64,000 nucleotides of DNA from Candidatus Minusculum obligatum (GTDB lineage: Bacteria; Patescibacteriota; Minisyncoccia; Phycocordibacterales; Phycocordibacteraceae): contig CP174360.1 in assembly GCA_045401155.1 (NCBI GenBank), forward strand, positions 159,035-223,034. The letters are read 5' to 3'. The notes beneath the pieces were generated by a model. It searched no databases. It saw nothing but the letters and a program-made list of their open reading frames with translations, and had not been told where the DNA came from. The stretch's first letter is position 1. The number at the start of each line of letters is the position of its first letter. The position numbers and the translations under genes are program-made. This document shows positions 1 through 64,000 of this stretch, piece after piece.

Positions 1-1
1 A

Positions 2-1735
2 CACAAACCACACAAACCATACACCACATGGTTCCTTCTAGGATCTCTTGGATTTTTCGTACTTGCAGTAATCGTTTCAGCAATCCTAATCCTCCAGGGA
101 GGACGAACCGTATCTCCAAAGAATATTCAGCTAGATGTAGAGCTGCCACCTGCGATTGCATCAGGGGAGAGTATTAAGATTGAAGCAAAGGTAAAAAATA
201 CAAATCCTGTAAGCCTTCCATTTGCAGAACTTACCGCTACCTTCCCAGAGGGAACACGTGAAGCAGATGACGTAAGTAAAGAATTACAATACAAAACCAT
301 TTCTCTTGGACCACTAAAACCAGGACAAGAAAAAGATCTTCTACTTGAAGGTGTGCTTTTTGGAGTTGAAGGAGAGGAAAAGGAAATTAAACTGCGTCTT
401 GAATTTAGACCAGAGAACTCAAACGCTATTGTGGTAAAAGAGGAAACCTATCCAATTATTATTAGTAGCGCACCACTTGCGGTAGTCCTTGCCGCACCTG
501 AAGAAGTGGCGCCAGGTGAGCGCTTCACGACAACCATCACGGTACAAACAAACTCAGAAGAATCAGTACCAGATGCGACACTTCTGCTCGAATACCCATT
601 TGGCTACTCTGTACGCGATGCATCTCCAACAGCTGACCTTGCAAATAACGTATGGAATCTAGGAACCCTAAAGCCTGGAGAGAAGAAAGAAATAACCGTA
701 ACAGGAGATATCACCGGAAACTCTGGAGATGAGCGATACATCCGCGCATACATTGGAACAGATCTCTCACCTGGAGGAGGATCTCTTGGTCTTATTTACA
801 TGGAGCAGGATGTGAAAGTGGCGCTCGTAGATAGCCAATTAGCAATCTCACTATCTCTCGATGGAAACGCAAACGACACATATACCGCACAAGCAGGGGA
901 TGATATCACCGCACGTCTAACCTGGAAGAATAATCTTGATTCACAAATCTTCGATGGAGAAATCACCATTGCATTTACAGGAGATGCCATCGACACTAAT
1001 AGAATCTCAATTAGTCGAGGATTCTACCAAGCACAAAACAATACAATCGTATTTAATCGAGACACAAACTCAGAACTACAAACGATTGATCCAGATGAGC
1101 GGGGAACTATTACCTTCACCATCCCAATTAAACAAACCGCAGACCTGCAAAGCCTACGCAACCCATCTCTTTCAATTGTAGGAACGATTGCAGGAAGGGA
1201 AGTCGGAAGTGGGTCACCATCTATCATTTCAAATAAGACAGAGCGAGAAGTACAAGTGGCCTCAGCACTAAGTCTAAACAGTACGCTCACCAGAACAATC
1301 GGAGCCTTTAGTAATATCGGACCATGGCCTCCGGTGCAGGGACAAACAACCACATACACACTGACCCTTGTTGCAAATAACACGACAAATACTGTCGCAA
1401 ACGCGCAGGTGCGATTTGTGCTGCCATCGTATGCAACATACACACAAGCAAAATCACCTCTATCTGCAAATGTAAGCTATGACGAGCGAACAGGAGAAGT
1501 AATCTGGAGTATCGGCGAGATTGCCTCACACAGTCAGAAATCTGTAGCACTACAAATTGGTATCACCCCAAATCAATCACAAGTAGGACAAACACCACAG
1601 GTAGTGGGGCAGCAAATTCTTGAAGGATTTGATCGATTCATACAAAATACCGTGCAAACGGTAGGGACATCAAAAAATACTGCAATTACTGATGATCCAG
1701 CATATACTGGAGATAAAGGCGCAGTTGCAAACTAA
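2..1735 (+). CDS. 5'-truncated membrane-anchored surface protein: N-terminal TM helix (FLLGSLGFFVLAVIVSAILIL) followed by repeated beta-sandwich (DUF11/CARDB-like) segments
   Basis: The reading frame is open from the window edge with no in-window start; the ORF track only picks it up at an internal Met at 353. Repeated '...LG.LKPGE.K.ITVTG...' units and a stop at 1733-1735. Confidence 0.5.
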   Translation, partial: HKPHKPYTTWFLLGSLGFFVLAVIVSAILILQGGRTVSPKNIQLDVELPPAIASGESIKIEAKVKNTNPVSLPFAELTATFPEGTREADDVSKELQYKTISLGPLKPGQEKDLLLEGVLFGVEGEEKEIKLRLEFRPENSNAIVVKEETYPIIISSAPLAVVLAAPEEVAPGERFTTTITVQTNSEESVPDATLLLEYPFGYSVRDASPTADLANNVWNLGTLKPGEKKEITVTGDITGNSGDERYIRAYIGTDLSPGGGSLGLIYMEQDVKVALVDSQLAISLSLDGNANDTYTAQAGDDITARLTWKNNLDSQIFDGEITIAFTGDAIDTNRISISRGFYQAQNNTIVFNRDTNSELQTIDPDERGTITFTIPIKQTADLQSLRNPSLSIVGTIAGREVGSGSPSIISNKTEREVQVASALSLNSTLTRTIGAFSNIGPWPPVQGQTTTYTLTLVANNTTNTVANAQVRFVLPSYATYTQAKSPLSANVSYDERTGEVIWSIGEIASHSQKSVALQIGITPNQSQVGQTPQVVGQQILEGFDRFIQNTVQTVGTSKNTAITDDPAYTGDKGAVAN

Positions 1736-1736
1736 T

Positions 1737-3092
1737 ATGGCAGACCACGAGGTAACACTAGAAGAGATTGTATCTCTCGCAAAAAGACGCGGATTTATTT
1801 TCCCTGGATCTGAGATCTACGGGGGACTAGCTGGTACCTGGGACTACGGGCCACATGGCGTAACGCTAAAGAACAACATCAAGCGAATGTGGTGGAAGCG
1901 CTTTGTAGATGATCGGGAAGATATCTATGGGGTAGATGCTGCAATCTTGATGAATGAAAAGGTGTGGGAAGCGTCAGGACACGTGGCTGGATTCTCTGAT
2001 CCACTCGTAGAAGATTTAAAAACAAAGAAGCGATACCGCGCAGACCATCTCCTTGAAGAGGCAAACATCAATCCTGCAGGAATGGACCTTGAAGAGATGA
2101 CCAAGGCAATCAAAGAGAACAATATTCTTTCTCCAGATAAGAATGAACTCTCAGAGGTACGGCAATTTAATATGATGTTTAAGACTGAGGTAGGAGCACT
2201 CGGAGGACAGTACTCATACCTGCGACCCGAAACCGCTCAAGGTATTTTTGTAAACTTCAAAAATGTAGTGGATTCAATGCAGCCAAAGATGCCATTTGGT
2301 ATCGCGCAAATTGGAAAAGCATTTCGTAATGAAATTACACCTCGAGAATTCATCTTCCGTGTACGAGAGATGGAGCAGATGGAGATTGAGTACTTCGTAC
2401 ATCCAGATGAATGGGAGAAGAGCTTTAATCATTTCCTAAATCAACTACGTGAGTGGATGGAAGATATTGGACTTACCAAAGGTCGCGTACATGAGGTGGA
2501 CATCGCAGAGGAAGATCGTGCGCACTATTCAAGTAAGACTATTGATATTGAATTTGATTTCCCATTTGGACAGCGAGAACTATACGGTCTTGCATACCGT
2601 ACTGACTACGATCTTAAAAAACACGCAGAGCATTCAGGAGCTAAACTTCAATATCGAGATGACGTAAAAGGAGAAGTATTCACGCCACACGTAATCGAGC
2701 CATCTCTTGGTCTTGATCGAACATTTCTTGCAATTCTTACCTCTGCATATACAAAGGACACCGTAGGTGGGGAAGAGCGCGCATACCTAAAGCTTAAAAA
2801 AGATCTCGCGCCTGTACGTGTGATGGTCTCACCACTTCTAAAGAACAAGCCAGAGCTACAAGAGAAAGCTCGAGAAGTGTTTTCAATGCTTAAGAAGGAA
2901 TTTGGAAACGTAATGTATGACGATAACGGAAATATTGGAAAGCGATACCGTCGACAAGATGAAATTGGAACGCCGTATTGTGTGACCATTGATTTTGAAA
3001 CCCTAGAAGGGCAAGGCGTAACCGTACGAGATCGAGATACCGCAGAACAAGAGCGTGTAGATATAGACGATCTTATTTCAAAACTCTCATGA
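1737..3092 (+). CDS. glyQS: glycine--tRNA ligase (class II, dimeric GlyQS type)
   Basis: MADHEVTLEEIVSLAKRRGFIFPGSEIYGGLAGTWDYGPHGV and class II motifs. Start is likely at 1737 (MADHEV); the track start at 1692 overlaps the upstream gene. Confidence 0.9.
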   Translation: MADHEVTLEEIVSLAKRRGFIFPGSEIYGGLAGTWDYGPHGVTLKNNIKRMWWKRFVDDREDIYGVDAAILMNEKVWEASGHVAGFSDPLVEDLKTKKRYRADHLLEEANINPAGMDLEEMTKAIKENNILSPDKNELSEVRQFNMMFKTEVGALGGQYSYLRPETAQGIFVNFKNVVDSMQPKMPFGIAQIGKAFRNEITPREFIFRVREMEQMEIEYFVHPDEWEKSFNHFLNQLREWMEDIGLTKGRVHEVDIAEEDRAHYSSKTIDIEFDFPFGQRELYGLAYRTDYDLKKHAEHSGAKLQYRDDVKGEVFTPHVIEPSLGLDRTFLAILTSAYTKDTVGGEERAYLKLKKDLAPVRVMVSPLLKNKPELQEKAREVFSMLKKEFGNVMYDDNGNIGKRYRRQDEIGTPYCVTIDFETLEGQGVTVRDRDTAEQERVDIDDLISKLS

Positions 3093-3104
3093 TAGTATAG
3101 GGGC

Positions 3105-4154
3105 ATGAAAAACACCCCTATTAACATTTCAATCACTACAGGAGCAGTCATCAAGATCCTCCTTATTCTTGTGGGAGCATATACGCTCTACATTTTGCGT
3201 GATCTAGCGCTCCTGGTTATCACCGCTATTGTATTGGCCTCAGCTGTTGAGCCAGGTGTCGATTTCTTTAGACGACGACTACGCGTACATCGCGTAATAG
3301 CGGTGCTATTTACATACCTATTGGTATTTGGATCTATATTTGGAGCCATTTACTACTTCTTGCCACCGGTACTCGATGAGGCACAGTCATTTATTGGACT
3401 GTTGCCGCAATACCTTGAGACTATCCAGCTTCCAACTTCAATTGGAAACCCTGGATTTATTGCAGCTGAAACCACAAGCGCTAAGACAAGTATTCTAGAT
3501 TCACTTCTTGCATTACAATCTTCATTTGCTGATACCGGAGAGGGAATTGTGCGCCTGCTTGCCACAGTCTTTGGAGGTATCTTCTCACTTATTCTTACGA
3601 TTGTACTTTCATTCTACTTTGCGGTACGAGATACCGGTATTGATGACTTCCTAAAGCTTATTACACCCGTAAAGCATCAAGAATATGTGCTTGGACTATG
3701 GCGACGATCTCAAAAGAAGATTGGACTATGGATGCAAGGACAGCTCATGCTCTCACTCATTATTGGAATCTTGCTCTACCTCGGACTTACAATCCTTGGC
3801 GTGCCGTACGCACTCTTGCTCGCAGTCTTTGCTGCAGTGCTTGAGCTTATTCCTGTATTTGGGTCTATCATCGCTGCGATCCCAGGAGTTATTGTGGCGC
3901 TTGTAGATGGAGGACCAACACTCGCACTTATTGTTGCCGCACTCTTCTTGATCGTAAACCAATTCCAAGGAAACCTTATCTATCCTTTGGTGGTGAAGAA
4001 GGTGATCGGCGTACCACCACTACTTGTGATTCTCGCACTTATTGCAGGAGGACAATTGGCAGGATTTATTGGGGTAATCCTCTCAGTACCTATCGCAGCC
4101 GGAATCCAAGAACTCGTACACGACTTCCAGCAAAAGCGAAAAAGCTCCTCGTGA
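3105..4154 (+). CDS. AI-2E family transporter (UPF0118/PerM-like permease)
   Basis: Multi-TM protein with the family-typical N-terminal 'LVITAIVLASAVEP' and C-terminal 'PLLVILALIAGGQLAGFIGVILSVPIAA' segments. Confidence 0.7.
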   Translation: MKNTPINISITTGAVIKILLILVGAYTLYILRDLALLVITAIVLASAVEPGVDFFRRRLRVHRVIAVLFTYLLVFGSIFGAIYYFLPPVLDEAQSFIGLLPQYLETIQLPTSIGNPGFIAAETTSAKTSILDSLLALQSSFADTGEGIVRLLATVFGGIFSLILTIVLSFYFAVRDTGIDDFLKLITPVKHQEYVLGLWRRSQKKIGLWMQGQLMLSLIIGILLYLGLTILGVPYALLLAVFAAVLELIPVFGSIIAAIPGVIVALVDGGPTLALIVAALFLIVNQFQGNLIYPLVVKKVIGVPPLLVILALIAGGQLAGFIGVILSVPIAAGIQELVHDFQQKRKSSS

Positions 4155-4205
4155 TTGACTTTTTGTAAATTCATTGTACTTTGATGCTAGGAAAGGGGGT
4201 GCAAC

Positions 4206-4541
4206 ATGGAGCACTCATTTGAGTTATTTTTTGCCCTTTGTATAGGGCATGCCGTCGTCGATTACGGACTGAGCACCGAGTATGTTGCCCTCGGCAAATC
4301 ACACAAGAACCCCGTGGGTAAAGGTGTGTGGCCGTGGGTTCTGCTCGCACACTCGCTCATGCATGCCGGCGTAGTGTATACCATCACCGGGTACTGGATC
4401 CTGGCGGTGGGAGAGCTTCTGCTGCATGCGATCACGGATTACCTGAAGTCCGACGGCAAAATCAACTATCACGTTGATCAATCAATCCACTATCTCACAA
4501 AAGGTCTCTGGGTCTACATGACCCTCTATGTCCTCTCGTGA
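4206..4541 (+). CDS. small His-rich membrane protein (DUF3307-like); GC-rich orphan cassette C1
   Basis: 111 aa with 3-4 TM helices and conserved His/Asp motifs (GHAVVDY, LAHSLMHAG, LLHAITDYL). Upstream 'ggaaagggggtgcaacATG' is a ribosome-binding site. Codon usage is GC3-rich (ctg/gcc/ggc), unlike neighbouring genes. Confidence 0.5.
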   Translation: MEHSFELFFALCIGHAVVDYGLSTEYVALGKSHKNPVGKGVWPWVLLAHSLMHAGVVYTITGYWILAVGELLLHAITDYLKSDGKINYHVDQSIHYLTKGLWVYMTLYVLS

Positions 4542-4608
4542 AAACCAGATGGAGGGAGCGGAGCAGCAATGCTTCGCTTTTCTTTTTAATAATGCTACGC
4601 TCAAGGGG

Positions 4609-6030
4609 ATGGCAAATCGCTACATAACAACTACACTTCCGTACGTAAACGCAGATCCACATGTGGGATTTGGACTTGAAATCGTACAAGCAGACTTCCT
4701 CGCTCGGTACTGGAGACTAACTGGAGAAGATGTATTTTTCACAACCGGAACAGATGAGCACGGACAAAAAATCTTCCAAAAAGCACAAGAAGAGGGGAAA
4801 GACGTACAAGCGTACGTAGATCATTACGCCAATGAGTTTAAAAAGCTAAAGGAGGCACTCAATCTTTCAAATGACGCATTTATCCGCACAACAGATGAAA
4901 AGCACATTAATGCTGCACAAGAAATCTGGAAGCGCTGCGAAGCAAATGGAGATATTTATAAAAAGAAGTACAAGGGACTCTACTGTGTAGGAGATGAGGC
5001 ATTTCTAAAAGAAAATGAATTGGTAGATGGAAAGTGTCCAAACCATCCAACAATGGATCCAGTTGAAATTGAAGAAGAAAACTATTTCTTTAAGTTTAGT
5101 AATTACCAAGACAAGCTACTGAAGTATCTTGAGAATGAAGAGGTAATCATTCCAGACTGGCGTCGTAAAGAGGCAATTGAGTTTGTAAAAAATGGTCTTG
5201 AAGACTTTTCTATCTCTCGTGAAAAAGAACGGCTCTCTTGGGGCGTGCCCGTACCTGGAGATGACTCACAAGTAATGTACGTATGGTTTGATGCGCTTAC
5301 CAACTACATCTCGACACTAGATTGGCCAGAAGGAGAACACTTTAAAAAGTACTGGGAGAATGCGCATGTACTACAAGTAGCAGGGAAGGATCAGGTACGA
5401 TTCCAATCACTTATCTTCCAAGCGATGCTCCTGTCAGCTAATGTAAAGAATACTGATCAAGTCTTTTACCATGGCTTCATTACCTCAAATGGACAGAAGA
5501 TGAGTAAGTCTATTGGAAACGTAATCTCTCCATATGAGCTTATCGAAAAATACGGAACCGATGCTACGCGGTACCTGCTTCTTCGACATGTGCATCCTGT
5601 AGATGATTCAGACATTACGTGGGAGAAACTAGATGAGTGGTATACCGCTAACTTGGTAAATGGAATTGGAAATCTAACCGCCCGCATCACCAAGCTTGCA
5701 GAAACACACCTAGAAGGGCCAATTGAAAAACCAGACGCAGAAACATTCCCAAGTGAGTACACATCTGCAATCGATAACTTTAAATTTAATGAAGCACTCG
5801 ATTACATCTTTAAACGAGTGGGAGATCTCGATAAGCGAATCACAGATGAAGAGCCATTTAAGGTAGTAAAGACAGATCTAGAAAAGGGAAGAGAGTTAAT
5901 TAAGGAATATATGGAGGAACTTTATGTAATTGGACGACTGCTCAATCCAGTTATGCCTGAAAGCTCAAATATAATTAAAGAGTCAGTACTCAAGAACACA
6001 AAACCAGAAGGACTCTTCCAACGCCTTTAG
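4609..6030 (+). CDS. metG: methionine--tRNA ligase
   Basis: PYVNADPHVGF (HIGH-type) and KMSKSIGN (KMSKS) motifs. Likely start is MANRYITT at 4609; the track ORF starts upstream at 4528. Confidence 0.9.
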   Translation: MANRYITTTLPYVNADPHVGFGLEIVQADFLARYWRLTGEDVFFTTGTDEHGQKIFQKAQEEGKDVQAYVDHYANEFKKLKEALNLSNDAFIRTTDEKHINAAQEIWKRCEANGDIYKKKYKGLYCVGDEAFLKENELVDGKCPNHPTMDPVEIEEENYFFKFSNYQDKLLKYLENEEVIIPDWRRKEAIEFVKNGLEDFSISREKERLSWGVPVPGDDSQVMYVWFDALTNYISTLDWPEGEHFKKYWENAHVLQVAGKDQVRFQSLIFQAMLLSANVKNTDQVFYHGFITSNGQKMSKSIGNVISPYELIEKYGTDATRYLLLRHVHPVDDSDITWEKLDEWYTANLVNGIGNLTARITKLAETHLEGPIEKPDAETFPSEYTSAIDNFKFNEALDYIFKRVGDLDKRITDEEPFKVVKTDLEKGRELIKEYMEELYVIGRLLNPVMPESSNIIKESVLKNTKPEGLFQRL

Positions 6031-6031
6031 T

Positions 6032-6136
6032 ATGCAAAACAAAACCACAATCATAATCCTTGTAGTACTCGCAATACTTTTTGCATGGATTGAACTATCT
6101 GTGGGACTTTTTAGTACTCCGTGGGCAGGGTCATAA
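6032..6136 (+). CDS. possible 34-aa single-TM micro-protein translationally coupled to metG
   Basis: ATG lies 2 nt after the metG stop and encodes MQNKTTIIILVVLAILFAWIELSVGLFSTPWAGS; a terminator hairpin follows. Confidence 0.25.
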   Translation: MQNKTTIIILVVLAILFAWIELSVGLFSTPWAGS

Positions 6137-6181
6137 TATGAAATAGAAGACCGCCTACGGAAGCGCTCTTCCATAGGCGGT

Positions 6182-6478
6182 TTAGGCGAAGGTGTACCCC
6201 TCCCATTGAACATCACCGCAATTTTTGCAGGTATGGGCCTTTACGTCGTTCATACATTCACCGCCGTGTCCCCACGTGTAGCCGCAGGTGTCACATGTGT
6301 GAAAGTGATGTTCCAAAAATGCTTGATTGTGTTCGTGATGCTCGCGAAGCATCTGTTCGAACGTCTCAATCATCTCTTGAACTTGCCGCTCTCTTTGCCG
6401 GCGCAGGTAACGCCTTCGTACATATGAGAGAAGTAGGCAAAGAGCGCCGCCAAGTAGCGCTGAAAACAGCAGTCCCAT
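6182..6478 (-). CDS. small membrane-anchored protein with C-terminal Cys/His-rich zinc-ribbon-like motif (CDTCGYTWGHGGEC...HTCKNCGD); GC-rich orphan cassette C2
   Basis: N-terminal TM helix plus CxxC...CxxC. The minus-strand leader has the ribosome-binding site 'gaagagggacacaccATG', a TTGACA-18-TATAGT promoter and a downstream hairpin at 6150-6180. Confidence 0.45.
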   Translation of the reverse strand: MGLLFSALLGGALCLLLSYVRRRYLRRQRERQVQEMIETFEQMLREHHEHNQAFLEHHFHTCDTCGYTWGHGGECMNDVKAHTCKNCGDVQWEGYTFA

Positions 6479-6579
6479 GGTGTGTCCCTCTTCAGATTGA
6501 AAGTTCTATAGGCTCTTTTAACTATACAACATAAACTAATCAAGTGTCAATTTATACTTGATTATGCTACAGTCCACCT

Positions 6580-7350
6580 ATGAAATACATCGACACACAC
6601 TGCCATCTCCAATTTGACGCATACGATGAAGATCGAGAGGAAATCATCAGTCAAATGAAAGAAAACGACATCCATGCCATTACCGTGGGTGTAGATTTTA
6701 ATTCCTCAAAGCAAGCAATCGAACTTGCACAAAAACATAATCATATCTACGCAACGGTAGGAATGCACCCATGCTATGTGGCAAAAGAAGAATTTGATAA
6801 GGAAGCATTTCTAGAAATTACTAAAGACAATACTGTGGTTGCAATAGGAGAGTGCGGACTCGATTACTTCCGAGAAGAAGACAAAAACGTACAAAAACTC
6901 CAAAAAGAAGTATTCATACAGCAGGTAGAGATTGCACAGGAGCTTCAAAAACCCCTAATGATCCACGGACGCCCAAGCAAAGGAGCATACGATGCATATG
7001 AAGACATCATCAAAATCCTTAAAGACTACAACGTAACCGGAAATATTCACTTTTTCGTAGGAAGCAGTGAGATTCGGGATCAATTTGAAGAATTAGGATT
7101 TACAGTATCAGTAACAGGCGTAATCACCTTCACGGATGACTATAACGACATGGTAACGGCTGCAAAACAAGATTTTCTCCTCGCAGAGACTGATTCTCCA
7201 TATGTTGCGCCAAAACCACATAGGGGAGAGCGAAACTCAGCGTTAAACGTGGTGCACGTATACAAGAAAATAGCGGATCTTTGGGAAATGGAGGAGGAAG
7301 AAGCGCAAAAAATCCTCACGGCTAATACAAGGCGTATTTTTGGCCTATAG
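6580..7350 (+). CDS. tatD: TatD-family metal-dependent hydrolase/DNase
   Basis: MKYIDTHCHLQFDAYDEDREEI... and the TatD HxH, GECGLDY and ETDSPY motifs. Confidence 0.85.
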   Translation: MKYIDTHCHLQFDAYDEDREEIISQMKENDIHAITVGVDFNSSKQAIELAQKHNHIYATVGMHPCYVAKEEFDKEAFLEITKDNTVVAIGECGLDYFREEDKNVQKLQKEVFIQQVEIAQELQKPLMIHGRPSKGAYDAYEDIIKILKDYNVTGNIHFFVGSSEIRDQFEELGFTVSVTGVITFTDDYNDMVTAAKQDFLLAETDSPYVAPKPHRGERNSALNVVHVYKKIADLWEMEEEEAQKILTANTRRIFGL

Positions 7351-7391
7351 CATTGCACAGCCACCCCCTATGTGCTAATGTGCTCCCACAT

Positions 7392-7853
7392 ATGGCAGAT
7401 ACTGAAGCAGTACAGAACGACGAGATCTCAGTGTATGAGGCGGCATTTCATATTGATGCAAACCTTTCAGAAACTGAGGTAAAGAAAACCTTTGATGGAG
7501 TAAAGGAGGTGGTAGCAAATGCAGGGGGAACACTTATCGCTGAGGCACTTCCTGAGCGTATGAATCTTGCATACACTATCTCATCTATTACTGAGGGAGT
7601 ACGACGAGACCACAATAGTGCACACTTTGCGTGGGTTGCGTACGAACTTTCTCCTGAAAAGGCAGAAGCGGTACAGGAAGAATTGCAAAGCAATAAAGCT
7701 ATTATCCGTCACCTTATTACTACAACTACAAAAGAAGAGGCTCTCTATGCACAAGACCGTGCAGCAGAGAAAATGTCTGTAGCAAAGGCTCCTGAGTCTG
7801 AGGAGGTTTCAGATGAAGAGCTTGATGAGGTGCTAGAGGAAACAACCGCGTAG
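7392..7853 (+). CDS. rpsF: 30S ribosomal protein S6 with acidic C-terminal tail
   Basis: S6-like core (YEAAFHID...GTLIAEALPERMNLAYTI) sitting in the classic rpsF-ssb-rpsR arrangement. Confidence 0.8.
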   Translation: MADTEAVQNDEISVYEAAFHIDANLSETEVKKTFDGVKEVVANAGGTLIAEALPERMNLAYTISSITEGVRRDHNSAHFAWVAYELSPEKAEAVQEELQSNKAIIRHLITTTTKEEALYAQDRAAEKMSVAKAPESEEVSDEELDEVLEETTA

Positions 7854-7854
7854 T

Positions 7855-8292
7855 ATGTACATCAACAAGGCACTTATTTACGGAAACCTAACACGAGACC
7901 CTGAGGTAAAGGCACTTCCTTCAGGATCTCAGGTTGCATCATTCTCAGTTGCAACAAACCGAACCTACAAGGATCAGAACGGACAGCAGCAGGATGCAGT
8001 GGAGTACCACAACATCACTATGTTTGGCCGACAGGCTGAAGTTGCAGGTCAGTATCTAAAGAAAGGACGTCCTGTATTTATTGAGGGGCGCCTTCAGACT
8101 CGCAATTGGGAGAAAGATGGTGTAAAACACTATCGAACTGAAATTGTTGCAGACCGATTCCAATTTGGACCATCTGCACGAGGAGGAGAGGGAGCGCCTG
8201 CTGCAAACCCAGCAGATGAGCAGCCAGCTCCATCAGGAGATGCAATCCAGTACCCAGATGAAGACATTAATCCGGAAGATATTCCATTTTAA
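7855..8292 (+). CDS. ssb: single-stranded DNA-binding protein
   Basis: OB-fold signature (LIYGNLTRDPEVKALPSGSQVASFSVATNRTYKD) and the C-terminal acidic tail ending DIPF. Confidence 0.9.
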   Translation: MYINKALIYGNLTRDPEVKALPSGSQVASFSVATNRTYKDQNGQQQDAVEYHNITMFGRQAEVAGQYLKKGRPVFIEGRLQTRNWEKDGVKHYRTEIVADRFQFGPSARGGEGAPAANPADEQPAPSGDAIQYPDEDINPEDIPF

Positions 8293-8302
8293 TAATTGAG
8301 AT

Positions 8303-8503
8303 ATGGACGACGAGAAAAAGACAATGGATACACCACGATTTGTGGACTACAAGGATACAGACTACCTAAAGCAGTTTGTGAATCCACACGCACGTATCAA
8401 TAACCGACGACGTACACGAGTATCTGCACGCCGACAGCGAGAAATCACTCAAGCTATCAAGCGCGCACGATTCATGGCACTGATGCCGTACATCGCTCGA
8501 TAA
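8303..8503 (+). CDS. rpsR: 30S ribosomal protein S18
   Basis: NPHARINNRRRTRVSARRQREITQAIKRARFMALMPY. Confidence 0.9.
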   Translation: MDDEKKTMDTPRFVDYKDTDYLKQFVNPHARINNRRRTRVSARRQREITQAIKRARFMALMPYIAR

Positions 8504-8506
8504 TAA

Positions 8507-8531
8507 AAAGCACCCGGAAGGGTGTTTTTTA
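8507..8531 (+). terminator. rho-independent terminator after rpsR
   Basis: cacccggaagggtg hairpin followed by TTTTTT. Confidence 0.7.
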
Positions 8532-8566
8532 AAACAGAAACGCCCAGCGGACGTTTCCGCTAGGCG

Positions 8567-8773
8567 TTAGGGGTAAAAATCAAGGCTGATCCCGCTGAAG
8601 TAAAAGTCACACACGTTGGTTTTGGGTGAGATAATCTTGTGCCCAACCAAAACAAACGGCATAACAACCAAAGCTGCAAGAATTGCAACAATGATAACCG
8701 CAACCATGAGGATGCCGATGCACAGCAGGAAAAAGTAGCCTATGGTTTTCAGAAGATCTACAAATAGCTTCAT
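8567..8773 (-). CDS. small hydrophobic membrane protein (about 68 aa)
   Basis: MKLFVDLLKTIGYFFLLCIGILMVAVIIVAILAALVVMPFVLVGH... preceded on the minus strand by the ribosome-binding site 'aaaggagtattctgATG'. A 13-bp hairpin (8530-8560) follows its stop. Confidence 0.35.
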   Translation of the reverse strand: MKLFVDLLKTIGYFFLLCIGILMVAVIIVAILAALVVMPFVLVGHKIISPKTNVCDFYFSGISLDFYP

Positions 8774-9142
8774 CAGAATACTCCTTTCCCAATTCAGAAG
8801 ATAATACAAATAAAAAATAAGCGCAATGCGCTTATAAGGTGTCTTGGAGATGAGGCTGTGCACGCAGCCTCATCTCCATATGTCTGGAAAGATATTCATC
8901 AGACTGACGATGGGAACATAACTCCACCGGGCTGGCTGAATCTTGTTGCAAGAGGCTCAAATGAGCAGTGGCGCCCCTCAGGGCGCCGCCTAGTACGCTG
9001 CTCCGACAAGATCTCTTTATTGAAGCGGGCGGAATAACTTCTTTAACTTGATGATTGCCGGAAATCATCAAGTTTTGACCTGAGACCAAACCGTCCCTGA
9101 CCAATGTGCGTACCAGGCTCTGCGAGAGAGTATATAGTAACT

Positions 9143-9718
9143 CTACGCTTTATCAACCCGCTCCACGTACTCACCATTCTCTGTATTGATACGCAGTACG
9201 TCTCCCTCATTGATAAATAGGGGAGTTGTAACAACCGCGCCACCTTCAAGTACCACTTGCTTAGAACCACCCTGCGCAGTATTTCCGCGAACTGCAGGTG
9301 GCGCCTCAACTACCTCAAGCTCAACCTTAATTGGAATACGAATAGAAATAATTTCATCCTCAAAGGTAACCGCCTCAACAGATTCATTCTCCTTAAGCCA
9401 CTTCACCTTATCTGCCACAGAGTCCTCAGGTAGGGTAAAGCGATCACCCTTATCTCCTGCGCTATGGAACCAGCTTTCACCACGATTGGTATATAGGTAC
9501 ACTACTTCTTTTACAGAAATATCAGCTTCTTCTGCCTTGTCGCTTGCATGAAAGGCATTCTCAATAACGCGCCCAGAGATAAGGTGCTTGAGCTTTACTT
9601 GGTTTTGCGGCTTGCGCTGCTGCTTACGTGCTACGTGAGAGGAAATAACCTCATACGGCTCTCCATTAAATACAATTACTTTCTTTGGAGTAATCTCGTT
9701 ATACGCTAGTGTTGCCAT
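9143..9718 (-). CDS. efp: elongation factor P
   Basis: MATLAYNEITPKKVIVFNGEPYEVISSHVARKQQRKPQNQVKLKHLISGRV is the typical EF-P N-terminus. Confidence 0.9.
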   Translation of the reverse strand: MATLAYNEITPKKVIVFNGEPYEVISSHVARKQQRKPQNQVKLKHLISGRVIENAFHASDKAEEADISVKEVVYLYTNRGESWFHSAGDKGDRFTLPEDSVADKVKWLKENESVEAVTFEDEIISIRIPIKVELEVVEAPPAVRGNTAQGGSKQVVLEGGAVVTTPLFINEGDVLRINTENGEYVERVDKA

Positions 9719-9719
9719 A

Positions 9720-10760
9720 CTACTGTTTCTCTAACTCTGCTCGGATTTTCTTAAGAATCTCATTGGTCACCGGCTTATTTTCCTTTAGGAATGTGCGTGC
9801 TGCATCGTACCCACGTCCAAGAGAATCTTCGCCATACTTATAAAATGCACCATTTTTCTGAAGTACGTCGTACTTCTCTCCAAGGGCAAGGATCTCTCCC
9901 TCTCTTGAGATACCTTCGTTATATAGGAGATCAAACTCCGTATTTTTAAATGGAGCTGCCACTTTATTTTTCACCACCTTTACGCGTACACGCCCTCCAA
10001 CCACTTCTTCTCCTTTCTTGATCTGCGCAATACGACGAATATCTAGACGCACTGAGGTATAGAACTTAAGCGCACGCCCTCCAGGAGTTGTCTCTGGATT
10101 ACCAAACATAACCCCAATTTGCATACGAATCTGGTTAATAAAGATAACCGTTGTTTTACTGCGAGAAACCGCAGCCGTAAGCTTACGAAGCGCCTGGCTC
10201 ATAAGACGAGCCTGCTTTCCAACATGGGTCTGTCCCATATCTCCCTCAATCTCATCCTTTGGCGTAAGGGCTGCCACTGAGTCAACAACGATAATATCTA
10301 CGCTATTACTTCTAACCAAGCTCTCTACAATCTCAAGAGCTTGTTCTCCTGTATCTGGCTGGGAAATAATAAGATCGTCGAGCTTAACCCCAATACGCTT
10401 TGCGTACTCTGGATCCAGCGCGTGCTCTGCATCAATAAAAGCGGCAACACCTCCAGCTTTTTGTGCTTCTGCAATAGCGTGCAGGGTAAGGGTTGTCTTA
10501 CCTGAACTCTCAGGTCCATAAATCTCTACGATACGTCCACGAGGAAGTCCGCCGATGCCGAGTGCGGCATCTAGTCCAATGGATCCGGTAGGGATAGAAT
10601 CAATCTTCTTTGGCTTTACACTTCCAAAGGTCATCACTGATTCCTCCCCAAACTTTGCTTGGATTTCCTTTAGAGCTGCATCAACCTTGGAATTCTTCTC
10701 CTCCTTCGCTTCCGCCTTGGTTGGTTTCTTCTCTGCTGCTGGTTTCTTCTTCGCTGGCAT
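9720..10760 (-). CDS. recA: recombinase RecA with Lys-rich N-terminal extension
   Basis: [51 protein letters not shown] (Walker A, L1/L2). Likely start is MPAKKKP at 10760. Confidence 0.9.
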
Positions 10761-11112
10761 ACTCTGGTACGTAAATAGAAATAATTTCTTCTGTAGAACG
10801 CTCAAATCGATCGCGTGCTTGTATAGTCATTATAGTATGGCCAGGAGTCACGTACAAACGCTCAGAAAAGTTCCCATTTTGCTCTGGAGCAACCACCATG
10901 CCATTGATTGAGAAGTACGCATTTCGCTCCACAGTGCCCTCAAGGGTAATAAATCCCTCATCTATAGAGCTATATATCCTATCCTCATAGAGCGTAATTT
11001 GGGGGCCATAGAGGATACCTTTTGCTCGGGTGAAGCCAAATATAAGGACAAAGACAATAAATATAGAAAACAGTCCAAAAAGCACCCGTGTATCTAGGAA
11101 TCCGCGCTGCAT
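10681..11112 (-). CDS. hypothetical membrane-anchored protein (N-terminal TM helix)
   Basis: 143-aa ORF with a TM helix ([18 protein letters not shown]). Its 3' end overlaps the recA 5' end by about 80 nt in another frame. Confidence 0.35.
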
Positions 11113-11138
11113 AGGGGACAGTATAGCAAAATGCTACT

Positions 11139-11777
11139 ATGTCCCTAATGCAAAAGACGCTTCTACTTATAGGACCCGGAGAATACTTTGGCGCAGCGCT
11201 CATAAAAGCTTTTAATAATGCTAACTACCAAATAGCTGTTATCACAGGAAGGGAAGAAACGATACAAAAGCTACAACAAGCAACAGGCATAGAGATGCGC
11301 CATAAGATAGCTGACATCACAAATGCAGAAGATCTCAGGGCACAAACAAAAGAACTCTGTGAAGAAGTGAAGAATATCACCTGTCTCATCTACAATCCTA
11401 AGATGAGCCCAAAGGGAACAGGACTTGAGATCTCTCAAGAAGTATTTGAAAAAACACTCTCTGTAAATGTGGGAGGACTACTTACAATCGTACAAGAAGC
11501 ACTCCCGTACCTAGAAGGAGGGAGCGTGCTGGTAACTGGTGGCGGGTACAAAGACACACCTGATCCTGATAAATTTGCGCTCTCAGTAGGGAAAATGGCC
11601 CTCCACGGAGCATATACAACACTCGCACCAGTACTAAAAGAAAAGAATGTAGTAATGGGAACGGTGATTATAGATGGTGCTGTACGAGAAGACTCATCTA
11701 TTACGCCAGATATGGTTGCAAAGGCATTTCTAACAATGGCAGAAGAAAATAAAGGAGGGGAAGTATATATACGATAA
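11139..11777 (+). CDS. NAD(P)-binding Rossmann-fold oxidoreductase (short-chain dehydrogenase/reductase-like)
   Basis: N-terminal LLLIGPGEYFGAALIKAF glycine-rich dinucleotide-binding motif and a VTGGGY motif. Confidence 0.55.
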   Translation: MSLMQKTLLLIGPGEYFGAALIKAFNNANYQIAVITGREETIQKLQQATGIEMRHKIADITNAEDLRAQTKELCEEVKNITCLIYNPKMSPKGTGLEISQEVFEKTLSVNVGGLLTIVQEALPYLEGGSVLVTGGGYKDTPDPDKFALSVGKMALHGAYTTLAPVLKEKNVVMGTVIIDGAVREDSSITPDMVAKAFLTMAEENKGGEVYIR

Positions 11778-11786
11778 AACAAAAAC

Positions 11787-11822
11787 CGCCCAACAGGAGC
11801 CGGGCGGCTTCTGTTGGGCGGC
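11787..11822. terminator. bidirectional hairpin terminator between convergent genes
   Basis: ccgcccaacag...ctgttgggcgg 11-bp stem. Confidence 0.6.
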
Positions 11823-11834
11823 GAAATGAAATGA

Positions 11835-12248
11835 TCAGGGCGCTTCGTCTTCAGTAAGATCGATTTTCAGACGTTGGAACGTACGTGCCTTCGTCTTGTT
11901 GTCGAACTTGTTGATACCGTAGAACGACATGTCATCGTTGTAGTAGAAGGTGACGTGCCATTCATGGAAGTCGATGCTGCTCTTGGACTCAAGTGGCAGC
12001 CAGCCGTTCTCGTCAGTGTGCTTGAGCACAATGACGCCACAGATGGCATCCTCGTCGCTGCCGATCTGGACCCCAATATTCATCGTATCGTTGCTGTCCA
12101 CGAAGGACCTTTGCAGCTTCAGATGTCCGTGTCCCAAGTCTTGGAGCTCGCCAACGCTATGCTTCAGGGCGCGGGCTACCTGCCAGAAATGGTAGATACC
12201 GACGGCAGTGCCGAGTCCGATCGTATTTTCATTCAAGGTGCTTTTCAT
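11835..12248 (-). CDS. hypothetical 137-aa protein; GC-rich orphan cassette C3
   Basis: About 56% GC against about 46% in the flanks. Ribosome-binding site is 'aaaggggaaagaaaaATG', and it has its own promoter and operator. No homology recognised. Confidence 0.5.
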   Translation of the reverse strand: MKSTLNENTIGLGTAVGIYHFWQVARALKHSVGELQDLGHGHLKLQRSFVDSNDTMNIGVQIGSDEDAICGVIVLKHTDENGWLPLESKSSIDFHEWHVTFYYNDDMSFYGINKFDNKTKARTFQRLKIDLTEDEAP

Positions 12249-12323
12249 TTTTCTTTCCCCTTTTGGAAACGGAACCGCTTGATTGCGACACCGACCACAC
12301 CATTAGTGGATTTACTAACAAAA

Positions 12324-12352
12324 ATAGTACATAAAATGTACTATTTTGTCAA
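12324..12352 (-). promoter_or_regulatory. sigma70-like promoter (TTGACA-17-TACTAT) with a perfect 7-3-7 palindrome (agtacat-aaa-atgtact) overlapping the spacer and -10
   Basis: Read directly from the minus strand. Located between the ftsK stop and the C3 start. Confidence 0.55.
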
Positions 12353-12363
12353 GTATCTATTAC

Positions 12364-14511
12364 TTACCGTTCTTCCTCGTATTCCTCATCCTCATACCCG
12401 TCATCCGCGCCGCGGGTTAAGACTTCTCTAGGTTTTGAGCCATCTGCAGGGCCAATAACACCCTTATCTTCTAAGATATCCATAAGGCGAGCAGCACGAG
12501 CATATCCAACACGTAGCTTGCGCTGTAGATATGATGTAGAGGCTTTTCCAGCTGCTTCTACGCAGGCTTTTGCCTCTCCGTATAGTTCATCCTCATCTTC
12601 ATCATCATCGATGCTCATCATAGCGTCATTTCCTTCATGAGAGCCATTTCCAGATGGTGCTGCAAAATCAATATTTGAAGTATCACCTGCATTGTGTTTC
12701 TTGATGTAAGCCACAACCTTCTTCACCTCAGACTCTGAGATAAACGCAGTCTGTAGACGAATCGGCTTACTCATATCTCCTGATAGGAAGAGCATGTCTC
12801 CAGCTCCAAGAAGCTTTTCAGCTCCTCCCATATCAAGAATCGTCTTAGAGTCGATCTGACTTGCCACCTGCAGTGCCATTCGAGAGGGAACATTGGCCTT
12901 AATAAGTCCGGTCACCACATTTACCGATGGGCGCTGCGTTGAAAGTACCAAGTGGATACCAACGGCACGACTCATCTGTGCAAGACGCACAATGCCTGCC
13001 TCAAGCTCTCGAGGATATGCTTGCATGATGTCGGCAAGCTCATCTACCACCACTACAATGTATGGCATGGTCTCTGCATCCTCCTTCTCCTTAGCAACCT
13101 CATGGTATGAGTTGATATCGCGACATCCAACCTGCTCAAGTACGTTGTACCGTCGATCCATCTCCTTAGCGGCCCACTTAAGGGCAAGAATAGCTTTCTT
13201 AGGATCGGTGATCACTGGTGTAAGAAGGTGAGGGATACCGTTATATAGCGTCAGCTCCACACGCTTCGGGTCAACCATAATAAAGCGCATCTCATCTGGA
13301 CCATTTCGATATAGAAGGGAAGCGATCAAAGTATGAATCGCTACAGACTTTCCTGAGCCAGTTGCTCCGGCAATAAGGCCGTGTGGCATCTTGGCAACGT
13401 TTACGTAGTGCGGCTCTCCGGTAATATCCCGTCCCACAGCAGAGAGTAGGGGCTTGTCACTGCTCTTCCACTGAGAAGAAGTAAGAAGTCCTGCAAGACC
13501 AACCATGGCCTTAGAGGTATTTGGCACCTCAATACCAACCAAGCTCTTTCCAGGAATTGGAGCTTCAATACGTACAGGGTGTGCTGCAAGGGCAAGCTCA
13601 AGGTTATTTTGAAGTGAAAGAATCTTAGATAGACGAACACCCTCAGCAGGCTTAATCGCGTAGCGCGTCACGGTAGGGCCGATGGATACCTCATCCATCT
13701 CTACATCAATACCAAAGTTTGAGAAGGTGCGCTTGATCAAATTAGCGTTGGCTTTGATATCTCCCACACCTGGCTTTCCTTTATCCTTTCCAAGTAGATC
13801 TACAGGAGGTGCGTTATACGCTCCGAAGGTCTTGATGGTTGGATCTTCATCACTCTCTCCATCGCCATCATTATCGGTAAACACATTTACCGATGGTTCC
13901 TTCTCTTCTTCCTCATCTTCTTCTACCTCTTCCTCTTCTTCCTCAAATTCATCTTCCTCCTCCTCATCATCCCCATACGCTTCTACGTGCACATCTTTTT
14001 CTTTCTTTCCAAAGAAAGATGACATCTTGAAAGAGGGAAGTGAGTTATCAAAACTAAACTCAAACCGAAATAGGAGAATGGCACCAATAAGAGAAAAGGC
14101 GATCAAAAATAGCGTTGCTCCTGCAACTCCAAAAAGAGATGCCAAACCTCCTGAGATAAGAGACCCAACCAATCCACTATCTAGTGGCGTAAGTGCAATA
14201 AGAGATAACAGCGATGCAATTAAGAGCACGCCTCCTACAGAACTTCCAATAGGAATCTCTTCCTTCCATGAAGTGAAGAGTAATGCTCCTAAAGATAGAA
14301 ATGCCAGGGGAATGAGAATGTACCCATGTCCCAACAGTGTTGTTCCTAATCCATATACTGCCTCTCCTGCAGGTCCTGCGGCCCCTATCGCTGCAATTGC
14401 GAAAAACCCTCCTACTGCTAATGAAGCAATTGCAAATACAATGGGTGGAATTACTGATCCAAACTCACGCTCATCTTTGCGTGGTCGTCCTCTCTTACGT
14501 TTACGCGCCAT
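12364..14511 (-). CDS. ftsK: DNA translocase FtsK/SpoIIIE
   Basis: N-terminal TM region, an acidic Glu/Asp linker, a motor domain with GATGSGKSVAIHTLIASLL, and a C-terminal gamma winged helix (SYLQRKLRVGYARAARLMDILE). Confidence 0.9.
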   Translation of the reverse strand: MARKRKRGRPRKDEREFGSVIPPIVFAIASLAVGGFFAIAAIGAAGPAGEAVYGLGTTLLGHGYILIPLAFLSLGALLFTSWKEEIPIGSSVGGVLLIASLLSLIALTPLDSGLVGSLISGGLASLFGVAGATLFLIAFSLIGAILLFRFEFSFDNSLPSFKMSSFFGKKEKDVHVEAYGDDEEEEDEFEEEEEEVEEDEEEEKEPSVNVFTDNDGDGESDEDPTIKTFGAYNAPPVDLLGKDKGKPGVGDIKANANLIKRTFSNFGIDVEMDEVSIGPTVTRYAIKPAEGVRLSKILSLQNNLELALAAHPVRIEAPIPGKSLVGIEVPNTSKAMVGLAGLLTSSQWKSSDKPLLSAVGRDITGEPHYVNVAKMPHGLIAGATGSGKSVAIHTLIASLLYRNGPDEMRFIMVDPKRVELTLYNGIPHLLTPVITDPKKAILALKWAAKEMDRRYNVLEQVGCRDINSYHEVAKEKEDAETMPYIVVVVDELADIMQAYPRELEAGIVRLAQMSRAVGIHLVLSTQRPSVNVVTGLIKANVPSRMALQVASQIDSKTILDMGGAEKLLGAGDMLFLSGDMSKPIRLQTAFISESEVKKVVAYIKKHNAGDTSNIDFAAPSGNGSHEGNDAMMSIDDDEDEDELYGEAKACVEAAGKASTSYLQRKLRVGYARAARLMDILEDKGVIGPADGSKPREVLTRGADDGYEDEEYEEER

Positions 14512-14617
14512 ATACAAAAACCATTGTAGCACGGGGATTTTTAGGGCATAGCAACTAAAGATGCGCAAGTTGCATACGACATGTAGGACACGTATACTAC
14601 GCTATAAGACAGTCTAA

Positions 14618-15331
14618 ATGACTGATACAATCATGTCTTATAGTAACGAAATATCAGTAAAAGACATTCAAAAGAAAGGCATTAATGTCCTTGATAACTC
14701 CATTGTTACTAACGTTTTCCTAAAAGACTACAAAAAGGCATACAACTATAAAAAAGCAGAAAAACTTTCTCTTGCCGTGCACGTCGTGCTCGCACATGTA
14801 GAAGATAAAAAGGGAGTGACCGATATCCTAAGCGAGCGATCTCTCACGCTCGTACGAGAGATACTCCACAGCCAAACAATCCAAACTCCAAGTAAAACTA
14901 TTTTGGAAATTATTTCTCTCATTCAGGTAGGGGAGACAACTGGAGTTTTGGCAACTAAAAATGCAGAACTTTTGGCACGTGAGTATCACTTTTTGCTAAG
15001 TAATATCTGTGAGCAAAAACCACAGAGCATTGATTTAGATACTGAGGTGGAAGTAGAGGAAACACCTGCTCCTAAGAAGGTATTCATTCGAACAGCGCCA
15101 TCTACTACACAATCTCAAGATAAAGGACATAAAGGACATCCTGCAGATCGTAAAGGACATGTGCTTGAAATAATTAAAAATAATGGAAATGTGGGCATCA
15201 AAGACATTGCAAAAGAGGTAACTGATTGCAGTGAGAAAACAATCCAACGAATCCTAAATACATTGATTGAAGAAGGGCGTGTAAAGAAGGAGGGGGAGCG
15301 TCGCTGGAGCACGTATCACTACGTTTCGTAG
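14618..15331 (+). CDS. hypothetical protein with C-terminal winged-helix DNA-binding domain (putative transcriptional regulator)
   Basis: C-terminal 'IKDIAKEVTDCSEKTIQRILNTLIEEGRVKKEGERRWSTY' resembles a DeoR/MarR-type winged helix-turn-helix (wHTH). Confidence 0.45.
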   Translation: MTDTIMSYSNEISVKDIQKKGINVLDNSIVTNVFLKDYKKAYNYKKAEKLSLAVHVVLAHVEDKKGVTDILSERSLTLVREILHSQTIQTPSKTILEIISLIQVGETTGVLATKNAELLAREYHFLLSNICEQKPQSIDLDTEVEVEETPAPKKVFIRTAPSTTQSQDKGHKGHPADRKGHVLEIIKNNGNVGIKDIAKEVTDCSEKTIQRILNTLIEEGRVKKEGERRWSTYHYVS

Positions 15332-15899
15332 AGACTCAAAATCTATTGACTTTCTACCTAATTCCCGTAGTATTTGATCCGTGGAAAGGAGCGCATACTA
15401 TTGCAACTAAAAGGCCAGAAATGGCCTCTTTGTGCAATGACCGGTGCACTCATTTTATCCACATTGATTTTTGCTTGTTTTTTGTTCTGAACCGGTATAC
15501 TTGCCCTTAGGACTGCGTGAGTAGTATCTGAGCGAATAAGTAAACGGAACAACGGCAAGCAGGACCGTACGTTGACAACTTCATATTCTGAAAATGCTTA
15601 TCGTGTGTGAACACGACGGGTTTTATCCCTACGTAAACTACGTAGGGAGTTGTTAACGTTACTAACAAACGGCAGTCAATGTGAGATACGGATTCCATGG
15701 AAGACAAGACAGCATGTCAGATTAAATCTTGCCAGCTGTTCTATGTAGTGCGCGGTCGACGTGTACTACCTAGAATAGTGTTGAAACTATTTTTAGGTTC
15801 ACCCTAAAAATATCGACATTGATTAAAAAACCGAAAGCGCCGATGGCTCGGCACTTTCAAAAACTATAAGCTTATAAATTTTAAGGACGCAATCGATAT

Positions 15900-18800
15900 A
15901 TGAGTCGTATGACAAATAAAATCGCTGCAGGTGTTCTTTCAGTAGGAATGCTTTTTGCGCTTGTTGCACCTATGAGTGCGCACGCAGCTCTTACTGAAGC
16001 CCAGATCCAGTCAATTCTTTCACTCCTAAATTCATTTGGAGCGGACGCTGCGACTATCTCAAACGTTGACGCATCTCTTCGCGGAAATGCACCAACAGGA
16101 GGGAACACAGGATCAGGTTCATCTGCATCAGTATGTCCGTATACTTGGACTCGATCACTTACAGTGGGAGATTCAGGAGCGGATGTTATGGCACTACAAA
16201 AATTCCTAAACTCAGATTCAGCAACTATGATTGCTGCTTCAGGAGTTGGGTCAGCCGGAAGTGAGTCAGATTACTTTGGTTCACTTACTGCGGCTGCAGT
16301 AGCAAAATTCCAGAACAAGTATGCTTCAGAGGTACTTGCACCAGTTGGACTTTCAGCTGGAACAGGATTCTTTGGATCATCAACACGTGCAAAGGCTAAC
16401 GCTCTTTGTGTGTCTGGAAACAACAATGGAGGAAATAACGGAGGAGGAACTGCACCAGTTACTGGAGCAGGGCTTTCAGTAGCACTTGCTGCTGACTCAC
16501 CAAATAACGTGGCCCTAGTACAGGGACAGGGAATTGGAGAGCTTGCGAAGTTCACCTTCACAAACAACAACTCAGCTTCAATGAATGTAAATAGCCTTAC
16601 ATTCAACCGAATCGGAGTTTCAACAGACTCTACTCTTGGGGACGTATTCCTATTTATGGGAGGAGAGCGACTAACGGATGCAGCAGCTGTGTCAAACTCA
16701 CAGTTCTCATTCCAGAACTCAGCAGGAATCTTCACAGTTCCAGCTGGTTCATCAGTAACTATCTCTGTTCGAGCAAACATCGCAGCTTCAACTGCGGGAC
16801 AGCAGGTAGGAACTTCACTTGTTTCAGTAGGAGCAAGCGGAGCACTTAATTCAGGAGTTTCATTCCCAATCGTTGGAGGAGTGCATGGAATTGCTGCAGG
16901 AACACTTGCAACAATGACATTCCAGACTTACAACGGACCAGACGGGGATGCTAACTTCACACCAGCTGATAATACAGAGGTGTGGGAGAACTCAGTTGTT
17001 ATTGGAACACGAGACGTATACCTACACTCTCTAACTATCAAGAATGAGGGAAGCGCAGATCCTAGCGACTTCGCTAACCTTATGCTTTACGTTGATGGAG
17101 TACAGTACGGAAGTACACTTGCTTCACTAAACGCAAGCGACAAGGCAGTATTCGACCTATCTTCAAGCCCACTAAAGCTTAAGACAGGAACACGAACATT
17201 CCGTGTACTTGCAGACGTAATTGGTGGATCAGGAGAGACATTTGACTTTGAGGTTGATAAGACAGCTGACGTTCTAGCTATTGACTCAGAACTTACTCAG
17301 GCTGTTACACCAACTCTTACAGCTACAAGTGGATCAGCAAACACTATTGACTCAGCTGCACTTTCAATTGCAAAGGCAGCTACATCACGAACTGACAACG
17401 TTGCAGTTGATGCAACAAACGTGAAGTGGGCAACCTTCGAGTTCCGCGCTTCAGGTGAGAACGTGAAGATTGAGGCAATTACAGTTGATGCTGATACATC
17501 AGTTGCAGGAGGACTTGATAACGGTAAGGTATTCCTTAACGGAGCTCAGGTTGGATCAACACGAGACATTGCAGAGGCTGGAACTGAGTTCACATTTGGT
17601 TCAAGCATGATCCTTTCAAAGGGAGAGACTGCAATCGTTGAGATCTACGCAGACGCAAAGACAACAACAGCTGCAACTATTGCTGCAGCAGAAACTGTTG
17701 ATGTTGGAGTATCTGTAACTGCATCAGACACAGAGGGAATGAACTCAGGAAATGCTATTGCAGCTTCAATCTCAGAGGTTGAAGGAAATAGCATCACAAT
17801 CGCAAGTTCATCAGTTTCAGCAAGTAAGTTCTCTGGTTATTCAGACCAGACAATGATCGCTGGAACAAACAACGCGCGACTTGGATCATTCACACTTTCA
17901 GGTGCCTCAACAGAGGACACAAACATCAGTCAGATTACTGTTACGCTTTCATCAGCGGAGGCAGCAACAATCACTAACCTGATGTTGAAAGACCGATCAA
18001 CAGGAGCACAGCTTGGTGTAACTAAGACAACTCCTGGAACAAGTAACAGCTACAGTGTGAACTTCACACTTCCAGAGTCAGGAACAAAGACTATCGATCT
18101 TATTGGAAACATTAAGACAGGGTCAAACGCTGGATCATGGAATGCTGTTGTTAGCGGAACAGGGTCAGGAGTAGAGACTGGATCAACAGTAACTATTTCT
18201 TCAACAACCCTACAGACAATTACTATCGGTTCAGGTTCTCTATCAGCTTCAGTAGGAGCAGGAGATCCTAACGCAGATAACGTTGTAGCAGGACAAAGTG
18301 CCGTACACGTTGGTCAGTTCAACTTTGCAGCTGCAAACAGTCCATATACTGTTCGTGAGCTTCAGGTGAAGATTCCTAACGGAGCTTCAACTTCAATCTC
18401 AAACGTGACATTGAAGTACACCAACTCAAACGGTGCTGTAGAGGAGAAGAGCCAAGCTCTTGTAACAGGAGCTGGAGCAGGAACTGCTTCATTTACTGGA
18501 CTTGACTTCTACATCCCAGCTGATGATGACCGAAATGTTGACGTATACGTAAGCATTCCAACAATCGCATCTGGAGCTGTAGCTGGAGCTGCTATCTCAG
18601 CTGACCTTGCATACAATGCAGGATTCAAGGCAACAGATGCAGCCGGAACAACTTCAACTTCAATTGGCTCAGCAGATATTTCTGCAAACGGAACATTCTA
18701 CGTTCGAAAGTCAGTTCCTACATTTGGAGCTGCAAGCAAGCCAACATCAGTACCTGCAGCGGGACAGGCTCTATACGAGTTCACTATCTCAGCTGATTCA

Positions 18801-19247
18801 GCAGGAGCTGTTGAGTGGAAGCAGCTTACATTCACTGTGGCAACACAGAGCACAACATTGACAGGATTCTACCTACGTCAGAAGGGACAATCTACAAACA
18901 TCAATGATGCGAATGTAGACGCTAACGGAAGCGGAAACGTAGTAATCTACGCAGGAACATCAACAAACAGTGACGTTGAGCAGATTGCTGCTGGAGCATC
19001 AAAGACTTACCAGTTGTATGCAACAACTCTAAGTGGATGGGCATCAGGAGACTCAATCAACATCAACATTACTGAGGACACATTTGTAGCTGCAGTAGCA
19101 GGTGCAAATGGTCTTCTGTCTGAAAACAACTTCGTATGGAGTGATCGCTCAGCAACGAGCCACACTACTGCGACAGCAGACTGGACAAACAGTTACCTAC
19201 TTGACGACCTAACAGGAGGAGACGCTGTATCATACAGCCAGTCATAA
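15900..19247 (+). CDS. 1115-aa secreted surface protein: signal peptide, N-terminal peptidoglycan-binding (PG_binding_1-like) domain, then long Thr/Ser/Ala/Gly-rich Ig-like repeat region
   Basis: Signal peptide MSRMTNKIAAGVLSVGMLFALVAPMSAHA, then DSGADVMALQKFLN...FGSLTAAAVAKFQNKYA, followed by low-complexity beta-rich repeats. Confidence 0.7.
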   Translation: MSRMTNKIAAGVLSVGMLFALVAPMSAHAALTEAQIQSILSLLNSFGADAATISNVDASLRGNAPTGGNTGSGSSASVCPYTWTRSLTVGDSGADVMALQKFLNSDSATMIAASGVGSAGSESDYFGSLTAAAVAKFQNKYASEVLAPVGLSAGTGFFGSSTRAKANALCVSGNNNGGNNGGGTAPVTGAGLSVALAADSPNNVALVQGQGIGELAKFTFTNNNSASMNVNSLTFNRIGVSTDSTLGDVFLFMGGERLTDAAAVSNSQFSFQNSAGIFTVPAGSSVTISVRANIAASTAGQQVGTSLVSVGASGALNSGVSFPIVGGVHGIAAGTLATMTFQTYNGPDGDANFTPADNTEVWENSVVIGTRDVYLHSLTIKNEGSADPSDFANLMLYVDGVQYGSTLASLNASDKAVFDLSSSPLKLKTGTRTFRVLADVIGGSGETFDFEVDKTADVLAIDSELTQAVTPTLTATSGSANTIDSAALSIAKAATSRTDNVAVDATNVKWATFEFRASGENVKIEAITVDADTSVAGGLDNGKVFLNGAQVGSTRDIAEAGTEFTFGSSMILSKGETAIVEIYADAKTTTAATIAAAETVDVGVSVTASDTEGMNSGNAIAASISEVEGNSITIASSSVSASKFSGYSDQTMIAGTNNARLGSFTLSGASTEDTNISQITVTLSSAEAATITNLMLKDRSTGAQLGVTKTTPGTSNSYSVNFTLPESGTKTIDLIGNIKTGSNAGSWNAVVSGTGSGVETGSTVTISSTTLQTITIGSGSLSASVGAGDPNADNVVAGQSAVHVGQFNFAAANSPYTVRELQVKIPNGASTSISNVTLKYTNSNGAVEEKSQALVTGAGAGTASFTGLDFYIPADDDRNVDVYVSIPTIASGAVAGAAISADLAYNAGFKATDAAGTTSTSIGSADISANGTFYVRKSVPTFGAASKPTSVPAAGQALYEFTISADSAGAVEWKQLTFTVATQSTTLTGFYLRQKGQSTNINDANVDANGSGNVVIYAGTSTNSDVEQIAAGASKTYQLYATTLSGWASGDSININITEDTFVAAVAGANGLLSENNFVWSDRSATSHTTATADWTNSYLLDDLTGGDAVSYSQS

Positions 19248-19280
19248 TCCACGTTAGTAACTCTGTAAGTTAACTAAAAC

Positions 19281-19308
19281 AAAAAACCGCCCTCGGGCGG
19301 TTTTTTGT
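19281..19308 (+). terminator. rho-independent terminator
   Basis: aaaaaaccgccctcgggcggtttttt. Confidence 0.8.
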
Positions 19309-19396
19309 TATGCATACGTTATACATATGTTGTACACATAGTTATGCACAATAGAATGCTATAACTATAGTAATTACAACGATTAGATAACGAATT

Positions 19397-20590
19397 ATGA
19401 AAGCAGCACAGATAGGAGGAATTCTTGTTATTGGCCTTTTATTCGCAGGAGCATATGCGCTTGCAGAAACATTCCCAGCAGGTACAGCACAGTCAGCGCA
19501 AAGTACCTCATACAATGCGGGAACACCTGTAAATCAAAATGATCCAAACATAAGTTATTTTGCAGGCAGTGTCGGTATTGGTGACCCAGACCCAACATCT
19601 CCACTCTCTGTGTATGGAGACTCGCTTATTCTAAAGCAGGCGCCTCTTATTGTAGAGCGTGCGTACAATGACATTGCAAGTAATCAGCCATTTGCAGTTA
19701 TTCTAAAAAATGAAGGAGAGCTTGATGGGGGAAAGGACTATCAAAACGAGACACATCTTGCGCTTCAGGCAGGAGTTGAAGAAAATCATCGACGATACAT
19801 CAACTGGCTTGATCATGAAGGAAACTTTGATTGGCGTATGGGATCAAATGCAGGACAAACATTTATCCTCTTTGATAACGTAGATGGTATCCATCGACTT
19901 ACAATGCGTAATGCCACACACTTTGGAGGAGAGACATGGATTGGAAGCGCTGGAGAGGGGGCGTTTAAAATCAACTACCACCCTGCAAACTTCCAAGGTA
20001 CAGGAGGAGTTGAGATTTGGTCCGGAGGGGCCGCAGAAGAGAATACAAAAGCATTCGAATTTGCGCCAAGTATAGATTCATTTAGAGCATATAATGACTC
20101 TGGGAATGTGACATTTAATCTAGAAACAGATACAGGATTCCTGGGTCTTGGAGAAAAAACAAATCCAAGTTACTTCATTGATGTTGAGAGCCGTTCTCTA
20201 AACAATCTTATGCGATGGTCTGTACCAACTCAAACTTTTGACGCACGTGCTCGATCTTGGGTTTATGAGACTCTTGTCACAGGTAACGATTCTCAATTTT
20301 TGATTATTGATAAAGATAACTCTAATAGTCGAGCAGTCCTTGAATTGAAAGGAAATGCCGGAAAAAAAGATGTGCTTTATGCTGCAAGTGCAGGGTATAT
20401 CGGAATTGGAACTAGTGCACCAGAGGGAACACTACACGTAACATCTCCAAATAAGAACGTAATTATTTGGGACACAAGTTCTACAGTAGCAGGAGCGTGT
20501 ATTAAGATAAAAGATCGTGATGGAAAGGGGTATACGTACATGACCACACTAGACGGTGAAGTAGAATTCTCAACAAACTCTTGCGAATAA
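19397..20590 (+). CDS. secreted protein with tail-fibre-like 'GIGxxxP...L.V' motifs and C-terminal Cys pair
   Basis: Signal peptide, then SVGIGDPDPTSPLSVYG and YIGIGTSAPEGTLHVTS motifs, ending C...C. Confidence 0.5.
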   Translation: MKAAQIGGILVIGLLFAGAYALAETFPAGTAQSAQSTSYNAGTPVNQNDPNISYFAGSVGIGDPDPTSPLSVYGDSLILKQAPLIVERAYNDIASNQPFAVILKNEGELDGGKDYQNETHLALQAGVEENHRRYINWLDHEGNFDWRMGSNAGQTFILFDNVDGIHRLTMRNATHFGGETWIGSAGEGAFKINYHPANFQGTGGVEIWSGGAAEENTKAFEFAPSIDSFRAYNDSGNVTFNLETDTGFLGLGEKTNPSYFIDVESRSLNNLMRWSVPTQTFDARARSWVYETLVTGNDSQFLIIDKDNSNSRAVLELKGNAGKKDVLYAASAGYIGIGTSAPEGTLHVTSPNKNVIIWDTSSTVAGACIKIKDRDGKGYTYMTTLDGEVEFSTNSCE

Positions 20591-20593
20591 ACA

Positions 20594-20620
20594 AAAAACC
20601 GCCCTTAAGGCGGTTTTTTA
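20594..20620 (+). terminator. rho-independent terminator
   Basis: aaaaaaccgcccttaaggcggtttttta. Confidence 0.8.
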
Positions 20621-20644
20621 TTAGATATGCTATCCTTTTTGCAT

Positions 20645-21235
20645 ATGAAAAAGCTTGGAATTTCTGCAGGAGTACTAACTGCAATTATCGTTGGTGTGGT
20701 TGTGGCGCTGTCTGTAGGGCATAAAAATGATATGGAGGCATTTGCACTTGTTGCAGGAGAGCGGCCTTCTTGGAATTTTGAAGGAACACATGAGGCAAGT
20801 GAGCAGCTGACGCTTCAGGTTGAAAATGAAATTGATCGACTTAAAGGTCTTCTTGGTACAGGAGAGTTCCCGGACTATGACATCTATGTGGGAATTGCAG
20901 GCCAGTATGAATTGCTTGGAGAAGGGAAGAAGTCATACGAGTATCTTCAAAAAGCGATTGTAGAGAATGAAGCGCGATCTCTTGCGTACTCAAACATGGG
21001 AACGTTGCTTGGAAAGCTTGGTGCAAAAGAGTCTGCAAAGATTGCGTACGAGATGGCACTTGATCGAGATGATACGGTGACAAATCGTATTAACTACATT
21101 CAGCACCTTGAGCAGTACTATACAGATGACCTAGATCTTGTAGAAAGTGCGCATACATTTGCGCTTGAGAAATTCCCAAATAGCGAAGTTCTACAACAGC
21201 GCTACGAATCATTCAAGAAGCTTCATGATCGATAA
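20645..21235 (+). CDS. membrane-anchored tetratricopeptide-repeat (TPR) protein
   Basis: N-terminal TM helix (MKKLGISAGVLTAIIVGVVVAL) followed by TPR-like helices. Confidence 0.5.
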   Translation: MKKLGISAGVLTAIIVGVVVALSVGHKNDMEAFALVAGERPSWNFEGTHEASEQLTLQVENEIDRLKGLLGTGEFPDYDIYVGIAGQYELLGEGKKSYEYLQKAIVENEARSLAYSNMGTLLGKLGAKESAKIAYEMALDRDDTVTNRINYIQHLEQYYTDDLDLVESAHTFALEKFPNSEVLQQRYESFKKLHDR

Positions 21236-23414
21236 GATAAAAAATTGGGCCCTACTTGCACCAGCTCTCATACCGTTGGTGTACCTTGATATATTCTTTT
21301 TCCCACTTGTAGCACCAAAGGCATTTTTCTTCAGAATTGCCGTAACCGTATTGCTTCTTGCCGTAACCTGCCTCGCATATAACGGCAAAGGACTATATAT
21401 AAAACGTCTTCTGAACTGGTGGACACTAATACCAGGAGCACTACTGCTTGTAGCGTACACCACGTCTATATTTGGTGTAGATTTTTACCACAGTTTCTGG
21501 TCTGTATTTGATCGCAGTAGTGGACTTGTCGCACTTACGTATATGGTTGGGTACTTCTACCTGCTTCTCCTTACAATCTCAAAGGATTTTATTTTTAAAT
21601 TCTTTTCTCTAACCGCAGGAGTTGCAAGTGTTGCAGGAGTGTACGCAATACTACAGTGGGTAGGAGATATTGGAAGTTTTCATATTCCAGGCCTCCTTGA
21701 TCCACAAGGAGGTCGTATCGGTGCAACTATTGGGAACGCTGCATTTTTGGCGGGGTACTTGGGACTTACATTTTTTATAACACTTATCACTGCATATAGA
21801 AGTACGCGACATGAGCAATGGTGGTACGCAGGTGCGCTTATTCAACTTATTGCAATTATTTTGACCGCAACACGAGGAACTATTTTGGCGCTGCTTGCCA
21901 TGCTTGGCGTTGCACTTGTATACGCGGCAATACAAAAAGAGGGAAAGGTTCGTCGATACGCACAAATAGGAATTGTAAGTGGAATTATTCTCTTTGCTGG
22001 ATTTATTGGATTTAGAATGCAGCTGCAACAAGTTCCATTTGAGCCAATACAGCGCATAGCAAGTATTGGCGTGGAGGATGCAACCACTGCAAGTCGACTA
22101 TTTGTATGGGAGAACATGCTTTCGTATGGACTTGCAAAGCCCTTTACAGGATATGGTTCAGAGCATATCGATTATGTATTTGATCAATTTTACAATGCAC
22201 AAGATATTGTTGAGCAGTGGTTTGACCGATCTCACAATCTTTATCTAGATTACTTCATACAGTATGGAGTTCTGGGTCTTATTTTGTTCGTGCTCTTTAT
22301 CGCAGCACTTTTCCGCGTAGGATTGCGTACTAGGAAAGAGGATTTGTTTATTGGAAACATGCTTCTTTTATTAGTTGGAACGTATGTGCTTCAGAGTGTA
22401 TTTGTGTTTGATACCATCAATACGCTTGTTGTGCTTATTCCTCTCTTTGCTATTGGATTTATAAAAGAAGAAGATGCTCTTGAGGTGGGCGCGTTTAATA
22501 AAATTGGACTTACGATAGTCACCATTATTGCTGTGCCTGGTCTATATTTCACAGTATTTCTTCCAGCATACGCAAACTTAGAGCTTGGAAAGAGCTATAT
22601 GCATCATGTTGTAGATGCGCAAAAATATAAGGAGCACTTTGACCGAGGGTTCTCTCTAGATACATACGCAAACCTAGAGTTTGGATATCAGGCATATGCA
22701 ATGTATACAGACCGTCAGCAGTATATGCTCTCAGGGGAAGATAAAAACATTGCGTATCAAGTTGCATACAATGCACTAGAGAAAAATACACAAAAGTATC
22801 CATACGATGCACGAACATTTGTATACCTAGGACACGTACTTGAGGCTCGGCCAGAAGGTGTTGCGTATTCTCCCGAGGAAAATCTAGAAATACTACAAAC
22901 AGCACAAAGTCTCTCTCCTGACAGAAGTCAGCCATACTACATGATGGCAAATTTCTATATTGAGCGAGGAAATGTTTCTTCAGGAACTGAGCGAGAAAAT
23001 TATTATCAAGCTGCAATTGATATAGTGATTGCGTACCGAGATCGAGCTCCAGAAATTGCAGAGCCATATCTTGTTCTTGCAGAATTATATCGCGTAACAG
23101 GAAACACCTCTCTTTCTCAAGAGGCATTTGAAACAGGAATTAATTTATACAAGGGAGACACCCAAGATGCGCGCCGCATAGCGGGACGTCTGCTTGCGCA
23201 GAATAAAATTAGTGAGGCACGACCGTATCTAGAGACCGTGTACCGTCAGTCACCGCATGATTATGTTGCGATATTCGACCTTGCGAAAGTTCGTTTTATT
23301 GAGGGGGATATAGAAGGTTCGGTTGAGCTTGTGGAGCTGGTACAATTAAAACAACCAGAGTTGCTTGATACAGACCCACTTTTCTTACAGCAGCTTATTA
23401 ATATACTGCAGTAG
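21225..23414 (+). CDS. O-antigen ligase/polymerase (Wzy_C)-family polytopic membrane protein with C-terminal TPR domain
   Basis: Many TM helices; TATRGTILALL...WENMLSYGLAKPFTGYGSEHIDYV...RSHNLYLDYFIQYGVLGL matches the O-antigen ligase core. C-terminal TPR helices. Confidence 0.7.
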   Translation: MIDKIKNWALLAPALIPLVYLDIFFFPLVAPKAFFFRIAVTVLLLAVTCLAYNGKGLYIKRLLNWWTLIPGALLLVAYTTSIFGVDFYHSFWSVFDRSSGLVALTYMVGYFYLLLLTISKDFIFKFFSLTAGVASVAGVYAILQWVGDIGSFHIPGLLDPQGGRIGATIGNAAFLAGYLGLTFFITLITAYRSTRHEQWWYAGALIQLIAIILTATRGTILALLAMLGVALVYAAIQKEGKVRRYAQIGIVSGIILFAGFIGFRMQLQQVPFEPIQRIASIGVEDATTASRLFVWENMLSYGLAKPFTGYGSEHIDYVFDQFYNAQDIVEQWFDRSHNLYLDYFIQYGVLGLILFVLFIAALFRVGLRTRKEDLFIGNMLLLLVGTYVLQSVFVFDTINTLVVLIPLFAIGFIKEEDALEVGAFNKIGLTIVTIIAVPGLYFTVFLPAYANLELGKSYMHHVVDAQKYKEHFDRGFSLDTYANLEFGYQAYAMYTDRQQYMLSGEDKNIAYQVAYNALEKNTQKYPYDARTFVYLGHVLEARPEGVAYSPEENLEILQTAQSLSPDRSQPYYMMANFYIERGNVSSGTERENYYQAAIDIVIAYRDRAPEIAEPYLVLAELYRVTGNTSLSQEAFETGINLYKGDTQDARRIAGRLLAQNKISEARPYLETVYRQSPHDYVAIFDLAKVRFIEGDIEGSVELVELVQLKQPELLDTDPLFLQQLINILQ

Positions 23415-23673
23415 TATGAACATATTTAACGCACATTTTTTTAAATTTCTTGGAGGGTTTTTGGCAATTATTTTTGCATCACTACTCCTCTTCTTTTTGG
23501 TGGGGAATGGAGCGTAGATCTTGCTAGAGACAAGTCTTTATAGTATGGTATTTCTCATACGGACCGAAGACAGTGGGCAATTGTAAGACCTACCGAGGCA
23601 ATGCACTGTATATATGCAGGCATCTCTCAATGGTCCCGAAAGGGATCTTTTTCGTTCCGTATACGAAATTATT

Positions 23674-24168
23674 ATGGCAATCACACGAGAAAAAAAGAGT
23701 GAAATTCTCGCAAAGCTTTCAAGCATTCTAAGCAGCGCTACATCAGTAGTGTTCGTTGGGTTTAAGGGTATCACTGGTGGAGACACTACAGCGATGCGTC
23801 GAGAACTCAAGGGAGAAGGAGTACATTACTTTGTTGCAAAGAAGCGTCTTGTAAAGAAAGCAATTGCTGATACAGGTGTATCTGGAAATATTCCAGAGCT
23901 TGAAGGGGAGCTTGCGATTGCATACACTGAGGGTGAAGATACTACTGCACCTGCGCGTCTTATTCATGAGAACGCAAAGAAGCATGAGGGTCTATCTATC
24001 CTTGGAGGTGTGTTTGAGTCAGCGCTTGCAGATGCTGCAAAGATGACTGAGATTGCAACTATTCCACCTACACCGGTGCTTCGAGGCATGTTCGTGAACG
24101 TGATTAATTCACCAATTCAAGGATTTGCTGTTGCGCTTAAGGCTATTGCAGATAAGAAAGGCGAGTAA
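23674..24168 (+). CDS. rplJ: 50S ribosomal protein L10
   Basis: MAITREKKSEILAKLSSILSSATSVVFVGFKGITGGDTTAMRRELK. Confidence 0.9.
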   Translation: MAITREKKSEILAKLSSILSSATSVVFVGFKGITGGDTTAMRRELKGEGVHYFVAKKRLVKKAIADTGVSGNIPELEGELAIAYTEGEDTTAPARLIHENAKKHEGLSILGGVFESALADAAKMTEIATIPPTPVLRGMFVNVINSPIQGFAVALKAIADKKGE

Positions 24169-24186
24169 ATTTAATTAATTACTATT

Positions 24187-24675
24187 ATGTCAGACGAAGA
24201 TAAGAAGGTTGAGGAGGCTACCGAGGCACCTGCTGCTGAGGAAGCTGCTCCCGCCGAAGAGGCTAAGAAGGAGGCTCCAGCTGAGGAGGCAACTGAAGAG
24301 GTTGAGGTTCCTGCGGAGTTTAAGGATCTTGTAGAAAAGATCGAGAAGATGACCGTACTTGAGCTTAATGAGCTTGTGAAAGTTCTTGAGAAGAAGTTTG
24401 GTGTTTCTGCTGTTGCAGTTGCGGCCGCTGGTCCTGCTGCTGGGGGAGACGCTGGAGCTGAAGCAAGTGAGGTTAACGTAGAGCTAACTGCTGCTGGAGA
24501 TCAGAAGATTCAGGTTATTAAGGCAGTTAAGGAGGCGCTAGGTCTTGGACTTAAGGAGGCAAAGGATCTCGTAGATGGAGCTCCTGTAATGCTTAAGGAG
24601 AAGATGAAGAAGGAGGAAGCTGAAGAGCTAAAGGCTAAAATTACTGAGGCTGGAGGTTCAGTTGAGTTTAAGTAA
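24187..24675 (+). CDS. rplL: 50S ribosomal protein L7/L12 with about 40-aa acidic Ala/Glu-rich N-terminal extension
   Basis: [31 protein letters not shown]...[23 protein letters not shown]. Confidence 0.9.
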
Positions 24676-24698
24676 ACTTAACACCACTTTCTATAATA

Positions 24699-24728
24699 AA
24701 AGACCCGCACATGCGGGTCTTTTATTTA
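24699..24728. terminator. bidirectional rho-independent terminator
   Basis: aaagacccgcacatgcgggtctttt with A- and T-tracts on both sides. Confidence 0.8.
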
Positions 24729-25145
24729 TTTTCTTTTTAGATTTTTGAGGAAGATGATAAGAGCGCTTGTGATAAAAAAGAATATCCCGAACCATTTAGA
24801 AAAAGTAATACTGTCTGGAATAAACGGCCAGAGAGTCCTTGAGTTGTTTGAAACAGTAAAGATTATTATTCCAACAGGAACAATAAAAATAGTAAACCTG
24901 TAAAGCCAAAAACGAATAGTCTCTTTAGTTGAAAAGAGTAAAAGAATTACGATAGGGAGAAGATAGGTTGAGAAGTTTTTCAGTGCCCAAGCTATACTGG
25001 TCGGTTTTCCTCCACATATTTTTTCTTCTCCTATAAACCCAGCTTCCCAAGGACATATGCCTGTTAAATCAAAAACATTTAAAATTAAATATCCGATACC
25101 ATAAAATACAAAAGGGGAAAGAAGAATTAATAATTTTAGTTTCAT
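24726..25145 (-). CDS. hypothetical polytopic membrane protein (AT-rich island)
   Basis: About 140 aa with 4 TM helices. Start is likely MKLKLLILLSP, which overlaps the upstream gene's stop. Confidence 0.45.
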   Translation of the reverse strand: MKLKLLILLSPFVFYGIGYLILNVFDLTGICPWEAGFIGEEKICGGKPTSIAWALKNFSTYLLPIVILLLFSTKETIRFWLYRFTIFIVPVGIIIFTVSNNSRTLWPFIPDSITFSKWFGIFFFITSALIIFLKNLKRK

Positions 25146-25149
25146 ATTT

Positions 25150-27660
25150 CTATTGTAGATGCTCTGCAAGTGCAGACCAAGTGTTTGCTGTGTCTTTTGT
25201 TATATATCTTTCTTTTAGAAACTCCACAATTCTCTTTATTTGTGCAATGTAGTTTGCTTTTTCTTCTGCGCTCTCAGTATTTTCAAGGAGTTCAAAATAC
25301 TGTTCGATTGCAGATTTAAGTTGTGGGCGAATCTCTAATTGAAGCATTTTGCTTCTGAGTTCCGGACGAATGCTTTCAGAACTTTCGTTGGGAGAAAAAG
25401 TGTAGTCAATTACGTTGTCGTTATTAATATCTAGAAATAAGTCTCCCAAAGAATTTTCTTCAAAGGATACTTTTGCAATAGCAGATTCTTTTGTTGGTAT
25501 GTTTTTAAATCGTTCTATTTCTATAATTTCTCCTTTGCTATTTGTTTCTGAAAGAGCAAGGTCAAAAGATCCGGTGTCGATTCCGGTTACCTCTACGTTG
25601 TAGTCGTCTTTTGGTAAAAATACGTACTTTGCTTCTCCGATAAATTTGACGAAACTGTCTGGGATATTTTCAATTATTCTGAAGAGATCGGAGCCGGAAT
25701 CGTAGTTAATCTCTGTAATATTCCCTGATTCATCTGTAACAGAAATGATTACGGGGGAATAAACGCTAAAGATATTAAACAAAGAACTTTTTTCTTTAGA
25801 ATACTCCTCTCTTGTTTTTGAGACAAAGCCTGAAGAAGGTTCGCTCTTGTTAAAGATATTTTTAATTGTTTGAAGGGCTTCTTTTTCTGCTAGAAGTCCA
25901 TCATGCTTTACAACTTTTCCAGTGACATCCTCTAACGTTTCTAAGTTAAAATAATACGTTTTGCCCACGCCACTCTCGCTTGCTTCAGCAATTACAGTGG
26001 AGTCACCTCCTTGTGTTGTAACTGGTCTGTACCAAAGTTTTTGTCTCGGCCTTGGTGTTAATGATCCAAGGCTAAATAATTCAAATTCAACTCCAGTTGA
26101 ATATTTATATTTACTTACAGTTTCATTACCAACTCCAATTATTTGAGTAAGCTCAACTCTTTCTGGGGGAGTCCAGGCATCTATTTTTACGTGAGTGTTT
26201 TTTGTCTTTTCTAAAAGATTTGCATTTAAAACCGCTGGAGCATTCAGATCACTTTCTGATGGTGTAATTCTAAGATTTGCGGGGTCAGTAAGAAACGTTA
26301 CAAATTCGGCGTACGAATCAATAGCATCACCAAATATATCTTGATATTTGTTTGAAAGAGCAGATGAGTCAAACTCTATTATTGGCTCATTGTTTTCTAT
26401 AAACCTTTGGGAGGGGAGTAGGGAGTAAGCGCCCAGACTATTTAAGCTTAATGATCTACTGACATCTTTCCTTTTTACAAGGCCGAGGCCAAGTTGTTGG
26501 TCGTGTCCGTGCAGAATTGCCCCAACTGCGCTTGGTGTTCCAAATTGAGGCGAGCCAACAAGAATAATTTTATCTATCAAGTTTTCTTTTCCTTGCTCTT
26601 CCAGCCGAATCATTAAGGCTTTTGCAAGAAGCCCTCCATTTGAGTGCGCGACAATATGAACTTTTCCTGTTGGGTTGTTAGAAAGGTGCTCAACAAGATC
26701 TATAAGTTTTACATTTTCTCCAGAGGTATAATTGGTTCCGTTATCTAAGATTTCAAAAACGTCATACCTCCAGTCGTATGAGTATGCTATAAGTGGAGCA
26801 TTACAATTCATATCACTATTGCCAGGAATATCTCGCACAAAAGAAGAGCCAAATATTCCCGAACAATTAAAAAAGTCTTTTAATGGTTTGTATATATCAA
26901 TATTTAATCCTTGTGCTGAAAAGGTAAAAAGCGCTTCCCCGACAGTAATAGTATTAATACTTTTTCCTCTAGCATCTAGCTCAAGCTCTCGCATCTTCTC
27001 TCCCGCAAACCCATCCCAAACCTTTTCTTCTTTATGATATAGACGACTTCCAAATATTCCTGGAAGAAAAATAATGGGCGTATCAGTAGGAGGGTTTTCG
27101 GGCAATGCTAAAGGGAGTATCTCAACTCCCTTTATAGAAAACGCAAAGTCAGATGCGGCATCCGTAGTGCCTTGTATGGTGCAGTCAGAGTCTCTTGCTA
27201 TAGAATGACAAGCTCCTTCAGGATACGTGTTTTCTGTGGTTGCTCCAAGCATTGGTCCAACACCTCCTCCAAAATGGTCAAAAAGGAGAAAGTAATATTT
27301 TTCTGGATCAAAGTCATAAGAGAACTCATATTCTTGTTTTTGAAATGCGGGACTCGTGGTGCTGATGCCAACGTATTGTCCAAGCAATATCTTTTCACAT
27401 GACGGACTATATTTAGGAGAGTCATCAATGTTGTCACAAGCAACAAGATTTGTGTTAAGGATTTTTGTTCCTAAGCTTAATCCTGTCACATACAGCTCAA
27501 GACTTGTTCCTGTTCCAGAAATGCGGGTGCCTAACTCCTGGATAGTATTTCCTGTCACTCGAATTTCTTTTAGCGTACTTATGTTTTCCGGCACATGTCC
27601 AATATCCGCTTGAGAGATAAGCGGAAGCATGCAAAGTGCAGCTAAAAGTATGCTCCTCAT
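25150..27660 (-). CDS. secreted alpha/beta-hydrolase (lipase/acyltransferase, LCAT/PGAP1-like fold) with long C-terminal extension
   Basis: Signal peptide MRSILLAALCMLPLISQA; IIFLPGIFGSRLYH...; nucleophile elbow HIVAHSNGGLLA (GxSxG). Encoded in a roughly 36% GC segment. Confidence 0.6.
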   Translation of the reverse strand: MRSILLAALCMLPLISQADIGHVPENISTLKEIRVTGNTIQELGTRISGTGTSLELYVTGLSLGTKILNTNLVACDNIDDSPKYSPSCEKILLGQYVGISTTSPAFQKQEYEFSYDFDPEKYYFLLFDHFGGGVGPMLGATTENTYPEGACHSIARDSDCTIQGTTDAASDFAFSIKGVEILPLALPENPPTDTPIIFLPGIFGSRLYHKEEKVWDGFAGEKMRELELDARGKSINTITVGEALFTFSAQGLNIDIYKPLKDFFNCSGIFGSSFVRDIPGNSDMNCNAPLIAYSYDWRYDVFEILDNGTNYTSGENVKLIDLVEHLSNNPTGKVHIVAHSNGGLLAKALMIRLEEQGKENLIDKIILVGSPQFGTPSAVGAILHGHDQQLGLGLVKRKDVSRSLSLNSLGAYSLLPSQRFIENNEPIIEFDSSALSNKYQDIFGDAIDSYAEFVTFLTDPANLRITPSESDLNAPAVLNANLLEKTKNTHVKIDAWTPPERVELTQIIGVGNETVSKYKYSTGVEFELFSLGSLTPRPRQKLWYRPVTTQGGDSTVIAEASESGVGKTYYFNLETLEDVTGKVVKHDGLLAEKEALQTIKNIFNKSEPSSGFVSKTREEYSKEKSSLFNIFSVYSPVIISVTDESGNITEINYDSGSDLFRIIENIPDSFVKFIGEAKYVFLPKDDYNVEVTGIDTGSFDLALSETNSKGEIIEIERFKNIPTKESAIAKVSFEENSLGDLFLDINNDNVIDYTFSPNESSESIRPELRSKMLQLEIRPQLKSAIEQYFELLENTESAEEKANYIAQIKRIVEFLKERYITKDTANTWSALAEHLQ

Positions 27661-27739
27661 TACGTCTTATTTTAACATTTTGATGCCTCAAAATATGTTT
27701 GTTGCGTTCCGATATGTAGCAGCGTAGAATAGGGGAGAT

Positions 27740-28315
27740 ATGGATGTTTTGGCGAAGCTGTTCGGAAGTAGCGCGAGAGTGAAAATATTGCGACTAATAC
27801 TTTTTAATAAAGACGTAAAGTTTACGGTTAAGGAAGCCTCATACCGTTCTAAAGTTACAAAAGACTCTGCCCGAAAAGAGCTTGAACTTTTTTCTCGTAT
27901 TAAATTAGTGAGGAAACAAAAGAAGGGGAGAGAGACGGTATATTTTGCCAATCAAAATTTTGAGCACTTTGAGCAACTCAAGGCTTTCTTTAGAAGGACC
28001 ACTGAACTTAAGCACTCTGATGTAACTAAATCTATAAAAGGATGTGGGGTTATTAAGTTGCTTGTGTTAAGCGGAACACTTACAGATACAACTGAGTCTT
28101 CAATTGATCTTCTGGTGGTGGGAGACCGATTGATTACCCCAAAGCTTGAGCGAACAATACGGACGCTTGAAGCCGAGCTTGGGCAGGAGCTTACATACGC
28201 AACATTTTCTACACAAGATTTTAACTATCGTTTAGGAGTATATGATCGACTTCTTCGAGATGTTTTAGAGTACCCGCACATCACGCTTATCGATAAAATT
28301 GGGACAGAGCGCTAA
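27740..28315 (+). CDS. winged-helix plus minimal nucleotidyltransferase-like domain protein
   Basis: N-terminal wHTH (ARVKILRLIL...) and C-terminal 'LSGTLTDTTESSIDLLVVGD', which resembles the Pol-beta NTase GS...D.D motif. Confidence 0.45.
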   Translation: MDVLAKLFGSSARVKILRLILFNKDVKFTVKEASYRSKVTKDSARKELELFSRIKLVRKQKKGRETVYFANQNFEHFEQLKAFFRRTTELKHSDVTKSIKGCGVIKLLVLSGTLTDTTESSIDLLVVGDRLITPKLERTIRTLEAELGQELTYATFSTQDFNYRLGVYDRLLRDVLEYPHITLIDKIGTER

Positions 28316-28435
28316 TCCACAAAGAAAATATCCCTCAATCACCTCGGTGCTACAATTAATATGTGCCTAACCCAATTGGGACACAAATCAGAATGATTAT
28401 CAGGTAAGCTCGTATACGGGCATTTTGGCATAGCT

Positions 28436-29119
28436 ATGCTTATTGAAACTTGGACACAGGTACTCAACGATTCATTTCAAAATCTTTTCTATGGATTAGT
28501 TGAGTTTATTCCAAATCTGATAGTAGCAATCCTTATTTTTGTTGTTGGATGGCTTATCGGAGCTGGTCTTGCACGCATCGTTGCGCAACTTGTTAACTCA
28601 CTTAAAGTTAACAACGCGCTTCGATCTGCGGGAATTGACAATCTTACAAAACGGGCAGGAGTAGATCTTGATGCCGGAGAATTTCTTGGAGCACTTGTAA
28701 AGTGGTTCTTCATTGTAGTTTTTCTAGTTGCATCTTTGGATGTGCTTGGGCTCACAGAAGTAAACGCATTCTTGCGTGACGTGGTACTTGGATATTTGCC
28801 GCAAGTAATTGTTGCAGTACTTGTACTACTTATCGCTGCAGTAGTTGCAGACATGGCACAAAATATTGTGACCGCATCAGCACGTGCAGCGCACATGCGA
28901 AGCGCAGCATTTTTAGGAACAATTACTCGTTGGAGTATTTGGGTGTTTGCAATTCTTGCAGCACTTGATCACCTACAGGTTGCATCAGCATTTGTGCAAA
29001 CGCTCTTCACCGGTATCGTGGTGGCAGTATCGCTTGCCGTTGGTCTTGCGTTTGGTCTTGGAGGACAGGACGCAGCAGCTCGATATATCGATCAGGCCAA
29101 GAAGAATATGGAAGACTAG
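28436..29119 (+). CDS. membrane protein with conserved-TM-helix (MscS-related 'TM_helix'-like) repeats
   Basis: Repeated amphipathic TM segments (LIVAILIFVVGWLIGAGLARIVAQLV...). Confidence 0.45.
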   Translation: MLIETWTQVLNDSFQNLFYGLVEFIPNLIVAILIFVVGWLIGAGLARIVAQLVNSLKVNNALRSAGIDNLTKRAGVDLDAGEFLGALVKWFFIVVFLVASLDVLGLTEVNAFLRDVVLGYLPQVIVAVLVLLIAAVVADMAQNIVTASARAAHMRSAAFLGTITRWSIWVFAILAALDHLQVASAFVQTLFTGIVVAVSLAVGLAFGLGGQDAAARYIDQAKKNMED

Positions 29120-29138
29120 GGAAACCTGTTTTTCTAAA

Positions 29139-29168
29139 TAAAAAACTCCTTCTCGGGAGTTTTTTATT
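29139..29168 (+). terminator. rho-independent terminator
   Basis: aaaaaactccttctcgggagttttttatt. Confidence 0.75.
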
Positions 29169-29231
29169 TGCAATATATATCAAACGGTGTCAAGTATTAA
29201 GCCATTTTTTACACGCTTGAATATTAGGGTG

Positions 29232-29261
29232 TTGACTTATATATAAGGCTTCGTGTATACT
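29232..29261 (+). promoter_or_regulatory. candidate 23S-5S rRNA promoter (TTGACT-18-TATACT)
   Basis: Read from sequence. Shares the 'TTGACT...GTGTATA' pattern with the 16S promoter. Confidence 0.5.
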
Positions 29262-30020
29262 CCTGGCTACGTGATTAGTGATAAAAAAACGACCAGATAA
29301 AGGAAAGCGGATCAACCGCGCATTAATGCGTACCGCTTCCTGCTGAAGCGGATTTTTTATTCCAGAAAGAGAGTCACGCATGATGTTTGAAAATTGAATA
29401 GAAGAGCGAATGCATTTCATCAGCAATAATTCATAAAAGTTATTGTGGTTACCAGATCTCCTTTTTGGAGACTGTAAGAGTATATGGGGGATGCCTTGGC
29501 TCAAACGAGCGATGAAGGACGTGGAAGTCTGCGATAAGCTTCGGGGAGATGACAAACAATCTTTGATCCGGAGATTTCCGAATGGGGGAACCCAATCAAT
29601 TGTTATTGATTACTTATTGGGTCGCACCAATAAGAGCGAACCTGGGGAACTGAAACATCTAAGTACCCAGAGGAATAGAAAGCAACAGGGACTATTTTCT
29701 GTCTGGTTCCTTTTAGGATTCGGATAGAGGGTAGTCTTGCGATTTCCTTAGTAGCGGCGAGCGAAACGGAAGAAGCCCAAACCGGATACTTCGGTATCCG
29801 GGGTTGTACGGCAAAGGTGCTGCACTTGTGTAGGAAGAGTTACCAAGTGTGAATATAGAAAAAGTATCTGGGAAGATACACCATAGAGGGTAATAGTCCC
29901 GTATTCGAAATATTCACACCTCTTTCGCCTTTGTTCGTGAGTAGCTCGAGACATGAATAGCTCGAGTGAATCTGGGAGGACTAACTCCTAAGGCTAAATA
30001 TCGTTTGAGACCGATAGTGA

Positions 30021-30054
<34 letters not shown>

Positions 30055-30621
30055 GAGAGGGGAGTGAAATAGAACTGAAACCATATACTTACAAACAGTT
30101 GGAGGGGTACTTGTACCCTGACAGCGTGCCTATTGAAGAATGAGCCGGCGAGTGTATATGTGCTGCAAGCTAAGTCCGTAATGGGACGGAGCTTTAGGGA
30201 AACCGAGTGTGAATAGCGCGTTAGTAGTATGTATACGACCCGAAACTAAGTGAGCTTGCCATGGGCAGGGTGAACACGTGTGAAAACACGTGGGAGGCCC
30301 GCACCGGTTGGTCGTTTAATGCCATCGGATGACCTGTGGTAGGGAGTGAAAAGCTAATCGAACTTAGTAATAGCTGGTTCTCTCCGAAACAGCTTTAGGG
30401 TTGGCGTCGCGTGTTCCCTTCGGGGGTAGAGCACTGGAAGGACTAAATAGGGGGAAACCTCGTTAGTCCTATCAAACTCCGAATACCGAAGATTAATAAC
30501 GCGGCAGTTAGACTGCGGGGAGAAGCTCCGTTGGTCGAAAGGGGAACAGCCCAGATCGCCAGTTAAGGCCCCTAAATTAGTGCTCAGTGTAACTTAAGGA
30601 AGTGAGGATCCTCCGACAATG

Positions 30622-30672
<51 letters not shown>

Positions 30673-30740
30673 TCATCAAGGGTCCTTGCGCCGCAAATGA
30701 TCGGGACTTAAGCACTATGCCGAAACTGCGGGTTCGCGGA

Positions 30741-30919
30741 TTTCATTCAGGAAATGTTCTTTGTTTATTGAGGGGTGTTGGCCGAGCGGTTAAAGGCAGC
30801 GGGCTCGTCAGCCCGTGAGTTGGGAATCGTATGTCCCAGTACAACTCATCGCAGGTTCGAATCCTGTACACCCTGCCAATAAACTTTTTGACAATCTTCG
30901 GATTGTCTCCTGAATGAAA
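30741..30919 (+). other. intervening sequence inserted in 23S helix 45, closed by a perfect 12-bp inverted repeat (tttcattcagga / tcctgaatgaaa) and containing a tRNA-like element
   Basis: Alignment to the E. coli helix-45 region shows about 180 extra nt between 'ggttcgcgga' and 'tccgtgagcgg'. The flanks are perfectly complementary, and an inner 7-bp stem gtttatt/aataaac also brackets the tRNA-like core. Confidence 0.7.
30772..30878 (+). tRNA. class-II tRNA(Ser)-like element with encoded CCA, embedded in the 23S helix-45 insertion; anticodon loop is 6 nt (TCGTCA), so possibly a non-decoding pseudo-tRNA
   Basis: Acceptor GGGGTGT/ACACCCT, D arm TGGCCGAGCGGTTAAAGGCA (matches bacterial tRNA-Ser), anticodon stem CGGGC/GCCCG, a roughly 35-nt variable hairpin (GAGTTG...CAACTC), T arm GCAGG-TTCGAAT-CCTGT, discriminator G and CCA. 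Confidence 0.45.
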
Positions 30920-31631
30920 TCCGTGAGCGGTAGGAGAGCGTTCTGTTCGCGATGAAGGTAAAGGGGTGACCCATACTGGAGCGTACAGAAGTGAGAATGC
31001 CGGCACGAGTAACCGCAATGCGAGTGAGAGCCTCGCACACCGAAAGACCAAGGTTTCCGCAGCTACGATGATCAGCTGCGGGTTAGTCGGGCCTAAGGGG
31101 ATGACGAAAGTCGCACCCGATGGACACATGGTTAATATTCCATGACTGCATTACTATGCGATGGGGGGACGGATTGTTGTACACATTGCCCATTATTGGA
31201 TTTGGGTCGATGCTATGAGGGCTGCTTTTAGGTAAATCCGGAAGCGTATAGTCCAAGTAGAGTCGCAATGTTTTGGTTTCGGCCAGAATAGAGAATGTGG
31301 AGCACGGTTCCCAGAAAAGCCTCTAAGCATAATAGTAATGTATCCGTACCGCAATCCAACACAGGTGGTCAGGGCGAGTAGCCCAAGGTGAACGAGTGAT
31401 GGGTCCTCAAGGAACTCGGCAAAAAAGCGACCGTAACTTCGGGATAAGGTCTGCCCCTGCTTCTTCGGAGGTGGGGGCCGCAGCGAAAGTTTCTCTGGCG
31501 ACTGTTTATCAAAAACACAGCTCCCTGCGAACTCGTAAGAGTATGTATAGGGGGTGACGCCTGACCAATGCCAGAAGGTTAAGCACGGATGGTACATTTC
31601 TTCGGATTTGTGCTGGGCTGTGTAAGCCCTG

Positions 31632-31670
<39 letters not shown>

Positions 31671-32378
31671 TAATTCCTTGTCGGGTAAGTTCCGACGTGC
31701 ACGAATGGCGTAACGACTGGAGAACTGTCTCGAGGACTTGCTCGGTGAAAATGCAATCCCGGTAAAGATGCCGGGTAGATGTGGAAAGACAGAAAGACCC
31801 CAGAAGCTTTACTACAGCTTCGTATTGGGGCTGCGTGACATGTGCGTAGCATAGGTGGGAGACTTTGAAGCATTCCTTTTGGGGAATGTGGAGTCGTCAG
31901 TGAAATACCACTCTCATGTTGTTCAGTCTCTAACCCTTAGGGAAACCCTAAAGGGACAGTGCGTGGTGGGTAGTTTGAGTGGGGCGCTCTCCTCCTAAAA
32001 AGTAACGGAGGAGTCTATTAAGGTCAGCTAGGCGCGAATGGACACCGTGCCGATAGTGTAATGGCAAAAGCTGGCTTGACTGTGAGGGGTACGTCCCGAG
32101 CAGGTGCGAAAGCAGAGCATAGTGATCCGACTGTACGCATTAGATGCGGCAGGAGCTCAACGGATAAAAGCTACTCTGGGGATAACAGGCTAGTCGCGCC
32201 CAAGCGTCCATAGCGACGGCGCGGTTCGGCACCTCGATGTCGGCTCATCTTATCCTGGGGCTGGAGAAGGTCCCAAGGGTTTGGCTGTTCGCCAATTAAA
32301 AAGATACGCGAGCTGGGTTCAAACCGTCGTGAGACAGGTTGGTTCTCTATCTTCCACATCCGTCGATTCTTGCAGAGA

Positions 32379-32411
<33 letters not shown>

Positions 32412-32469
32412 AACCTCTGGTCTATCGGCTGTCACGCCAGTGGCACTGCCGAGTAGCTATGTTCGGAAT

Positions 32470-32502
<33 letters not shown>

Positions 32503-32710
32503 AACTCTAAGATTAGGAATCATTAAGACCCCTAGGAGATGACTAGGTTGATAGGCTCTACGTAGAAGTACAGTGATGTATTGAGCGGAGGAGTACTAAT
32601 TCGTCGTCGTCTCCAACAAGGAAGTCTGGATGACACAATATCTTTGAAGCTTTTGCTGATGAAATGTATTCGCTTTTCTTTCAATGAAATAAAAAACAAC
32701 GTGTTTTTTG

Positions 32711-32818
32711 TGTTGGTGATATGGCAAGGTGGAAACACCTGTTCTCATTCCGAACACAGAAGTTAAGCGCCTTCGCGCCGATGGTACTCGAAAGGGGAGA
32801 GTAGGTCGTCGCCAACAC
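32711..32818 (+). rRNA. rrf: 5S ribosomal RNA (about 108 nt)
   Basis: CCGAACACAGAAGTTAAGCGCC..CGCGCCGATGGTACT...GAGAGTAGG; the 5' gtgttggtg pairs with the 3' cgccaacac. Confidence 0.85.
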
Positions 32819-32830
32819 AAAGAACATGTT

Positions 32831-32868
32831 AAAGAAAGACCTGAATGTATATTCAGGTCTTTCTTTTT
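32831..32868 (+). terminator. rho-independent terminator of the 23S-5S unit
   Basis: aaagaaagacctgaat-gtat-attcaggtctttcttttt. Confidence 0.75.
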
Positions 32869-32883
32869 GGTATACTCAATGCA

Positions 32884-33627
32884 ATGAAATGGGCGCTTAA
32901 AAGACAGGTGTTTGTTATTGGAATTGTTGTTTTAATTATTGCAGTATTTGTTGGAATTTTAGGTTTTGTTTTTGTGTCAAATCCATCCACGTGTTTTGAT
33001 GGAGAACAAAATGGAACTGAAACAGGTGTAGATTGTGGAGGGGGTTGTGAGTTAGTCTGTTCATTTGAGGCGAGTGCTCCAGTTGTCCTTTTTACTCAAT
33101 ACGTTGACTCTTCAGAAAGAGGTGACGTAGTTGCTCATATTAGAAACATAAATAAAGGTATTGATATTCGTTCTGCAGCATACACAATTGAAGTCTTCAC
33201 TTCACAAGGTGATTTGCTTGCTATAAAAAAAGGAAGTATTGATATTCCAAGTCAGAGTACACAAAGTGTCTTTGTTAAAAATATTACCCCGAGTATATCA
33301 ATGGGTGCGAGAGCGTTTTTAACCATCACGGACCAATATTTTTATAGGGCAAAAAGCATTCCAGCTGCAACAATAGAATCTTTTTCTTGGAGTAATTTAA
33401 ACACTTCACCAACACTACGTGCAGTAGTGAAAGGTGATCTTGAAGAAGATCAGCGAAGACTTCCAGTAACTGCAACTGTGTTTAACGACACAAACAAAGT
33501 TTTGGCTGTATCAGAAACAAATATCCCTGTCCTCGAACATAATTCACAAGAAGAAATTATTTTTACGTGGCAAAAATCATTTTCTGAAAATCCAGCACGT
33601 GTAGTATTTACATTTAAGGCGCAGTAG
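32884..33627 (+). CDS. hypothetical membrane-anchored extracytoplasmic protein (Cys-rich N-proximal segment)
   Basis: Start is likely MKWALKRQ after the rRNA terminator. TM helix then 'CFDGEQNGTETGVDCGGGCELVC'. Confidence 0.45.
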   Translation: MKWALKRQVFVIGIVVLIIAVFVGILGFVFVSNPSTCFDGEQNGTETGVDCGGGCELVCSFEASAPVVLFTQYVDSSERGDVVAHIRNINKGIDIRSAAYTIEVFTSQGDLLAIKKGSIDIPSQSTQSVFVKNITPSISMGARAFLTITDQYFYRAKSIPAATIESFSWSNLNTSPTLRAVVKGDLEEDQRRLPVTATVFNDTNKVLAVSETNIPVLEHNSQEEIIFTWQKSFSENPARVVFTFKAQ

Positions 33628-33628
33628 T

Positions 33629-34762
33629 ATGGGTGTCCTGGGATCAAAAATATCGTCTCTTTTTCAAAAGCATGATCCACTTTTGCTTCTTTCGGTGCTT
33701 TTCATCTCTGCAGCAGGCCTTATTACAATGAATAACTTTGCTATAGACAGCACGTTTTTTGACCGGCAGCTTATATGGGTTTTGGTGGGCGCGCTCGTAT
33801 ATATTTTTATATCAAGCATTGATGTCCGCTTCTTAAGAAGAACAACAAGCATTGTATCTCTGTATACAGCGTCAATTTTTCTATTGCTGCTCGTTTTCTT
33901 TATTGCTGACCCGATTCAAGGTGCAAAAAGCTGGTTCATTTTAGGTCCAATTGCATTTCAACCTTCTGACCCAATTAAACTTGTTGTCATTGCACTGCTT
34001 GCAAAATATTTCTCAAGAAGACATGTGGAAATTGCAAACTTTAGACATATTTTTCTTTCAGGTGCGTACGTTGCTATAATCTTTCTCCTTGTTCTTATTC
34101 AGCCAGACTTTGGTACTGCAATAATTATTTTTCTCACATGGCTTTTAATGGTGCTTGTTTCAGGTATTAGTAAAAAACACCTTGCTCTAGTGTTTGGTAT
34201 TGGGGCACTTGCCGCACTAAGTATGTGGCTGTTTGTTTTTGAAGAGTATCAACGAGATCGAATTGTTACATTCTTACATCCACGTACTGATATTCAGGGT
34301 GCAGGATATAACGCATATCAGTCTCAAGTTGCTGTTGGTTCAGGTCAGTTGTTTGGCAAGGGTATTGGGTATGGAACACAAAGTAAGCTCCAGTTTTTAC
34401 CAGAATACGAAACTGATTTTATTTTTGCAGCGTTTGCTGAGGAGTGGGGTTTTGTTGGAGTATTAATACTTCTGATTTTATACGCAATTATTATTTTTAG
34501 ACTTATTGCTTTTGCATGGCGTGCGCCAACAAACTTTGAAGCTTTCTTTACTATGGGTGTCGCCGCATTATTTATGAGCCATATTGCAATTCATGCAGGA
34601 ATGAATGTGGGTCTGCTTCCTGTCACAGGAACTACAATTCCATTTATGAGCTATGGAGGTTCTCATTTAATGACAGAGTTTCTGGCTCTTGGGTTAATTG
34701 CATCCATGCGACAGTATTCACGAGGTGCACATCGTAGAGATCTTGCTCAAGAAGTTTTATAA
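33629..34762 (+). CDS. ftsW: SEDS-family peptidoglycan glycosyltransferase (FtsW/RodA)
   Basis: QPDFGTAIIIFLTWLLMV, YETDFIFAAFAEEWGFVGV and IPFMSYGGSHLM motifs. Confidence 0.85.
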   Translation: MGVLGSKISSLFQKHDPLLLLSVLFISAAGLITMNNFAIDSTFFDRQLIWVLVGALVYIFISSIDVRFLRRTTSIVSLYTASIFLLLLVFFIADPIQGAKSWFILGPIAFQPSDPIKLVVIALLAKYFSRRHVEIANFRHIFLSGAYVAIIFLLVLIQPDFGTAIIIFLTWLLMVLVSGISKKHLALVFGIGALAALSMWLFVFEEYQRDRIVTFLHPRTDIQGAGYNAYQSQVAVGSGQLFGKGIGYGTQSKLQFLPEYETDFIFAAFAEEWGFVGVLILLILYAIIIFRLIAFAWRAPTNFEAFFTMGVAALFMSHIAIHAGMNVGLLPVTGTTIPFMSYGGSHLMTEFLALGLIASMRQYSRGAHRRDLAQEVL

Positions 34763-35874
34763 ATATTTTGAGTATCACTGATCATTGTATCAAGTGAAAA
34801 CTTTTCTTTAGTATGCAATTGAAGTGCCAAGGAAAGCTCTTTTTGTTTATGAACATCTTTTAAGAGTATTGAAAGTGCTGTACTAAGAACATTGCTGCTA
34901 TTTGGAGGAACAAGTAATCCTGTTTTATTGTGCTCTATGACTTCAGGGATTCCACCAACTCGAGTCGCAATAACTGGAAGGTTTGCCATGCCAGCCTCTA
35001 TAAGTACGTACCCAAGTGCTTCAGTGCGAGAGGGGAGAACAAAAATATCAGCAGCTTTTAAGTATGCTGCCGCGTTTTCAACAAAACCAACCAAGTGTAC
35101 ATTTTTGTGTAGGTTGTAAGTATCAATTAGTTTTTCTAATCTCCATCGCTCATCTCCCTCGCCAATGACAACATAATGTGGGAGTTCTTCAGAAGTTTCT
35201 TTTAGTGCTGTAAGGGCTGAAAGCATCACGTCAATGCCCTTGCTGTCATGAAGTTCAGCAATGGTTAGGATCCATGTTTTTTTCTGTATTTTTTTTAATG
35301 ATGGTTGAATTTCTGCAAGCTCTTTTCTTGATTCTTCTTTTGTAAGAAAGTTTATTGGTGCGATACCGTTTGGTATAACTGCCACCTTTTGTACAAAGGG
35401 CCAATGTCGTATTGGCTTTCGAAGTGCTTCTGAAACAAGAATTGTTTTGTGTGCCAGCAGCATTGTTGTAAAGTATGCAGCTTTGAAAATTATCTTAAAT
35501 AAAAAGTTACGACGTTCATTAAATGCCCAGCCGTGTACGGTAAAGATAACTTTTTTGCCACGAAGACGGGCTGCCAATGCAGCAATGCCTGCTTTTGAGC
35601 TGTTTACATGAACAATGTCTGGTTCAAATTCATCAATAATTTTTAAAATTCCTTTATATGCACGCAATTCTTGAAAAAAACCAAGATCACGAGTTAATCC
35701 TTCGATGTGATATTGAGGAATATTTAAAGATTTTAATTTTTCAGAAAGTTCACCTGTTGGCCCATACGCGACTGCAACTATGATGCCTTGTGCATTCAAA
35801 GAACGTGCCACGTCATATACATATTTTGTTGCACCTCCCCAAGTTCCTTTTGTTATAACGAGTAAAACTTTCAT
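34747..35874 (-). CDS. GT4-family glycosyltransferase
   Basis: LPSRTEALGYVLIEAGMANLPVIATRVGGIPEVIEHNKTGLLV (EX7E motif). Start is likely MKVLLVITKG. Confidence 0.8.
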   Translation of the reverse strand: MKVLLVITKGTWGGATKYVYDVARSLNAQGIIVAVAYGPTGELSEKLKSLNIPQYHIEGLTRDLGFFQELRAYKGILKIIDEFEPDIVHVNSSKAGIAALAARLRGKKVIFTVHGWAFNERRNFLFKIIFKAAYFTTMLLAHKTILVSEALRKPIRHWPFVQKVAVIPNGIAPINFLTKEESRKELAEIQPSLKKIQKKTWILTIAELHDSKGIDVMLSALTALKETSEELPHYVVIGEGDERWRLEKLIDTYNLHKNVHLVGFVENAAAYLKAADIFVLPSRTEALGYVLIEAGMANLPVIATRVGGIPEVIEHNKTGLLVPPNSSNVLSTALSILLKDVHKQKELSLALQLHTKEKFSLDTMISDTQNIYKTS

Positions 35875-35923
35875 ATTTGACCAATCTTTAAAAAGTGGCT
35901 TATTTATTGTATTATACAGCATT

Positions 35924-37309
35924 ATGCACACTCTTAGAAACGAATGGCTTGTGTTGCTGCTAGGCGATTTATTTGCACTTACGTTTGCTCTTTTTATGAC
36001 GCTTGTAGTGCGCTATCAGAGTATTCCAAGTGAGAATCTTTTAACGCTACACCTTATTCCATTTTCATTGTTGTTTGTTCTTTCTGTTGCCATATTTTTC
36101 ATTGCAGGACTCTATGATCGCCAAACTCTTTTTACAAAAGCAGAAATTCCAACAACAATTTTCTTTTCACAGCTTGCAAATGTAGTGCTTGCCGCACTGC
36201 TATTCTTCTTCGTCCCTATTTTTACTATCGCGCCCAAAACAAACCTTATTATTTACCTTGTAATTTCTACACTTTTTATTATTGCGTGGCGTATTGTGTT
36301 GGCTCCACTGTTGCAGTCAAAAGATAAGTGCGAAACAGCACTCATTATTGGAGATTCTCCTGAGGCTCAAGAGTTGATACAGGAAGTAAATGCAAATGAT
36401 CGATATGGGTTTACGTGTTTGTCACCAATAAAAATTGCAGATGGGGAAACTGTAGGGGCTTTGGTGGATTCAGTCGCAAAACGTCTCGCAAATGATGCCC
36501 CAACGGTTCTTATTGCAAATCCAAGTGATGATAGATTAAAGCCGCTGCTACCACATCTTTTTGGGTATGTGTTTGCAAATCAAAAAGTGACATTTGTAAA
36601 CTTCAATGAGATGTACGAAAGCATCTTTGAGCGAGTAGCGCTTTCTTCATTAAATCCAGAGTGGTACCTAGAGTACGCGTCACGGCCACCTCAAATTGCG
36701 TATGACGCCTTAAAGCGACTCATCGATATTTTAGGCGGTCTTTGTATTGGAATTGTGTTGCTTGCACTTGCTCCGTTCATTTGGGCGTGTATGCATCTTG
36801 AGGGGAAGGGGTCATTCTTTATTTCTCAAAAACGAATGGGAAAGTACACCAAACCAATGAGTATCTATAAGATTAGAACTATGACTAAAGTCGAGGATGG
36901 GGCGTGGATTGGAGAGACTGAGAACAAGGTGACAAAGGTTGGCGAAGTTTTGCGCCGCACAAGCATTGATGAACTGCCTCAAGTGCTTGCCGTCCTTTCA
37001 GGAAAGCTTTCTCTTATAGGTCCACGTTCTGACATGAGCGGTCTCGCAGAGCGTCTTCAAGAATCTATTCCATATTACAGTGTTCGATATACCGTAACGC
37101 CAGGTATTACCGGATGGGCACAGACTCACCAGCGCTATGCGCCTGGACAAATTAATCCTCAATCTATTGAAGATTCTCGAGTTCGGCTTCAGTATGATCT
37201 ATACTATGTGAAGCATCGGTCACTTTTGCTTGATATTTCAATTGCATTACGTACCATAAAAACATTGCTAACGAGACTATTTCCTATTCGAATAAAGAAA
37301 CATGCATAA
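35924..37309 (+). CDS. polyprenyl-phosphate sugar-1-phosphate transferase (WbaP/exopolysaccharide 'bacterial sugar transferase' family)
   Basis: N-terminal TM helices, then FFISQKRMGKYTKPMSIYKIRTM and DELPQVLAVLSGKLSLIGPRS. Confidence 0.8.
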   Translation: MHTLRNEWLVLLLGDLFALTFALFMTLVVRYQSIPSENLLTLHLIPFSLLFVLSVAIFFIAGLYDRQTLFTKAEIPTTIFFSQLANVVLAALLFFFVPIFTIAPKTNLIIYLVISTLFIIAWRIVLAPLLQSKDKCETALIIGDSPEAQELIQEVNANDRYGFTCLSPIKIADGETVGALVDSVAKRLANDAPTVLIANPSDDRLKPLLPHLFGYVFANQKVTFVNFNEMYESIFERVALSSLNPEWYLEYASRPPQIAYDALKRLIDILGGLCIGIVLLALAPFIWACMHLEGKGSFFISQKRMGKYTKPMSIYKIRTMTKVEDGAWIGETENKVTKVGEVLRRTSIDELPQVLAVLSGKLSLIGPRSDMSGLAERLQESIPYYSVRYTVTPGITGWAQTHQRYAPGQINPQSIEDSRVRLQYDLYYVKHRSLLLDISIALRTIKTLLTRLFPIRIKKHA

Positions 37310-38351
37310 AGAAACTATTTTACTTACAGGAGCATCTGGATACGTTGGCGCAATGCTTGTCGACCAATGGAGCAAACGTGAAGATGTGGAGGAAATCATT
37401 GCGCTTGATATGGTTCCTCCAGAAGACTTTGTAAAAAATGCCCCTAAAACAACATGGATTTGCGCAAACACTTCAGATGATTCTTGGAAAGATGAGGTAA
37501 GGAAAAAGAATCCTACTGTTGTTGTTCATGCAGCATGGCAAATTAGAAATCTATATTGGCATCCGAAACGGCAGTGGAAATGGAACGTAAAGGGTTCGGA
37601 AAATATTTTTAGTTTCGCATTTGAGACTCCTTCAGTAAAACGACTCGTATACTTTAGTAGCGCTTCTATTTTTGGAGCGGATCCAAAAAATGAGATCAAT
37701 AATACTTTTGACACAGAAGCACCGCTTCGAGATGAGGTTTACTTATACGCAAAAGAGAAGCGAATTGCAGAAGAGAGGCTTCGGGATATGGCAAAAGATA
37801 AAAGAAGTGACCTGCAAATTTCAATTGTTCGCCCCGCAGCAATCTCAGGACCACGTGGACGATATGGACGTATTCGATTTGGTCTTCAGTCAGCACTTTC
37901 AGGCAAGTTAAAAGGAAGTTTTGTGTACAACATTGTAAGTGTTTTAACTTCATTCATTCCTGCAACGAAGAAGTGGTGTCGACAGTTTATTCACGAAGAT
38001 GACATTACAGATATTGTAACGATTCTTACGTTTAACGGCACAAAAGAAGATGTCGCACTTTTCAACCTTACGCCTCCAGGCGAAGTTGTACTTCCAGAAG
38101 ATATGGGAGAGGCAACAAAAAAGAAAGTTATATTACTGCCTCCATTTATTATTCGCACTGTATTTTTCTTTATGCGCCATCTTACCTTTGGAAAGGTTCC
38201 AACTGCCGCAGGGGCGTGGAGATTCTATTGTTATCCAATTGTGATGGACGGGTCTAAGGTTACAAAAGAGCTCGGGCATACATATGCGTATTCCTCAAAA
38301 GAAGCATTTACAACAACAAAAGGACGATACGCTCACGTTGTTCCAGAGTAG
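37302..38351 (+). CDS. NAD-dependent epimerase/dehydratase family protein
   Basis: ILLTGASGYVGAMLV Rossmann motif and a YxxxK segment. Confidence 0.7.
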   Translation: MHKETILLTGASGYVGAMLVDQWSKREDVEEIIALDMVPPEDFVKNAPKTTWICANTSDDSWKDEVRKKNPTVVVHAAWQIRNLYWHPKRQWKWNVKGSENIFSFAFETPSVKRLVYFSSASIFGADPKNEINNTFDTEAPLRDEVYLYAKEKRIAEERLRDMAKDKRSDLQISIVRPAAISGPRGRYGRIRFGLQSALSGKLKGSFVYNIVSVLTSFIPATKKWCRQFIHEDDITDIVTILTFNGTKEDVALFNLTPPGEVVLPEDMGEATKKKVILLPPFIIRTVFFFMRHLTFGKVPTAAGAWRFYCYPIVMDGSKVTKELGHTYAYSSKEAFTTTKGRYAHVVPE

Positions 38352-38353
38352 TT

Positions 38354-39145
38354 ATGAAAATAGATGGAAAAAAAATTGCAGCTCTATTAGAGGGAGAGAT
38401 TAGAAGTGCCATAGATGCGTGTGATAAAAAACTCACGCTAGGGATTTTTATGATTGCACCTACAAAAGAAACAGAATCTTTTGTTCGTATTAAAAAGAAA
38501 AAGGCGGGGGAGCTTGGAGTCGATGTACACGAAGTGCTTTTAGACAAGAATGTTTCTGAGGAGCAGGCGCTCTCTGAATTTATAAAGCTTACATCTGTGT
38601 GTGATGGGGTTGTGCTACAGCAACCAATTCCAAATAACTTTTCTTTGAAGAAGTTTTATGAAGTCTTGCCAGTAGAAAAAGATATTGATGCCCTTACTGA
38701 GGGTGCGCCATATTTATCTCCCGTTGCAGGCGCTCTTGATGAAATCTTTTCTTTTTACAAAATCTCTTTAGAAGAGAAGCGGGCTGTTGTTATCGGGTCA
38801 GGTAAATTAGTGGGTCTGCCTGCGTCTGCTTTGCTGAAAGATGGAGGTGCAGAGGTTTCGGTTATGACAAAAGAAACAGGTATTAATGTAGATCTCTTAA
38901 GGAATGCAGACATTATTGTTTCTGGAGCTGGACGCCCTGGTTTGCTTACAAAAGATATGGTCAGTAAAGATTCGATTATCATTGATGCAGGCACAAGTGA
39001 GTCTAGGGGCGCAATTGTTGGGGATGTAGATCCTGAATGTTATGAGTACGCTGCGCTTGTGAGTCCTGTGCCAGGTGGGGTGGGGCCAATTACAGTGATG
39101 TATTTATTCAAGAATCTTTTTAAGAGCGCAAGTTGTGCTTTGTAG
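38354..39145 (+). CDS. folD: bifunctional methylenetetrahydrofolate dehydrogenase/cyclohydrolase
   Basis: VVIGSGKLVGLPASALL...SGAGRPGLL...VSPVPGGVGPITV. Confidence 0.85.
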   Translation: MKIDGKKIAALLEGEIRSAIDACDKKLTLGIFMIAPTKETESFVRIKKKKAGELGVDVHEVLLDKNVSEEQALSEFIKLTSVCDGVVLQQPIPNNFSLKKFYEVLPVEKDIDALTEGAPYLSPVAGALDEIFSFYKISLEEKRAVVIGSGKLVGLPASALLKDGGAEVSVMTKETGINVDLLRNADIIVSGAGRPGLLTKDMVSKDSIIIDAGTSESRGAIVGDVDPECYEYAALVSPVPGGVGPITVMYLFKNLFKSASCAL

Positions 39146-39171
39146 CACCTTTTGCTAACGTTAGGGCACAT

Positions 39172-40482
39172 ATGATTACTCGAGTCCTTGCAGCACTTAT
39201 GCTCATCGCTGGTATTTCTGCCAGCGTGTTTGTGTTTATGAGTGAGCGTGATGGCGGACCGCTACCACTTTCTTTTGGTCTTGATTTGGCTGGAGGGACA
39301 CATCTTGTCTATAAGGCAGACACAAGCGATCTTGCAGAGGTTGAGCGAAAGGAATCTCTCGTGTCACTTCGTGAGGTGATCGAGCGAAGAACTAATCTCT
39401 TTGGTGTTGCAGAGCCACTTGTACAGATTGAGGAGAGTAGTTTTGTTGCGACAGAACGCGAAGATCGTCTTATTGTAGAGCTTCCAGGTGTCACAGATCT
39501 TTCTGAAGCTGTGCGTGTTATTGGAGAGACACCACTTCTTGAATTCCGTATTGAGGATGAGACAAAGATTCTTGAGGAACTTCCTGAGGATCGGTATGCC
39601 GCAATTGGATTAACAGGCCGCTTTGTGCAAAGTGCAGAGCTTGTATTTGCAGGAGGAACTCAAGGAGGTCTTTCAAATGAGCCTATTGTGCTCGTGCATT
39701 TTAATCAGGAAGGGGCGGATCTTTTTGAGGATGTGACGAGAGAAAATGTAGGGAAGCAACTTGCTATTTTTCTTGATGGGACAGTAATATCAGCACCCGT
39801 TATCCGTGAGGCTATTGCAGGAGGGACGGCACAGATTGCAGGAGGATTTACACCAGAGGAAGCACGGTCACTTGTTCGTGATCTAAATTTCGGTGCGCTC
39901 CCAGTTCCAATCGAGCTTATCTCAACACAAAGTATTGGACCATCTCTTGGCCATGCCATTCTTGAAGACGGTGCGCTTGCAGGAGGATTTGGACTTCTTA
40001 TCATCGGAATCTTTATGGTGGCATGGTACCGGCTTCCAGGGCTTGTGGCATCTCTTGCGCTCATCTTCTATATTGCATTCATGCTTTTGGTGATGAAGCT
40101 TATTCCAATCACGCTTACAGCTGCAGGTATCGCAGGACTCATTCTTTCTCTTGGAATGGCGGTGGATGCAAATGTGCTTATCTTTGAGCGTATGGGAGAA
40201 GAGCTTAAGAAGGGTAAGGGGGTGCGAGAGTCATTGCGTGATGGATTCTCTCGAGCATGGCTTCCTATTCGAGACGGAAATATTTCATCTCTTATTGCGG
40301 CGGTGATTCTCTTCTGGTTTGGAACTTCAATCATTGAAGGATTTGCACTTGTGTTTGCACTCGGAGTACTTCTTTCAATGTTCTCTGCAATTACCATCAC
40401 ACGACTTGTGTTGCTTGCGATTGCACCTGAAGAAGGCGGAAAGGTTTCTCGATTTTTATTTTCTAGCGGTATAAAACTCTAA
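39172..40482 (+). CDS. secD: protein translocase subunit SecD
   Basis: LDLAGGTHLVYKAD..., a periplasmic domain, and a C-terminal 6-TM region (GLILSLGMAVDANVLIFER). Confidence 0.85.
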   Translation: MITRVLAALMLIAGISASVFVFMSERDGGPLPLSFGLDLAGGTHLVYKADTSDLAEVERKESLVSLREVIERRTNLFGVAEPLVQIEESSFVATEREDRLIVELPGVTDLSEAVRVIGETPLLEFRIEDETKILEELPEDRYAAIGLTGRFVQSAELVFAGGTQGGLSNEPIVLVHFNQEGADLFEDVTRENVGKQLAIFLDGTVISAPVIREAIAGGTAQIAGGFTPEEARSLVRDLNFGALPVPIELISTQSIGPSLGHAILEDGALAGGFGLLIIGIFMVAWYRLPGLVASLALIFYIAFMLLVMKLIPITLTAAGIAGLILSLGMAVDANVLIFERMGEELKKGKGVRESLRDGFSRAWLPIRDGNISSLIAAVILFWFGTSIIEGFALVFALGVLLSMFSAITITRLVLLAIAPEEGGKVSRFLFSSGIKL

Positions 40483-40483
40483 T

Positions 40484-41386
40484 ATGTTTGTCGTACACTA
40501 CAGAGCAATTTTCTTAAGTCTTGGTGCAGTTATTCTTGCTGCAGCACTTGGGGCAATTCTATTTCTAGGACTTAAGCCGTCTATTGATTTTGCAGGAGGA
40601 ACACTTCTTGAGATCTCATATACACAAGAGGCACCAGAGCAGCAAGTGATTCAAGAAAAGGTTGAGAATCTTGCAATTGGGTCATATTCAGTACGAAAGA
40701 CAGATGCAGATGGGTACATCATTCGTACGCGTGATCTAAATCAGGAAGAGCTTGATGCGCTTACGGCACTGCTTTCTATTGAGGAGAATGCAGTGTCTGT
40801 TGATCGTGTGACAACTATTGGGCCAACACTTGGAAGTGAGCTTACACGCAAGGCCTTCTTCGCACTCGCGGCTCTTTCAGTAGTGATTGTACTGTATGTA
40901 GCGTACGTATTCCGTCGTGTGAGTAAGCCGGTACCATCTATTTTCTATGGATTTATCGTGGTACTCGCACTGCTGCATGACATTATTATTCCGACTGGGT
41001 TTGTGGCGATCATGGGGCACTTCTTTGGTGTTGAGGTGGACGCGCTTTTCGTAGTTGCACTTCTTGCGATTCTTGGATATTCCGTGAATGACACGATTGT
41101 GGTATTTGATCGCATTCGAGAGAACCTTGCTATAAACACAGAGCGTAATGTAAAAGAGGCTTTTGATATTGTGGTAGGAAAGAGTCTAAAGCAGACATAC
41201 ATGCGGTCTATTAATACGTCAGTAACAACCGCACTTGCACTTCTTGCACTATTTTTCTTGGGAGCTGCAGTGACCGAGAATTTCGCGCTCACACTGCTTG
41301 TAGGAGTTGTAGCAGGAACCTATTCATCTATTTTCCTTGCGGCGCCGCTGCTGGTGTTTGTACAGAAGAAATTCTTTAGGAAGTAA
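40484..41386 (+). CDS. secF: protein translocase subunit SecF
   Basis: IDFAGGTLLEISY..., GYSVNDTIVVFDRIREN. Confidence 0.85.
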   Translation: MFVVHYRAIFLSLGAVILAAALGAILFLGLKPSIDFAGGTLLEISYTQEAPEQQVIQEKVENLAIGSYSVRKTDADGYIIRTRDLNQEELDALTALLSIEENAVSVDRVTTIGPTLGSELTRKAFFALAALSVVIVLYVAYVFRRVSKPVPSIFYGFIVVLALLHDIIIPTGFVAIMGHFFGVEVDALFVVALLAILGYSVNDTIVVFDRIRENLAINTERNVKEAFDIVVGKSLKQTYMRSINTSVTTALALLALFFLGAAVTENFALTLLVGVVAGTYSSIFLAAPLLVFVQKKFFRK

Positions 41387-41388
41387 GT

Positions 41389-41946
41389 ATGTTAATTGGA
41401 CTCACAGGCTCATTTGGTGCAGGAAAAGGAGCGGTTGTTGAGTACCTCAAAGAAAAAGGTTTTGCGCACTATTCTGCTCGTGCGTACATTGTTGAGAAGT
41501 TGAATGAAGAAGGAAAGGAAGTGAATAGAGATTCCATGATTGCTATGGGCAACACTCTTCGAGAGAAGTATGGCCCCGGGCATGTACTCGAGACGCTCAT
41601 AGAACGAGCTAATAACGCATCTGAAAATGTGGTTGTAGAGAGTCTTCGGGCAGTAGCGGAGGTGCACGCGGTACGTGCGGCAGGAGGTTTTATTCTTGGA
41701 GTTGATGCAGATCCAAAGGTTCGGTATGAGCGTGCGTACTTACGAGGTTCTGAAACGGACAATGTTTCTTTTGAGGAATGGAAACAGCAAGAAGATATAG
41801 AAAATAATACAGAAGATCCCACAAAGCAGAATATACAAGGTGCGCTCGCGCTTTCAGATGTGGTGGTTATGAATGATGGTTCCTTTGAAGACCTGTACAA
41901 ACAGGTTGATGCAGCGCTTTTATCTTTTTCAAAGAAAGAGGATTGA
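41389..41946 (+). CDS. P-loop nucleotide kinase (dephospho-CoA kinase / dNMP-kinase-like)
   Basis: LIGLTGSFGAGKGAV Walker A at the N-terminus and a conserved Arg-rich lid segment. Confidence 0.5.
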   Translation: MLIGLTGSFGAGKGAVVEYLKEKGFAHYSARAYIVEKLNEEGKEVNRDSMIAMGNTLREKYGPGHVLETLIERANNASENVVVESLRAVAEVHAVRAAGGFILGVDADPKVRYERAYLRGSETDNVSFEEWKQQEDIENNTEDPTKQNIQGALALSDVVVMNDGSFEDLYKQVDAALLSFSKKED

Positions 41947-42076
41947 CATATTTTTTCATAGGAGTACGGTAAATATATGATTACGAACGTTTCGTTTGTC
42001 ATTACATCAATTACAGTCCTTCTGAAGGGCTGGGACCTTGGTGTGTGATAGCGAAATTTCTCTCCACAAACCAAAG

Positions 42077-42104
42077 TCCCGCCCACAAAGGCGGGATTTT
42101 TGTT
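42077..42104 (+). terminator. rho-independent terminator
   Basis: tcccgcccacaaaggcgggatttttgtt. Confidence 0.7.
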
Positions 42105-42155
42105 CGGGAGAGTTGTAGTCAAGGATTGATCTTTTAAAAACGAAAGGGAATACAG

Positions 42156-42515
42156 ATGACTATAACTGCAGACGATGCTGTTGGGTGCGCTTTTGCGCGT
42201 CCTACAGAATCAGCGACAATGACTTCGCATTGCGAAAGTGTCGTGCTCCTTGGAGGTTCGCTTCCTAATAAGGGGCAGAAAGCAATAGAGCGTGCGTACC
42301 GTCGGTTGCCGGAAGAGTGGCGCGCGTACAAGAAAAAGCACCCGCTTCTTCTTCAAGCGATCGATGCGATTCTGGGTTACTCAGAGACGGCCCGCAGTCG
42401 GGCGCTCAAGCACGGTTCACTTGGTGATCTTACCCCGAATATTCCAGCTGATCTTTGCTATCTGGGTCGTTTCCCAGACAGCAAGCTTCAGGAGATCAAA
42501 AAAGCGATCTCTTGA
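42156..42515 (+). CDS. hypothetical 119-aa protein; GC-rich orphan cassette C4
   Basis: About 55% GC. Ribosome-binding site is 'cgaaagggaatacagATG'. Bracketed by a terminator at 42077-42104 and a hairpin at 42525-42551. Confidence 0.45.
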   Translation: MTITADDAVGCAFARPTESATMTSHCESVVLLGGSLPNKGQKAIERAYRRLPEEWRAYKKKHPLLLQAIDAILGYSETARSRALKHGSLGDLTPNIPADLCYLGRFPDSKLQEIKKAIS

Positions 42516-42729
42516 AATGAAAATGCCGCCCTTGGTTTATCCTCGGGCGGCTTTCCACATCATTTAGGGCAATAAAAACACATAAGCGAGAGCGCTTTGT
42601 GAACAGAATATTTAGTTGTCTTCTTCGCTTCTTGGCAAAGCTTTGACGGCTTTCTCCACTATACGAGTTTGTATATTTTCTGCAAGAAAAAAAGTGGATA
42701 GGGAATAGAATTTTAATACTGTCTACGCC

Positions 42730-42757
42730 TTGACTCGGGAGTGTATATCCGTATAAT
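42730..42757 (+). promoter_or_regulatory. candidate 16S rRNA promoter (TTGACT-16-TATAAT)
   Basis: ccTTGACTcgggagtgtatatccgTATAATgg, about 150 nt upstream of the mature 16S 5' end. Confidence 0.55.
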
Positions 42758-42904
42758 GGCCCCACTGTCTAGAAAGGCAGTTTTTGATTGATTTTTGAAA
42801 CACGAGTCTAGTCCATTGGAGCTACCAAGTGACTAGATCATAGAGTACGTAATGATCACTGAGTTAAGTGGAATGAAATATATTTTCTTTCGTTCCGCCT
42901 ATTC

Positions 42905-44362
<1,458 letters not shown>

Positions 44363-44550
44363 GTGGACTTCTTGTACTTTGTACAAGTACGGCGATCATC
44401 TGTTTTACAGATGTGGACATGGCACTCATCCAGAAATGGTGCCCGGCGTACCTACAGTCGGAAGTAGGTCGTTGTGTTGTCGAATTCGCAACATAACGTG
44501 AATAGGCGGAACGAATGAGTATATATTTCAGATTTACGTACACTATGAGC

Positions 44551-44580
44551 AAAAAACACCACAGTCGTGGTGTTTTTTGT
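44551..44580 (+). terminator. rho-independent terminator after 16S
   Basis: aaaaaacaccacagtcgtggtgtttttt. Confidence 0.75.
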
Positions 44581-44594
44581 TTGATTTCAATATG

Positions 44595-44622
44595 TTGCAT
44601 TTTGTTGTTTTTATGGTATAAT
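44595..44622 (+). promoter_or_regulatory. consensus-like promoter (TTGCAT-16-TATAAT) for cassette C5
   Basis: ttgcattttgttgtttttatggtataat. Confidence 0.5.
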
Positions 44623-44659
44623 ACTTTTAGTAGGAATAGCACAGAAAGGGGAATTAAGT

Positions 44660-44944
44660 ATGTGCGCGTATCCTGCAGAATATCCAGTTGACCCTATTGC
44701 ACAGCTCCGCAAGGAGATGGGCACGGGCGGCTGGAGACATCGTTTGGTCCGAGTGTTTCGCACACGGGTCAGGCAGTTCTTCACAACCTGCGAGCTTTTC
44801 TTTGCTCGCAAGAAAAAGAGTTCGTATGTGGCAGACCCCATTGCCGCATTTGATCACGAGTATGCAAGGACAATCGAAGTTCTGTGCTGGGCATATGCCT
44901 GGTATTGTCTTACCGTGATCTTCCACGCGATTCTTCTTCTATAG
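44660..44944 (+). CDS. hypothetical 94-aa protein (C-terminal hydrophobic segment); GC-rich orphan cassette C5
   Basis: Ribosome-binding site is 'aaaggggaattaagtATG'. GC3-rich codons. Tandem hairpin terminators at 44951-44980 and 44989-45012. Confidence 0.45.
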   Translation: MCAYPAEYPVDPIAQLRKEMGTGGWRHRLVRVFRTRVRQFFTTCELFFARKKKSSYVADPIAAFDHEYARTIEVLCWAYAWYCLTVIFHAILLL

Positions 44945-45283
44945 AAACAGGCCCCGGTGCAGTGATGCACGGGGCTTTTCTAATGCAAAGGCCCCGAAAG
45001 TAATCGGGGCCTTGATTGCCACTTCAGCGATTGAAGTTGCGCTGGAATAGTGATCCGTGCACACCTTCGTCTGCGACGATTCGGTCGCGAAGCTTTTCCA
45101 TTCGAGCTTCGAAGTTGTGCACGCGGCCAGGCGCTTTTTCTCCGCTCTTGGTTACTGAGCGTGGCGGTTTATTCAGGCGGTTTTGGTTTTGCCCTTTACA
45201 CAAAGGGTCCCCCTTTCTTTTGAATGAACAGTGACAATATATTCAAAATACTCTTCTTTATTTACTCCGTCAATCTTTAGGGT

Positions 45284-46561
45284 ATGCTGGTGTATATGTT
45301 TTCAGGGAAGAGAGTTACGGTTATGGGACTTGGGCTTTTGGGGCGCGGTGTTGGAGATGCCGCGTATTTGGCAGAGCAGGGTGCTGAGGTTTTAGTGACA
45401 GATCTAAAGAGTAAAGAGGAGCTTCAGGTTTCTGTAGATAAACTTTCTCATTTTTCTAATATTTCTTTTGTGCTTGGAGAGCACCGTCTAGAAGATTTTG
45501 AAGATAAAGATTTTATATTGAAGGGGAATGGCGTACCGCTTCAAAATAAATATATTGAACATGCACAGAGCAGTGGTGTGCCTATTGAGATGAGCGGTGC
45601 ACTTTTCCATGCGTATGCTGGTATTCCCATGATCGGTGTTACCGGTACTCGGGGGAAAAGCACGATTACTGAGCTTATTCATCACGTACTCGGGAGTAGA
45701 TCATTGCTTGGTGGGAATATTCGAGGTGTTTCTAATTTACAGCTTTTAAAAGAAGTTGAAGGGAAGGAAGTCGCAACTTTTGAGTTGGATAGCTGGCAGC
45801 TGCAGGGCTTTGGGTATAGAAAGATTTCTCCGCAGGTTGCGGTGTTTAGTAACTTCATGGAGGATCATCTTAATTACTATGGAGATATGGATACGTACTT
45901 CATGGATAAGGCGCAGATTTTTCTACATCAAAAAGAGGATGGTGTTTTGATTGTTGGAGAGGGTGTAGAGGACCGCATAAAAGAGTATCGAAGTGACTAC
46001 ATTGTTGCGAAAAAAGAAGATGTAGATTTTTCTTGGGTACCGGGATTAGTTGGAGAGCACAATCATGAAAATGTTGCATGCGCGTATCATGCGCTCAAGA
46101 TGCACGGACTTTCTGATGAAGAAATTAAAAAGGGATTTTTAAGCTTTGCGCCGGTTGAGGGGAGGCTACAGTTTGTTGGTGAGTATAGAGGCGTAAAAGT
46201 TTTTAATGACAATAATGCAACGACGCCAACTGCTACTGCTGCAGGAATTGCCGCATTGAAAGGAGAGGGGAGGTTGATTGCCATTATTGGCGGAGCAGAT
46301 AAAGGGTTAGATGTGTCTCCACTTGTAGATGTTTTGGGAAGTGTAGATCATGTAATCCTGCTTGCAGGTTCTGGGACAGAGAAATTGGGAATAGGTGGTG
46401 AGATGTTTGATGATATAGAAAAAGCACTTGCGTCTGCATTTTCTATTGCAGAAGAATGTGACACTATTTTATTTTCACCAGGATTTGCATCCTTTGGAAT
46501 GTTCCAAAATGAGTATGAGCGTAACGATGCGTTTATGCAGGCGCTGTCTCATTTTGAATAA
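45284..46561 (+). CDS. murD: UDP-N-acetylmuramoyl-L-alanine--D-glutamate ligase
   Basis: KRVTVMGLGLLGRGVGDAAYLAEQGAEV...IGVTGTRGKSTITELI. Start may be the internal Met at 45296. Confidence 0.85.
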   Translation: MLVYMFSGKRVTVMGLGLLGRGVGDAAYLAEQGAEVLVTDLKSKEELQVSVDKLSHFSNISFVLGEHRLEDFEDKDFILKGNGVPLQNKYIEHAQSSGVPIEMSGALFHAYAGIPMIGVTGTRGKSTITELIHHVLGSRSLLGGNIRGVSNLQLLKEVEGKEVATFELDSWQLQGFGYRKISPQVAVFSNFMEDHLNYYGDMDTYFMDKAQIFLHQKEDGVLIVGEGVEDRIKEYRSDYIVAKKEDVDFSWVPGLVGEHNHENVACAYHALKMHGLSDEEIKKGFLSFAPVEGRLQFVGEYRGVKVFNDNNATTPTATAAGIAALKGEGRLIAIIGGADKGLDVSPLVDVLGSVDHVILLAGSGTEKLGIGGEMFDDIEKALASAFSIAEECDTILFSPGFASFGMFQNEYERNDAFMQALSHFE

Positions 46562-46787
46562 ATAAAAGGCGCTTCTTACAGCGCATACGAATTCGTTGTT
46601 TATTTTTGTGTCGTCGCAGTTTATCTGCGAGGGTCGATTGGTATCGATTGTATCTTTTTGATTGTCGCTCTCTGGTTGCTCCTTTGTGGCACATAGCTTG
46701 GCAGGCGTGTGTTATCTAGTAAGCATATACACTATAGCGAAGTTTTAGGAGTGTGGTAAAGGTGGTTTTGCACAAAAGAGAATTTCA

Positions 46788-46816
46788 TTGCTCTATTGCT
46801 TGGTATTTGCTAGTAT
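46788..46816 (+). promoter_or_regulatory. candidate promoter (TTGCTC-17-TAGTAT) 15 nt upstream of tRNA-Ile
   Basis: Read from sequence. Confidence 0.45.
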
Positions 46817-46831
46817 GGCGTCTACGCATAT

Positions 46832-46904
46832 GCGCGCATAGCTCAGTTGGCTAGAGCATTCGACTGATACTCGAAAGGTCCTAGGTTCGAATCCTAGTGC
46901 GCGC
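46832..46904 (+). tRNA. tRNA-Ile (anticodon GAT); CCA not encoded
   Basis: Acceptor GCGCGCA/TGCGCGC, D arm GCTC-AGTTGGCTA-GAGC, anticodon arm TTCGA-CTGATAC-TCGAA, T arm CTAGG-TTCGAAT-CCTAG, discriminator A. Confidence 0.9.
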
Positions 46905-47038
46905 ACAAAAAGGTATATTGCATTACATATGAAAGATCGTTTTTGGTTCAAGAGAATGTATTTCGGTATTGGTTGGGTACCAGCAACATGGCAGGGAGGT
47001 AAGAGATAGCAGCAAAAGAACACACACTTATATACAAG

Positions 47039-47063
47039 AACGCTCGGAAACGGGCGTTTTTGT
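47039..47063 (+). terminator. rho-independent terminator after tRNA-Ile
   Basis: aacgctcg-gaaa-cgggcgtt followed by TTTG. Confidence 0.6.
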
Positions 47064-47113
47064 ATTGGTTGCGTGTAATAATAAGTGCACCATGAGCATT
47101 TTGTTCTTTTTGT

Positions 47114-50100
47114 ATGAAATTTAGATTTCTCACAAGTGCAACAGTTCCCATTTGGTATAAAACAGCACTTGTTGCTATACCTATTTTTATATTTTTATGG
47201 AGTGTATTTCTCACGCCTTTTTTGACAGCGCTTCCAAAAGATTTCTCATACGAAGCAGACATTAGCTCAGTAGATAATTTTTATGATGAGACTATCGGGG
47301 AGTATTTAGGGGAGGAGTACTCTGTAACGACGTTTTCATATAATGCAGAACGAAGCTTGAGCGGCGTTCTTGATATTACACATACATTTAATGTGCGCAC
47401 CCAGGCCGGGGAGCCAATTTTTTCTGTTGAGAGAATGTACGGTATCGACAGGTTCACGCAGGAACATGTTTCAGGGTTTGGTGATGCAGACAGGTATGGA
47501 TACTTGTTTGCGCCAAAGTTTTTAGATGAAAGTAAGGAGTTTACCTATTGGCATATTAATTATGATGCGCCTGCACAAATGGAGTTTGTGGCAGTGGAGA
47601 AGATACTGGGTCTTGAAGTGCTTCGATATCATTCATCATATGAGGGAGAGTGGATTGATCAAACTGAGAATCTTGCCTATTTACCGGGGGTTCCTGAGGA
47701 GCGTGGTGTTGTAGTAGAGCCAGAGCTTACCATATGGGTGGAGCCCGTATCTGGGCACTTAGTTAAGTATGAAGATGAGACTATCGCATATTACTATGAT
47801 CAGGAAACAAAGGAAAAAATAGTCCCATGGAACAGGTTCAGCAACACACTAACAGAGCAGAGTGTGCGAACACATGTTGCCAGTGCACAAGATGCAAAGA
47901 CAAAAAATCTGTTTTATGTATGGTACGTGCCATTGCTTCTTGGGCTGCTCTGGGCAGGGCTCATTGTTTTTGGGAAGACTGTTATCTCAGAGTTTGTTCA
48001 AAAATACATACACTCAAAAGTAATTATTCCTATAGCTGGAGGGTTTCTTATGCTCTCAGCGGGAGTTGTTTTGGTTGATTGGGCGTTACAGCTTGGTGCC
48101 GTATTTCAAATATTTTCAAGTGGAGCAGGGATGAATCCACTTACCGCGCTTACATTTTTTATTATAGGACTTGCGCTAGTTTTTCTTTCGCAAAAGAAGA
48201 TGAAGATTGTGTTTGTGCTAACGGGAGGTGTTATCTTCATCCCTATTTTAAATGTACTTAGTCTTACAAACACCATTCCTATAGATGTTGACCTCATTCT
48301 CTTTAGGGATGCAATTGAGAGTGCGGGAGTACTTTCGCGGATGTCCTGGTTTACAACCATCAACTTTATTTTTCTAGGAATATCAGGACTCGCGTTGCAA
48401 GATTTTCCGCGTCGCATAAAACAATTTTTTTCATTTTTGCCGTTTGGAACACTTGCCGCAGCATTGCTTGCAATTGTTGGATACATAGCAAAAGACCTTG
48501 CACTCCTAGAGTTAATTGTCTTTTCTGGTGTAGGACTAAACACCGCAATTTTGTTTATTGTTGTTTCTATTGTGGCTCTATATATTTACGGATTCCGTAT
48601 TTCTCGAACATCAGGACTTTTGTTTAGTGTATTTTTCACCACATTATTTATTTCTACAATAATGTATTCCTACGTAGTGTCGATTAGTGCACAAAAGCTT
48701 GATGTGCTTTTTTCTGTAGAAACTGCTGCGGTACAAGATACGATTCGAGATAGGTTGAGTATTTATGCAAACACACTCGCAGGTGGTGTAGGTCTCTTTA
48801 ATGCTTCAAATGCAGTAAGTAGAGAGGAGTGGCGTGCATATGTTGAGGCAATTTCAGTGCAAGAAAATTATCCTGGTATCCAGGGTGTTGGGTATGCTGT
48901 TGTGGTAGAAGATGAGCAGGCGCTTATAGAGGAGGTGCGAAACGAAGGCTTCCCTGAGTTTAGTGTGTATCCAGAAAGCGATGAAGAGTTGCGCACAAGC
49001 ATCATTTATCTTGAGCCATTTGATTTTAGAAACCAGCGTGCTTTTGGGTACGACATGTTTTCAGAACAAAATCGTAGACTCGCTATGCAGCGCGCCCGAG
49101 ACTCAGGGCTTCCAAAGATTTCTGATAAGATTACTCTCTTGCAAGAGACAGAGAGTGATGTACAGGCGGGGTTCTTGATGTACTTGCCAGTATACAAAAA
49201 GGGAGACACTCCAATTGATTCTATTGATAGTCGAAGGGCGGGTATTGAAGGATTTGTATACGCTCCGTTCCGTATGAATGACTTTATGGGGGGTATGCAA
49301 AATACGTTTGATAACGAACTTGCCTTTCGCATGTTTAGTGGAACAGAAGCAGACATTGATCAATTATTATATGCTCAAAATGGATCTGCATTTACGGGTG
49401 TCGGAGGAGATGAGGGGGTGTATTCAACAGTCTTTTATGCTGCAGGGCAACCGTGGCTAATTCAGTTTAAGCAACTCCCGTTCTTTGGAGAAGGTGTACG
49501 CGACACAATCTTGCCTCCGTTTATTGCGGCCGTTGGTATCATTGTGAGTTTGCTTGCAACTTTGATTTTATATGCACTTCTTTCTTCTCGAGAGCGTGCA
49601 CTCGCGTATGCAGAGCGTATTACGCAAAACCTAAAGTTGAGTAAGGATCAACTTCTTGAGGCAAAGACACAAACAGAAGCGCTTCTTGGAAGTATTGGAG
49701 AAGGTGTGGTTGCGGTATCTATGACCGGGGAAATCATGTTCGTAAATGATTATGTAGAAAATTTCTTTGGTCGCAAAGGAGAGGAATTTAAAGGGCAGAA
49801 ACTCTTTGATGTAGTTGATGTTGCAGATGAAAATGGGAAAGAAGTTCCTCTTGAGTCATGGTCTGTATATCGTGCGATAAAAACAAAGAAGCGAGTGGTT
49901 GAAACACGGCATATGGTGCGCCTAGATGGAGGTGAGTTTAAGCCTGTGTCTATTACAACAAGCCCAATCATTGTAAATGACAAACCAGTTGGTGCGGTTG
50001 CCGTGTTCCGTGACATTACACAAGAGCGTGCGATAGACCGAGCAAAAAGTGAGTTTGTATCCCTTGCGTCACATCAGTTGCGCACACCACTTTCTGCCAT

Positions 50101-50791
50101 TAATTGGTACGCTGAGATGTTGATGGACGGAGATGCTGGAAAGATCACGAAAAAACAAAGTGAATATTTGGATGAAATATATAAAGGCAATCAGCGAATG
50201 ATTGATTTGGTAAATGCATTGCTAAATGTTTCTCGCATTGAGTTAGGTACATTTTCTGTAGAGCCAGAGGAAATGAATGTAAATGACATTGTAAATGACG
50301 TACTAAAAGAAATAAAAACTTCAGTTGATGAGCGTGACATTCATCTCTCAGTCGGCACAAAGAAGCTTGCAACCATGGTTGCTGACCCGCAACTTGTTCG
50401 CATGGTGGTAACTAACCTGCTTACAAATGCGGTGAAGTACACCCCTGAGGGCGGTGAAGTTACGGTGCGCACAGACATGGTGTCTTCTGGAGAAGAGGTG
50501 CACGGCAAAAAGGCTAAAGAAGAATCAGTGCTTCTTTCTGTTTCAGATACGGGATATGGAATTCCAGAGAATCAAAAAAAAGAAATATTTAAAAAACTCT
50601 TCCGTGCAGATAATGTACAGCGCCGAGACACAAAGGGTACGGGTCTGGGACTATATATTGCAAAGTCAATTGTAGACTTAGCGCAAGGAGAGATTTGGTT
50701 TGATTCTGTAGAAGATAAAGGAACAACATTCTATGTATTGCTTCCTATACACGGCATGGAAAAGAAAGAGGGAAGTAAGCGTATTTCCTAA
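47114..50791 (+). CDS. multi-domain sensor histidine kinase: extracytoplasmic N-terminal domain, polytopic TM region, CHASE-like domain, PAS, HisKA, HATPase_c
   Basis: CHASE-like segment (LSIYANTLAGGVGLF...AFGYDMFSEQNRRLAMQRARDSG), PAS (LLGSIGEGVVAVSMTGEIMFVN), H-box (SEFVSLASHQLRTPLSAI), N/G boxes (LLTNAVKYT, DTGYGIP, GTGLGLYIAKSIV). Confidence 0.85.
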   Translation: MKFRFLTSATVPIWYKTALVAIPIFIFLWSVFLTPFLTALPKDFSYEADISSVDNFYDETIGEYLGEEYSVTTFSYNAERSLSGVLDITHTFNVRTQAGEPIFSVERMYGIDRFTQEHVSGFGDADRYGYLFAPKFLDESKEFTYWHINYDAPAQMEFVAVEKILGLEVLRYHSSYEGEWIDQTENLAYLPGVPEERGVVVEPELTIWVEPVSGHLVKYEDETIAYYYDQETKEKIVPWNRFSNTLTEQSVRTHVASAQDAKTKNLFYVWYVPLLLGLLWAGLIVFGKTVISEFVQKYIHSKVIIPIAGGFLMLSAGVVLVDWALQLGAVFQIFSSGAGMNPLTALTFFIIGLALVFLSQKKMKIVFVLTGGVIFIPILNVLSLTNTIPIDVDLILFRDAIESAGVLSRMSWFTTINFIFLGISGLALQDFPRRIKQFFSFLPFGTLAAALLAIVGYIAKDLALLELIVFSGVGLNTAILFIVVSIVALYIYGFRISRTSGLLFSVFFTTLFISTIMYSYVVSISAQKLDVLFSVETAAVQDTIRDRLSIYANTLAGGVGLFNASNAVSREEWRAYVEAISVQENYPGIQGVGYAVVVEDEQALIEEVRNEGFPEFSVYPESDEELRTSIIYLEPFDFRNQRAFGYDMFSEQNRRLAMQRARDSGLPKISDKITLLQETESDVQAGFLMYLPVYKKGDTPIDSIDSRRAGIEGFVYAPFRMNDFMGGMQNTFDNELAFRMFSGTEADIDQLLYAQNGSAFTGVGGDEGVYSTVFYAAGQPWLIQFKQLPFFGEGVRDTILPPFIAAVGIIVSLLATLILYALLSSRERALAYAERITQNLKLSKDQLLEAKTQTEALLGSIGEGVVAVSMTGEIMFVNDYVENFFGRKGEEFKGQKLFDVVDVADENGKEVPLESWSVYRAIKTKKRVVETRHMVRLDGGEFKPVSITTSPIIVNDKPVGAVAVFRDITQERAIDRAKSEFVSLASHQLRTPLSAINWYAEMLMDGDAGKITKKQSEYLDEIYKGNQRMIDLVNALLNVSRIELGTFSVEPEEMNVNDIVNDVLKEIKTSVDERDIHLSVGTKKLATMVADPQLVRMVVTNLLTNAVKYTPEGGEVTVRTDMVSSGEEVHGKKAKEESVLLSVSDTGYGIPENQKKEIFKKLFRADNVQRRDTKGTGLGLYIAKSIVDLAQGEIWFDSVEDKGTTFYVLLPIHGMEKKEGSKRIS

Positions 50792-50807
50792 GGTATAGTG
50801 TAGATAT

Positions 50808-51188
50808 ATGAAGAAAACAATACTTGTTGTAGAAGATGAATTTCCACTTCTGGATGCTATTACGGAAATGCTTGAAAAGAAGGGGTACGCTGTTGCTTCA
50901 GCACGAAGCGCCAAAGAGGTATTTGAGCTTCTAGAAGATCTCCCAGGACTTGCAGCAGTATGGCTTGATCACTACATTCTAGGAAGAGAGAATGGGCTTG
51001 ATATTGTTGCACGGATGAAGCAAGAGCCTAGTTGGAAAAACATTCCAATATTTGTAGTCTCAAATACTGCCACAGACGATAAGGTTACTTCGTATATACA
51101 GCTTGGTGTAGAGAAGTTTTATGTAAAATCAGAGGCAAAGATTCACGATATTATTGAAGAAATTCACACAGTGATTAACTCAGCGTAG
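50808..51188 (+). CDS. stand-alone response-regulator receiver (CheY-like) protein 1
   Basis: ILVVEDE...AVWLDHYI...K; receiver domain only. Confidence 0.8.
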   Translation: MKKTILVVEDEFPLLDAITEMLEKKGYAVASARSAKEVFELLEDLPGLAAVWLDHYILGRENGLDIVARMKQEPSWKNIPIFVVSNTATDDKVTSYIQLGVEKFYVKSEAKIHDIIEEIHTVINSA

Positions 51189-51190
51189 CT

Positions 51191-51553
51191 ATGAAAATTC
51201 TTATTGTAGAAGACGAGACACCACTTTTAGAAGCACTTTCTACAAAGTTGTCTGGTGCGGGGCATGATATATGTATCGCAAAAGATGGTGTAGAGGGAGT
51301 TACGACAGCGTTTTCAGAGCGTCCAGATATTGTATTGCTCGACATTAAGATGCCAAGAAAAGATGGACTTCAAATGCTTAAAGAGCTTCGAGAAGGTGAG
51401 TGGGGTAAGGAGGTAAGAGTGATTGTTCTTACCAACTTAAACGATCCAGAGCATATTGCAGACATGCTTGAGGCAGGAGCAAATGAGTATTTGGTGAAGA
51501 CAGAGTGGAAATTAAATGAGCTGTTGGATCATCTTGTAGAGAAGGTTTCTTAA
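51191..51553 (+). CDS. stand-alone response-regulator receiver (CheY-like) protein 2
   Basis: ILIVEDE...IVLLDIKMPRKDGLQML. Confidence 0.85.
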   Translation: MKILIVEDETPLLEALSTKLSGAGHDICIAKDGVEGVTTAFSERPDIVLLDIKMPRKDGLQMLKELREGEWGKEVRVIVLTNLNDPEHIADMLEAGANEYLVKTEWKLNELLDHLVEKVS

Positions 51554-51597
51554 CAGGGCGCAACAAGAGCGTCTCTTTTTAAAGCTATACTAGACAT

Positions 51598-51966
51598 ATG
51601 GATGCAAAGAAAAAAATTCTGATCGCAGAAGATGAGAAACCTTTGGCAGAAGCACTTTCTACAAAGTTGTCTAATGCGGGGTATGAGGTAGATGTTGCAG
51701 GAGATGGAAGTGTTGCATGTGAGCGCATGAACAATGGTGCATATGATATGGCTATAGTAGATCTTGTAATGCCTGAGAAAGATGGATTTGCAGTACTCGA
51801 AGAAATGAAAGAAAAAGGGATTACAACACCAATTATTGTTGTATCAAACTTAGCACAAGAGGTAGATAAGGAGCGTGCCCTGGCGCTTGGCGCAGAGGCT
51901 TATTTTGTAAAATCAAACACGCCACTTTCTCAGCTTGTTGAGGAGGTAAAAAAGCGTGTTTCCTAA
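51598..51966 (+). CDS. stand-alone response-regulator receiver (CheY-like) protein 3
   Basis: ILIAEDE...MAIVDLVMPEKDGFAVL. Confidence 0.85.
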   Translation: MDAKKKILIAEDEKPLAEALSTKLSNAGYEVDVAGDGSVACERMNNGAYDMAIVDLVMPEKDGFAVLEEMKEKGITTPIIVVSNLAQEVDKERALALGAEAYFVKSNTPLSQLVEEVKKRVS

Positions 51967-51972
51967 CACCAC

Positions 51973-53622
51973 ATGAAAGGAGCACCGCAGTACTCTCTAG
52001 AAGAGGCGCAAAGTATTTTTGTTAATGGAGGGTATGTGTCTCCAGAGAATTTTGCATTGGTAGAAAAAGAGGCGGATGTGGTGGGCGCATTAGTGCGTAA
52101 AAATATTTTAACTCCTGACCTCGTGGGACAAGCAATTGCTGAACATGCAGCTGTAAATTACGCAGACATTAATTCAAATGGTGTCGCGCACGGTTGGCAT
52201 GAGAAAATTTCTGAAGAAGATGCACGCGTATATCGTTTTGTAATTTTTTCTGTAGCGCCGAAAAAGCGTCATGTTATTGCCGCAACTGATACATTAAAAA
52301 ACCGCACAGAAATTGTTACGTCTGTAAAGAAGGGATATCCAGGGCATACCATTGAGGTTGCATATGGACTTACTTCAGATATTGATAATGCATTTAAGGT
52401 GTATCAAAAGCCATTGCAAAGTCGTTTAAAAGAGATTCTTTCTCAAGAGTCTAAGCGTGTATCAACGAGTCTTGATGAAATTTTAAAGGAGGCGCTTGAT
52501 CGCAATGTGTCAGATATTCATTTTGAGCCTCGAAAGGAGAAGGTCTCTATTCGTTTTCGTATTGACGGTGTGCTTTCTATAGTCGGAGAGGTTTCAGACG
52601 AGTACTACAAGAGTATGGTCAACCGTATTAAGATCTTGGCGGGGCTTCGTATTGACGAGCATACTAAAACACAAGATGGATCAATTCGTACAGCAGACGC
52701 GGCGGGAGATCCGGTTGACCTTCGTGTATCTGTGGCACCAACTATTTCAGGAGAAAAAGTGGTGATTCGTGTGCTTTCTAAGTACACCGAGCGCAGTTAT
52801 CTTGAAGATCTTGGTTTTACTGAGAAGCAGGCTGCTGTAATTATGGCTGCTGCAGAGAATCCGCTTGGATTTATTGTGGTATCAGGCCCCACTGGGTCAG
52901 GTAAGACAACAACGCTTCATACACTACTTTCCGCAATTGCATCTCCAGAGATAAATATTACGACAATTGAGGATCCGGTTGAGTATCGCCTTAAGGATGC
53001 GAATCAGATTCAGGTAAATGAAGCGCAAGGCATAACTTTTGCAAAAGGGCTTCGCTCTATTGTGCGTCAGGACCCAGATGTGATTTTGGTAGGAGAGGTT
53101 CGGGATATTGAGACTGCAGAAATTAGTATTAATGCAGCACTTACCGGACACCGTGTGTTTACCACATTCCACGCAAGTAGTGCGTCTATTACGATTCCAC
53201 GACTTCTTGATATGGGTGTAGAGGAATTTCTTCTAAGCTCTACGCTTTCTGTGGTGGTGGGACAGCGACTAGTGCGTAAGCTTTGTTCTGAGTGTCGCTT
53301 TAGTTACCAGGTGCCGCTTAAAGATATTCCGATTGAAAAGCCGAATAGATTCTTTTTTGCAAAACAAACACTCTATGATGCAAAAGGGTGTGCGGCATGT
53401 GGTGGTACGGGGTATCGAGGGCGTATTGCAGTTGCTGAAGTATTGCAAGTTTCAGATGGACTTCGGAATTTAATATTACAAAAAGCAGATGCAGGTGCGC
53501 TTGAGAGCCAAGCTATACAAGATGGTATGGATACCATGTTCATTTCAGGTATTGAGAAGGTGAAGAGAGGAGAAACATCTCTTGCTGAGCTTCTGCGTGT
53601 GGTAACGCCTCCAGATGCGTAG
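51973..53622 (+). CDS. pilB: type IV pilus assembly ATPase PilB (GspE family)
   Basis: N-terminal GspE_N-like domain, Walker A GPTGSGKTTTLHTLL, and a CxxC...CxxC tetracysteine. Confidence 0.9.
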   Translation: MKGAPQYSLEEAQSIFVNGGYVSPENFALVEKEADVVGALVRKNILTPDLVGQAIAEHAAVNYADINSNGVAHGWHEKISEEDARVYRFVIFSVAPKKRHVIAATDTLKNRTEIVTSVKKGYPGHTIEVAYGLTSDIDNAFKVYQKPLQSRLKEILSQESKRVSTSLDEILKEALDRNVSDIHFEPRKEKVSIRFRIDGVLSIVGEVSDEYYKSMVNRIKILAGLRIDEHTKTQDGSIRTADAAGDPVDLRVSVAPTISGEKVVIRVLSKYTERSYLEDLGFTEKQAAVIMAAAENPLGFIVVSGPTGSGKTTTLHTLLSAIASPEINITTIEDPVEYRLKDANQIQVNEAQGITFAKGLRSIVRQDPDVILVGEVRDIETAEISINAALTGHRVFTTFHASSASITIPRLLDMGVEEFLLSSTLSVVVGQRLVRKLCSECRFSYQVPLKDIPIEKPNRFFFAKQTLYDAKGCAACGGTGYRGRIAVAEVLQVSDGLRNLILQKADAGALESQAIQDGMDTMFISGIEKVKRGETSLAELLRVVTPPDA

Positions 53623-54721
53623 TATGAAAAAAGCTTCTTCAGAGAAAAAGAGAATTATTGCGAGTCTTAAAAATGCTGGCCTACAAGATGCGGTGTACTT
53701 ATTTTTTGATGAGCTTACAGCACTCATGCGTGCAGGAATTACAGTTACAAGAGCTGTGGGAAGCATTAAAGAATCTACACCTTCAAGGCGACTGCGTAAG
53801 ATTCTTGGGAGAGTGGAACAGTCACTTATTGAGGGAGCAACATTATCTGAAGCGCTTTCAGCTGAGTACATCATTAATCCACGTATCAAGACGCTGCTTG
53901 ATGTAGGAGAGCGTTCAGGAAATTTAATTGCAAATCTTGAAGCCATTACACTTCAAAATGAAAAGGAGGTGCTCTTTCGTGGGGCGGTACGATCTTCTCT
54001 GTTGTATGTGGTGATTGTAATGACCGTGTCTCTTGGAGTTGGTATTGCAACCCCATGGATCATTTTGCCGCAGCTAACGGCATTCTTTAGCACCTTTGAT
54101 GCAGATCTTCCTGGCATTACATTATTCTTGATTGGTACCGGGCAATTCTTCACAGATTATGGAGTGTTTGTATTTCCGGCACTCGCAGTGTTTCTTATTC
54201 TTATTTTGTACTTTCTTTTCTCATTCCCAAAGACACGATTTATTGGGCACTCAGTTCTTTTCCATCTACCACTTTCGCACCGCCTGATTAAGGAGGCAGA
54301 GATTGCACGCTTTAGTTATCTGCTTGGTACGCAGCTTCGTGCGGGCATTTCGATTATGGATGCACTTGAGGTGATGCCATCTACAACAACATATGCAAAC
54401 TACAGAAGATTTTATATGACGGTATTAGATCGGGTGAAGGAAGGGTATTCGTTTTCAGAGGCGGTGCTATATGCGGATCCAAAGAAAAAGTTATTGAGCA
54501 GTAGCGTGGTACAGCTTGTCTCAGCAGGGGAGCAATCAGGATCTCTTTCAGATATGTTGCTGAAGGTTGGGGAGACATATGAGAATCGTGTGCAGCAAAC
54601 TGCTAAGAGTATTCCAACATTGCTTGAGCCAATTATGTTGGTGCTTGTGGGGGCGATTGTGGCAGTGATTGCGCTCGGGGTCGTGCTGCCGGTTTACAAT
54701 CTTTCAGAAATTATAAAGTAG
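53615..54721 (+). CDS. pilC: type IV pilus inner-membrane platform protein PilC (GspF family)
   Basis: Two GspF repeats and 3 TM helices; the C-terminus 'LLEPIMLVLVGAIVAVIALGVVLPVYNL' is typical. Confidence 0.85.
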   Translation: MRSMKKASSEKKRIIASLKNAGLQDAVYLFFDELTALMRAGITVTRAVGSIKESTPSRRLRKILGRVEQSLIEGATLSEALSAEYIINPRIKTLLDVGERSGNLIANLEAITLQNEKEVLFRGAVRSSLLYVVIVMTVSLGVGIATPWIILPQLTAFFSTFDADLPGITLFLIGTGQFFTDYGVFVFPALAVFLILILYFLFSFPKTRFIGHSVLFHLPLSHRLIKEAEIARFSYLLGTQLRAGISIMDALEVMPSTTTYANYRRFYMTVLDRVKEGYSFSEAVLYADPKKKLLSSSVVQLVSAGEQSGSLSDMLLKVGETYENRVQQTAKSIPTLLEPIMLVLVGAIVAVIALGVVLPVYNLSEIIK

Positions 54722-54722
54722 T

Positions 54723-55499
54723 ATGCGCGGGTTCTTGCTCATAGAAGGAGTCATTGCTGCTGCACTGACACTTTTAATTAGTGCTGCGATTGCAGGGGTG
54801 TATGTGAGCACAAGTAAGGTGCATGAGGAGGAGATTGTAGATGCGGCACTTCTATCTTCTGCAGAAGCCGGTCTCTCTATTGCACGCAGTATTAGAGACT
54901 TAGATTCAGAGAATTTTCCTATAGGCACATTTGGTGTTGCGAGTACTACAGGGTCGTGGAGCTTTTCAGGAAGTTCTGATGTGAGTAATGGTATTAGTCG
55001 CAGTGTGGTGGTGAGCAGTGTAGATGAAAATACGTTCAAGGTTATTTCAACTGCTAGTAGTGGAAGCAGGAGTAAGAGTTTGAGTACATATTTTTCACGT
55101 TGGCGTGAGGAGGTTGTAAGTGAGGGCACGCTTGTGCTTGATGTAAGTGCTGCGTCTGTTGGTGGTTCAAAAAATGCAGTGCTTTCAGGTATTACGATTG
55201 AAAATACAGGAGGTGCAGAGGTTGAGATTGATACGGCAGTTATTACGTGGACGGGGAATCGTCGTGTAAGTTCAGTTACGATTGATGGGGTAGATTTCTG
55301 GACTGCAGGGGGAGTGGGTTCTCCAAATGGAAATCAAACAAGCGGTACTGTACTTGATGGCACAGATATTGCGATAGCTGCGGGAGATACCGTGCCAATG
55401 GCCGTCACCTTTAATAATAAAGTAAGCGGAGAGACGTTTAGTGTCACACTTAATTTAGTTGGTGGAGGAAGTGTTAGTTCAGGAAGTTTTACACCATGA
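54723..55499 (+). CDS. type IV pilin/pseudopilin-like protein (class III signal: MRG|FLLIE)
   Basis: Prepilin cleavage motif G-F-x-x-x-E followed by a hydrophobic helix; Ser/Thr/Gly-rich globular part. Confidence 0.65.
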   Translation: MRGFLLIEGVIAAALTLLISAAIAGVYVSTSKVHEEEIVDAALLSSAEAGLSIARSIRDLDSENFPIGTFGVASTTGSWSFSGSSDVSNGISRSVVVSSVDENTFKVISTASSGSRSKSLSTYFSRWREEVVSEGTLVLDVSAASVGGSKNAVLSGITIENTGGAEVEIDTAVITWTGNRRVSSVTIDGVDFWTAGGVGSPNGNQTSGTVLDGTDIAIAAGDTVPMAVTFNNKVSGETFSVTLNLVGGGSVSSGSFTP

Positions 55500-55927
55500 G
55501 TAGAGGATTCACATTAATTGAACTTATTGTTTACATTGCACTGATGAGCATTGTCTTTGGCGCACTTGCGAGTTTAGTGGTGTCAGGGAATCGTGGGGTT
55601 ACAGGTCGTGAGCAGGTAGATGATGTGTACGTAGCGCAGGCTCGTATTATGAAGAGTATTAGAGATGACGTAGATGATAGTTCTAGTGTGAGTGCTCCAG
55701 GAGGTAATTTGCAGCTTGCTACAAGTGGTGGGTCTGTCACGTACACGGTTGCAGGAGGAGAGTTTCGCAGAGGTGCAGATGTGATCTCACCTCCAAGTGT
55801 TGTGGTGTCTGATTTTTCTGCGGAGGTATTTAATAGCAAGGGAGTGTCTGTATCGATGAGGCTTACGCACGTAGATGATAGTGAGGAGGTTCTATATATA
55901 GAGAATGCATTTGTATTGTATGAATAA
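55496..55927 (+). CDS. type IV pilin (prepilin motif MSRG|FTLIELIVYIALMSIV)
   Basis: Canonical GFTLIE N-terminus. Confidence 0.7.
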   Translation: MSRGFTLIELIVYIALMSIVFGALASLVVSGNRGVTGREQVDDVYVAQARIMKSIRDDVDDSSSVSAPGGNLQLATSGGSVTYTVAGGEFRRGADVISPPSVVVSDFSAEVFNSKGVSVSMRLTHVDDSEEVLYIENAFVLYE

Positions 55928-56279
55928 AGGATTTACCACAACCTTCATATTAGTTATCGTCATGGCATTTACGTTAGCGGGAGTGCTCGCGGTTGCGACG
56001 CGTACAGTCTCAGTACTTAAGTACGATCGGGTTGTAAGTACTAGAGCTCAGGCGGTATTCTCAGCGCATGCTTGTGCTGAGGCGGGATTGCTTTCGGTTA
56101 GAGATGGCGGAAGTACATCAGGGAGCATAAGTGATGGTGCTATTTCTTGTTCATATAATGTAAGCGGTACTACAGTTGCCGCTACAGGGGCTGCAGGCGG
56201 TGTTTCAAAAAGCGTAAGTGTTTCTTTTGTCGAAGGGAATCCGCTCAGCGTAAGCTCATTTACAGGTCTTAAGTGGTAG
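55920..56279 (+). CDS. minor pilin-like protein (MNKGFTTTFILVIV...; lacks Glu5)
   Basis: Pilin-like hydrophobic N-terminus at a pilin-cluster position. Confidence 0.4.
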   Translation: MNKGFTTTFILVIVMAFTLAGVLAVATRTVSVLKYDRVVSTRAQAVFSAHACAEAGLLSVRDGGSTSGSISDGAISCSYNVSGTTVAATGAAGGVSKSVSVSFVEGNPLSVSSFTGLKW

Positions 56280-56289
56280 AATTATACAT

Positions 56290-56358
56290 ATGCGAACACT
56301 CATGATTCTTCTCATTATTGTTGCGTTTGCGGCGGCGGTGTATTTGTTGCTGTACTAG
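56290..56358 (+). CDS. possible 22-aa hydrophobic micro-protein (MRTLMILLIIVAFAAAVYLLLY)
   Basis: Short ORF between the last pilin-like gene and murC. Purely sequence-derived. Confidence 0.2.
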   Translation: MRTLMILLIIVAFAAAVYLLLY

Positions 56359-56391
56359 AGTAATTTTTATTTTTCTATACACTTGGGGTAT

Positions 56392-57672
56392 ATGGATGGT
56401 TTTAAGAAAGTATATTTTGTTGGTATTGGAGGAGCCGGCATGTCTGCGCTTGCGGGACTTCTTTCGCAAAAGGGTGTTTTAGTATTTGGATCAGATAGGG
56501 AGAAGGGAAAGAATACAGATCTTCTAGAAGAGAAAGGAGTTACGGTGTTTGAAGGACATGATGCAGATAATGTCCCAGAGGATATTGATCTGTTGGTGTA
56601 TTCAGATGCGGTCCCAGAGGATAATGTGGAGCGTGTAAAAGCACGGGAGCTTGGGGTTACAGAGCTTTCGTACTTTGGTGCACTGGGTGAAGTTTCAAAA
56701 GAATATAAAACCATTGCAATTGCAGGTACGCATGGGAAGACTACAACAACCGCCATGCTTGCAGGCATGCTCTCTCACATAGATCCAACGGTAATTGTTG
56801 GAAGCATCATGAAAGAGACGGGCACAAATGTTGTTCTTGGGAAGAGTGCATATTTGTTAGTTGAGGCATGCGAGTACAATGATCATTTCCTAAACCTTTC
56901 TCCCACAGTATTGGCAATTACAAATATTGAGTTAGATCACACGGATTATTTTAAAGACATTGAACAGCTACTTGGTTCATATAAAAAACTTATCGCAAAG
57001 CTTCCGAAAGATGGCGCGCTTATTTTAAATACGGGAGGTGTATACGAGCAGAAGCTTATAAAAGATGCTCCATGTGAGGTGATTGATTATAAGGATATTG
57101 AAGTGCCAGAGCTCCTTGTTCCGGGTGCGTTTAATAAAGAAAATGCAAAAGTTGCACTTGCAACAGCAGATACACTAGATAAAAATCACGCACTACATGC
57201 ACAGAAGCTTTCTGAATTTACAGGTACCTGGCGTCGCTTTGAGTTTAAGGGAAAGACTCATAGTGGTGCGCTTGTGTATGATGATTACGCGCACCATCCA
57301 ACCGCAATAGAAAAGACGATTGTCGCTGCAAAAGAATCATATCCAGGGAAGAAGATTGTGGTGTTTTTCCACCCGCATCTGTACTCGCGTACGCGTGATT
57401 TCATGAAGGGATTTGCGCAAAGTCTTTCATTTGCAGATGAGGCCTTTATTGCACCAATCTTTCCAGCACGTGAAGAATTTGATGACGTTACAACAAATGC
57501 AAAGCTTGTAGAGGAAATTAAAAAAGCAGGAGGAAGTGCATCTGTTTTGGAAGGAAAAGAAATGCTGCAAAGTGTTATTGAAGAATTTGATGCAGATACG
57601 CTTATCTTTACGATGGGGGCGGGAGATATGTATACATGGATTCCTTCATATATATCCACGAATTTTGGGTAG
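56392..57672 (+). CDS. murC: UDP-N-acetylmuramate--L-alanine ligase
   Basis: KKVYFVGIGGAGMSALAGLL...IAIAGTHGKTTTTAML. Confidence 0.85.
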   Translation: MDGFKKVYFVGIGGAGMSALAGLLSQKGVLVFGSDREKGKNTDLLEEKGVTVFEGHDADNVPEDIDLLVYSDAVPEDNVERVKARELGVTELSYFGALGEVSKEYKTIAIAGTHGKTTTTAMLAGMLSHIDPTVIVGSIMKETGTNVVLGKSAYLLVEACEYNDHFLNLSPTVLAITNIELDHTDYFKDIEQLLGSYKKLIAKLPKDGALILNTGGVYEQKLIKDAPCEVIDYKDIEVPELLVPGAFNKENAKVALATADTLDKNHALHAQKLSEFTGTWRRFEFKGKTHSGALVYDDYAHHPTAIEKTIVAAKESYPGKKIVVFFHPHLYSRTRDFMKGFAQSLSFADEAFIAPIFPAREEFDDVTTNAKLVEEIKKAGGSASVLEGKEMLQSVIEEFDADTLIFTMGAGDMYTWIPSYISTNFG

Positions 57673-57710
57673 AGAGTAAAAATAGCGCTTATAAGCAAGG
57701 TACACTGTAG

Positions 57711-58229
57711 GTGATGAGAGAACTACAGCTTCTTGCAGTTGCTACATTCTTTGCCCTTATTGTTGGAGGAGGCCTATTTCTTTTGGTAAGTGGTGGTCTT
57801 TCAGATATTGGGTCTACATATAGGCCACAGTTTAAGACGGTTGCAAGTAGTGTTTCAGGTCCAACTGATGTGCTTACGTCTCGTAAGAACTATGTGTTTC
57901 GAGAGCAAGAAGACTTTGTTGCATTTTGGGAGCTTATATATGGAAATGATCCTGCTGCAACACGTCCTCCGGTTATTGCATTTGCACGGGATCATGCGAT
58001 TGCGGTTGTGGCGGGGGTTAAAAATACGGGAGGGTATGAAATTTATGTGCGTGATGTTATTGAAACTCCAGAAGAGCGTATTGTGGAGGTTGTTATGCGT
58101 TCTCCAGGAGAAGGGTGTCAGGTGACTGAAGCATTTACAAACCCATTCCAAATTATTTCAGTAAAGAAGACCGACAAGCCGCTTCGGGCAGTTGAGATTA
58201 AAGAGGAGTATAGTTGCGGAGTTCAGTAG
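57711..58229 (+). CDS. membrane-anchored PrcB_C-like domain protein
   Basis: N-terminal TM helix; 'VAGVKNTGGYEIYVRDVIE...IVEVVMRSPGEG' resembles the PrcB C-terminal domain. Confidence 0.4.
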   Translation: MMRELQLLAVATFFALIVGGGLFLLVSGGLSDIGSTYRPQFKTVASSVSGPTDVLTSRKNYVFREQEDFVAFWELIYGNDPAATRPPVIAFARDHAIAVVAGVKNTGGYEIYVRDVIETPEERIVEVVMRSPGEGCQVTEAFTNPFQIISVKKTDKPLRAVEIKEEYSCGVQ

Positions 58230-58248
58230 TTTTCTATAGGTTGTAAGT

Positions 58249-58923
58249 ATGGGAACGCTCTATGTTATTGCTACCCCAATTGGGAACCTGCACGATATAA
58301 GCGCACGGGCTATTTCTGTACTTAAAGAGGTGTATGTCATTGCCGCAGAGGATACACGGGTGAGTAAGAGGTTGCTTATGGAGTATGGGGTTAGTACACC
58401 GATGATCTCATACCATGCGCAAAGTAAAGACAGCGCACGAGATGGTATTGTGAAGCGCCTTGCAGAAGGAAATGATGTGGCGCTTATTACAGATGCCGGG
58501 ACTCCTGGCATTTCAGATCCTGGTACTGAGCTTGTACGCTTTGCACGGGATGCAGGTTTTTCAGTAGTTACGGTTCCAGGGCCGTCTGCATTAACTGCAG
58601 CACTTTCAATTGCCGGCATTCCTACAAATCAATTTACGTTCTTGGGATTCTTGCCGCACAAGAAGGGAAGAGAAACATTGTTTAAAGAGATTAGTGAGAG
58701 TGATCGGACTATGGTGTTTTATGAGTCTCCGCACAGGATTATGAAAACACTTCTTCGATTGTCTGAATTGCTCGGAGAAGATAAAAGAATTTCTATATTT
58801 CGAGAGCTTACAAAGATACATGAGGAGGTAGTCGAGGGTTCAGCTGCCGAAGTACTTCAGTATTTTGTAGAGAATGAAGAGCATATCCGAGGGGAATTTG
58901 TTGTCGCCGTTTCAAGCAAATAG
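58249..58923 (+). CDS. rsmI: 16S rRNA (cytidine1402-2'-O)-methyltransferase RsmI (tetrapyrrole-methylase fold)
   Basis: MGTLYVIATPIGNLHDISARAISVLKEVYVIAAEDTRVSKRLL. Confidence 0.85.
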   Translation: MGTLYVIATPIGNLHDISARAISVLKEVYVIAAEDTRVSKRLLMEYGVSTPMISYHAQSKDSARDGIVKRLAEGNDVALITDAGTPGISDPGTELVRFARDAGFSVVTVPGPSALTAALSIAGIPTNQFTFLGFLPHKKGRETLFKEISESDRTMVFYESPHRIMKTLLRLSELLGEDKRISIFRELTKIHEEVVEGSAAEVLQYFVENEEHIRGEFVVAVSSK

Positions 58924-58936
58924 TATAGTAGGGGTA

Positions 58937-59128
58937 ATGTATAGAACACTTCTTATTATTCTAATTGTCGCAATTATTCTGGTACCGTTTTCGGGTATTC
59001 CAGGGGGTGCGGAAGATATTTTGATGCAGGTACTTGCCGCTGTAGTACTTGCGCTTGTATTGCTCTTGCCTAAAAAAATGCAAAAGCAGGAGAAGGAAGT
59101 TGTAGCTGAAGAGACATATGGTGCGTAG
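58937..59128 (+). CDS. small hydrophobic membrane protein (63 aa)
   Basis: MYRTLLIILIVAIILVPFSGIPGG...; low confidence. Confidence 0.3.
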   Translation: MYRTLLIILIVAIILVPFSGIPGGAEDILMQVLAAVVLALVLLLPKKMQKQEKEVVAEETYGA

Positions 59129-60341
59129 TGCGAGTATTTTTGTAGGTGTTGCGCTTGCTGGTGGTGCACTCGTACTTCTTCCTTCTCAAGATTTTTTATA
59201 TGAGAGAGTTGGAGATGTTGGAGTTGAAGTAAAAGAAGAGGTAAAGCTTCCAGAGGTGGAGCATCTTAAGACTCCTGAGTCAGTAAAGATGGTGTATATG
59301 AGTGCGTGTGCTGCTGGGAGCAATACGTTCCGCAAGCACTTCAAGGAGCTTGTTTCTACGACAGAGTTAAATAGCGTCATGATCGACGTGAAGGATTTTA
59401 GTGGGACCATTGCCTTCCAGGCTCAAGATGAAAGACTGGATCAAGATGATGCGCCAGGGTGTTTTGTGTCGGATATGAAGGAGCTCGTTGCTGAGTTTAA
59501 GGAAATGGGCATCTATACTATTGCACGCATTACAGTCTTCCAAGATCCATACTATGCACCGCGACATCCTGAACAGGCGGTGCAAAAAGAAAGTGATAAG
59601 TCAGTGTGGCATGATTATAAAGGGCTTTCATTTGTGGATGTAGGAGCACGTGAGTACTGGGACTACATCGTGACGCTTTCTGAAGAGACGTATGCACTTG
59701 GGTTTGATGAGCTTAACTTTGATTACATTCGATATCCGTCTGATGGGGACATGAAGGATATTTATTATCCAATCACAAATGCGCAAGTTGAGGCAGATCC
59801 GGACTATGGGAAGGCGCACGAACTTAAGAAATTCTTCGCGTATCTTTCATCATCTCTTCCAGAGGGAGCGGTTACATCAGCAGATCTTTTTGGCATGACG
59901 ACGACTAATACAGATGATCTAAATATTGGACAGGTTATGGAGTACGCATATCCGTACTTTGATTACATTGCGCCAATGACATACCCGTCACATTATCCAT
60001 CTGGATTTTATGGAATTGCCAATCCAAATGATCACGTGTATGACGTGATGAAGATTTCTTTAGATAAAGCAGTAGAGCGATTTGAGAGTACGAGTACGAT
60101 TGTGCCATTTGATGATTCTCTTGCAATTGCCTCTACTACACCGCAGGCATACACCAAAGAAGTATTCGATACAGATAAGATTCGTCCTTGGATTCAGGAT
60201 TTTGATTATGGAGGAACGTATGGACCAGATAAGGTGCGTGCACAAATTCAAGCAGTATACGATGCGGGGCTTGATTCATGGATGCTGTGGGATCCAAGTA
60301 ATTGGTACACGAAGGAAGCACTACTTTCTTCAGATATATGA
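59118..60341 (+). CDS. membrane-anchored putative glycoside hydrolase-like TIM-barrel protein (DUF4015/GHL-like)
   Basis: N-terminal TM helix; MIDVKDFSGTIAF...GIYTIARITVFQD...ELNFDYIRYP pattern. Confidence 0.5.
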   Translation: MVRSASIFVGVALAGGALVLLPSQDFLYERVGDVGVEVKEEVKLPEVEHLKTPESVKMVYMSACAAGSNTFRKHFKELVSTTELNSVMIDVKDFSGTIAFQAQDERLDQDDAPGCFVSDMKELVAEFKEMGIYTIARITVFQDPYYAPRHPEQAVQKESDKSVWHDYKGLSFVDVGAREYWDYIVTLSEETYALGFDELNFDYIRYPSDGDMKDIYYPITNAQVEADPDYGKAHELKKFFAYLSSSLPEGAVTSADLFGMTTTNTDDLNIGQVMEYAYPYFDYIAPMTYPSHYPSGFYGIANPNDHVYDVMKISLDKAVERFESTSTIVPFDDSLAIASTTPQAYTKEVFDTDKIRPWIQDFDYGGTYGPDKVRAQIQAVYDAGLDSWMLWDPSNWYTKEALLSSDI

Positions 60342-60577
60342 AATTAAAGCTTAAAAAAATTCTTTCCATTCTCATCCCCATACTGTTTTTGGGAATGGCA
60401 CTTTCGTATCTCTTTTTTGAATTTTCTCTTTCTAAAGACTCGCAGGCGCTAAAGGAAGAGTGTACTACTCGCATGGTTCAGGCAGAAGAAAATGGAGAGG
60501 AGTTTTCATACAATCATTGTGTAAATGAACAAGAGTTGTTTATTCGATCAAACCTAAAGTTTCTTTTTGGAGATTAG
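60338..60577 (+). CDS. small membrane-anchored protein
   Basis: The ATGA overlap with the upstream stop suggests translational coupling. MKLKLKKILSILIPILFLGMALSYLFF. Confidence 0.3.
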   Translation: MKLKLKKILSILIPILFLGMALSYLFFEFSLSKDSQALKEECTTRMVQAEENGEEFSYNHCVNEQELFIRSNLKFLFGD

Positions 60578-60621
60578 TCTCGTTTCTGTCCAAGTTTGTG
60601 TAATTAGAACAGTAAAAGAAT

Positions 60622-62226
60622 GTGTATACTGTATGTATGAGTGAGAACCTTGATAAGGTGACCTATTTTGGTGCTGCAGATGCGCGTGGAAGAAACACGC
60701 CTTTTGGTATTCGTAAGGGAGACCGGACGCGGCACATGTACGTGATTGGGAAGACGGGTATGGGTAAGAGTACCTTGCTTGAGAACCTTGCCATTCAGGA
60801 TATTAATAATGGAGAAGGGTTGGCATTTATTGATCCGCACGGCTCTACTGCAGAGACGCTTTTAGATTATATTCCAGAGCACCGCGTAAAGGATGTGGTG
60901 TATTTTGCGCCGTTTGATTTGGATAACCCTATTGCCTTCAATGTGATGGAGGATGTTGGATACGATAAGCGACACTTGGTGGTAAGTGGACTTATGTCTA
61001 CCTTCAAGAAGATTTGGGTGGATGCGTGGAGTGCGCGAATGGAGTACATTTTGACCAACACACTTTTGGCGCTTCTTGAGTATCCGGGAGCAACACTTTT
61101 GGGAGTGAATCGTATGTACGTAGATAAGGACTATCGTAATGATGTGATCGCACATATTACCGATCCTGTAGTAAAAGACTTTTGGACAAAAGAGTTTGCA
61201 GGGTATACCGATCGATTTACACAAGAGGCAACACCTGCGATTCAAAACAAGGTGGGCCAGTTTACAAGTAACCCAGTGATTAGAAATATCATTGGGCAGC
61301 CAGTATCTTCTTTTGATATTAGAAAGATTATGGATGAGAAGAAGATTCTTATCGTAAACCTTTCAAAGGGGCAGGTAGGAGATACGAATGCGCAGCTTCT
61401 CGGATCTATGCTTACGACGCGTATTTATCTTGCGGCGATGAGTCGTGCAGACTTACGTAAGTCAGAGTTGCAAAAGCTTCCAAACTTTTATTTCTATGTG
61501 GACGAGTTCCAAAACTTTGCCAATGAGACCTTTGCAGAGATTCTCTCTGAGGCACGTAAGTACAAACTTAATCTTATTATCGCGCACCAATACATTGAGC
61601 AGATGGAAGAGGAGGTTAAAAATGCGGTATTTGGAAACGTGGGTACGACCGTCTCTTTTCGTGTAGGTCCGTTTGACGCAGAGGTGCTCGAGGCCATTTT
61701 CCAACCAAGCTTCACCAAAGAAGATTTGGTGAACCTGGGACAGTACCAGATTTATCTAACCCTTATGATCAATGGGGTTGGTAGCCAGCCATTTTCTGCA
61801 ATGACCATTCCGCCAATTGAAATGCCAGATGTGACATATCGAGAGGAGGTAATTGCAAACTCTAAGAAAACATACGGAAAGGAGCGTAAGGGGATTGAGG
61901 AGGCAATCTTTGCAGCACTTTCTCCATTGCAGCCTGCAGGAAAAGCAATGCAGGAAGAGAAGAAAAAGCCGAAGAAGCAAAATAATAATAATACTAAGAA
62001 ACAGAATCCTCCAAAGAAGCAAGAAAAGAATTCAGGAGAGCTTCGAGATATTTTAAAGAAGGTAGCAGGTAAGGAAGAGAAGAAAAAAGAAATGCCGAAG
62101 CAAGAAAACAGTGCTCTAAAGGAGGCGCTTAAGAAAGCAGAGGTTAGAGAGACTCCAAAGACTGAAGCTAAGACAAATGAAGTTCCTGAAGAGGTACTGA
62201 AACAAATTATTGCTGATGATTCGTAG
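60622..62226 (+). CDS. FtsK/HerA/TraG-superfamily P-loop ATPase (AAA_10/DUF87-like) with Lys-rich C-terminal tail
   Basis: Walker A VIGKTGMGKSTLLENL followed by FIDPHGS (the DPHGE/DPKG motif of HerA/VirD4/VirB4-type ATPases). C-terminal KKKPKKQNNNNTKKQNPPKKQEK. Confidence 0.6.
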   Translation: MYTVCMSENLDKVTYFGAADARGRNTPFGIRKGDRTRHMYVIGKTGMGKSTLLENLAIQDINNGEGLAFIDPHGSTAETLLDYIPEHRVKDVVYFAPFDLDNPIAFNVMEDVGYDKRHLVVSGLMSTFKKIWVDAWSARMEYILTNTLLALLEYPGATLLGVNRMYVDKDYRNDVIAHITDPVVKDFWTKEFAGYTDRFTQEATPAIQNKVGQFTSNPVIRNIIGQPVSSFDIRKIMDEKKILIVNLSKGQVGDTNAQLLGSMLTTRIYLAAMSRADLRKSELQKLPNFYFYVDEFQNFANETFAEILSEARKYKLNLIIAHQYIEQMEEEVKNAVFGNVGTTVSFRVGPFDAEVLEAIFQPSFTKEDLVNLGQYQIYLTLMINGVGSQPFSAMTIPPIEMPDVTYREEVIANSKKTYGKERKGIEEAIFAALSPLQPAGKAMQEEKKKPKKQNNNNTKKQNPPKKQEKNSGELRDILKKVAGKEEKKKEMPKQENSALKEALKKAEVRETPKTEAKTNEVPEEVLKQIIADDS

Positions 62227-63406
62227 CCTTCTTTTATTTTGTATCTTTCCGCATCTTGCGTTTGCAGGAGTCTATATAAGTGAGGTTGCATGGATGGGAG
62301 ATGGTGAGAGTGCAAATAATGAGTGGATAGAGTTATATAGTAGTGAGTCAGTTGATCTTGGTGGGTGGAGCCTCTCTGCATTAGATGGCACGCCAAGCAT
62401 TTCATTAGAGGGCACCATAGATGGTGCTTTTGTTATATATCGTGGGACTAACTACTCTGGTGCACTAGAAAATAGTGGAGAAGTGCTTATTCTTTCAGAT
62501 GCTTCTGGTGCAGAAATAGATAGAGTAGATGGAGGTGATGGGTGGAGTATCGGGGGAGACAATGACTCAAAAGAAACTGCTCAGTTTATAGATGGGTCAT
62601 GGATTACAGCTTCTCCTACACCAGGCTCTGTTTCTTTTGCAGAAGAAACGGTTGTAGAGAGTGTTTCTAGTGCTGGTGGCTCTACGTATACTCCGGCACA
62701 TTTAGTTATTGATATTCCAGATGTGATTGAGGTTGTTGCAGGAGATGATCATATATTTGAGGTTGGTGTAGGGAATAGTGAGGGTGCTACGTACACGGGA
62801 GCCTTGGTGTCGTGGAATTTTGGAGACGGAAGCAGTCTTTCGGGGAATAAGATATATCATCGCTATCCGTATGCGGGGGAGTACGTGGCATATGTGCATG
62901 TGCGGTATGGAAATGAAGAGTTTTCTAAAAAAGTTTTGGTGGTGGTGCGGGATGCAGATATTTCATTTTCAGTAGTAGATCAAGATAAGGTGGAGATTAT
63001 AAATGGAGATGATACAGAATTAGATATTTCACATTGGAGGATTACAGACGGCTCTAATGTGTTTATGTTCCCAGCGCATAGTTATGTAGGGAATGAGAGT
63101 TCTGTGTTTATCTCATCTGCCGTGGCAGGATTTAATTTTGGAGAGGATACAGTACTTACGTATCCAAATGGAGAGGAGGTCTTGAGGACTGAAGAAGAGG
63201 TCATAGTTTCTCCGCAGGTTGTATATGTTCCTGCTCCTGTAGTGGAAGAGGTTTTAGTAGAAGAAGATGAGGCACCTCTACTACCTGCGGCAGCAGTTGT
63301 TGCAGATGAAGCTGCAGGAGGGTTGTCGATATGGGTGTATGCCTGGGTGCTGGTAGTTTTGCTGGCGGGCGGAAGTATCGTATATGTGCGAAAGGCGCGG
63401 GCCTGA
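62210..63406 (+). CDS. secreted lamin-tail-domain (LTD) protein with C-terminal TM anchor
   Basis: Signal peptide; 'VYISEVAWMGDGESANNEWIELYSSESVDLGGWSLS' is an LTD signature. C-terminal hydrophobic helix plus RKARA. Confidence 0.65.
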   Translation: MLMIRSLLLFCIFPHLAFAGVYISEVAWMGDGESANNEWIELYSSESVDLGGWSLSALDGTPSISLEGTIDGAFVIYRGTNYSGALENSGEVLILSDASGAEIDRVDGGDGWSIGGDNDSKETAQFIDGSWITASPTPGSVSFAEETVVESVSSAGGSTYTPAHLVIDIPDVIEVVAGDDHIFEVGVGNSEGATYTGALVSWNFGDGSSLSGNKIYHRYPYAGEYVAYVHVRYGNEEFSKKVLVVVRDADISFSVVDQDKVEIINGDDTELDISHWRITDGSNVFMFPAHSYVGNESSVFISSAVAGFNFGEDTVLTYPNGEEVLRTEEEVIVSPQVVYVPAPVVEEVLVEEDEAPLLPAAAVVADEAAGGLSIWVYAWVLVVLLAGGSIVYVRKARA

Positions 63407-63420
63407 GATTAGGTCCGCGC
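63395..63420. terminator. bidirectional hairpin terminator between convergent genes
   Basis: gcgcgggcc-tgagatta-ggtccgcgc. Confidence 0.55.
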
Positions 63421-63431
63421 CTTCACGCTGT

Positions 63432-63755
63432 TTATCCGAACAGCGGACGGTCGATTGCTCTCAAAAAGAGTGCAATTATGGATGCAGCAAATGTAAGACC
63501 GACACCGATGCCGACAAGCATTACGGCAAAGGCTGGATATGTGATGGTCAGAACCCACACACATATGCCAGCAAATGCTGAGCTGAGGCATACGCTGATC
63601 CAGTCAAATTTTGTCATCCATTTGTACGAAATCATGTACAGGACTGCAGTTGTGGTTGTCGCCGTAGGGCTCACCGCGGGCCAGAGAATGAGAGTTGTGA
63701 TTGCATAGACGCCCGCAAGGGCGAGCAAGCACAAAACAACGATTACATTTTTCAT
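63432..63755 (-). CDS. hypothetical polytopic membrane protein
   Basis: 107 aa with 3 predicted TM helices. Confidence 0.45.
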   Translation of the reverse strand: MKNVIVVLCLLALAGVYAITTLILWPAVSPTATTTTAVLYMISYKWMTKFDWISVCLSSAFAGICVWVLTITYPAFAVMLVGIGVGLTFAASIIALFLRAIDRPLFG

Positions 63756-63828
63756 GACAGCCTCCTCTAATGCTCAAGGTACGTGATTATTGTGCATATA
63801 GCAATACATAGTAGTATCTTTTATATAT

Positions 63829-64000
63829 ATGGCTAAATTAGCAGCGGTTACAGGCGGAGCAGGGTTTATTGGTTCACATTTGTGTGAGCGTCTTGTCTCT
63901 GAAGGATACAAGGTTATCTCTCTAGATAATTACTTTACAGGCTCAAAAGAGAATCATGTGGAGGGTGTTGAGTATCGGGAGGGGCACACAAAAGATATCG
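63829..64000 (+). CDS. NAD-dependent epimerase/dehydratase (UDP-sugar decarboxylase/4,6-dehydratase-like), 3'-truncated by window end
   Basis: [43 protein letters not shown]. Confidence 0.7.

Follow-up and report, generated by a model that had tools for sequence, protein, structure and literature searches.

The window analysed here is a stretch of 64,000 nucleotides of Candidatus Minusculum obligatum (GCA_045401155.1, CP174360.1:159035-223034), and all the positions given below are counted from its first letter. A small gene, here called C1, is located between a gene coding for an AI-2E family transporter and metG, as had been proposed in an earlier note made from the sequence alone, and the Pfam matches of both flanks agree with this placement (PF01594 for the transporter and PF09334, E 7.5e-100, for MetRS, the product of metG). 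The C1 open reading frame goes from ATG to TGA and encodes a protein of 111 amino acids, which is 100% identical to the NCBI 'DUF3307 domain-containing protein' of Patescibacteria bacterium UBA2103. The true start of metG is the ATG at 4609, where MANRYITT aligns with the starts of the relatives, and not the start of the longest open reading frame at 4528, so that C1 and metG do not overlap. The features of the locus, together with the 3' end of the 16S rRNA, are collected in Table 1.

Table 1. Position of the features of the C1 locus and of the 16S rRNA 3' end in the window.
Feature	Position	Strand	Basis or remark
AI-2E family transporter gene	3105..4154	+	Pfam PF01594, E 4.7e-61
AI-2E stop codon TGA	4152-4154	+	left edge of the insertion
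-35-like hexamer TTGACT	4155..4160	+	directly after the AI-2E stop; TTGAC kept in five lineages
-10-like hexamer TACTTT	4177..4182	+	16 nt past the -35; TAnnnT in all lineages
Shine-Dalgarno-like purine motif GGAAAGGGGGTG	4190..4201	+	ends 4 nt before ATG; its G-run ends 6 nt before
C1 coding sequence, DUF3307 family, four predicted transmembrane helices	4206..4541	+	homology and AlphaFold2
Predicted intrinsic terminator, hairpin 4554-4581 followed by a T-run	4554..4591	+	terminator scan
Right edge: metG -10-like box TAATGCT, short leader and metG start	4590..4611	+	comparison with relatives
16S rRNA 3' end GGATCAATTCCAAG	44350..44363	+	Rfam SSU match to model end 1533 at 44363

Anatomy of the cassette and its insertion site

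The cassette was aligned in five lineages, namely the window (W) and four relatives designated L008, L007, L001 and L095. The TTGACT...TACTTT pair regarded in the earlier note as promoter-like is present, but its -10 hexamer is weak in the window (three of the six consensus positions) and a consensus promoter scan called none. The promoter is supported by its conservation in the relatives: TTGAC(T/A/g) is found directly past the AI-2E stop codon or past an extra gene, the -10 hexamers of the relatives (TAACTT, TATTTT, TATCTT and TATGCT) keep the same spacing, and the 16-17 nt that separate both elements are randomised in sequence across the five lineages. This comparative evidence suggests that C1 has a promoter of its own. 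The terminator folds with z-scores from -3.1 to -4.5 in the five lineages, its stems vary by paired changes, and in the carriers metG's own -10-like box lies directly 3' of the T-run. The fact that the -35, the -10, the GGAG core of the leader and the hairpin have been kept while the spacers were randomised points to an autonomous unit, predicted to comprise a promoter of the sigma-70 type, a short leader bearing a Shine-Dalgarno-like (SD-like) motif, the DUF3307 open reading frame of 111 codons for amino acids and an intrinsic terminator, and placed exactly between a stop codon and the promoter of the next gene. The terminator would act as an insulator for metG, which would retain a promoter of its own.

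Four other sequences, 61-69% identical to C1, form its group. The cassette is carried only by the window and about four near relatives (L001-L008/L095), always at the same site and within the identical gene order glyS-AI2E-C1-metG-tatD-rpsF-ssb-rpsR. Compared with the window, the AI-2E transporters of these carriers are 80-84%, their GlyRS 88% and their MetRS 83% identical, and the lineages sharing the insertion number five or more, with 80-90% identity in AI-2E. The comparison set consisted of 80 species-level genomes fetched via the AI-2E orthologue (52-78% identity) and labelled as Wolfe- or Kaiserbacteria, Paceibacterota or Parcubacteria. The wider array (DUF11 protein, glyS, AI-2E, metG, tatD, rpsF and ssb) is conserved in these genomes; a DUF3307 profile revealed no homologue within 6 kb on either side of AI-2E in any of the 80, and metG starts at most 23 nt past the AI-2E stop codon, or overlaps it, in all the 77 loci containing both genes. 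The nearest outgroup, L009 (AI-2E 78% identical), has no cassette and a gap of 13 nt between AI-2E and metG, the junction being TGATAGT-ctcaaggca-ATG; here the counterpart of metG's -10-like box, TGATAGT, is located at the 3' end of AI-2E.

The 80 relatives lacking a DUF3307 gene near AI-2E and the 77 abutting loci thus point to C1 as a clade-specific insertion into an array that is elsewhere compact and deeply conserved. Besides, the cassette edges and the 5' leader of W and L008 are nearly base-for-base alike, which argues for a single insertion event. A single insertion, falling precisely between the stop codon of AI-2E and the -10 box that belongs to metG, brought the cassette into the ancestor of a narrow clade of ultra-small Paceibacteria ('Kaiserbacteria-Wolfebacteria'-like); from then on its inheritance has been vertical, with purifying selection acting on it. 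As judged from sequence comparison, C1 is clade-specific, and it is neither an orphan nor recent. The word orphan, used in the earlier note, has to be abandoned, since orthologues occupy the same locus in the nearest relatives. On the other hand, the comparison of presence and absence that the same note proposed revealed that C1 is absent near AI-2E in 80 of 80 related genomes; only the nearest relatives have an orthologue there, whereas orthologues at this locus in all relatives were what the note named as refuting its proposal.

In the flanks of the cassette there is no integrase, there are no att-like repeats beyond chance and there are no phage genes; a scan for integration scars yielded one 9-nt inverted pair, about 0.8 being expected. 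The immediate neighbourhood (glyS, AI-2E, metG, tatD, rpsF and ssb) is not within a prophage or a phage genome. Related to the later history of the site, L095 appears to be a mosaic, with a 5' part and an extra gene that are L001-like and a 3' part, a terminator and a metG start that are L008-like (four-fold identity 0.65), which indicates that the locus recombines.

Morons are autonomous promoter-gene-terminator units located between genes, such as bor and lom of lambda (Juhala/Hendrix definition). Phage morons and C1 are alike in having a promoter and a terminator of their own (predicted in the case of C1), a base composition unlike that of the surroundings, and a precise location between two genes that lie directly side by side in relatives. 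However, morons are defined inside prophage genomes, whereas C1 lies between two cellular housekeeping genes, and it is moron-like in architecture only. The proposal of a foreign moron-like gene was sustained, with refinements: all the checks that the earlier note suggested favour an origin in the phage pool, but the likeness to morons is architectural, no prophage is present and the insertion is old.

C1 is not the only gene of this kind in the window. Six small open reading frames are alike (4206+, 6182-, 11835-, 42156+, 44660+ and 63432-), with GC3 values of 0.48-0.71 and a GC-rich hairpin terminator each. A motif of the GAAAGGGGA/GGAGG type stands 5-9 nt before the ATG in all six, compared with 3 of the 42 core genes and 6.3% of the background, and the existence of similar compact insertions sharing a type of motif, another claim of the earlier note, was therefore corroborated. 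Phage homologues were sought for three of the other cassettes and none was found.

The DUF3307 family and its phage carriers

The assignment of C1 to DUF3307, also suggested in the earlier note, was reached through the relatives of the protein. Against Pfam PF11750 (DUF3307), C1 itself gives E 5.9e-4 and 20.3 bits, below the cut-off of 23, over positions 1-100 of the 127 of the model. Nevertheless, its orthologue P0004 has a precomputed PF11750 match, the 60 relatives of alignment A2 all match the model (best E 2.5e-13), and the PF11750 annotation is borne by all but one of the 120 listed matches to the 60-member profile. C1 also matches phrog_2470 (E 8.5e-21, 75.4 bits, residues 3-106 against positions 4-116 of the 119 of the profile), which PHROGs files as 'membrane protein' under 'moron, auxiliary metabolic gene and host takeover'. 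By way of these relatives, the C1 protein can be regarded as a divergent member of DUF3307 (PF11750, phrog_2470), that is, a new member of a family already catalogued. The family is large: an exhaustive profile search collected 828 clusters at 50% identity (E <= 1e-3), and the 60-member profile 3,476 clusters at 90% identity (E <= 1e-5).

C1 and the PF11750 family have in common a length of about 110 amino acids, four predicted transmembrane helices and the same pattern of H/D/E/K/Q residues, whereas the clade of C1 is small and divergent, with five sequences known, and its identity to any other protein does not exceed 50%. The match between C1 and phrog_2470 covers the full length of the profile; however, phrog_2470 is phage-borne, and C1 is located in the chromosome of a Patescibacterium, where it has long been fixed and has no phage genes in its surroundings. 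The InterPro entry of the family is named after Orf197 of phage phiKZ. In the literature on DUF3307 no function is given and the name occurs only as a table entry, in a single paper; a search for phrog_2470 yielded nothing, and in one paper dealing with phiKZ the only mention of gp197 is that of a phiPA3 protein in a table of homologues. NCBIfam was searched with the C1 protein and no match was obtained, and the PADLOC defence models gave no C1 match at E <= 1.

The C1 family is carried mainly by phages, among them jumbo phages of the phiKZ type, T5-like phages and numerous temperate phages that infect Proteobacteria and are rich in GC. A tblastn search found relatives in 297 of 50,697 phage records and in 4 of 72,556 plasmid records, so the statement that DUF3307-like proteins occur in phages was well founded. 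Related to this, the earlier note had advised looking for best hits in phages by BLASTP, and the best match outside the clade is from the Pseudomonas jumbo phage PS119XW (50.5% identity over 93% of the protein). The phages carrying the family comprise phiKZ-like jumbo phages (PA7), PS119XW-like jumbo phages, T5-like phages of Salmonella and Escherichia (EPS7 group) and phages of Rhizobium, Sulfitobacter, Aeromonas and Ralstonia. Homologues are present as well in a Sulfitobacter prophage, near Acb3 and upstream of the terminase, in an integrase-bearing element, where the gene adjoins Tad3, and in a plasmid-like Paraburkholderia contig.

In IMG/VR, 267 contigs match two narrow peptide patterns, and 80 loci with a mean GC of 0.59 were kept. 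Of the annotations borne by the immediate neighbours in these 80 viral loci, those of endolysin-type families recur most often; portal and terminase genes come next, and a few anti-defence genes are also present (Acb1 twice and Acb3 once). The lysis neighbours fall into seven PHROG endolysin/chitinase families of 2-3 members each, and the Pfam neighbours include PG_binding_1, GH19, Phage_lysozyme, SLT and M15. A clade-specific search for closer donors in IMG/VR and the JGI metagenomes recovered only relatives at 38-45% identity, and a GC-rich homologue more than 70% identical is absent from 5.8 billion proteins and from IMG/VR. With the best matches outside the clade 45-50% identical, it is not possible to name a specific donor.

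Base composition, purine motif and origin

The GC content of C1 is 0.518 and its GC3 0.652, in a window with a GC content of 0.434. The GC3 of 42 well supported core genes is 0.346 +/- 0.042, with a maximum of 0.441; the deviation of C1 (z = 7.3) corresponds to about 6.8 binomial standard deviations for its 112 codons. The profile is thus not uniform, and the GC3-rich character attributed to the gene in the earlier note has been confirmed. The GC3 of the orthologues is 0.39 in L001, 0.43 in L008 and 0.57 in L007; at four-fold sites, GC4 is about 0.72 in the window copy, 0.31-0.55 in the orthologues and 0.18-0.33 in the flanks. Between lineages, the dN of C1 is 0.20-0.38, its dS is saturated (above 1.8 if it can be computed at all), and omega, in the comparisons that permit its calculation, is 0.08-0.15. 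The family-invariant residues are all retained in the window protein and in the four orthologues. C1 has thus been held under purifying selection for a long time while standing alone.

The dS of the flanking AI-2E gene between the window and its relatives is 1.0-1.9, and therefore amelioration should be nearly complete and a neutral reading of the GC3 as a relic does not fit. Under a simple model of amelioration, a GC-rich insert that is old would be expected to have come close to the background in every lineage. The persistence of the high GC3 could be due to selection or biased conversion in some lineages, or to a later replacement of the window allele.

The second distinctive character of the cassette is its leader. 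The duplex of GGAAAGGGGGTG with the canonical anti-SD has an energy of -12.0 kcal/mol, a value that 0.65% of random 22-mers drawn from the window attain, and the C1 copies of the relatives have SD-like motifs of -6.4 to -12.9 kcal/mol. A strong motif is therefore present, as the earlier note described, although the ribosome-binding site it indicated, GGAAAGGGGG (4190-4199), ends 6 nt before the ATG and not 9. The motif is GGAAAGGAGGTG in L008, A(A)GGAG in L001 and L095, and GGAGA in L007, so that a GGAG-type core is found 6-8 nt upstream of the start codon in the carrier lineages; it is conserved in the five lineages while the adjoining spacer is randomised. The window motif reads AAAGGGG, like that of three other local cassettes, and L008 has GGAGG. 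W and L008 share a possible hairpin in which the 3' part of the motif pairs with codons 3-4.

The starts of the core genes have a mean duplex energy of -2.2 kcal/mol, which equals the background (-2.2 kcal/mol), indicating that the core genes do not use SD sites. This agrees with the earlier note, which considered them to lack ribosome-binding sites of the AAAGGG(G)A type, and the core genes of L001, L008 and L009 are also without SD motifs. The idea that core genes are leaderless, with a -10 box 4-10 nt upstream of the start, is not established by the counts (5 of 42 genes, with a background of 5.7%). The 16S rRNA of the window extends from 42904 to 44363 and has ATTCC at the position of CCTCC; the core genes would do without SD sites because their 16S rRNA ends without CCTCC. 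A canonical anti-SD located further downstream, for instance past an insertion, was also looked for, and there is no CACCTCCTT-like sequence nearby. With the native 16S tail the duplex of the motif reaches only -4.6 kcal/mol, compared with -12.0 for the canonical tail; pairing is weak with the native as well as with the extended tail, and the core gene starts are not enriched in it. The C1 motif is consequently not an SD sequence in the canonical sense, for which it would have to be complementary to the terminal 3' part of the 16S rRNA encoded in the same genome.

The loss of the anti-SD has been reported for a subgroup of Parcubacteria (Tsurumaki et al. 2022, RNA 28:1041; PMC9297842). As far as the anti-SD/SD passages of that paper go, the window is alike, with a 16S rRNA lacking CCTCC and core genes lacking an SD signal; those passages make no mention of accessory genes keeping an SD-like motif, whereas C1 keeps one. 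The conservation of an SD-like signal in a lineage without the anti-SD is the one aspect of this locus of more general interest, and, if functional, the motif bears on how translation starts in reduced bacteria that have lost the anti-SD. The transfer of C1 is real but fairly ordinary, odd only in this conserved motif without a matching 16S rRNA. Its value is that of a clean and datable case of a phage-pool gene fixed in a Patescibacteria chromosome.

Taking these data together, it is likely that C1 is a self-contained cassette of about 435 bp (4155-4591), acquired horizontally with a gene of a phage family and inherited vertically afterwards. A pool of GC-rich, SD-using phages as donors would leave both a high GC3 and an SD-type signal. 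It is hardly credible that C1 was instead ancestral in Patescibacteria, transmitted vertically and lost in most relatives. Five lineages do share it in perfect synteny under purifying selection, but this history would demand many independent scarless deletions to account for the 80 other genomes without C1 near AI-2E and for the 77 of 77 loci whose genes abut, that of L009 with its 13 nt included; moreover, the composition and the SD-type signal of C1 are unlike those of every core gene, and the family is overwhelmingly phage-borne.

Two further proposals concern the characters of the window copy rather than the entry of the cassette. It is doubtful that the high GC3 and the purine motif, instead of being relics of the donor, have been kept by host selection or biased gene conversion, for reasons of mRNA structure or stability or of non-SD initiation. 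The conservation of the motif in five lineages beside a randomised spacer would be understandable in this way, and so would a GC3 that outlasts the expected time of amelioration and a window motif that matches AAAGGGG in three other local cassettes and not GGAGG in L008. However, the GC3 of L001 (0.39) and L008 (0.43) is near the background, which implies that a high GC3 is not needed for function, and no complementary rRNA sequence was found, both the native and the extended 16S tails giving weak duplexes. Somewhat less probable still is that the allele of the window was replaced or re-acquired later, by homologous recombination, from mobile elements with a higher GC content, for instance a phage of the lineage bearing this very cassette. 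Such an event would account for the GC3 of 0.65, as neutral amelioration cannot hold a GC4 of about 0.72 past a flank dS of at least 1; the mosaic of L095 demonstrates recombination at the locus, and five other open reading frames of the window share composition, motif and terminator style. On the other side are the failure to find any close, GC-rich homologue above 70% identity in 5.8 billion proteins or IMG/VR, and the leader and terminator edges that the window copy has in common with L008.

A broader extension of the selective reading seems quite improbable to us, namely that, in Parcubacteria with a 16S rRNA deprived of the anti-SD, the acquired accessory genes (C1 and the five other cassettes) are expressed via a conserved purine-rich GAAAGGGG/GGAG element without canonical SD:anti-SD pairing, and that selection, not donor history, keeps their GC-rich codons. 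The element would then be read by a ribosomal protein or another rRNA segment, or would act as an RNA-structure or transcription-start signal; if true, this would mean a second initiation pathway, specific to accessory genes, in minimal cells.

Predicted structure and possible function

The AlphaFold2 model, built on the alignment of 60 sequences (pLDDT 97.8, pTM 0.89), is a four-helix bundle with long helices at residues 2-22, 42-61, 64-82 and 88-109 and a short one at 25-30. This architecture is that of DUF3307 proteins, with about 100-130 amino acids and four transmembrane helices, and among predicted structures from viruses those of phage DUF3307 proteins come nearest to it (TM-score 0.86-0.87). 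Among solved structures none resembles or is related to the C1 protein. The model has Lys-rich loops (residues 23-41 and 83-87) on one side, which, in view of the positive-inside rule, suggests that these loops are cytoplasmic and that both termini are outside.

Eleven residues are invariant in the 60 sequences, which are about 35-45% identical: H15, D19, K31, H49, E70, H74, D78, D91, Q92, H95 and K99. At the positions of H53 and K81, 90% or more of the sequences have the same residue. The polar residues are spaced as HxxxD/HxxxH/ExxxHxxxD/DQxxHxxxK, and this i/i+4 spacing brings them to a single face of every helix, in the stretch between the cytoplasmic interface and the middle of the membrane. 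The twelve conserved polar residues (the eleven invariant ones and H53) would line a polar cavity over the same depth. We tentatively prefer to read this cavity as a centre for divalent metal in a small enzyme embedded in the membrane, probably a hydrolase whose substrate is linked to lipid or close to the membrane, the C1 gene working alone, without partner genes.

The same ladder of HxxxD/HxxxH residues could be taken as a transport site, by which the protein, probably as an oligomer, would move or buffer divalent metal ions or protons. In CDF transporters the Zn site is made up of HxxxD pairs located on transmembrane helices, and the polar residues of C1 reach from the interface to mid-membrane, both of which favour this unlikely alternative; however, there is no likeness in sequence or fold to any transporter, and the polar residues are all in the cytoplasmic half, with no evident path through the membrane. 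A membrane protein of a lysis module, similar to a holin or antiholin, in a locus that would be the remnant of a dead phage, has been considered as well, since endolysin-type families are the most frequent annotated neighbours in the 80 viral loci. This is very unlikely: neither an endolysin nor any phage gene is near C1 in the window, twelve His, Asp, Glu, Lys and Gln residues conserved across thousands of sequences are untypical of holins, and C1 persists as a lone gene under long-term purifying selection. In the phages themselves many copies are in early or accessory regions, adjoining Acb1, Acb3 or Tad3, and the adjacency to endolysin, found in a minority of loci, may be only positional. 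Lysis cassettes are classic hotspots of morons, and, together with the long survival of C1 alone, this leads to a positional reading of that adjacency and not to evidence for a holin.

The maintenance of a lone C1 under purifying selection argues for an autonomous activity, probably metal-dependent, and not for a partner in phage assembly or lysis. With C1, the DUF3307 family of widespread phage membrane proteins gains a cellular setting in which one of its members acts alone.

YdjM of E. coli and the DUF457 family, described as putative membrane-bound metal-dependent hydrolases, were considered as functional analogues of C1, and a relationship with them was rejected (hhalign probability 0.27%, 8 aligned columns). 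Although no homology between them is detectable, YdjM/DUF457 and C1 are alike in being small polytopic membrane proteins with conserved His and Asp residues.

Recombination within C1 and gene accretion beside it

Among the relatives that carry C1 (the DUF3307-family ORF between the AI-2E transporter gene and metG), L095 presents a mosaic cassette: the 5' half of C1, the leader and an extra upstream gene are L001-like, and the 3' half of C1, the terminator and the metG start are almost identical to those of L008. At the sequence level, this combination of parts indicates homologous recombination among clade members inside the C1 cassette. The extra ORF of L001 and L095 (86-97 aa, Cys-containing, GC-rich and with its own bidirectional terminator) is not present in the window, L007 or L008. 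Since some relatives contain this second small ORF, additional genes have accumulated between AI-2E and metG within the clade.

Further cassette-like genes and possible insertion sites

Five further small ORFs of the window have GC3 of 0.48-0.71, a GAAAGGGGA/GGAGG motif 5-9 nt 5' of ATG and a GC-rich hairpin terminator. None of the five has a significant match in Pfam, and the three that were also searched against NCBIfam, PADLOC and GenBank phages (the first three in the table) gave no matches, apart from weak sub-threshold ones for the first.

Small ORFs in the window and at the AI-2E/metG junction of relatives
Feature	Coordinates	Strand	Remarks
Small ORF	6182-6478	-	GC-rich codons, SD-like motif, terminator
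Small ORF	11835-12248	-	GC-rich codons, SD-like motif, terminator
Small ORF	42156-42515	+	GC-rich codons, SD-like motif, terminator
Small ORF	44660-44944	+	GC-rich codons, SD-like motif, terminator
Small ORF	63432-63755	-	GC-rich codons, SD-like motif, terminator
Second inserted small ORF	L001 4610-4870	-	Between AI-2E and C1
Second inserted small ORF	L095 ~350-640	-	Between AI-2E and C1
ORF in ssb-efp gap	8567-8863	-	Weak PspC-TM match
ORF in ssb-efp gap	8832-9104	-

The first of these ORFs (98 aa, Cys/His-rich) is located in the metG-tatD junction (6031-6579), whose length in 80 relatives (L009-L088) ranges between 0 and about 1,000 nt and which looks, from these sequences, like a second insertion hotspot. 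The ssb-efp gap (8293-9142), which is 850 nt long versus 422 nt in L001 and also contains rpsR, not annotated in the window, may be another lineage-specific insertion.

Acb3 or Tad3, recently defined anti-defence genes, adjoin phage DUF3307 genes in L096/L097 (Sulfitobacter prophage and phage) and L099/L100, and Acb1 is twice an immediate DUF3307 neighbour in IMG/VR loci; these cases are too sparse to call an association.

rRNA genes and translation starts

The rRNA genes of the window are unlinked and in an unusual order, with 23S-5S first (29464-32817), 16S about 10 kb downstream (42904-44363) and protein genes between them. The 23S is 3,156 nt long versus 2,925 nt in the model, and includes a tRNA-like Rfam match (30772-30875, 42 bits) at which ARAGORN called no tRNA. 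The 3' end of the 16S rRNA, GGATCAATTCCAAG (44350-44363), lacks the anti-SD CCTCC; no SD signal is seen across the core gene starts of the window, where mean duplex energy equals background. Anti-SD loss has already been published for a Parcubacteria subgroup (PMC9297842).

At C1 itself, the start codon would lie in the loop of a possible hairpin in both the window and L008, in which the SD-like motif pairs through its 3' portion with codons 3-4 (window 4197-4216, GGGTGC with GCACTC; L008 1418-1443, AGGTG with CACCT).

Follow-up and report, generated by a model that had tools for sequence, protein, structure and literature searches.

A small membrane-anchored protein with a predicted zinc ribbon, encoded between metG and tatD in Candidatus Minusculum obligatum, and its undescribed domain family in uncultured phages

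Introduction

What is a 98-residue, reverse-oriented gene doing within a run of housekeeping genes whose order is conserved across Paceibacteria (glyS, an AI-2E-family permease, metG, tatD, rpsF, ssb and rpsR)? In the genome of Candidatus Minusculum obligatum, this reading frame, here called orf98, lies antiparallel to both of its flanks, metG (4528-6030, plus strand) and tatD (6580-7350, plus strand); all positions refer to the window, the 64-kb stretch of DNA that was analysed. The initial annotation had read it as a GC-rich orphan cassette inserted at this junction, with its own expression signals and a product combining a transmembrane helix with a zinc-ribbon-like C-terminus. Here we consider whether orf98 is a gene at all, to which family its product belongs, how it came to this junction and what the protein could do there.

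Results

The coding sequence of orf98 (98 aa and stop codon; 6182-6478, minus strand) reads exactly as first quoted, and is backed by in-frame homologues, a positional orthologue and purifying selection on its domain; the ATG at 6478 is the first start codon past the upstream in-frame stop. The putative promoter, 43 nt upstream of the ATG and within the 101-bp intergenic region, consists of a -35 hexamer TTGACA (6545-6550, minus strand) and, after an 18-nt spacer, a -10 hexamer TATAGT (6521-6526, minus strand), an 11/12 match that is the sole promoter-like match within 5800-6900. Sites matching at 11/12 or better number two across the 64-kb window and 1.7 in shuffles, so that the match by itself is not beyond chance. 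What counts for the promoter is its position and its conservation in the sister genome, a 44-kb metagenome contig (L086), where an identical TTGACA in the same register is followed, at the same 18-nt spacing and after the same TGTTG, by TATTTT. The Shine-Dalgarno-like gaagaggga (6485-6493, minus strand), 6 nt before the ATG, likewise has AGAGGGAGGG at the same place in L086. From these signals and their conservation, which bear out the promoter and ribosome-binding site initially proposed, orf98 is predicted to be a genuine, self-contained transcription unit.

The other end of the unit needed more revision. The placement antiparallel between metG and tatD is true, but a conserved 34-aa transmembrane ORF following metG (orf34; 6032-6136, plus strand), which bounds the orf98 unit and is 68% identical to its L086 copy with dN/dS 0.15, had been overlooked. 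As orf34 is located between metG and the G+C-rich hairpin downstream of orf98, that hairpin sits between two convergent genes. First described as a 12-bp structure at 6150-6180 belonging to orf98, it is indeed strong (-28.7 kcal/mol, z = -4.5, equalled by none of 200 shuffles) but comprises 14 pairs at 6150-6181, and its T-tract, CTTCTATTTC, is weak; the convergent junction of L086 carries a different, equally strong hairpin with a T6 run. The hairpin is a probable two-way terminator common to orf98 and the metG-orf34 unit. In Rfam, nothing apart from the hairpin scored; its matches to ctRNA_pGA1 (26 bits, where the gathering score is 45) and to His_leader (E 0.76) were judged to be chance.

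The description of orf98 as an orphan holds for annotated libraries, as Pfam, NCBIfam, PHROG, PADLOC and PDB gave no significant entry for the protein, the best Pfam matches (NicO 0.0026, DUF2284 0.009) being far below cut-offs. PADLOC returned nothing for orf98 and, for family members, only sub-threshold matches to the zinc-ribbon part of Cas12f. It holds also for the word-indexed protein search with orf98, which yielded none, while two further word-indexed searches gave 7 and 6 matches; exact look-up found the protein sequence not on record, and a metagenome scan with orf98 returned no close relative. It does not hold under exhaustive search. HMMER phmmer with the orf98 protein against 1.84 billion representatives gave 95 matches at E<=1e-3 which, after removal of one repeat artefact, leave 94 clusters (best E 3.4e-11), all aligning to residues of about 55-96 only. 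Since a domain so short and variable offers a word index no seed, the figure of 94 clusters is a lower bound. A literature search for the motif string met only an unrelated CopB motif, and a topical search found nothing on the family.

Across the 95 sequences extracted, query included, the domain is 35 residues long in 74; H58, C62, C65, H71, H82, C84 and C87 are invariant, H60, W69 and G88 are conserved at >=90%, and ungapped family sets contain ten invariant columns. The orf98 protein carries all ten key residues of H-x-H-x-C-x2-C-x3-W-x-H-x10-H-x-C-x2-C-x4-W, between residues 58 and 92 (W92). The conserved unit is thus an eight-ligand module of four Cys and four His, and the motif as first parsed has to be redrawn: C75 of 'GGEC' is conserved in only about 40% of the family, and the orthologue lacks the His-rich linker. 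A membrane or signal segment is present in about 40% of members; some seem to be exported or C-out, and P0084 and P0087 are fusions with thioredoxin folds. Judged from these sequences, the domain family is an undescribed one of soluble, membrane-anchored or exported small proteins, most of which come from uncultured phages and from contigs of phage-like or inovirus-like character.

The architecture initially proposed, an N-terminal transmembrane helix, a His-rich helical linker and a C-terminal CxxC...CxxC zinc-ribbon-like module, is reproduced by the AlphaFold2 model, whose pLDDT is 74.5 for the sequence alone and climbs to 95.6 once the family alignment is used. One helix spans residues 2-56 with pLDDT above 90 and is followed by a small beta domain. 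Residues 3-20, LLFSALLGGALCLLLSYV (6419-6472, minus strand), form the predicted transmembrane anchor within this helix (Kyte-Doolittle 17-residue mean 2.3); residues 21-56 (6311-6418, minus strand) form a charged, His-rich stalk that is helical in the model and not conserved; and residues 57-98 (6185-6310, minus strand) hold the HxHxCxxCGxxWxH-x10-HxCxxCGxxxW domain, delimited by its homologues, the model and weak Foldseek matches. The anchor is followed by RRRYLRRQRER, so that, by the positive-inside rule, the two-residue N-terminus would lie outside and the domain in the cytoplasm (N-out/C-in).

In the model, the domain consists of small beta elements at 58-61 and 68-71 and two knuckles, with C62/C65 and C84/C87 in loops after strand 58-61 and around 83-90, respectively. 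The nearest Foldseek matches, weak ones, were to zinc ribbons (an archaeal ribosome-bound small zinc protein, an MCM zinc finger, HVO_2753, HypA and Trx2). The C-terminal domain of 35-40 residues is accordingly modelled as a predicted zinc ribbon with knuckles C62/C65 and C84/C87, in which the four cysteines most likely hold one structural zinc. H58 and H60 are placed on one strand and H71 on the strand that pairs with it, and H82 precedes the second knuckle by two residues; from this strand register, the four histidines probably make up a second metal site that is more exposed. Other assignments were rejected. The spacing C65-x5-H71-x10-H82 is unlike the C-x2-4-C-x12-H-x3-5-H of C2H2 zinc fingers, to which PDB profile matches of the domain reached only E 0.0025-0.5; both knuckles read CxxCG and not the CxxCH of c-type cytochromes; and a RiPP or bacteriocin precursor is disfavoured by a domain that folds as a ribbon and by neighbouring genes that include none for modification or export.

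The best match to orf98, P0001, is encoded in L086 between tatD and metG, antiparallel to both, and its promoter and ribosome-binding site are conserved. P0001 has an overlapping neighbour there, a 47-aa protein that is DnaJ/Anti-TRAP-like. The two genomes are well diverged (identity of GlyS 91%, RecA 87.5%, MetG 86% and TatD 68-71%), with synonymous sites near saturation in metG (pS 0.61, NG86 dS about 1.3). P0001 keeps a hydrophobic helix followed by RYRRFKK, the anchor sequence itself having diverged, and lacks 25 of the stalk residues 21-56 in the full-length alignment. Between the two domains, pN is 0.275 and pS 0.80 (Fisher p = 1.5e-6), which speaks against the dN/dS of about 1 expected of a sequence that is not conserved as coding. 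Selection was measured on this single pair, with saturated synonymous sites, because only one orthologue exists; on this comparison, the orf98 domain is under purifying selection.

These results bear on the suspicion that orf98 might be a chance reading frame or a decaying remnant. Its codon usage is poor, its log-likelihood per codon being -0.24 where resident genes reach 0.34 +/- 0.14, and codon-usage scoring does not separate its frames (-0.24 in frame, -0.22 in one antisense frame), leaving the frame to be chosen by homology instead; the promoter match, counted across the window, is no better than chance. Against this stand 94 clusters that are homologous in frame and keep the ligand residues invariant, the positional orthologue and its conserved expression signals, a domain pN well below pS and the high pLDDT of the model, by which a chance or decaying frame is refuted for practical purposes.

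The gene is also richer in G+C than its surroundings, as first noted: GC is 0.508 against 0.431 +/- 0.026, and GC3 0.535 against 0.348 +/- 0.044 (+4.2 SD), for the 38 window ORFs of at least 150 aa. GC3 is raised in P0001 too (0.474 against about 0.38-0.40). With its deviant codon usage, the gene looks foreign in composition. As both orthologues retain the raised GC3 after long divergence, selection or amino-acid composition could account for it, and a foreign origin is not required. A domain HMM run over 166 loci and the window (1.5 Mb) found the domain, among about 160 Paceibacteria metG loci, only in the window and L086, the remaining matches being family-context loci (L081-L085). The gene is absent from about 150 more distant relatives, whose metG-tatD junction is closed or holds unrelated cargo: of 71 relatives, 34 have a gap of <=120 bp, and in the other 37 it measures 264-2832 bp and contains unrelated genes. 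In a metagenome scan with MetG, none of the matches listed was closer than 74% identity.

A self-contained unit of atypical GC at a junction variable among relatives could suggest a recently inserted mobile gene cassette, whether integron-like or element-borne. The unit is in fact lineage-specific extra DNA, as the initial annotation supposed, but the insertion is not recent: orf98 occupies the same place in L086 despite near-saturated synonymous sites, and so predates the split of the two genomes. Around orf98 no flanking direct repeats, att-like or attC-like site or tRNA were found, and hence no integration signature; the neighbouring genes include no integrase or transposase, and the domain HMM found no other copy in the 64-kb window. 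A recent cassette is therefore largely refuted and very improbable.

The locus may also be compared with a phage moron in the sense of Hendrix and Juhala, an autonomous promoter-gene-terminator unit of deviant composition between two prophage genes. Like a moron, orf98 brings its own promoter, ribosome-binding site and terminator, runs against its flanking genes and deviates in GC and codon use; its product is a small membrane protein, and family members reside on phage contigs. Unlike a moron, it is flanked by housekeeping genes (metG, tatD, rpsF, ssb), and the unit is old and syntenic in the sister genome.

The mobile-element side of the family was examined with a degenerate codon pattern, by which the exact codon-level motif was found in 21 IMG/VR contigs, where about 1e-3 would be expected by chance (an estimate). 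Most phage members are plain 60-90-aa proteins amid arrays of unknown genes, and member neighbourhoods include a DEAD helicase, D5_N primase, VapE, an inovirus-type Rep, DNA ligase and a CobS-like AAA+/vWA pair. One member had been auto-annotated as 'DUF1610 family' by IMG. In sequenced phages, tblastn of the domain and the family consensus against 50,697 records found none, and P0084 as a single query against viral contigs gave no match.

Discussion

Taken together, the explanation that we favour, with a confidence only somewhat better than even, is that orf98 is an independently transcribed accessory gene of mobile-element origin, whose product joins a membrane anchor and a stalk to a zinc ribbon on the cytoplasmic side, probably with a second, His-based metal site, and serves as a partner-binding module. 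The gene is most likely an old acquisition from mobile elements: it would have been gained from their gene pool by the common ancestor of the window genome and L086, would have landed at the metG-tatD junction, which often accepts cargo in Paceibacteria, and would then have been retained under purifying selection. The metal-loaded domain could be a binding module held at the inner membrane face, where it might recruit or sequester a partner. Since the exported or C-out and the thioredoxin-fused members indicate that the domain is not tied to the cytoplasm, the binding of cytoplasmic partners may not apply across the whole family.

Among characterized proteins, the family most resembles FmdB/CxxC_CxxC_SSSS (TIGR02605, Zn_ribbon_8, PF09723) and the archaeal HVO_2753/DUF1610 small zinc-finger proteins, generic Cys4 zinc ribbons that are likewise very small and have on short beta hairpins a pair of CxxC(G) knuckles spaced by about 20 residues. 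Weak profile matches link the family to Zn_ribbon_8 (23 of 95 sequences), TIGR02605 (25 of 95) and HVO_2753 (4-7 members), and HVO_2753 (6ydh) and the archaeal ribosome-bound zinc protein both lie among the weak structural matches of the orf98 model. Nevertheless, every one of these profile matches stays under its curated cut-off (best family E-values to FmdB/TIGR02605 7e-5 to 3e-4) and the orf98 protein itself has none; four His and two Trp, invariant and at fixed spacing in the orf98 family (HxHxC...WxH...HxC...W), are lacking in the FmdB and HVO_2753 families, and its membrane or signal segments, in about 40% of members, are counted as a further difference.

A role in metal handling would make orf98 a membrane-tethered Zn/Ni/Cu buffer, sensor or metallochaperone, whose His cluster and stalk exchange an ion with a transporter or client. 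The Cys4 site joined by four invariant His, the His-rich stalk REHHEHNQAFLEHHFH and the exported and thioredoxin-fused members are consistent with such a role, and the weak best Pfam matches are to metal proteins (NicO and DUF2284 for orf98, HypA in 12 members). HypA, a metallochaperone for Ni, pairs a Cys4 zinc ribbon with a distinct Ni site that contains His, and offers a precedent for a structural Cys4 zinc beside a second, His-based site; weak Foldseek matches (5yy0, 3a44) point the same way. Moreover, genes for CobS/MoxR-like AAA+ and vWA proteins, a pair known from metal-chelatase systems, adjoin the member gene in two related phage lineages (L167/L169/L171 and L180). Against this reading, however, the His-rich stalk is missing in the only orthologue, every Pfam match is far below cut-off, and no transporter or metalloenzyme gene adjoins orf98 in the window or P0001 in L086. 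The CobS/vWA linkage, seen in phages that are close relatives of one another, may be simple inherited synteny, and most phage members are plain small proteins amid unknown genes. HypA itself differs in that the matches (E about 1e-4) are to single members and none to the orf98 protein, which lacks the MHE N-terminus, is much smaller and has no hydrogenase or urease genes nearby. We regard a metal-handling role as rather unlikely.

A still less probable role is that of an anti-sigma-like switch that holds a transcription factor at the membrane and frees it upon oxidation or metal loss. As a pattern match, H58-x3-C62-x2-C65 (H58-FHT-C62-DT-C65) fits the HxxxCxxC of ZAS factors (RsrA, ChrR; zf-HC2), with which orf98 would also share a Cys/His zinc site; many ZAS factors are membrane-anchored, the orf98 domain is predicted to face the cytoplasm from its tether, and Cys/His sites are redox- and metal-sensitive. 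On the other hand, zf-HC2 (PF13490) is absent from the Pfam listings of the protein and the family, the predicted fold is a beta zinc ribbon instead of a helical ZAS domain, the domain order is reversed, with the transmembrane helix first where ZAS factors have the zinc domain first, and in neither the window nor L086 is the gene next to one for a sigma factor.

A bolder extension, which we hold to be doubtful, is that the 35-residue HxHxCxxC...HxCxxC module is an unrecognised two-metal mini-domain, with a structural Cys4 zinc and an exposed His3-4 site, that phages and ultra-small Patescibacteria deploy in soluble, membrane-anchored or secreted form as a metal-dependent effector, for example for metal capture or for the inhibition of host or phage targets, orf98 being a domesticated, membrane-tethered copy. 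Sites built from HxH and a cross-strand His, to which the proposed His3-4 site may be likened, occur in carbonic anhydrase or cupins. Should the His cluster prove to be a second metal site, the domain would rank among the smallest two-metal domains in nature and would be of use in protein design and in understanding phage-host metal biology.

Whatever its function, the domain defines a compact new family, with ten invariant residues and high predicted fold confidence, that is absent from Pfam, NCBIfam, annotated PHROGs and PDB, and that links a Paceibacteria chromosome with the gene pool of uncultured phages. The locus further suggests that accessory mini-genes that carry their own signals settle at a small number of permissive junctions within an otherwise rigid housekeeping order. 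Most small proteins of candidate-phyla bacteria and of their phages lack annotation, and the orf98 locus provides a clean, testable example of them.

An undescribed family of predicted zinc ribbons

The orf98 gene (6182-6478, minus strand), which encodes the 98-aa membrane protein MGLLFSALLGGALCLLLSYVRRRYLRRQRERQVQEMIETFEQMLREHHEHNQAFLEHHFHTCDTCGYTWGHGGECMNDVKAHTCKNCGDVQWEGYTFA, had been read as an orphan. Its product found nothing significant in Pfam (best NicO, E 0.0026, 17.6 bits against a cut-off of 27.7), in NCBIfam, in PADLOC or in a PDB sequence search, and a word-indexed search of 5.8 billion proteins gave no match. Searched exhaustively with phmmer, 1.84 billion cluster representatives yielded 95 proteins at E<=1e-3 (best 3.4e-11), and these, one of them an artefact and the best of them the positional orthologue P0001, rule out the term orphan. 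P0005 was rejected as a repeat artefact; all other matches were confined to residues ~55-96.

The shared module carries the signature H-x-H-x-C-x2-C-G-x2-W-x-H-x10-H-x-C-x2-C-G-x3-W, which is 35 residues long in 74 of the 95 extracted domain sequences (query counted). H58, C62, C65, H71, H82, C84 and C87 are invariant in the 95-sequence full-length alignment, where H60, W69 and G88 are conserved to at least 90%; in the ungapped domain sets H58, H60, C62, C65, W69, H71, H82, C84, C87 and W92 are all invariant. C75, the 'GGEC' cysteine that the initial annotation had counted in the motif, is conserved in only about 40% and does not belong to it. One way to parse the sequence is as a pair of HxCxxCG half-sites, H60-C62-C65-G66 and H82-C84-C87-G88, with H58 and H71 in addition. 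When the 95 alignment members (window protein included) were each scanned against Pfam, NCBIfam and PHROGs, generic zinc-ribbon profiles matched below threshold: Zn_ribbon_8 in 23, TIGR02605 in 25, HypA in 12 and HVO_2753 in 4-7. Members are named 'hypothetical protein' in their sources, apart from one cluster with an automatic 'DUF1610 family' label, and no paper on the motif was found in the literature. The proteins thus form an undescribed family of predicted zinc ribbons, unusual in its 4Cys+4His+2Trp signature.

Predicted structure and metal sites

AlphaFold2 gave the C-terminus of the orf98 product a pLDDT of 46-72 without an alignment and the model a mean pLDDT of 95.6 with the family alignment. 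In the model, residues 2-56 form a single continuous helix (transmembrane segment and stalk), followed by a small domain in which strands span 58-61 and 68-71, together with the two CxxC turns and short elements reaching residue 95, in agreement with the transmembrane helix and C-terminal zinc-ribbon-like module first proposed. Foldseek found no significant PDB or viral match to the model, and its weak top matches were all zinc ribbons. Because the N-terminus is uncharged and seven Arg follow the hydrophobic segment, we infer an N-out/C-in topology from the positive-inside rule, which gives the orthologue the same topology.

Every zinc ribbon binds structural Zn at a Cys4 site of this kind, and by analogy C62, C65, C84 and C87 would do so here. 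A second metal site, formed by H58, H60, H71 and H82, is predicted with middling confidence, since the Cys4 site is complete by itself and another role for the four additional invariant His is hard to see. H58 and H60 would point toward one face of strand 1, with H71 opposite H58 on strand 2, and H82, two residues ahead of knuckle 2, would join them. This arrangement resembles the HxH plus neighbouring-strand His geometry that forms the metal sites of carbonic anhydrase and cupins. The domain is proposed to be a metal-dependent binding module held ~36 helical residues off the inner face of the membrane, the main rival being that the protein handles metal directly. A role as a ZAS-type anti-sigma factor would fit the HxxxCxxC pattern but fails, as profile, fold, domain order and neighbourhood are all contrary to it.

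Genomic contexts of the family

A codon-level motif pattern (46 bits of information, with ~1e-3 chance matches expected by our estimate) matched 21 viral contigs in IMG/VR, of which many measure 45-77 kb; a search of 50,697 sequenced phage records yielded no family member. The viral products are mostly 62-130 aa (two ORFs as called reach 186 and 251 aa), and only one of them has a hydrophobic segment. Genomic context was looked up for six further members, and most contexts are one-directional arrays of short unknown ORFs, marked by a DEAD helicase (L083), a D5_N primase (L085), VapE (L192) or an inovirus-type Rep protein (contigs of P0017, e.g., L191), or with no marker gene (L188). The sole cell-like context among them, L081, has RelA/SpoT and Nudix genes. 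Two related phage lineages (L167/L169/L171 and L180) have the domain gene next to one for a CobS/MoxR-like AAA+ ATPase (phrog_249 'porphyrin biosynthesis', phrog_16448) and one for a vWA protein (phrog_33218), for example at L171 3468-5927 and L180 9675-12170, a linkage that may be functional or just inherited synteny; on L187 an ATP-dependent DNA ligase gene is close by. The family is associated with mobile elements.

Hydrophobic segments are N-terminal in 27 of the 95 domain sequences (window protein included), C-terminal in 10, at both ends in 1 and absent from 57. Some N-terminal segments resemble signal peptides or N-in anchors, and thioredoxin folds are fused to the domain in P0084 and P0087. 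Judged from sequence, the domain is evidently in use on both sides of the membrane. A subfamily (P0010, P0016, P0029, P0047, P0060, P0062, P0075, P0087, P0092 and viral L176, L178 and L179) combines a signal-peptide-like N-terminus with a short C-terminal CPT or CPxGxCP ending, in some cases with the thioredoxin-like fusion (P0084, P0087), and its members look like exported versions of the domain.

The orf98 gene and its orthologue

As first described, orf98 lies antiparallel between metG (Pfam tRNA-synt_1g, E 7.5e-100) and tatD (TatD_DNase, E 6.9e-70), both on the plus strand, and the minus strand from 6579 to 6140 holds a complete set of signals: TTGACA (6550-6545), TATAGT 18 nt later (6526-6521), the ribosome-binding site gaagaggga (6493-6485), ending 6 nt before the ATG, and a hairpin (6150-6181) immediately past the stop codon. 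The hairpin has a 14-bp stem, instead of the 12 bp reported, and a 4-nt loop; its folding energy of -28.7 kcal/mol (z-score -4.5) was equalled by 0 of 200 shuffles. An 11/12 promoter match is not rare by itself (2 sites in the window versus 1.7 in its first-order Markov re-samplings), so that the promoter is argued for by its position and its conservation in the sister genome rather than by its score. A palindrome with 14-nt arms (TAATCAAGTGTCAA/TTTATACTTGATTA, 86% complementary; 6537-6564), centred beside the -35 box and not conserved in the sister locus compared, could be an operator.

P0001, the best family match, is encoded on a 44-kb metagenome contig of a sister genome (JGI 3300010430, L086), on which the surrounding genes and their order match those of the window. 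Amino acid identities by tblastn are 91% for glyS, 80% for the AI-2E-family permease, 86% for metG, 68% for tatD (71% in a MAFFT pairwise alignment), 70% for rpsF, 86% for ssb, 86% for rpsR, 82% for efp and 87.5% for recA. The P0001 gene occupies exactly the position of orf98, between metG and tatD and in the opposite orientation to both. In the intergenic alignment TTGACA is identical, the TGTTGTAT(AGT/TTT) block after it and the 18-nt spacer are kept, and AGAGGGA precedes both ATGs. The two proteins can be aligned in the domain only (62% over 45 residues); upstream, each has a hydrophobic helix and then a basic cluster, RRRYLRRQRER in the orf98 product and RYRRFKK in P0001. P0001 lacks 25 stalk residues, including most of the His-rich stretch, and carries a 16-residue C-terminal extension. 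Within the domain, nonsynonymous differences occupy 30 of ~110 sites and synonymous ones 20 of ~25 (pN 0.275; pS 0.80, saturated; Fisher p = 1.5e-6 for this one orthologue pair); dN/dS is therefore not about 1, and the domain is conserved as coding sequence. For scale, metG and tatD have dS 1.3-1.6 and dN/dS ~0.08-0.13.

The L086 convergent junction also has a strong hairpin, with a T6 run and a sequence unrelated to that in the window. After the orthologue, overlapping it by 17 nt, L086 carries a gene for a 47-aa CxxCxGxG protein (8074-8217, plus strand; Anti-TRAP 2.2e-06 and DnaJ_CXXCXGXG 3.8e-4, both below threshold), which has no counterpart in the window; the 47-aa protein may be a partner of P0001, the two genes forming an operon.

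On the metG side, a 34-codon ORF for a single-helix membrane protein (orf34, 6032-6136, plus strand; MQNKTTIIILVVLAILFAWIELSVGLFSTPWAGS) starts 2 nt past the metG stop. It has no Pfam match; its L086 copy (8284-8391) is 68% identical with dN/dS 0.15, and orf34 is probably a genuine gene for a small protein, sharing a transcript with metG. Since it lies between metG and the hairpin, the latter parts two convergent genes. On the other side, tatD (ATG at 6580, plus strand) has no Shine-Dalgarno sequence upstream. An extended -10-like element (6565-6579, plus strand; TGCTACAGT, with TGCTACATT as its L086 counterpart) is kept in both genomes and in each stops exactly 6 nt short of the ATG, which suggests that the tatD mRNA could be leaderless, diverging from orf98 out of a common 101-bp spacer.

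A permissive junction and the origin of orf98

The window is from a Patescibacteria genome of Paceibacteria/Kaiserbacteria type. The glyS-permease-metG-tatD-rpsF order is widely conserved among relatives, of which the closest MetG besides L086, among the matches listed (GTDB species representatives and JGI metagenomes), are 67-69% identical, plus one partial at 74%. Among 71 loci with both genes in that order, metG and tatD are no more than 120 bp apart in 34 and 264-2832 bp apart in 37, the wider gaps holding unrelated genes (hydrolases, Nudix, EamA-type transporters, kinases and unknowns). A domain HMM searched against all six reading frames of the window and 166 loci (1.5 Mb) matched, among ~160 Paceibacteria metG loci, the window and L086 only; the remaining matches were the family-context loci L081-L085. 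Given the variable gaps and this restricted occurrence, metG-tatD is a permissive junction and orf98 the cargo of one narrow lineage. A lineage-specific extra gene at a variable junction is thus borne out, with the amendment that the same gene is also in L086.

The gene is GC-rich as claimed (GC 0.508 and GC3 0.535, against 0.431 +/- 0.026 and 0.348 +/- 0.044 in the 38 window ORFs of at least 150 aa), and its codon log-likelihood is far under the values of resident genes. GC3 of the P0001 gene is 0.474, versus ~0.38-0.40 for its neighbours, and is thus raised in both orthologues. Raised GC3 and low codon log-likelihood fit, but do not prove, a foreign origin predating the split between the window and L086 lineages. 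No tRNA, direct repeats or recombinase was found marking an insertion. The anatomy of the initial annotation stands, but "orphan" and "cassette" go too far.

Two other junctions carry small genes. Between the permease and metG lies a GC-rich gene for a 111-aa membrane protein (4206-4541, plus strand; GC 0.518, GC3 0.652), with a DUF3307 match below threshold (E 5.9e-4); L086 lacks it and has an unrelated 100-aa ORF on the opposite strand there, making this a second variable junction. The listed metG start at 4528 is probably over-extended, the true start likely being near 4609 (MANRYITT...). Between rpsR and efp, another 98-aa hydrophobic ORF (8567-8863, minus strand) has no homologue in L086, where an unrelated 115-aa ORF occupies this third junction with lineage-specific small genes.

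Possible role

The variable stalk, the phage contexts and the putatively co-transcribed 47-aa DnaJ/Anti-TRAP-type zinc finger of L086, lost or gained between the two genomes, suggest an accessory role, linked to conflict or regulation rather than to core metabolism. The orf98 locus is a real gene, probably a copy from the mobile pool that one Paceibacteria lineage has domesticated at this permissive junction. Its product would belong to the small zinc-ribbon proteins, which are a known kind; what is new, and easily tested, is the family with its possible two-metal site.

Follow-up and report, generated by a model that had tools for sequence, protein, structure and literature searches.

The 586-bp block that separates the genes of an SDR oxidoreductase and ftsK in the small genome of a Patescibacteria member (contig of about 0.58 Mb) is a lineage-specific insertion, which carries a genuine gene under purifying selection, ORF137, of foreign composition. 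The block was analysed within a 64-kb window, i.e. the whole stretch of DNA under study, and it contains, next to this single gene, a near-consensus promoter covered by a perfect palindrome and a GC-rich hairpin, whose presence and statistical rarity are matters of observation. The original prediction of a foreign orphan gene with a promoter of its own is supported and strengthened by the results, while the regulatory part of it, i.e. an operator and a tight regulation of ORF137, is not supported. With somewhat less than even confidence, the block is tentatively interpreted here as a recently acquired, self-contained and insulated single-gene expression unit, in which a hairpin is followed by the promoter, ORF137 and a terminator.

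A lineage-specific insertion between the SDR and ftsK genes

The inserted block (11778–12363, minus strand) extends from the stop codon of the SDR gene (stop 11775–11777; gene 11139–11777) to the stop codon of ftsK (stop 12364–12366; gene 12364–14568), and the predicted position of ORF137 directly downstream of ftsK was confirmed. Relatives were located via the neighboring SDR protein, followed by comparison of their contigs; the amino acid identity was 90% in L001, 73% in L002, 55% in L100 and L101, 53% in L003 and about 50% in L097/L098 and L099. Five of these relatives (L002, L003, L097, L098 and L099) had an empty junction with the SDR and ftsK stop codons only 4–17 bp apart, and their gene order was conserved as efp, recA, a 141–150-aa gene, SDR and ftsK as far as the contigs reached, with rpsF-ssb-rpsR and tatD also present in the longer loci of this set. 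The same 586-bp block, with 3.6% divergence, was present in the close strain L001, which comes from an independent sequencing run. In L100 and L101 the same junction is occupied by an unrelated cargo: a gene of 148 aa that bears an AGGAGG motif, together with a hydrophobic protein of 76 aa. The SDR|ftsK junction is a hot spot for gene turnover, and it makes a clean and dated example of gene gain, since the empty state, cargo A and cargo B all exist. Apart from the 148-aa orphan, the region 950–1930 of L100 (and also L101) includes a short duplicated fragment resembling the 3' region of ftsK (AACACGTAGTTTCCGCTGC).

The synonymous divergence from L001 was unequal along the locus: dS amounted to 0.114 for ORF137 and to 0.055 for the final 156 nt of the SDR gene, in contrast to 0.39 in the 5' part of the SDR gene and 0.31 at the 3' end of ftsK (Fisher p = 0.0013), and the tract of low divergence stretched from about 11620 to about 12350. 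The lower dS in ORF137 and in the 3' end of the SDR gene than in the flanks points to a later acquisition or to an exchange by recombination, and it fits a block that is younger than its flanks, acquired after the two strains had diverged and then spread via homologous recombination. The unameliorated GC3 of ORF137 agrees with such a recent gain. Given that the Patescibacteria genomes are extremely reduced, a gene that arrived recently, passed between strains and is maintained by purifying selection likely matters to the organism.

ORF137 and its expression signals

ORF137 (11835–12248, minus strand) was confirmed in the sequence as an ORF of 137 aa with an ATG start, coding for a protein of 15.6 kDa with a pI of 5.4, and NCBI lists it, on a 578,798-bp MAG contig of "Patescibacteria group bacterium UBA2103," under ACJKSS_01145 as a hypothetical protein. 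The plus strand opposite to it bears a longer overlapping ORF of 185 aa, and this was the one chosen by the gene caller on L001. The copies of ORF137 in the two strains differ by 15 substitutions within the ORF, and in the minus frame nine of the codon changes are synonymous and five nonsynonymous. The resulting dN/dS, estimated from these 15 substitutions in two sequences only, was 0.16 for ORF137 versus 0.74 for the shadow ORF on the opposite strand; moreover, a GC3 much exceeding GC2 (high GC3, low GC2) is found exclusively in the minus frame of ORF137. The GC content of the gene, given originally as about 56%, was measured at 52.2%, and the true outlier is its GC3 of 0.71 against 0.33–0.41 in the neighbor genes, which bears out its foreign look.

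The gene also proved to be an orphan without recognizable domains, as had been predicted. It had zero matches in Pfam, NCBIfam, PADLOC and the PDB sequences and a sole match in PHROGs at E = 0.21, while the HMMER search among 1.84 billion representative proteins returned the query itself and two repeat proteins (PKD and WD40), which were discarded as artefacts with scores summed over 4–10 tandem repeats of unrelated proteins. The tblastn search against phages and plasmids gave no match, and the search with the shadow ORF together with back-translated scans of viral and metagenome contigs recovered nothing but L001. Neither a DNA-binding domain nor a transmembrane segment was detected in ORF137, the single ORF of the insert. 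The AlphaFold check that had been proposed for the protein did produce a mostly-beta model, in which an N-terminal helix is followed by a beta meander, although the confidence of this single-sequence AF2 prediction was low (pLDDT of 49.5 for the full length and 58.6 for residues 33–137), and the fold searches with the low-confidence models yielded weak and generic barrel or meander matches only. The protein is soluble, acidic and probably beta-rich. A higher-GC, SD-using donor is proposed for the gene, and most plausibly its role would be an accessory function of the type that turns over at such hot spots.

The near-consensus promoter was confirmed in the sequence as ORF137's own. Its -35 hexamer TTGACA (12347–12352, minus strand) begins 11 nt after the ftsK stop codon and is separated by a 17-nt spacer from the -10 hexamer TACTAT (12324–12329, minus strand), which gives 10 of 12 matches to the sigma-70 consensus (TTGACA/TATAAT) and corresponds to the sequence definition of a sigma-70 promoter (both hexamers, a spacer of 16–18 nt and a position upstream of a gene). 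Sites with at least 10/12 matches are depleted in the 64-kb window (6 observed versus 23 ± 5.5 in shuffles), and the 23S rRNA, the 16S rRNA, the GC-rich gene C2 and ORF137 each have one of the six upstream, so the match at ORF137 is unlikely to be noise; in the expression style of the host, a -35/-10 promoter is otherwise seen in the window before the rRNA genes and C2. On the basis of these hexamers, the promoter would be active and transcription would start so as to leave a 5' leader of about 69 nt (12249–12317, minus strand; the start being placed from the -10 position). This leader had no significant structure (fold z-score of -1.07) and no Rfam family at the gathering score. Inside the 23S rRNA gene itself, a tRNA-like Rfam match (42 bits) was observed at 30772–30875, where ARAGORN made no tRNA call; the Rfam match of the 23S rRNA spans 3156 bases compared to the 2925 positions of the model, and the region 30772–30875 could be an insertion in the gene.

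A G-rich SD-like motif, AAAGGGGA (12256–12263, minus strand), is located 7 nt upstream of the ATG of ORF137. It had been taken for a ribosome-binding site and is indeed present, but this role is doubtful, because the 3' tail of the host 16S rRNA (window positions 44350–44363) reads GGAUCAAUUCCAAG instead of GGAUCACCUCCUUU and misses the CCUCC anti-SD, and the start regions of the native genes across the window generally lack SD motifs. G-rich SD-like motifs occurred in all three GC-rich genes (C1, C2 and C3, the latter being ORF137) versus 4 of 36 native genes (Fisher p = 0.004). The motif of ORF137 is best read as a sign that the gene came from elsewhere, not as a demonstrated ribosome-binding site of this host. 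The foreign-style signals, i.e. the SD-like motif, the long leader and the -35/-10 promoter, work or at least persist in a host deprived of the anti-SD. In several native genes a -10-like TAnnnT hexamer precedes the ATG by 6–9 nt, an arrangement suggestive of leaderless mRNAs. A pair of back-to-back extended -10 boxes, AGTATAGCAAAATGCTACTAT, was observed at 11119–11141 between the SDR gene and the operon of the 143-aa gene, recA and efp, with each box 7 nt from an ATG. This element, which looks like a compact divergent leaderless promoter, is kept in L001, L002 and L097–L100, down to about 50% protein identity, and is not clearly present in L003. The rpsR-efp interval of roughly 640 bp contained no convincing gene and no Rfam match; an RNA or a gene for a small protein might have escaped annotation there.

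The other two GC-rich genes of the window have the following properties. C2 (6182–6478, minus strand), the second GC-rich small gene, codes for a Cys/His-rich protein of 98 aa without a significant match in Pfam; it has a promoter at 6521–6550 (TTGACA-18-TATAGT, 11/12), a perfect 9-10-9 inverted repeat around the -35 (TAATCAAGT/ACTTGATTA, 6536–6563) and a terminator of -25 kcal/mol at 6144–6175. At the same metG|tatD junction, L003 contains a 122-aa gene similar to the RNAP alpha-CTD in place of C2. C1 (4206–4541, plus strand), the third GC3-rich gene (GC3 of 0.65, 111 aa), overlaps the start of metG and has a weak sub-threshold match to DUF3307 and an SD-like AAAGGGGG motif. A match with three mismatches to the pattern of the ORF137 palindrome in the promoter region of C1 (4164–4180) was judged coincidental.

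Downstream of ORF137, 13 nt after its stop codon, a GC-rich hairpin (11786–11821, minus strand) with a 16-bp stem and a 4-nt loop reaches a folding energy of -31.5 kcal/mol on the minus strand (z of -6.8) and -33.7 kcal/mol on the plus strand, and in L001 one substitution renders its stem perfect. On the minus strand, as read from the sequence and the fold, it is followed by the U-tract UUUUUGUUUU (11776–11785), while the plus strand past the hairpin reads CGAAAUGA / CGAAAUGAAAUGA, with the U-tract absent. The stretch 11776–11821 corresponds to the definition of an intrinsic terminator and would act as such on the minus strand only. From the bidirectional terminator predicted at 11787–11822, the hairpin remained as real and as ORF137's own terminator, with the position off by one base, and a canonical bidirectional terminator was rejected with the U-tract being confined to one strand. 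The hairpin shares the CCGCCC/GGGCGG outer stem with the bidirectional terminators of this genome but differs from them by having the U-tract at one side. Two further perfect hairpins without T-tracts were also observed within the rpsR-efp interval, at 8845–8878 and 9045–9074 (-27.6 and -13.8 kcal/mol, respectively).

The palindrome overlapping the promoter

The inverted repeat described originally as 7-3-7 (12326–12342) is exact and turned out to be longer, forming a perfect 12-3-12 palindrome, AAAATAGTACAT-AAA-ATGTACTATTTT (12321–12347, without strand assignment), with the half-site ATAGTACAT. It begins at the final base of the -35, reaches 3 nt beyond the -10 and might be either an operator or a terminator/insulator hairpin of ftsK. 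Eight perfect inverted repeats whose arms measure 12 nt or more and whose loops do not exceed 8 nt were counted in the window, versus 0.03 in shuffles, and the counts against shuffles identify both the promoter of ORF137 and the palindrome as real features.

According to the tentatively favored interpretation, the block inserted between the convergent ftsK and SDR genes would work in four steps. The ftsK transcripts would first reach the AT-rich hairpin 12321–12347 with its A- and T-tract flanks, 17 nt past the stop codon. The RNA polymerase would then re-initiate at the near-consensus sigma-70 promoter, and, with the -10 placed inside the descending arm of the hairpin, the new transcript would begin downstream of the hairpin and would not include it. 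The leader of about 69 nt and ORF137 would be transcribed next, and the strong GC-rich hairpin with its U-tract (11776–11821) would finally end the transcription. The part of the palindrome as a terminator is conjectural in this scheme, as is whatever function ORF137 may have.

The role of the palindrome as an RNA hairpin is suggested by its position, starting 17 nt after the ftsK stop, and by its flanks (A4/T4, with "aacaaaaa"), which recall the A-tract/stem/T-tract terminator layout of five of the seven other perfect long repeats in the window. It shares the succession of A-tract, stem, short loop, stem and T-tract and the location after a stop codon with the intrinsic bidirectional terminators of the genome, such as AACAAAAAACCGCCC..GGGCGGTTTTTTGTT at 19278–19309. 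Its energy of -9.7 kcal/mol (-12.2 kcal/mol when extended) comes close to the values of two further weak candidates in the window that combine a hairpin with a T-run (-8.7 and -9.6 kcal/mol), and a hairpin whose stem is the identical core, again with the AAA loop and with A- and T-runs, lies between convergent genes in seven Veillonella species. On the other hand, no other perfect repeat is as weak or as AT-rich (GC of 0.15 with 2 G-C pairs), the clear native terminators reach -14 to -21 kcal/mol, the palindrome coincides with a promoter, and the automated terminator scan made no call at this place. The relatives without the insert have no terminator at all after ftsK, so that one may not be needed. 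Furthermore, a perfect dyad fitting exactly between the -35 and the -10 resembles the promoter-occluding operators, and the promoter of C2 is also under a perfect 9-10-9 repeat, which cannot be a terminator. Weighing these points, a role as an RNA hairpin, i.e. as a terminator or insulator of ftsK, appears at least as likely as that of an operator, and a terminator/insulator overlapping the promoter would rank slightly above it.

The foremost alternative, which is possible but doubtful, is that the palindrome serves as the operator of a dimeric repressor encoded elsewhere, which would occlude the -10 and the spacer and keep the foreign gene off until a signal. The perfect dyad covering precisely the spacer and the -10 of a near-consensus promoter is what would be expected in this case, and the perfect repeat at the C2 promoter adds to it. 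In L001 both arms are identical while the central loop base has changed from A to G; however, only about 2 changes would be expected at the local dS, which makes the identity of the arms uninformative. A very similar perfect 14-3-14 palindrome, CACAAATAGTACAT-CAG-ATGTACTATTTGTG, which shares AAATAGTACAT/ATGTACTATTT with the palindrome of ORF137, was found just upstream of a tRNA gene in the Minisyncoccia MAG L007 (56–80) and hints at a clade-wide site. It is situated there between a tRNA-Arg gene and what appears, by eye, to be the 5' part of another tRNA gene. A candidate regulator might be the 237-aa product of the conserved neighbor gene 14618–15331, whose C-terminal part weakly matches a winged helix (Penicillinase_R, E = 2.9e-4, short of the curated cut-off), but the gene is a conserved core gene with a sub-threshold match and without a similar site upstream, and no regulator gene is present in or beside the 586-bp insert. 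The search for further copies and a regulon, as suggested with the original prediction, gave five matches with up to three mismatches in the 64-kb window versus 3.3 expected, which is near chance, with the exact one only at the site itself. Matches in genomes and metagenomes were heterogeneous and at chance level: 596 Gb of genomes yielded 52 occurrences of the 16-nt core, and metagenome contigs yielded 39 of the 18-nt core, in unrelated contexts; long perfect palindromes flanked by A- and T-tracts are, moreover, terminators elsewhere in this genome. What is left of the "textbook repressor operator" is its dyad symmetry, since additional sites in the 64-kb window and an adjacent regulator gene were not found, and the "tightly regulated" gene lost its basis with the lack of a regulon signal in the window and of an adjacent repressor gene. 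The promoter region of the recA operon (11119–11141) contains the conserved AGTATAGCAAAATGCTACTAT pair and not the ORF137 palindrome, and a paper citing the published study of the Patescibacteria LexA motif reports LexA motifs built as direct repeats instead of palindromes.

An extended version, in which ORF137 represents a new protein family, recently captured and selected, with an rRNA-class promoter gated by a clade-specific repressor at the dyad (A)AATAGTACAT-N3-ATGTACTATT(T), present also before the tRNA gene of L007, is distinctly unlikely; if true, what the islet provides at the hot spot beside ftsK would be an accessory function under regulation, such as a part in conflict or in the interaction with a host. 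Still less likely is a dual use of the same 27 bp, which would both insulate ORF137 from read-through of ftsK as an RNA hairpin and be bound by a regulator as DNA. The hairpin and operator features do coexist at one site, and compact genomes often overlap their signals, but this combination is not parsimonious and both activities would be deduced from the sequence.

Very improbable is a third option, in which an integron-attC-like or MITE-like mobile cassette had its ends or recombination sites in the palindrome and the GC-rich hairpin, and these two would be relics of insertion instead of expression signals. It would suit a hot spot with alternative cargo and a block flanked by two hairpins, one of which, the GC-rich, includes GCCCAAC...GTTGGGC fitting the RYYYAAC/GTTRRRY core pattern. 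However, the two ends of the block are unrelated in sequence and have no other copy within the 64-kb window, a target-site duplication was not seen, and the outer stem and flank of the GC-rich hairpin (AAAAACCGCCC) match native terminators. The known attC sites are at least about 55 bp long with R''/L''/L'/R' boxes and extrahelical bases, while the hairpin here is a shorter, 36-nt near-perfect stem with zero extrahelical bases; with similar repeats absent elsewhere in the window, the identity as an integron cassette or attC was rejected. Least probable of all is that ORF137 is no functional gene and reflects either an ORF arisen by chance in GC-rich DNA or a chimeric assembly, despite a homologue being found nowhere and the longer 185-aa ORF on the opposite strand being called on L001, in view of the dN/dS of 0.16 in the minus versus 0.74 in the plus frame, the GC3 far above GC2 in the minus frame only, the intact ORF in an independent sample at 3.6% divergence of the block and the promoter and terminator in correct positions.

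Comparison with known systems

The palindrome resembles the promoter-occluding dyad operators of the LexA, TetR/AcrR and BlaI/CopY types in having a perfect dyad over the spacer and the -10, and its TACA...TGTA and AGTAC...GTACT half-sites are reminiscent of several operator families. The spacing differs, being TACA-N5-TGTA and AGTAC-N7-GTACT in the palindrome and N2 within TACA-N-TGTA of the cop/bla boxes, and, unlike in these systems, a cognate regulator, a second site and a regulon were not found in the insert and the 64-kb window.

The block has in common with integron gene cassettes a small orphan ORF followed by an imperfect palindrome with RYYYAAC/GTTRRRY-like cores at a variable locus. 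In contrast to those, a promoter belongs to the ORF of the islet itself, an attC would be longer and less perfect than the hairpin, and the block has no integrase gene, attI or cassette array.

The unit behaves like an orphan accessory islet of the strain-specific ORFan type at an intergenic hot spot. Similar to such islets, it consists of one small gene of atypical codon composition with its own expression signals and without homologues, and the junction where it lies is vacant in relatives and holds different cargo in another relative. It differs from them in its host, an ultra-small Patescibacteria genome without the anti-SD, in which the leader and the SD-like motif of the islet are foreign to the leaderless-looking style of several native genes.

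Follow-up and report, generated by a model that had tools for sequence, protein, structure and literature searches.

Intervening sequences (IVSs) in helix 45 of the 23S rRNA have been described from Salmonella, Yersinia, Leptospira, Campylobacter, Coxiella, and the Alphaproteobacteria. These classical elements have complementary border stems, occur sporadically, and are excised by RNase III, leaving fragments of about 1.2 and 1.7 kb (PMC4990558). Why they are present, how they spread, and what they carry is an old puzzle. In the CPR bacteria, Tsurumaki et al. (2024) catalogued rRNA gene insertions and left the short non-intron ones at classical IVS sites uncharacterized (PMC11270868). The word tRNA is absent from the main text of that paper (PMC11270868), and a 2026 study of Patescibacteria tRNA introns makes no mention of nested tRNAs. 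We found no description of tRNA-bearing helix-45 inserts in the openly available full texts searched.

The single 23S rRNA gene of an ultra-small Patescibacteria bacterium holds a 179-base insert in helix 45. The window, by which we mean the whole stretch of 64,000 nucleotides analyzed, includes this gene at full length on the plus strand (29464-32619; Rfam RF02541, 2515 bits, model positions 1-2925). A 5S rRNA gene lies downstream of it (32712-32817; RF00001, 85.5 bits), and the 16S rRNA gene is unlinked, about 10 kb off (42904-44363; RF00177, 1389.6 bits). The Rfam LSU alignment bears out the helix-45 placement of the original prediction: the extra bases (30741-30919) follow model position 1218, precede 1219, and enlarge the loop of the hairpin directly 5' of the conserved GGUAGGAGAGCGUUC. 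Helix 45 proper is formed on the plus strand by GTTCGCGGA (30732-30740) pairing with TCCGTGAGC (30920-30928), the latter followed by the conserved GGTAGGAGAGCGTTC; both strands are placed by the LSU alignment and by MFE folding. The distal 4 bp of this helix are unlike those of insert-free relatives, which have GTACA/TGTAT there.

Like the classical IVSs, the insert is at the helix-45 apex of a complete 23S gene, has complementary arms that form a long duplex, and is sporadic among relatives, and fragments of about 1.2-1.3 and 1.7 kb would be expected from it (PMC4990558). Unlike them, it has neither an unstructured loop nor an S23p/IVP ORF between its arms but a tRNA-derived cloverleaf, a leader/trailer helix, a 3' hairpin, and a linker. 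Its basal-stem sequence also differs from the classical elements in being conserved across distant Patescibacteria lineages, and its excision is proposed by analogy. Tsurumaki et al. (2024) recorded short, non-intron, ORF-less insertions in CPR 23S genes at known IVS sites, including 23IS4 (PMC11270868), and these almost certainly correspond to inserts of the kind seen in the window. Rfam matched no group I or group II intron in 30700-30960, even at E <= 10, and group I introns were readily detected elsewhere in the 23S genes of relatives. The insert has no credible ORF, and its promoter and terminator signals are no more than chance. BLAST found no close homologue of its Ser-like body among all the loci fetched. 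Nor was a second copy of the insert found in the 64-kb window, which thus gives no evidence of a repeated mobile element in this stretch of the genome.

Unconstrained MFE folding of 30729-30931 gave -92.7 kcal/mol (z = -7.85), and none of 200 shuffles folded as well. The insert is closed by a 12-bp basal stem in which the 5' strand, TTTCATTCAGGA (30741-30752, plus strand), is the exact reverse complement of the 3' strand, TCCTGAATGAAA (30908-30919, plus strand), just as had been predicted. The 5' strand fits YTTCAYWSAGG, and the 3' strand carries the family motif CCTSWRTGAAR immediately before the conserved 23S flank. Together, this motif and flank matched once in the window and never in 100 shuffles. 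The basal stem runs on into helix 45, and the MFE structure has 21 uninterrupted pairs here, two G.U pairs included. Inside the stem is a 10-nt linker, AATGTTCTTT (also written AAUGUUCUUU; 30753-30762, plus strand), that is unpaired in the MFE structure. It is followed by the leader strand GTTTATTG (also GUUUAUUG; 30763-30770, plus strand), which pairs with the trailer strand CAATAAAC (also CAAUAAAC; 30877-30884, plus strand). This 8-bp leader/trailer helix overlaps the encoded CCA, so that C75-A76 are paired within it. On the 3' side, GACAATC-TTCG-GATTGTC (30890-30907, plus strand) folds in the MFE structure into a 7-bp hairpin with a cUUCGg tetraloop, one base 5' of the basal-stem 3' strand. 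The inner 7-bp stem claimed earlier is therefore really two elements, the leader/trailer helix and this separate hairpin. Helix 45, the basal stem, the leader/trailer helix, and the acceptor/T arm form an unbroken stack in the MFE structure, its sole break being a 1x2 internal loop at the discriminator. Perfect stems and an extra-stable UUCG hairpin look selected rather than like decaying cargo, and a retained structural module fits them equally well.

Between the leader and trailer strands lies a 107-nt tRNA-like (30772-30878, plus strand), recognized by the Rfam tRNA model, the MFE cloverleaf, and matches of the D-arm region to tRNA-Ser. When the region was checked with the tRNA covariance model (RF00005), as the original prediction had suggested, 30772-30875 scored 42.0 bits against a gathering score of 29, with E = 1.6e-5 over the whole window and 6.6e-8 locally. 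All parts are on the plus strand. The acceptor stem GGGGTGT/ACACCCT (30772-30778/30868-30874) has seven of seven pairs, with a G1.U72 wobble. It is followed by a Ser-type D arm with a 3-bp stem and G18G19 in the loop (30781-30797), the anticodon arm with the loop CUCGUCAG (30799-30816), and a variable region of about 34 nt with a hairpin (30817-30850), longer than is usual for tRNA-Ser. The T arm, GCAGG-TTCGAAT-CCTGT (30851-30867), is canonical, and discriminator G73 (30875) and an encoded CCA (30876-30878) complete the element. All stems of the tRNA-like are perfect; MFE folding recovers the acceptor, anticodon, variable, and T arms, and the D arm with three of four pairs. As in tRNA structures of the punctuation type, the full acceptor stem is accompanied by G18G19 in the D-loop and a UUCGAAU T-loop. 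As in bacterial class II tRNA-Ser, there is a Ser-type D arm, a long variable arm, and G73. With the 5' third (30772-30806), 17 of the 19 matches carrying a tRNA annotation were to tRNA-Ser, in phage genes; when all 107 nt were used as a BLAST query against phages and E. coli genomes, T-arm matches alone were returned. Judged from its sequence, then, the cloverleaf is tRNA(Ser)-derived, and the class-II, Ser-type reading with encoded CCA that had been put forward is sound.

Three readings of the anticodon loop are possible: 8 nt with a 5-bp stem, 6 nt with a 6-bp stem, and 4 nt with a 7-bp stem, the last being the MFE. The loop had been described as only 6 nt; it is non-canonical as claimed, with 6 nt just one of these three readings. 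None of them gives the 7-nt loop of a decoding tRNA, in which U33 is present and position 37 is a purine. Because its loop is not 7 nt, ARAGORN made no call on the element in a standard run. With introns allowed, the program returned a "tRNA-Thr(CGU)" with a 21-nt intron and, at very low stringency, a "tRNA-Phe" in another register. Both are forced fits, as the Rfam alignment and the MFE structure agree on the class-II reading. In the predicted fold, the anticodon loop is remodelled into a closed hairpin, with which the element should be unable to decode. The earlier suggestion of a non-decoding role is a sensible one because the loop is non-canonical.

Non-decoding tRNA folds have precedents. 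The tRNA-like domain of tmRNA, the MALAT1 mascRNA, and the 3' tRNA-like structures of plant viruses keep the acceptor, T arm, elbow, and CCA without a functional anticodon, and tRNA enzymes recognize them. The window element likewise keeps these parts without a functional anticodon. It differs in having no sequence relationship to those RNAs, in its context at the tip of an rRNA helix, and in being known from sequence alone. In the central protuberance of the mammalian mitoribosome, a structural tRNA, which is a separate and non-decoding molecule, replaces the 5S rRNA. The window element is similarly a non-decoding tRNA fold with the large subunit but is covalently nested in helix 45, polymorphic, and probably removed.

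We consider it very unlikely that the element is a working tRNA gene using the rRNA promoter, whether as a decoder with an 8-nt loop or, more plausibly, as an RNA charged by SerRS for non-ribosomal use. Recognition by SerRS depends on the long variable arm and on G73, not on the anticodon, and the window element keeps both features, together with the Ser-type D arm and CCA. Some members of the insert family are also very probably real tRNAs, namely the tRNA-Trp of L003 and L014. However, the window element has no canonical anticodon loop, with the MFE structure closing it to a 7-bp stem and tetraloop; its variable region is far longer than in known tRNA-Ser; its acceptor stem begins with the G1.U72 wobble; and ARAGORN rejects it. 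It is also absent from the close relatives compared and so cannot be an essential tRNA. A SerRS-chargeable non-decoding RNA is thus less likely than removal of the insert. Elsewhere in the family, G3:U70, the anticodon-independent identity pair for Ala, is present in four of 28 elements, which could suggest working tRNAs but is too weak a showing to claim as a sign of alanylation.

The RodA encoded beside the rRNA operon is 100% identical to a protein of Patescibacteria group bacterium UBA2103, which identifies the source of the window; an exact-sequence look-up of the neighboring 260-aa product gave no match. Contigs from close relatives were picked via RodA homologues 72-84% identical to the RodA of the window. 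They have the same gene order as the window (an MscL-like gene, 23S-5S, a hypothetical gene, and RodA), and their 23S blocks are mostly 92-97% identical to it, with one block in L066 at 84%. In four of them (L060, L062, L065, and L066), helix 45 is plain and short (GGGTTCGTACATTTATGTATGAGC). The insert of L064 is a different one, 264 nt long, in the same kind of frame but with a 62-codon ORF-like stretch instead of a tRNA. Three more contigs from relatives end short of helix 45. The indel relative to these genes covers LSU positions 1274-1460, corresponding to 30737-30923 in the window. Between the window and L064, the basal stems differ at four of 12 positions, with compensation, and the flanking rRNA is about 95% identical. 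With helix 45 plain in four relatives and occupied by another insert in the fifth, the window insert is dispensable, sporadic, and polymorphic within a tight clade. The segment is accordingly not the normal expansion in relatives against which the original prediction had asked to be checked.

That a tRNA gene was chimerically joined into the 23S gene during assembly is scarcely credible. The sequence derives from a MAG, mis-assembly is common in rRNA regions, and breaks at or near helix 45 are seen in several related contigs. However, the insert lies precisely at the helix-45 apex, its two arms are perfectly complementary, and the flanks are colinear with those of the relatives. The same architecture is also found in about 50 independent assemblies from many projects.

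We scanned genomes, one per species, with the sole demand of a T-arm 38-68 nt 5' of the conserved 23S flank. Thirteen loci were found. In 10 of them, a 23S gene harbors tRNAs or tRNA-likes, one or two per gene, in helix 45. These 10 represent four Kaiserbacteria, three Paceibacterota, one Saccharibacteria, one unnamed bacterium, and one titled Bacillota; in the last, the 23S and gene order are CPR-like. The frame seen in the window is common to all 10, and nine have the exact basal-stem pattern. Metagenomes were scanned with the basal-stem 3' strand and flank only, a tRNA not being required, and yielded 46 loci with inserts of 36-778 nt; both scans are pattern-limited, and their frequencies are not census figures. 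The original prediction called a tRNA-like module inside an rRNA insertion unusual in bacteria; the window element is no one-off, as its architecture recurs in 10 genomes and 46 metagenome contigs.

Among the 33 unique metagenome inserts, 14 contain a tRNA or tRNA-like that ARAGORN can call. Reading the sequences by eye, we found tRNA remnants in a further eight (L016, L034, L040, L045, L052, and L056 among them), with paired acceptor ends, mostly then CCA, and a degenerate or expanded core. No tRNA-like is present in 11, some of which have small ORFs. tRNAs, tRNA-likes, or remnants are therefore found in about two thirds of the unique inserts; the alternative cargo in the family is tandem tRNAs, small ORFs, and rRNA-like fragments. 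At the gathering threshold, Rfam found no further tRNA in 13 metagenome or genome loci with inserts that ARAGORN had left uncalled, and a 16S-like piece in L027 was not recognized by Rfam. The smallest case, in L015, is a 36-nt "empty" hairpin insert bearing the exact stem of the window.

The frame around the cargo is more constant. A GC-rich 3' hairpin abuts the basal stem or is no more than 2 nt away in 42 of 44 unique inserts, tRNA-less ones included. The exact heptamer GTTCTTT is found in 24 of the 44, usually just 5' of the leader helix. The window insert has all of these frame features in its MFE structure: the GTTCTTT linker, the leader/trailer helix, and the 3' hairpin. With cognate strands, the leader/trailer duplexes of 24 unique elements have a mean of -8.1 kcal/mol, versus -4.4 kcal/mol with non-cognate ones, and none of 10000 permutations reached the cognate mean; the two strands thus covary.

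The cloverleaves themselves show compensatory changes at 17 of 19 consensus pairs. Of 27 unique helix-45 elements called by ARAGORN, 21 have an anticodon loop of 7 nt, and in just 12 does such a loop also have U33 and a purine at position 37. CCA is encoded in 18 of the 27, and the T-loop consensus is kept in 22, a figure inflated by the mode of detection, which biases T-loop retention among ARAGORN-called elements. The helix-45 tRNA-Trp(CCA) of L003 and that of L014 differ in every stem with pairing kept; they share the same anticodon loop (CUCCAAA) and T-loop, and a single change separates their D-loops. These two are very probably real tRNAs. In L005 and L010, by comparison, the loop CCGUAAG, in which a GUAA tetraloop replaces the anticodon, is conserved while the stems covary. 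L016 has lost its anticodon and T arms and kept a helical stalk, suggesting that the tRNA shape is unneeded for whatever acts on the frame.

By its sequence features, the window insert belongs to a conserved family of Patescibacteria/CPR inserts in which tRNAs or tRNA-likes are the commonest cargo. The constant parts that define the family are the basal stem, YTTCAYWSAGG/CCTSWRTGAAR, and the 3' hairpin, not the tRNA. This favors an IVS with tRNA-derived cargo over a mobile tRNA-like element. Of the origins proposed earlier, a tRNA-derived one for the cargo thus stands, while a mobile tRNA-like insertion is less favored. In the literature searched, neither the conserved frame nor the tRNA cargo of helix-45 inserts has been described before. 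Within one of the largest bacterial radiations, then, the helix-45 insert combines a conserved frame with cargo that usually consists of tRNAs or tRNA-derived folds.

It is improbable that the insert stays in the mature ribosome and forms a helix-45 expansion there, in which a surface-exposed, tethered tRNA mimic would bind a tRNA-recognizing factor or add structure. The stack from helix 45 to the acceptor/T arm, broken only by the 1x2 internal loop, would suit such a role, as would the masking of CCA by pairing. So would the perfect stems and the stable tetraloops, UUCG in the window and GUAA in L005 and L010, the latter conserved as stems covary. However, among 23S genes that are mostly 92-97% identical, the insert is present or absent and differs wholesale in content. 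A defined ribosomal structure is also hard to square with inserts that range from 36 to 778 nt and may contain tandem tRNAs, small ORFs, or rRNA-like fragments, and such strong variation in cargo argues against one. Finally, CPR rRNA gene insertions are reported to be removed from transcripts, as relayed in one source from Brown et al. 2015 (PMC11270868). A retained expansion is therefore less likely than removal.

The reading we prefer, with the balance of probability slightly on its side, is that the window insert is a helix-45 IVS of a Patescibacteria-specific family that is excised from the pre-23S, with the tRNA(Ser)-derived module as a passenger or processing handle. It builds on what is observed of the insert: where it lies, how it folds, its Ser-type origin and non-canonical anticodon loop, its membership in the family, and its presence or absence among close relatives. 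We infer that the insert is most likely cut out of the pre-23S because an invariant 21-bp perfect duplex is found at a known IVS site, because classical helix-45 IVSs are cut there by RNase III into pieces of about 1.2 and 1.7 kb, and because CPR insertions are, on the second-hand report given above, removed from transcripts. The insert would be transcribed inside the pre-23S and removed without religation, by RNase III acting on the 21-bp duplex and/or by RNase P at G1 (30772). Exonucleases would then trim the 5' fragment to the basal stem and the 3' fragment to the 3' hairpin. The 23S would remain functional as two pieces, of about 1.28 and 1.70 kb, joined by the basal helix. The tRNA-like released in the process, CCA-ended and about 107 nt long, may be a passenger or a processing handle and would not be a decoder.

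RNase III, RNase P, and RNase Z had all been suggested as enzymes acting on the insert. A motif scan of the 64-kb window found no gene for RNase III, RnpA, or the CCA-adding enzyme. A base-paired leader and trailer is unfavorable in RNase P substrates; in the window insert, the leader is paired with the trailer and with C75-A76, which should disfavor this enzyme and counts against excision by that route. CCA is an anti-determinant for RNase Z. Of the three, RNase Z is the least likely to cut the window insert because CCA is encoded in the helix-45 element and not in the genuine tRNA-Ile of the window.

The tRNA-like might itself be the processing signal, with RNase P and a 3' nuclease recognizing the acceptor, T arm, and elbow to cut the pre-23S and the basal helix only holding the halves together; we regard this as possible but doubtful. 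This proposal overlaps the excised IVS with tRNA-derived cargo and differs only in the enzyme making the first cut. RNase P cuts at spacer tRNAs are part of rRNA maturation in rRNA operons and offer a precedent. In the helix-45 elements, the acceptor stem, G18G19, T-loop, and CCA are kept as anticodon loops vary freely, although detection bias inflates the apparent conservation of this tRNA "top half". The asymmetric layout, with a single-stranded 5' linker and a protective 3' hairpin, would suit exonucleolytic trimming after cuts at the tRNA ends. Against a tRNA-based signal, 11 of the 33 unique inserts lack a tRNA-like and L016 has lost its T arm, all with the frame intact. Leader/trailer pairing also masks the cleavage site and CCA, and the invariant part is the 21-bp perfect duplex, a textbook RNase III substrate.

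Further tRNA-likes with aberrant anticodon loops are found in the rRNA operons of relatives, and end-definition is the only obvious function for them, consistent with a processing signal. One is in the 23S-5S spacer of L015, and others were confirmed directly after the 5S in L060 and L062. ARAGORN made further calls after the 5S in L064, L067, and L070, and L065 has a degenerate one. At spacer and distal tRNAs of rRNA operons, and in mitochondrial tRNA punctuation, end-processing by RNase P and a 3' nuclease separates the flanking RNAs. The Patescibacteria loci are similar in having tRNA structures within the rRNA transcript, including those in the 23S-5S spacer and after the 5S of relatives. 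They are unlike these systems in that the window tRNA-like is inside the 23S, is non-decoding, and has its ends paired together. As a tentative generalization, non-decoding tRNA-likes may serve as general rRNA punctuation in Patescibacteria (helix 45, the 23S-5S spacer, and after the 5S), with an RNase P-led machinery splitting the 23S and defining ends, and with some sites also expressing genuine tRNAs such as the tRNA-Trp of L003 and L014. If true, mitochondrial tRNA punctuation would have a counterpart in bacteria.

The inserts lead to several testable ideas: that tRNA-processing enzymes share in 23S fragmentation, that tiny genomes express tRNAs from the rRNA promoter, and that stable anticodon-less tRNA-like RNAs are made in amounts matching rRNA. 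They also bear on annotation. tRNA finders will call spurious or nested tRNAs in CPR 23S genes, rRNA callers may split these genes, and assemblies tend to break at the polymorphic helix-45 site.

A canonical tRNA-Trp(CCA) is carried in the helix-45 insert of two Patescibacteria loci, L003 (3397-3473) and L014 (insert positions 269-345), which belong to two different lineages. Every stem is altered between the two tRNAs with pairing kept, and the anticodon loop and T-loop are identical. The tRNA-Trp(CCA) gene that lies within the 23S gene of both loci is very probably functional. Some helix-45 inserts (L007, L013, L030, L059, and L052) hold a tandem pair of tRNAs or tRNA-likes under a single leader/trailer helix, the pairing of the sequences that flank the cargo. 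The pair is found at 685-757 and 780-853 in L007 and at 1319-1394 and 1412-1486 in L013. In L007, a Saccharibacteria locus, the anticodon of one of the two is CUA (amber-reading), and its loop is canonical.

Small ORFs replace tRNAs as the cargo in three members of the insert family, L064, L048, and L031. In L064, which is closely related to the window, the insert (about 2480-2745) includes an ORF of 62 codons. In the L048 and L031 inserts the ATG is preceded by a Shine-Dalgarno-like AGGAG. Four other helix-45 inserts (L004, L005, L021, and L027) contain the hairpin TAGTAATCGCGGATCAG..TG.CGCGGTGAATG, with a weaker version in L025. This hairpin is a copy of a conserved hairpin from the 3' domain of 16S rRNA, where the window's own 16S reads GCTAGTAATCGTGGGTCAGCAACACCACGGTGAATACG (compared region 44170-44215). 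The L005 insert additionally contains GTCCGAATGGGGAAACCC, which we take to resemble a conserved 5' region of 23S. The rRNA inserts therefore themselves include rRNA-like sequence pieces, to which Rfam assigned no score.

In close relatives of the window, a tRNA-like is located 17-27 nt 3' of the 5S rRNA. It has an aberrant anticodon loop (6 or 8 nt) in L060 (4901-4975) and L062 (4929-5004), and the anticodon loop is expanded in L065 (about 5000-5110). ARAGORN called the tRNA-like as Lys(UUU) in both L064 (5118-5192) and L067 (171-244), and as a class-I "Ser(AGA)" in L070 (309-385). No post-5S tRNA-like is present in the window (compared region 32818-32870) or in its closest relative, L063, and in both a terminator-like hairpin occupies the position. 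From this comparison, the window has a tRNA-like in helix 45 and none after the 5S, the opposite of most of its relatives.

The 23S-5S spacer is a further location. In L015 a tRNA-like (6618-6690, minus strand) lies between the 23S (6790-10004) and the 5S (6284-6390), with a 6-nt anticodon loop and a score of 60.8 bits; helix 45 of this locus has only a 36-nt "empty" extension. A tRNA-Pro(GGG) is found at the matching spacer position in L050 (3142-3215).

Many relatives also have the 3' half of the 23S broken by group I introns (Rfam RF00028), the loci listed being L011, L003, L007, L015, L040, L049, L050, L064, and L065. The 3' half of the L066 23S holds a LAGLIDADG ORF (3597-4079). With Rfam, no group I intron was detected in the window's 23S. 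The window's 16S gene is not linked to its 23S and 5S; the gene order is 23S-5S ... 16S. A genuine tRNA-Ile(GAU) is encoded downstream of the 16S (46832-46906), separated from it by a MurD-like ligase gene (45284-46561). Its CCA is not encoded, the 3' end being ...GCGCGC-A-CAAAAAGG.

Several metagenome contigs (L038, L046, L058, and L068, the last at its start) begin or stop inside the helix-45 insert or no more than about 55 nt away, a pattern that fits the breakage of assemblies where a site is polymorphic. L011, labeled "Bacillota bacterium MAG132", carries an insert of the family, and the tRNA-like in it is of Ala type (G3:U70, GGGGCTGTAGCTCAG). The 23S of this locus aligns end to end with that of the window and, as in CPR loci, an L7/L12 gene is upstream. 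The Bacillota label of L011 may be wrong.
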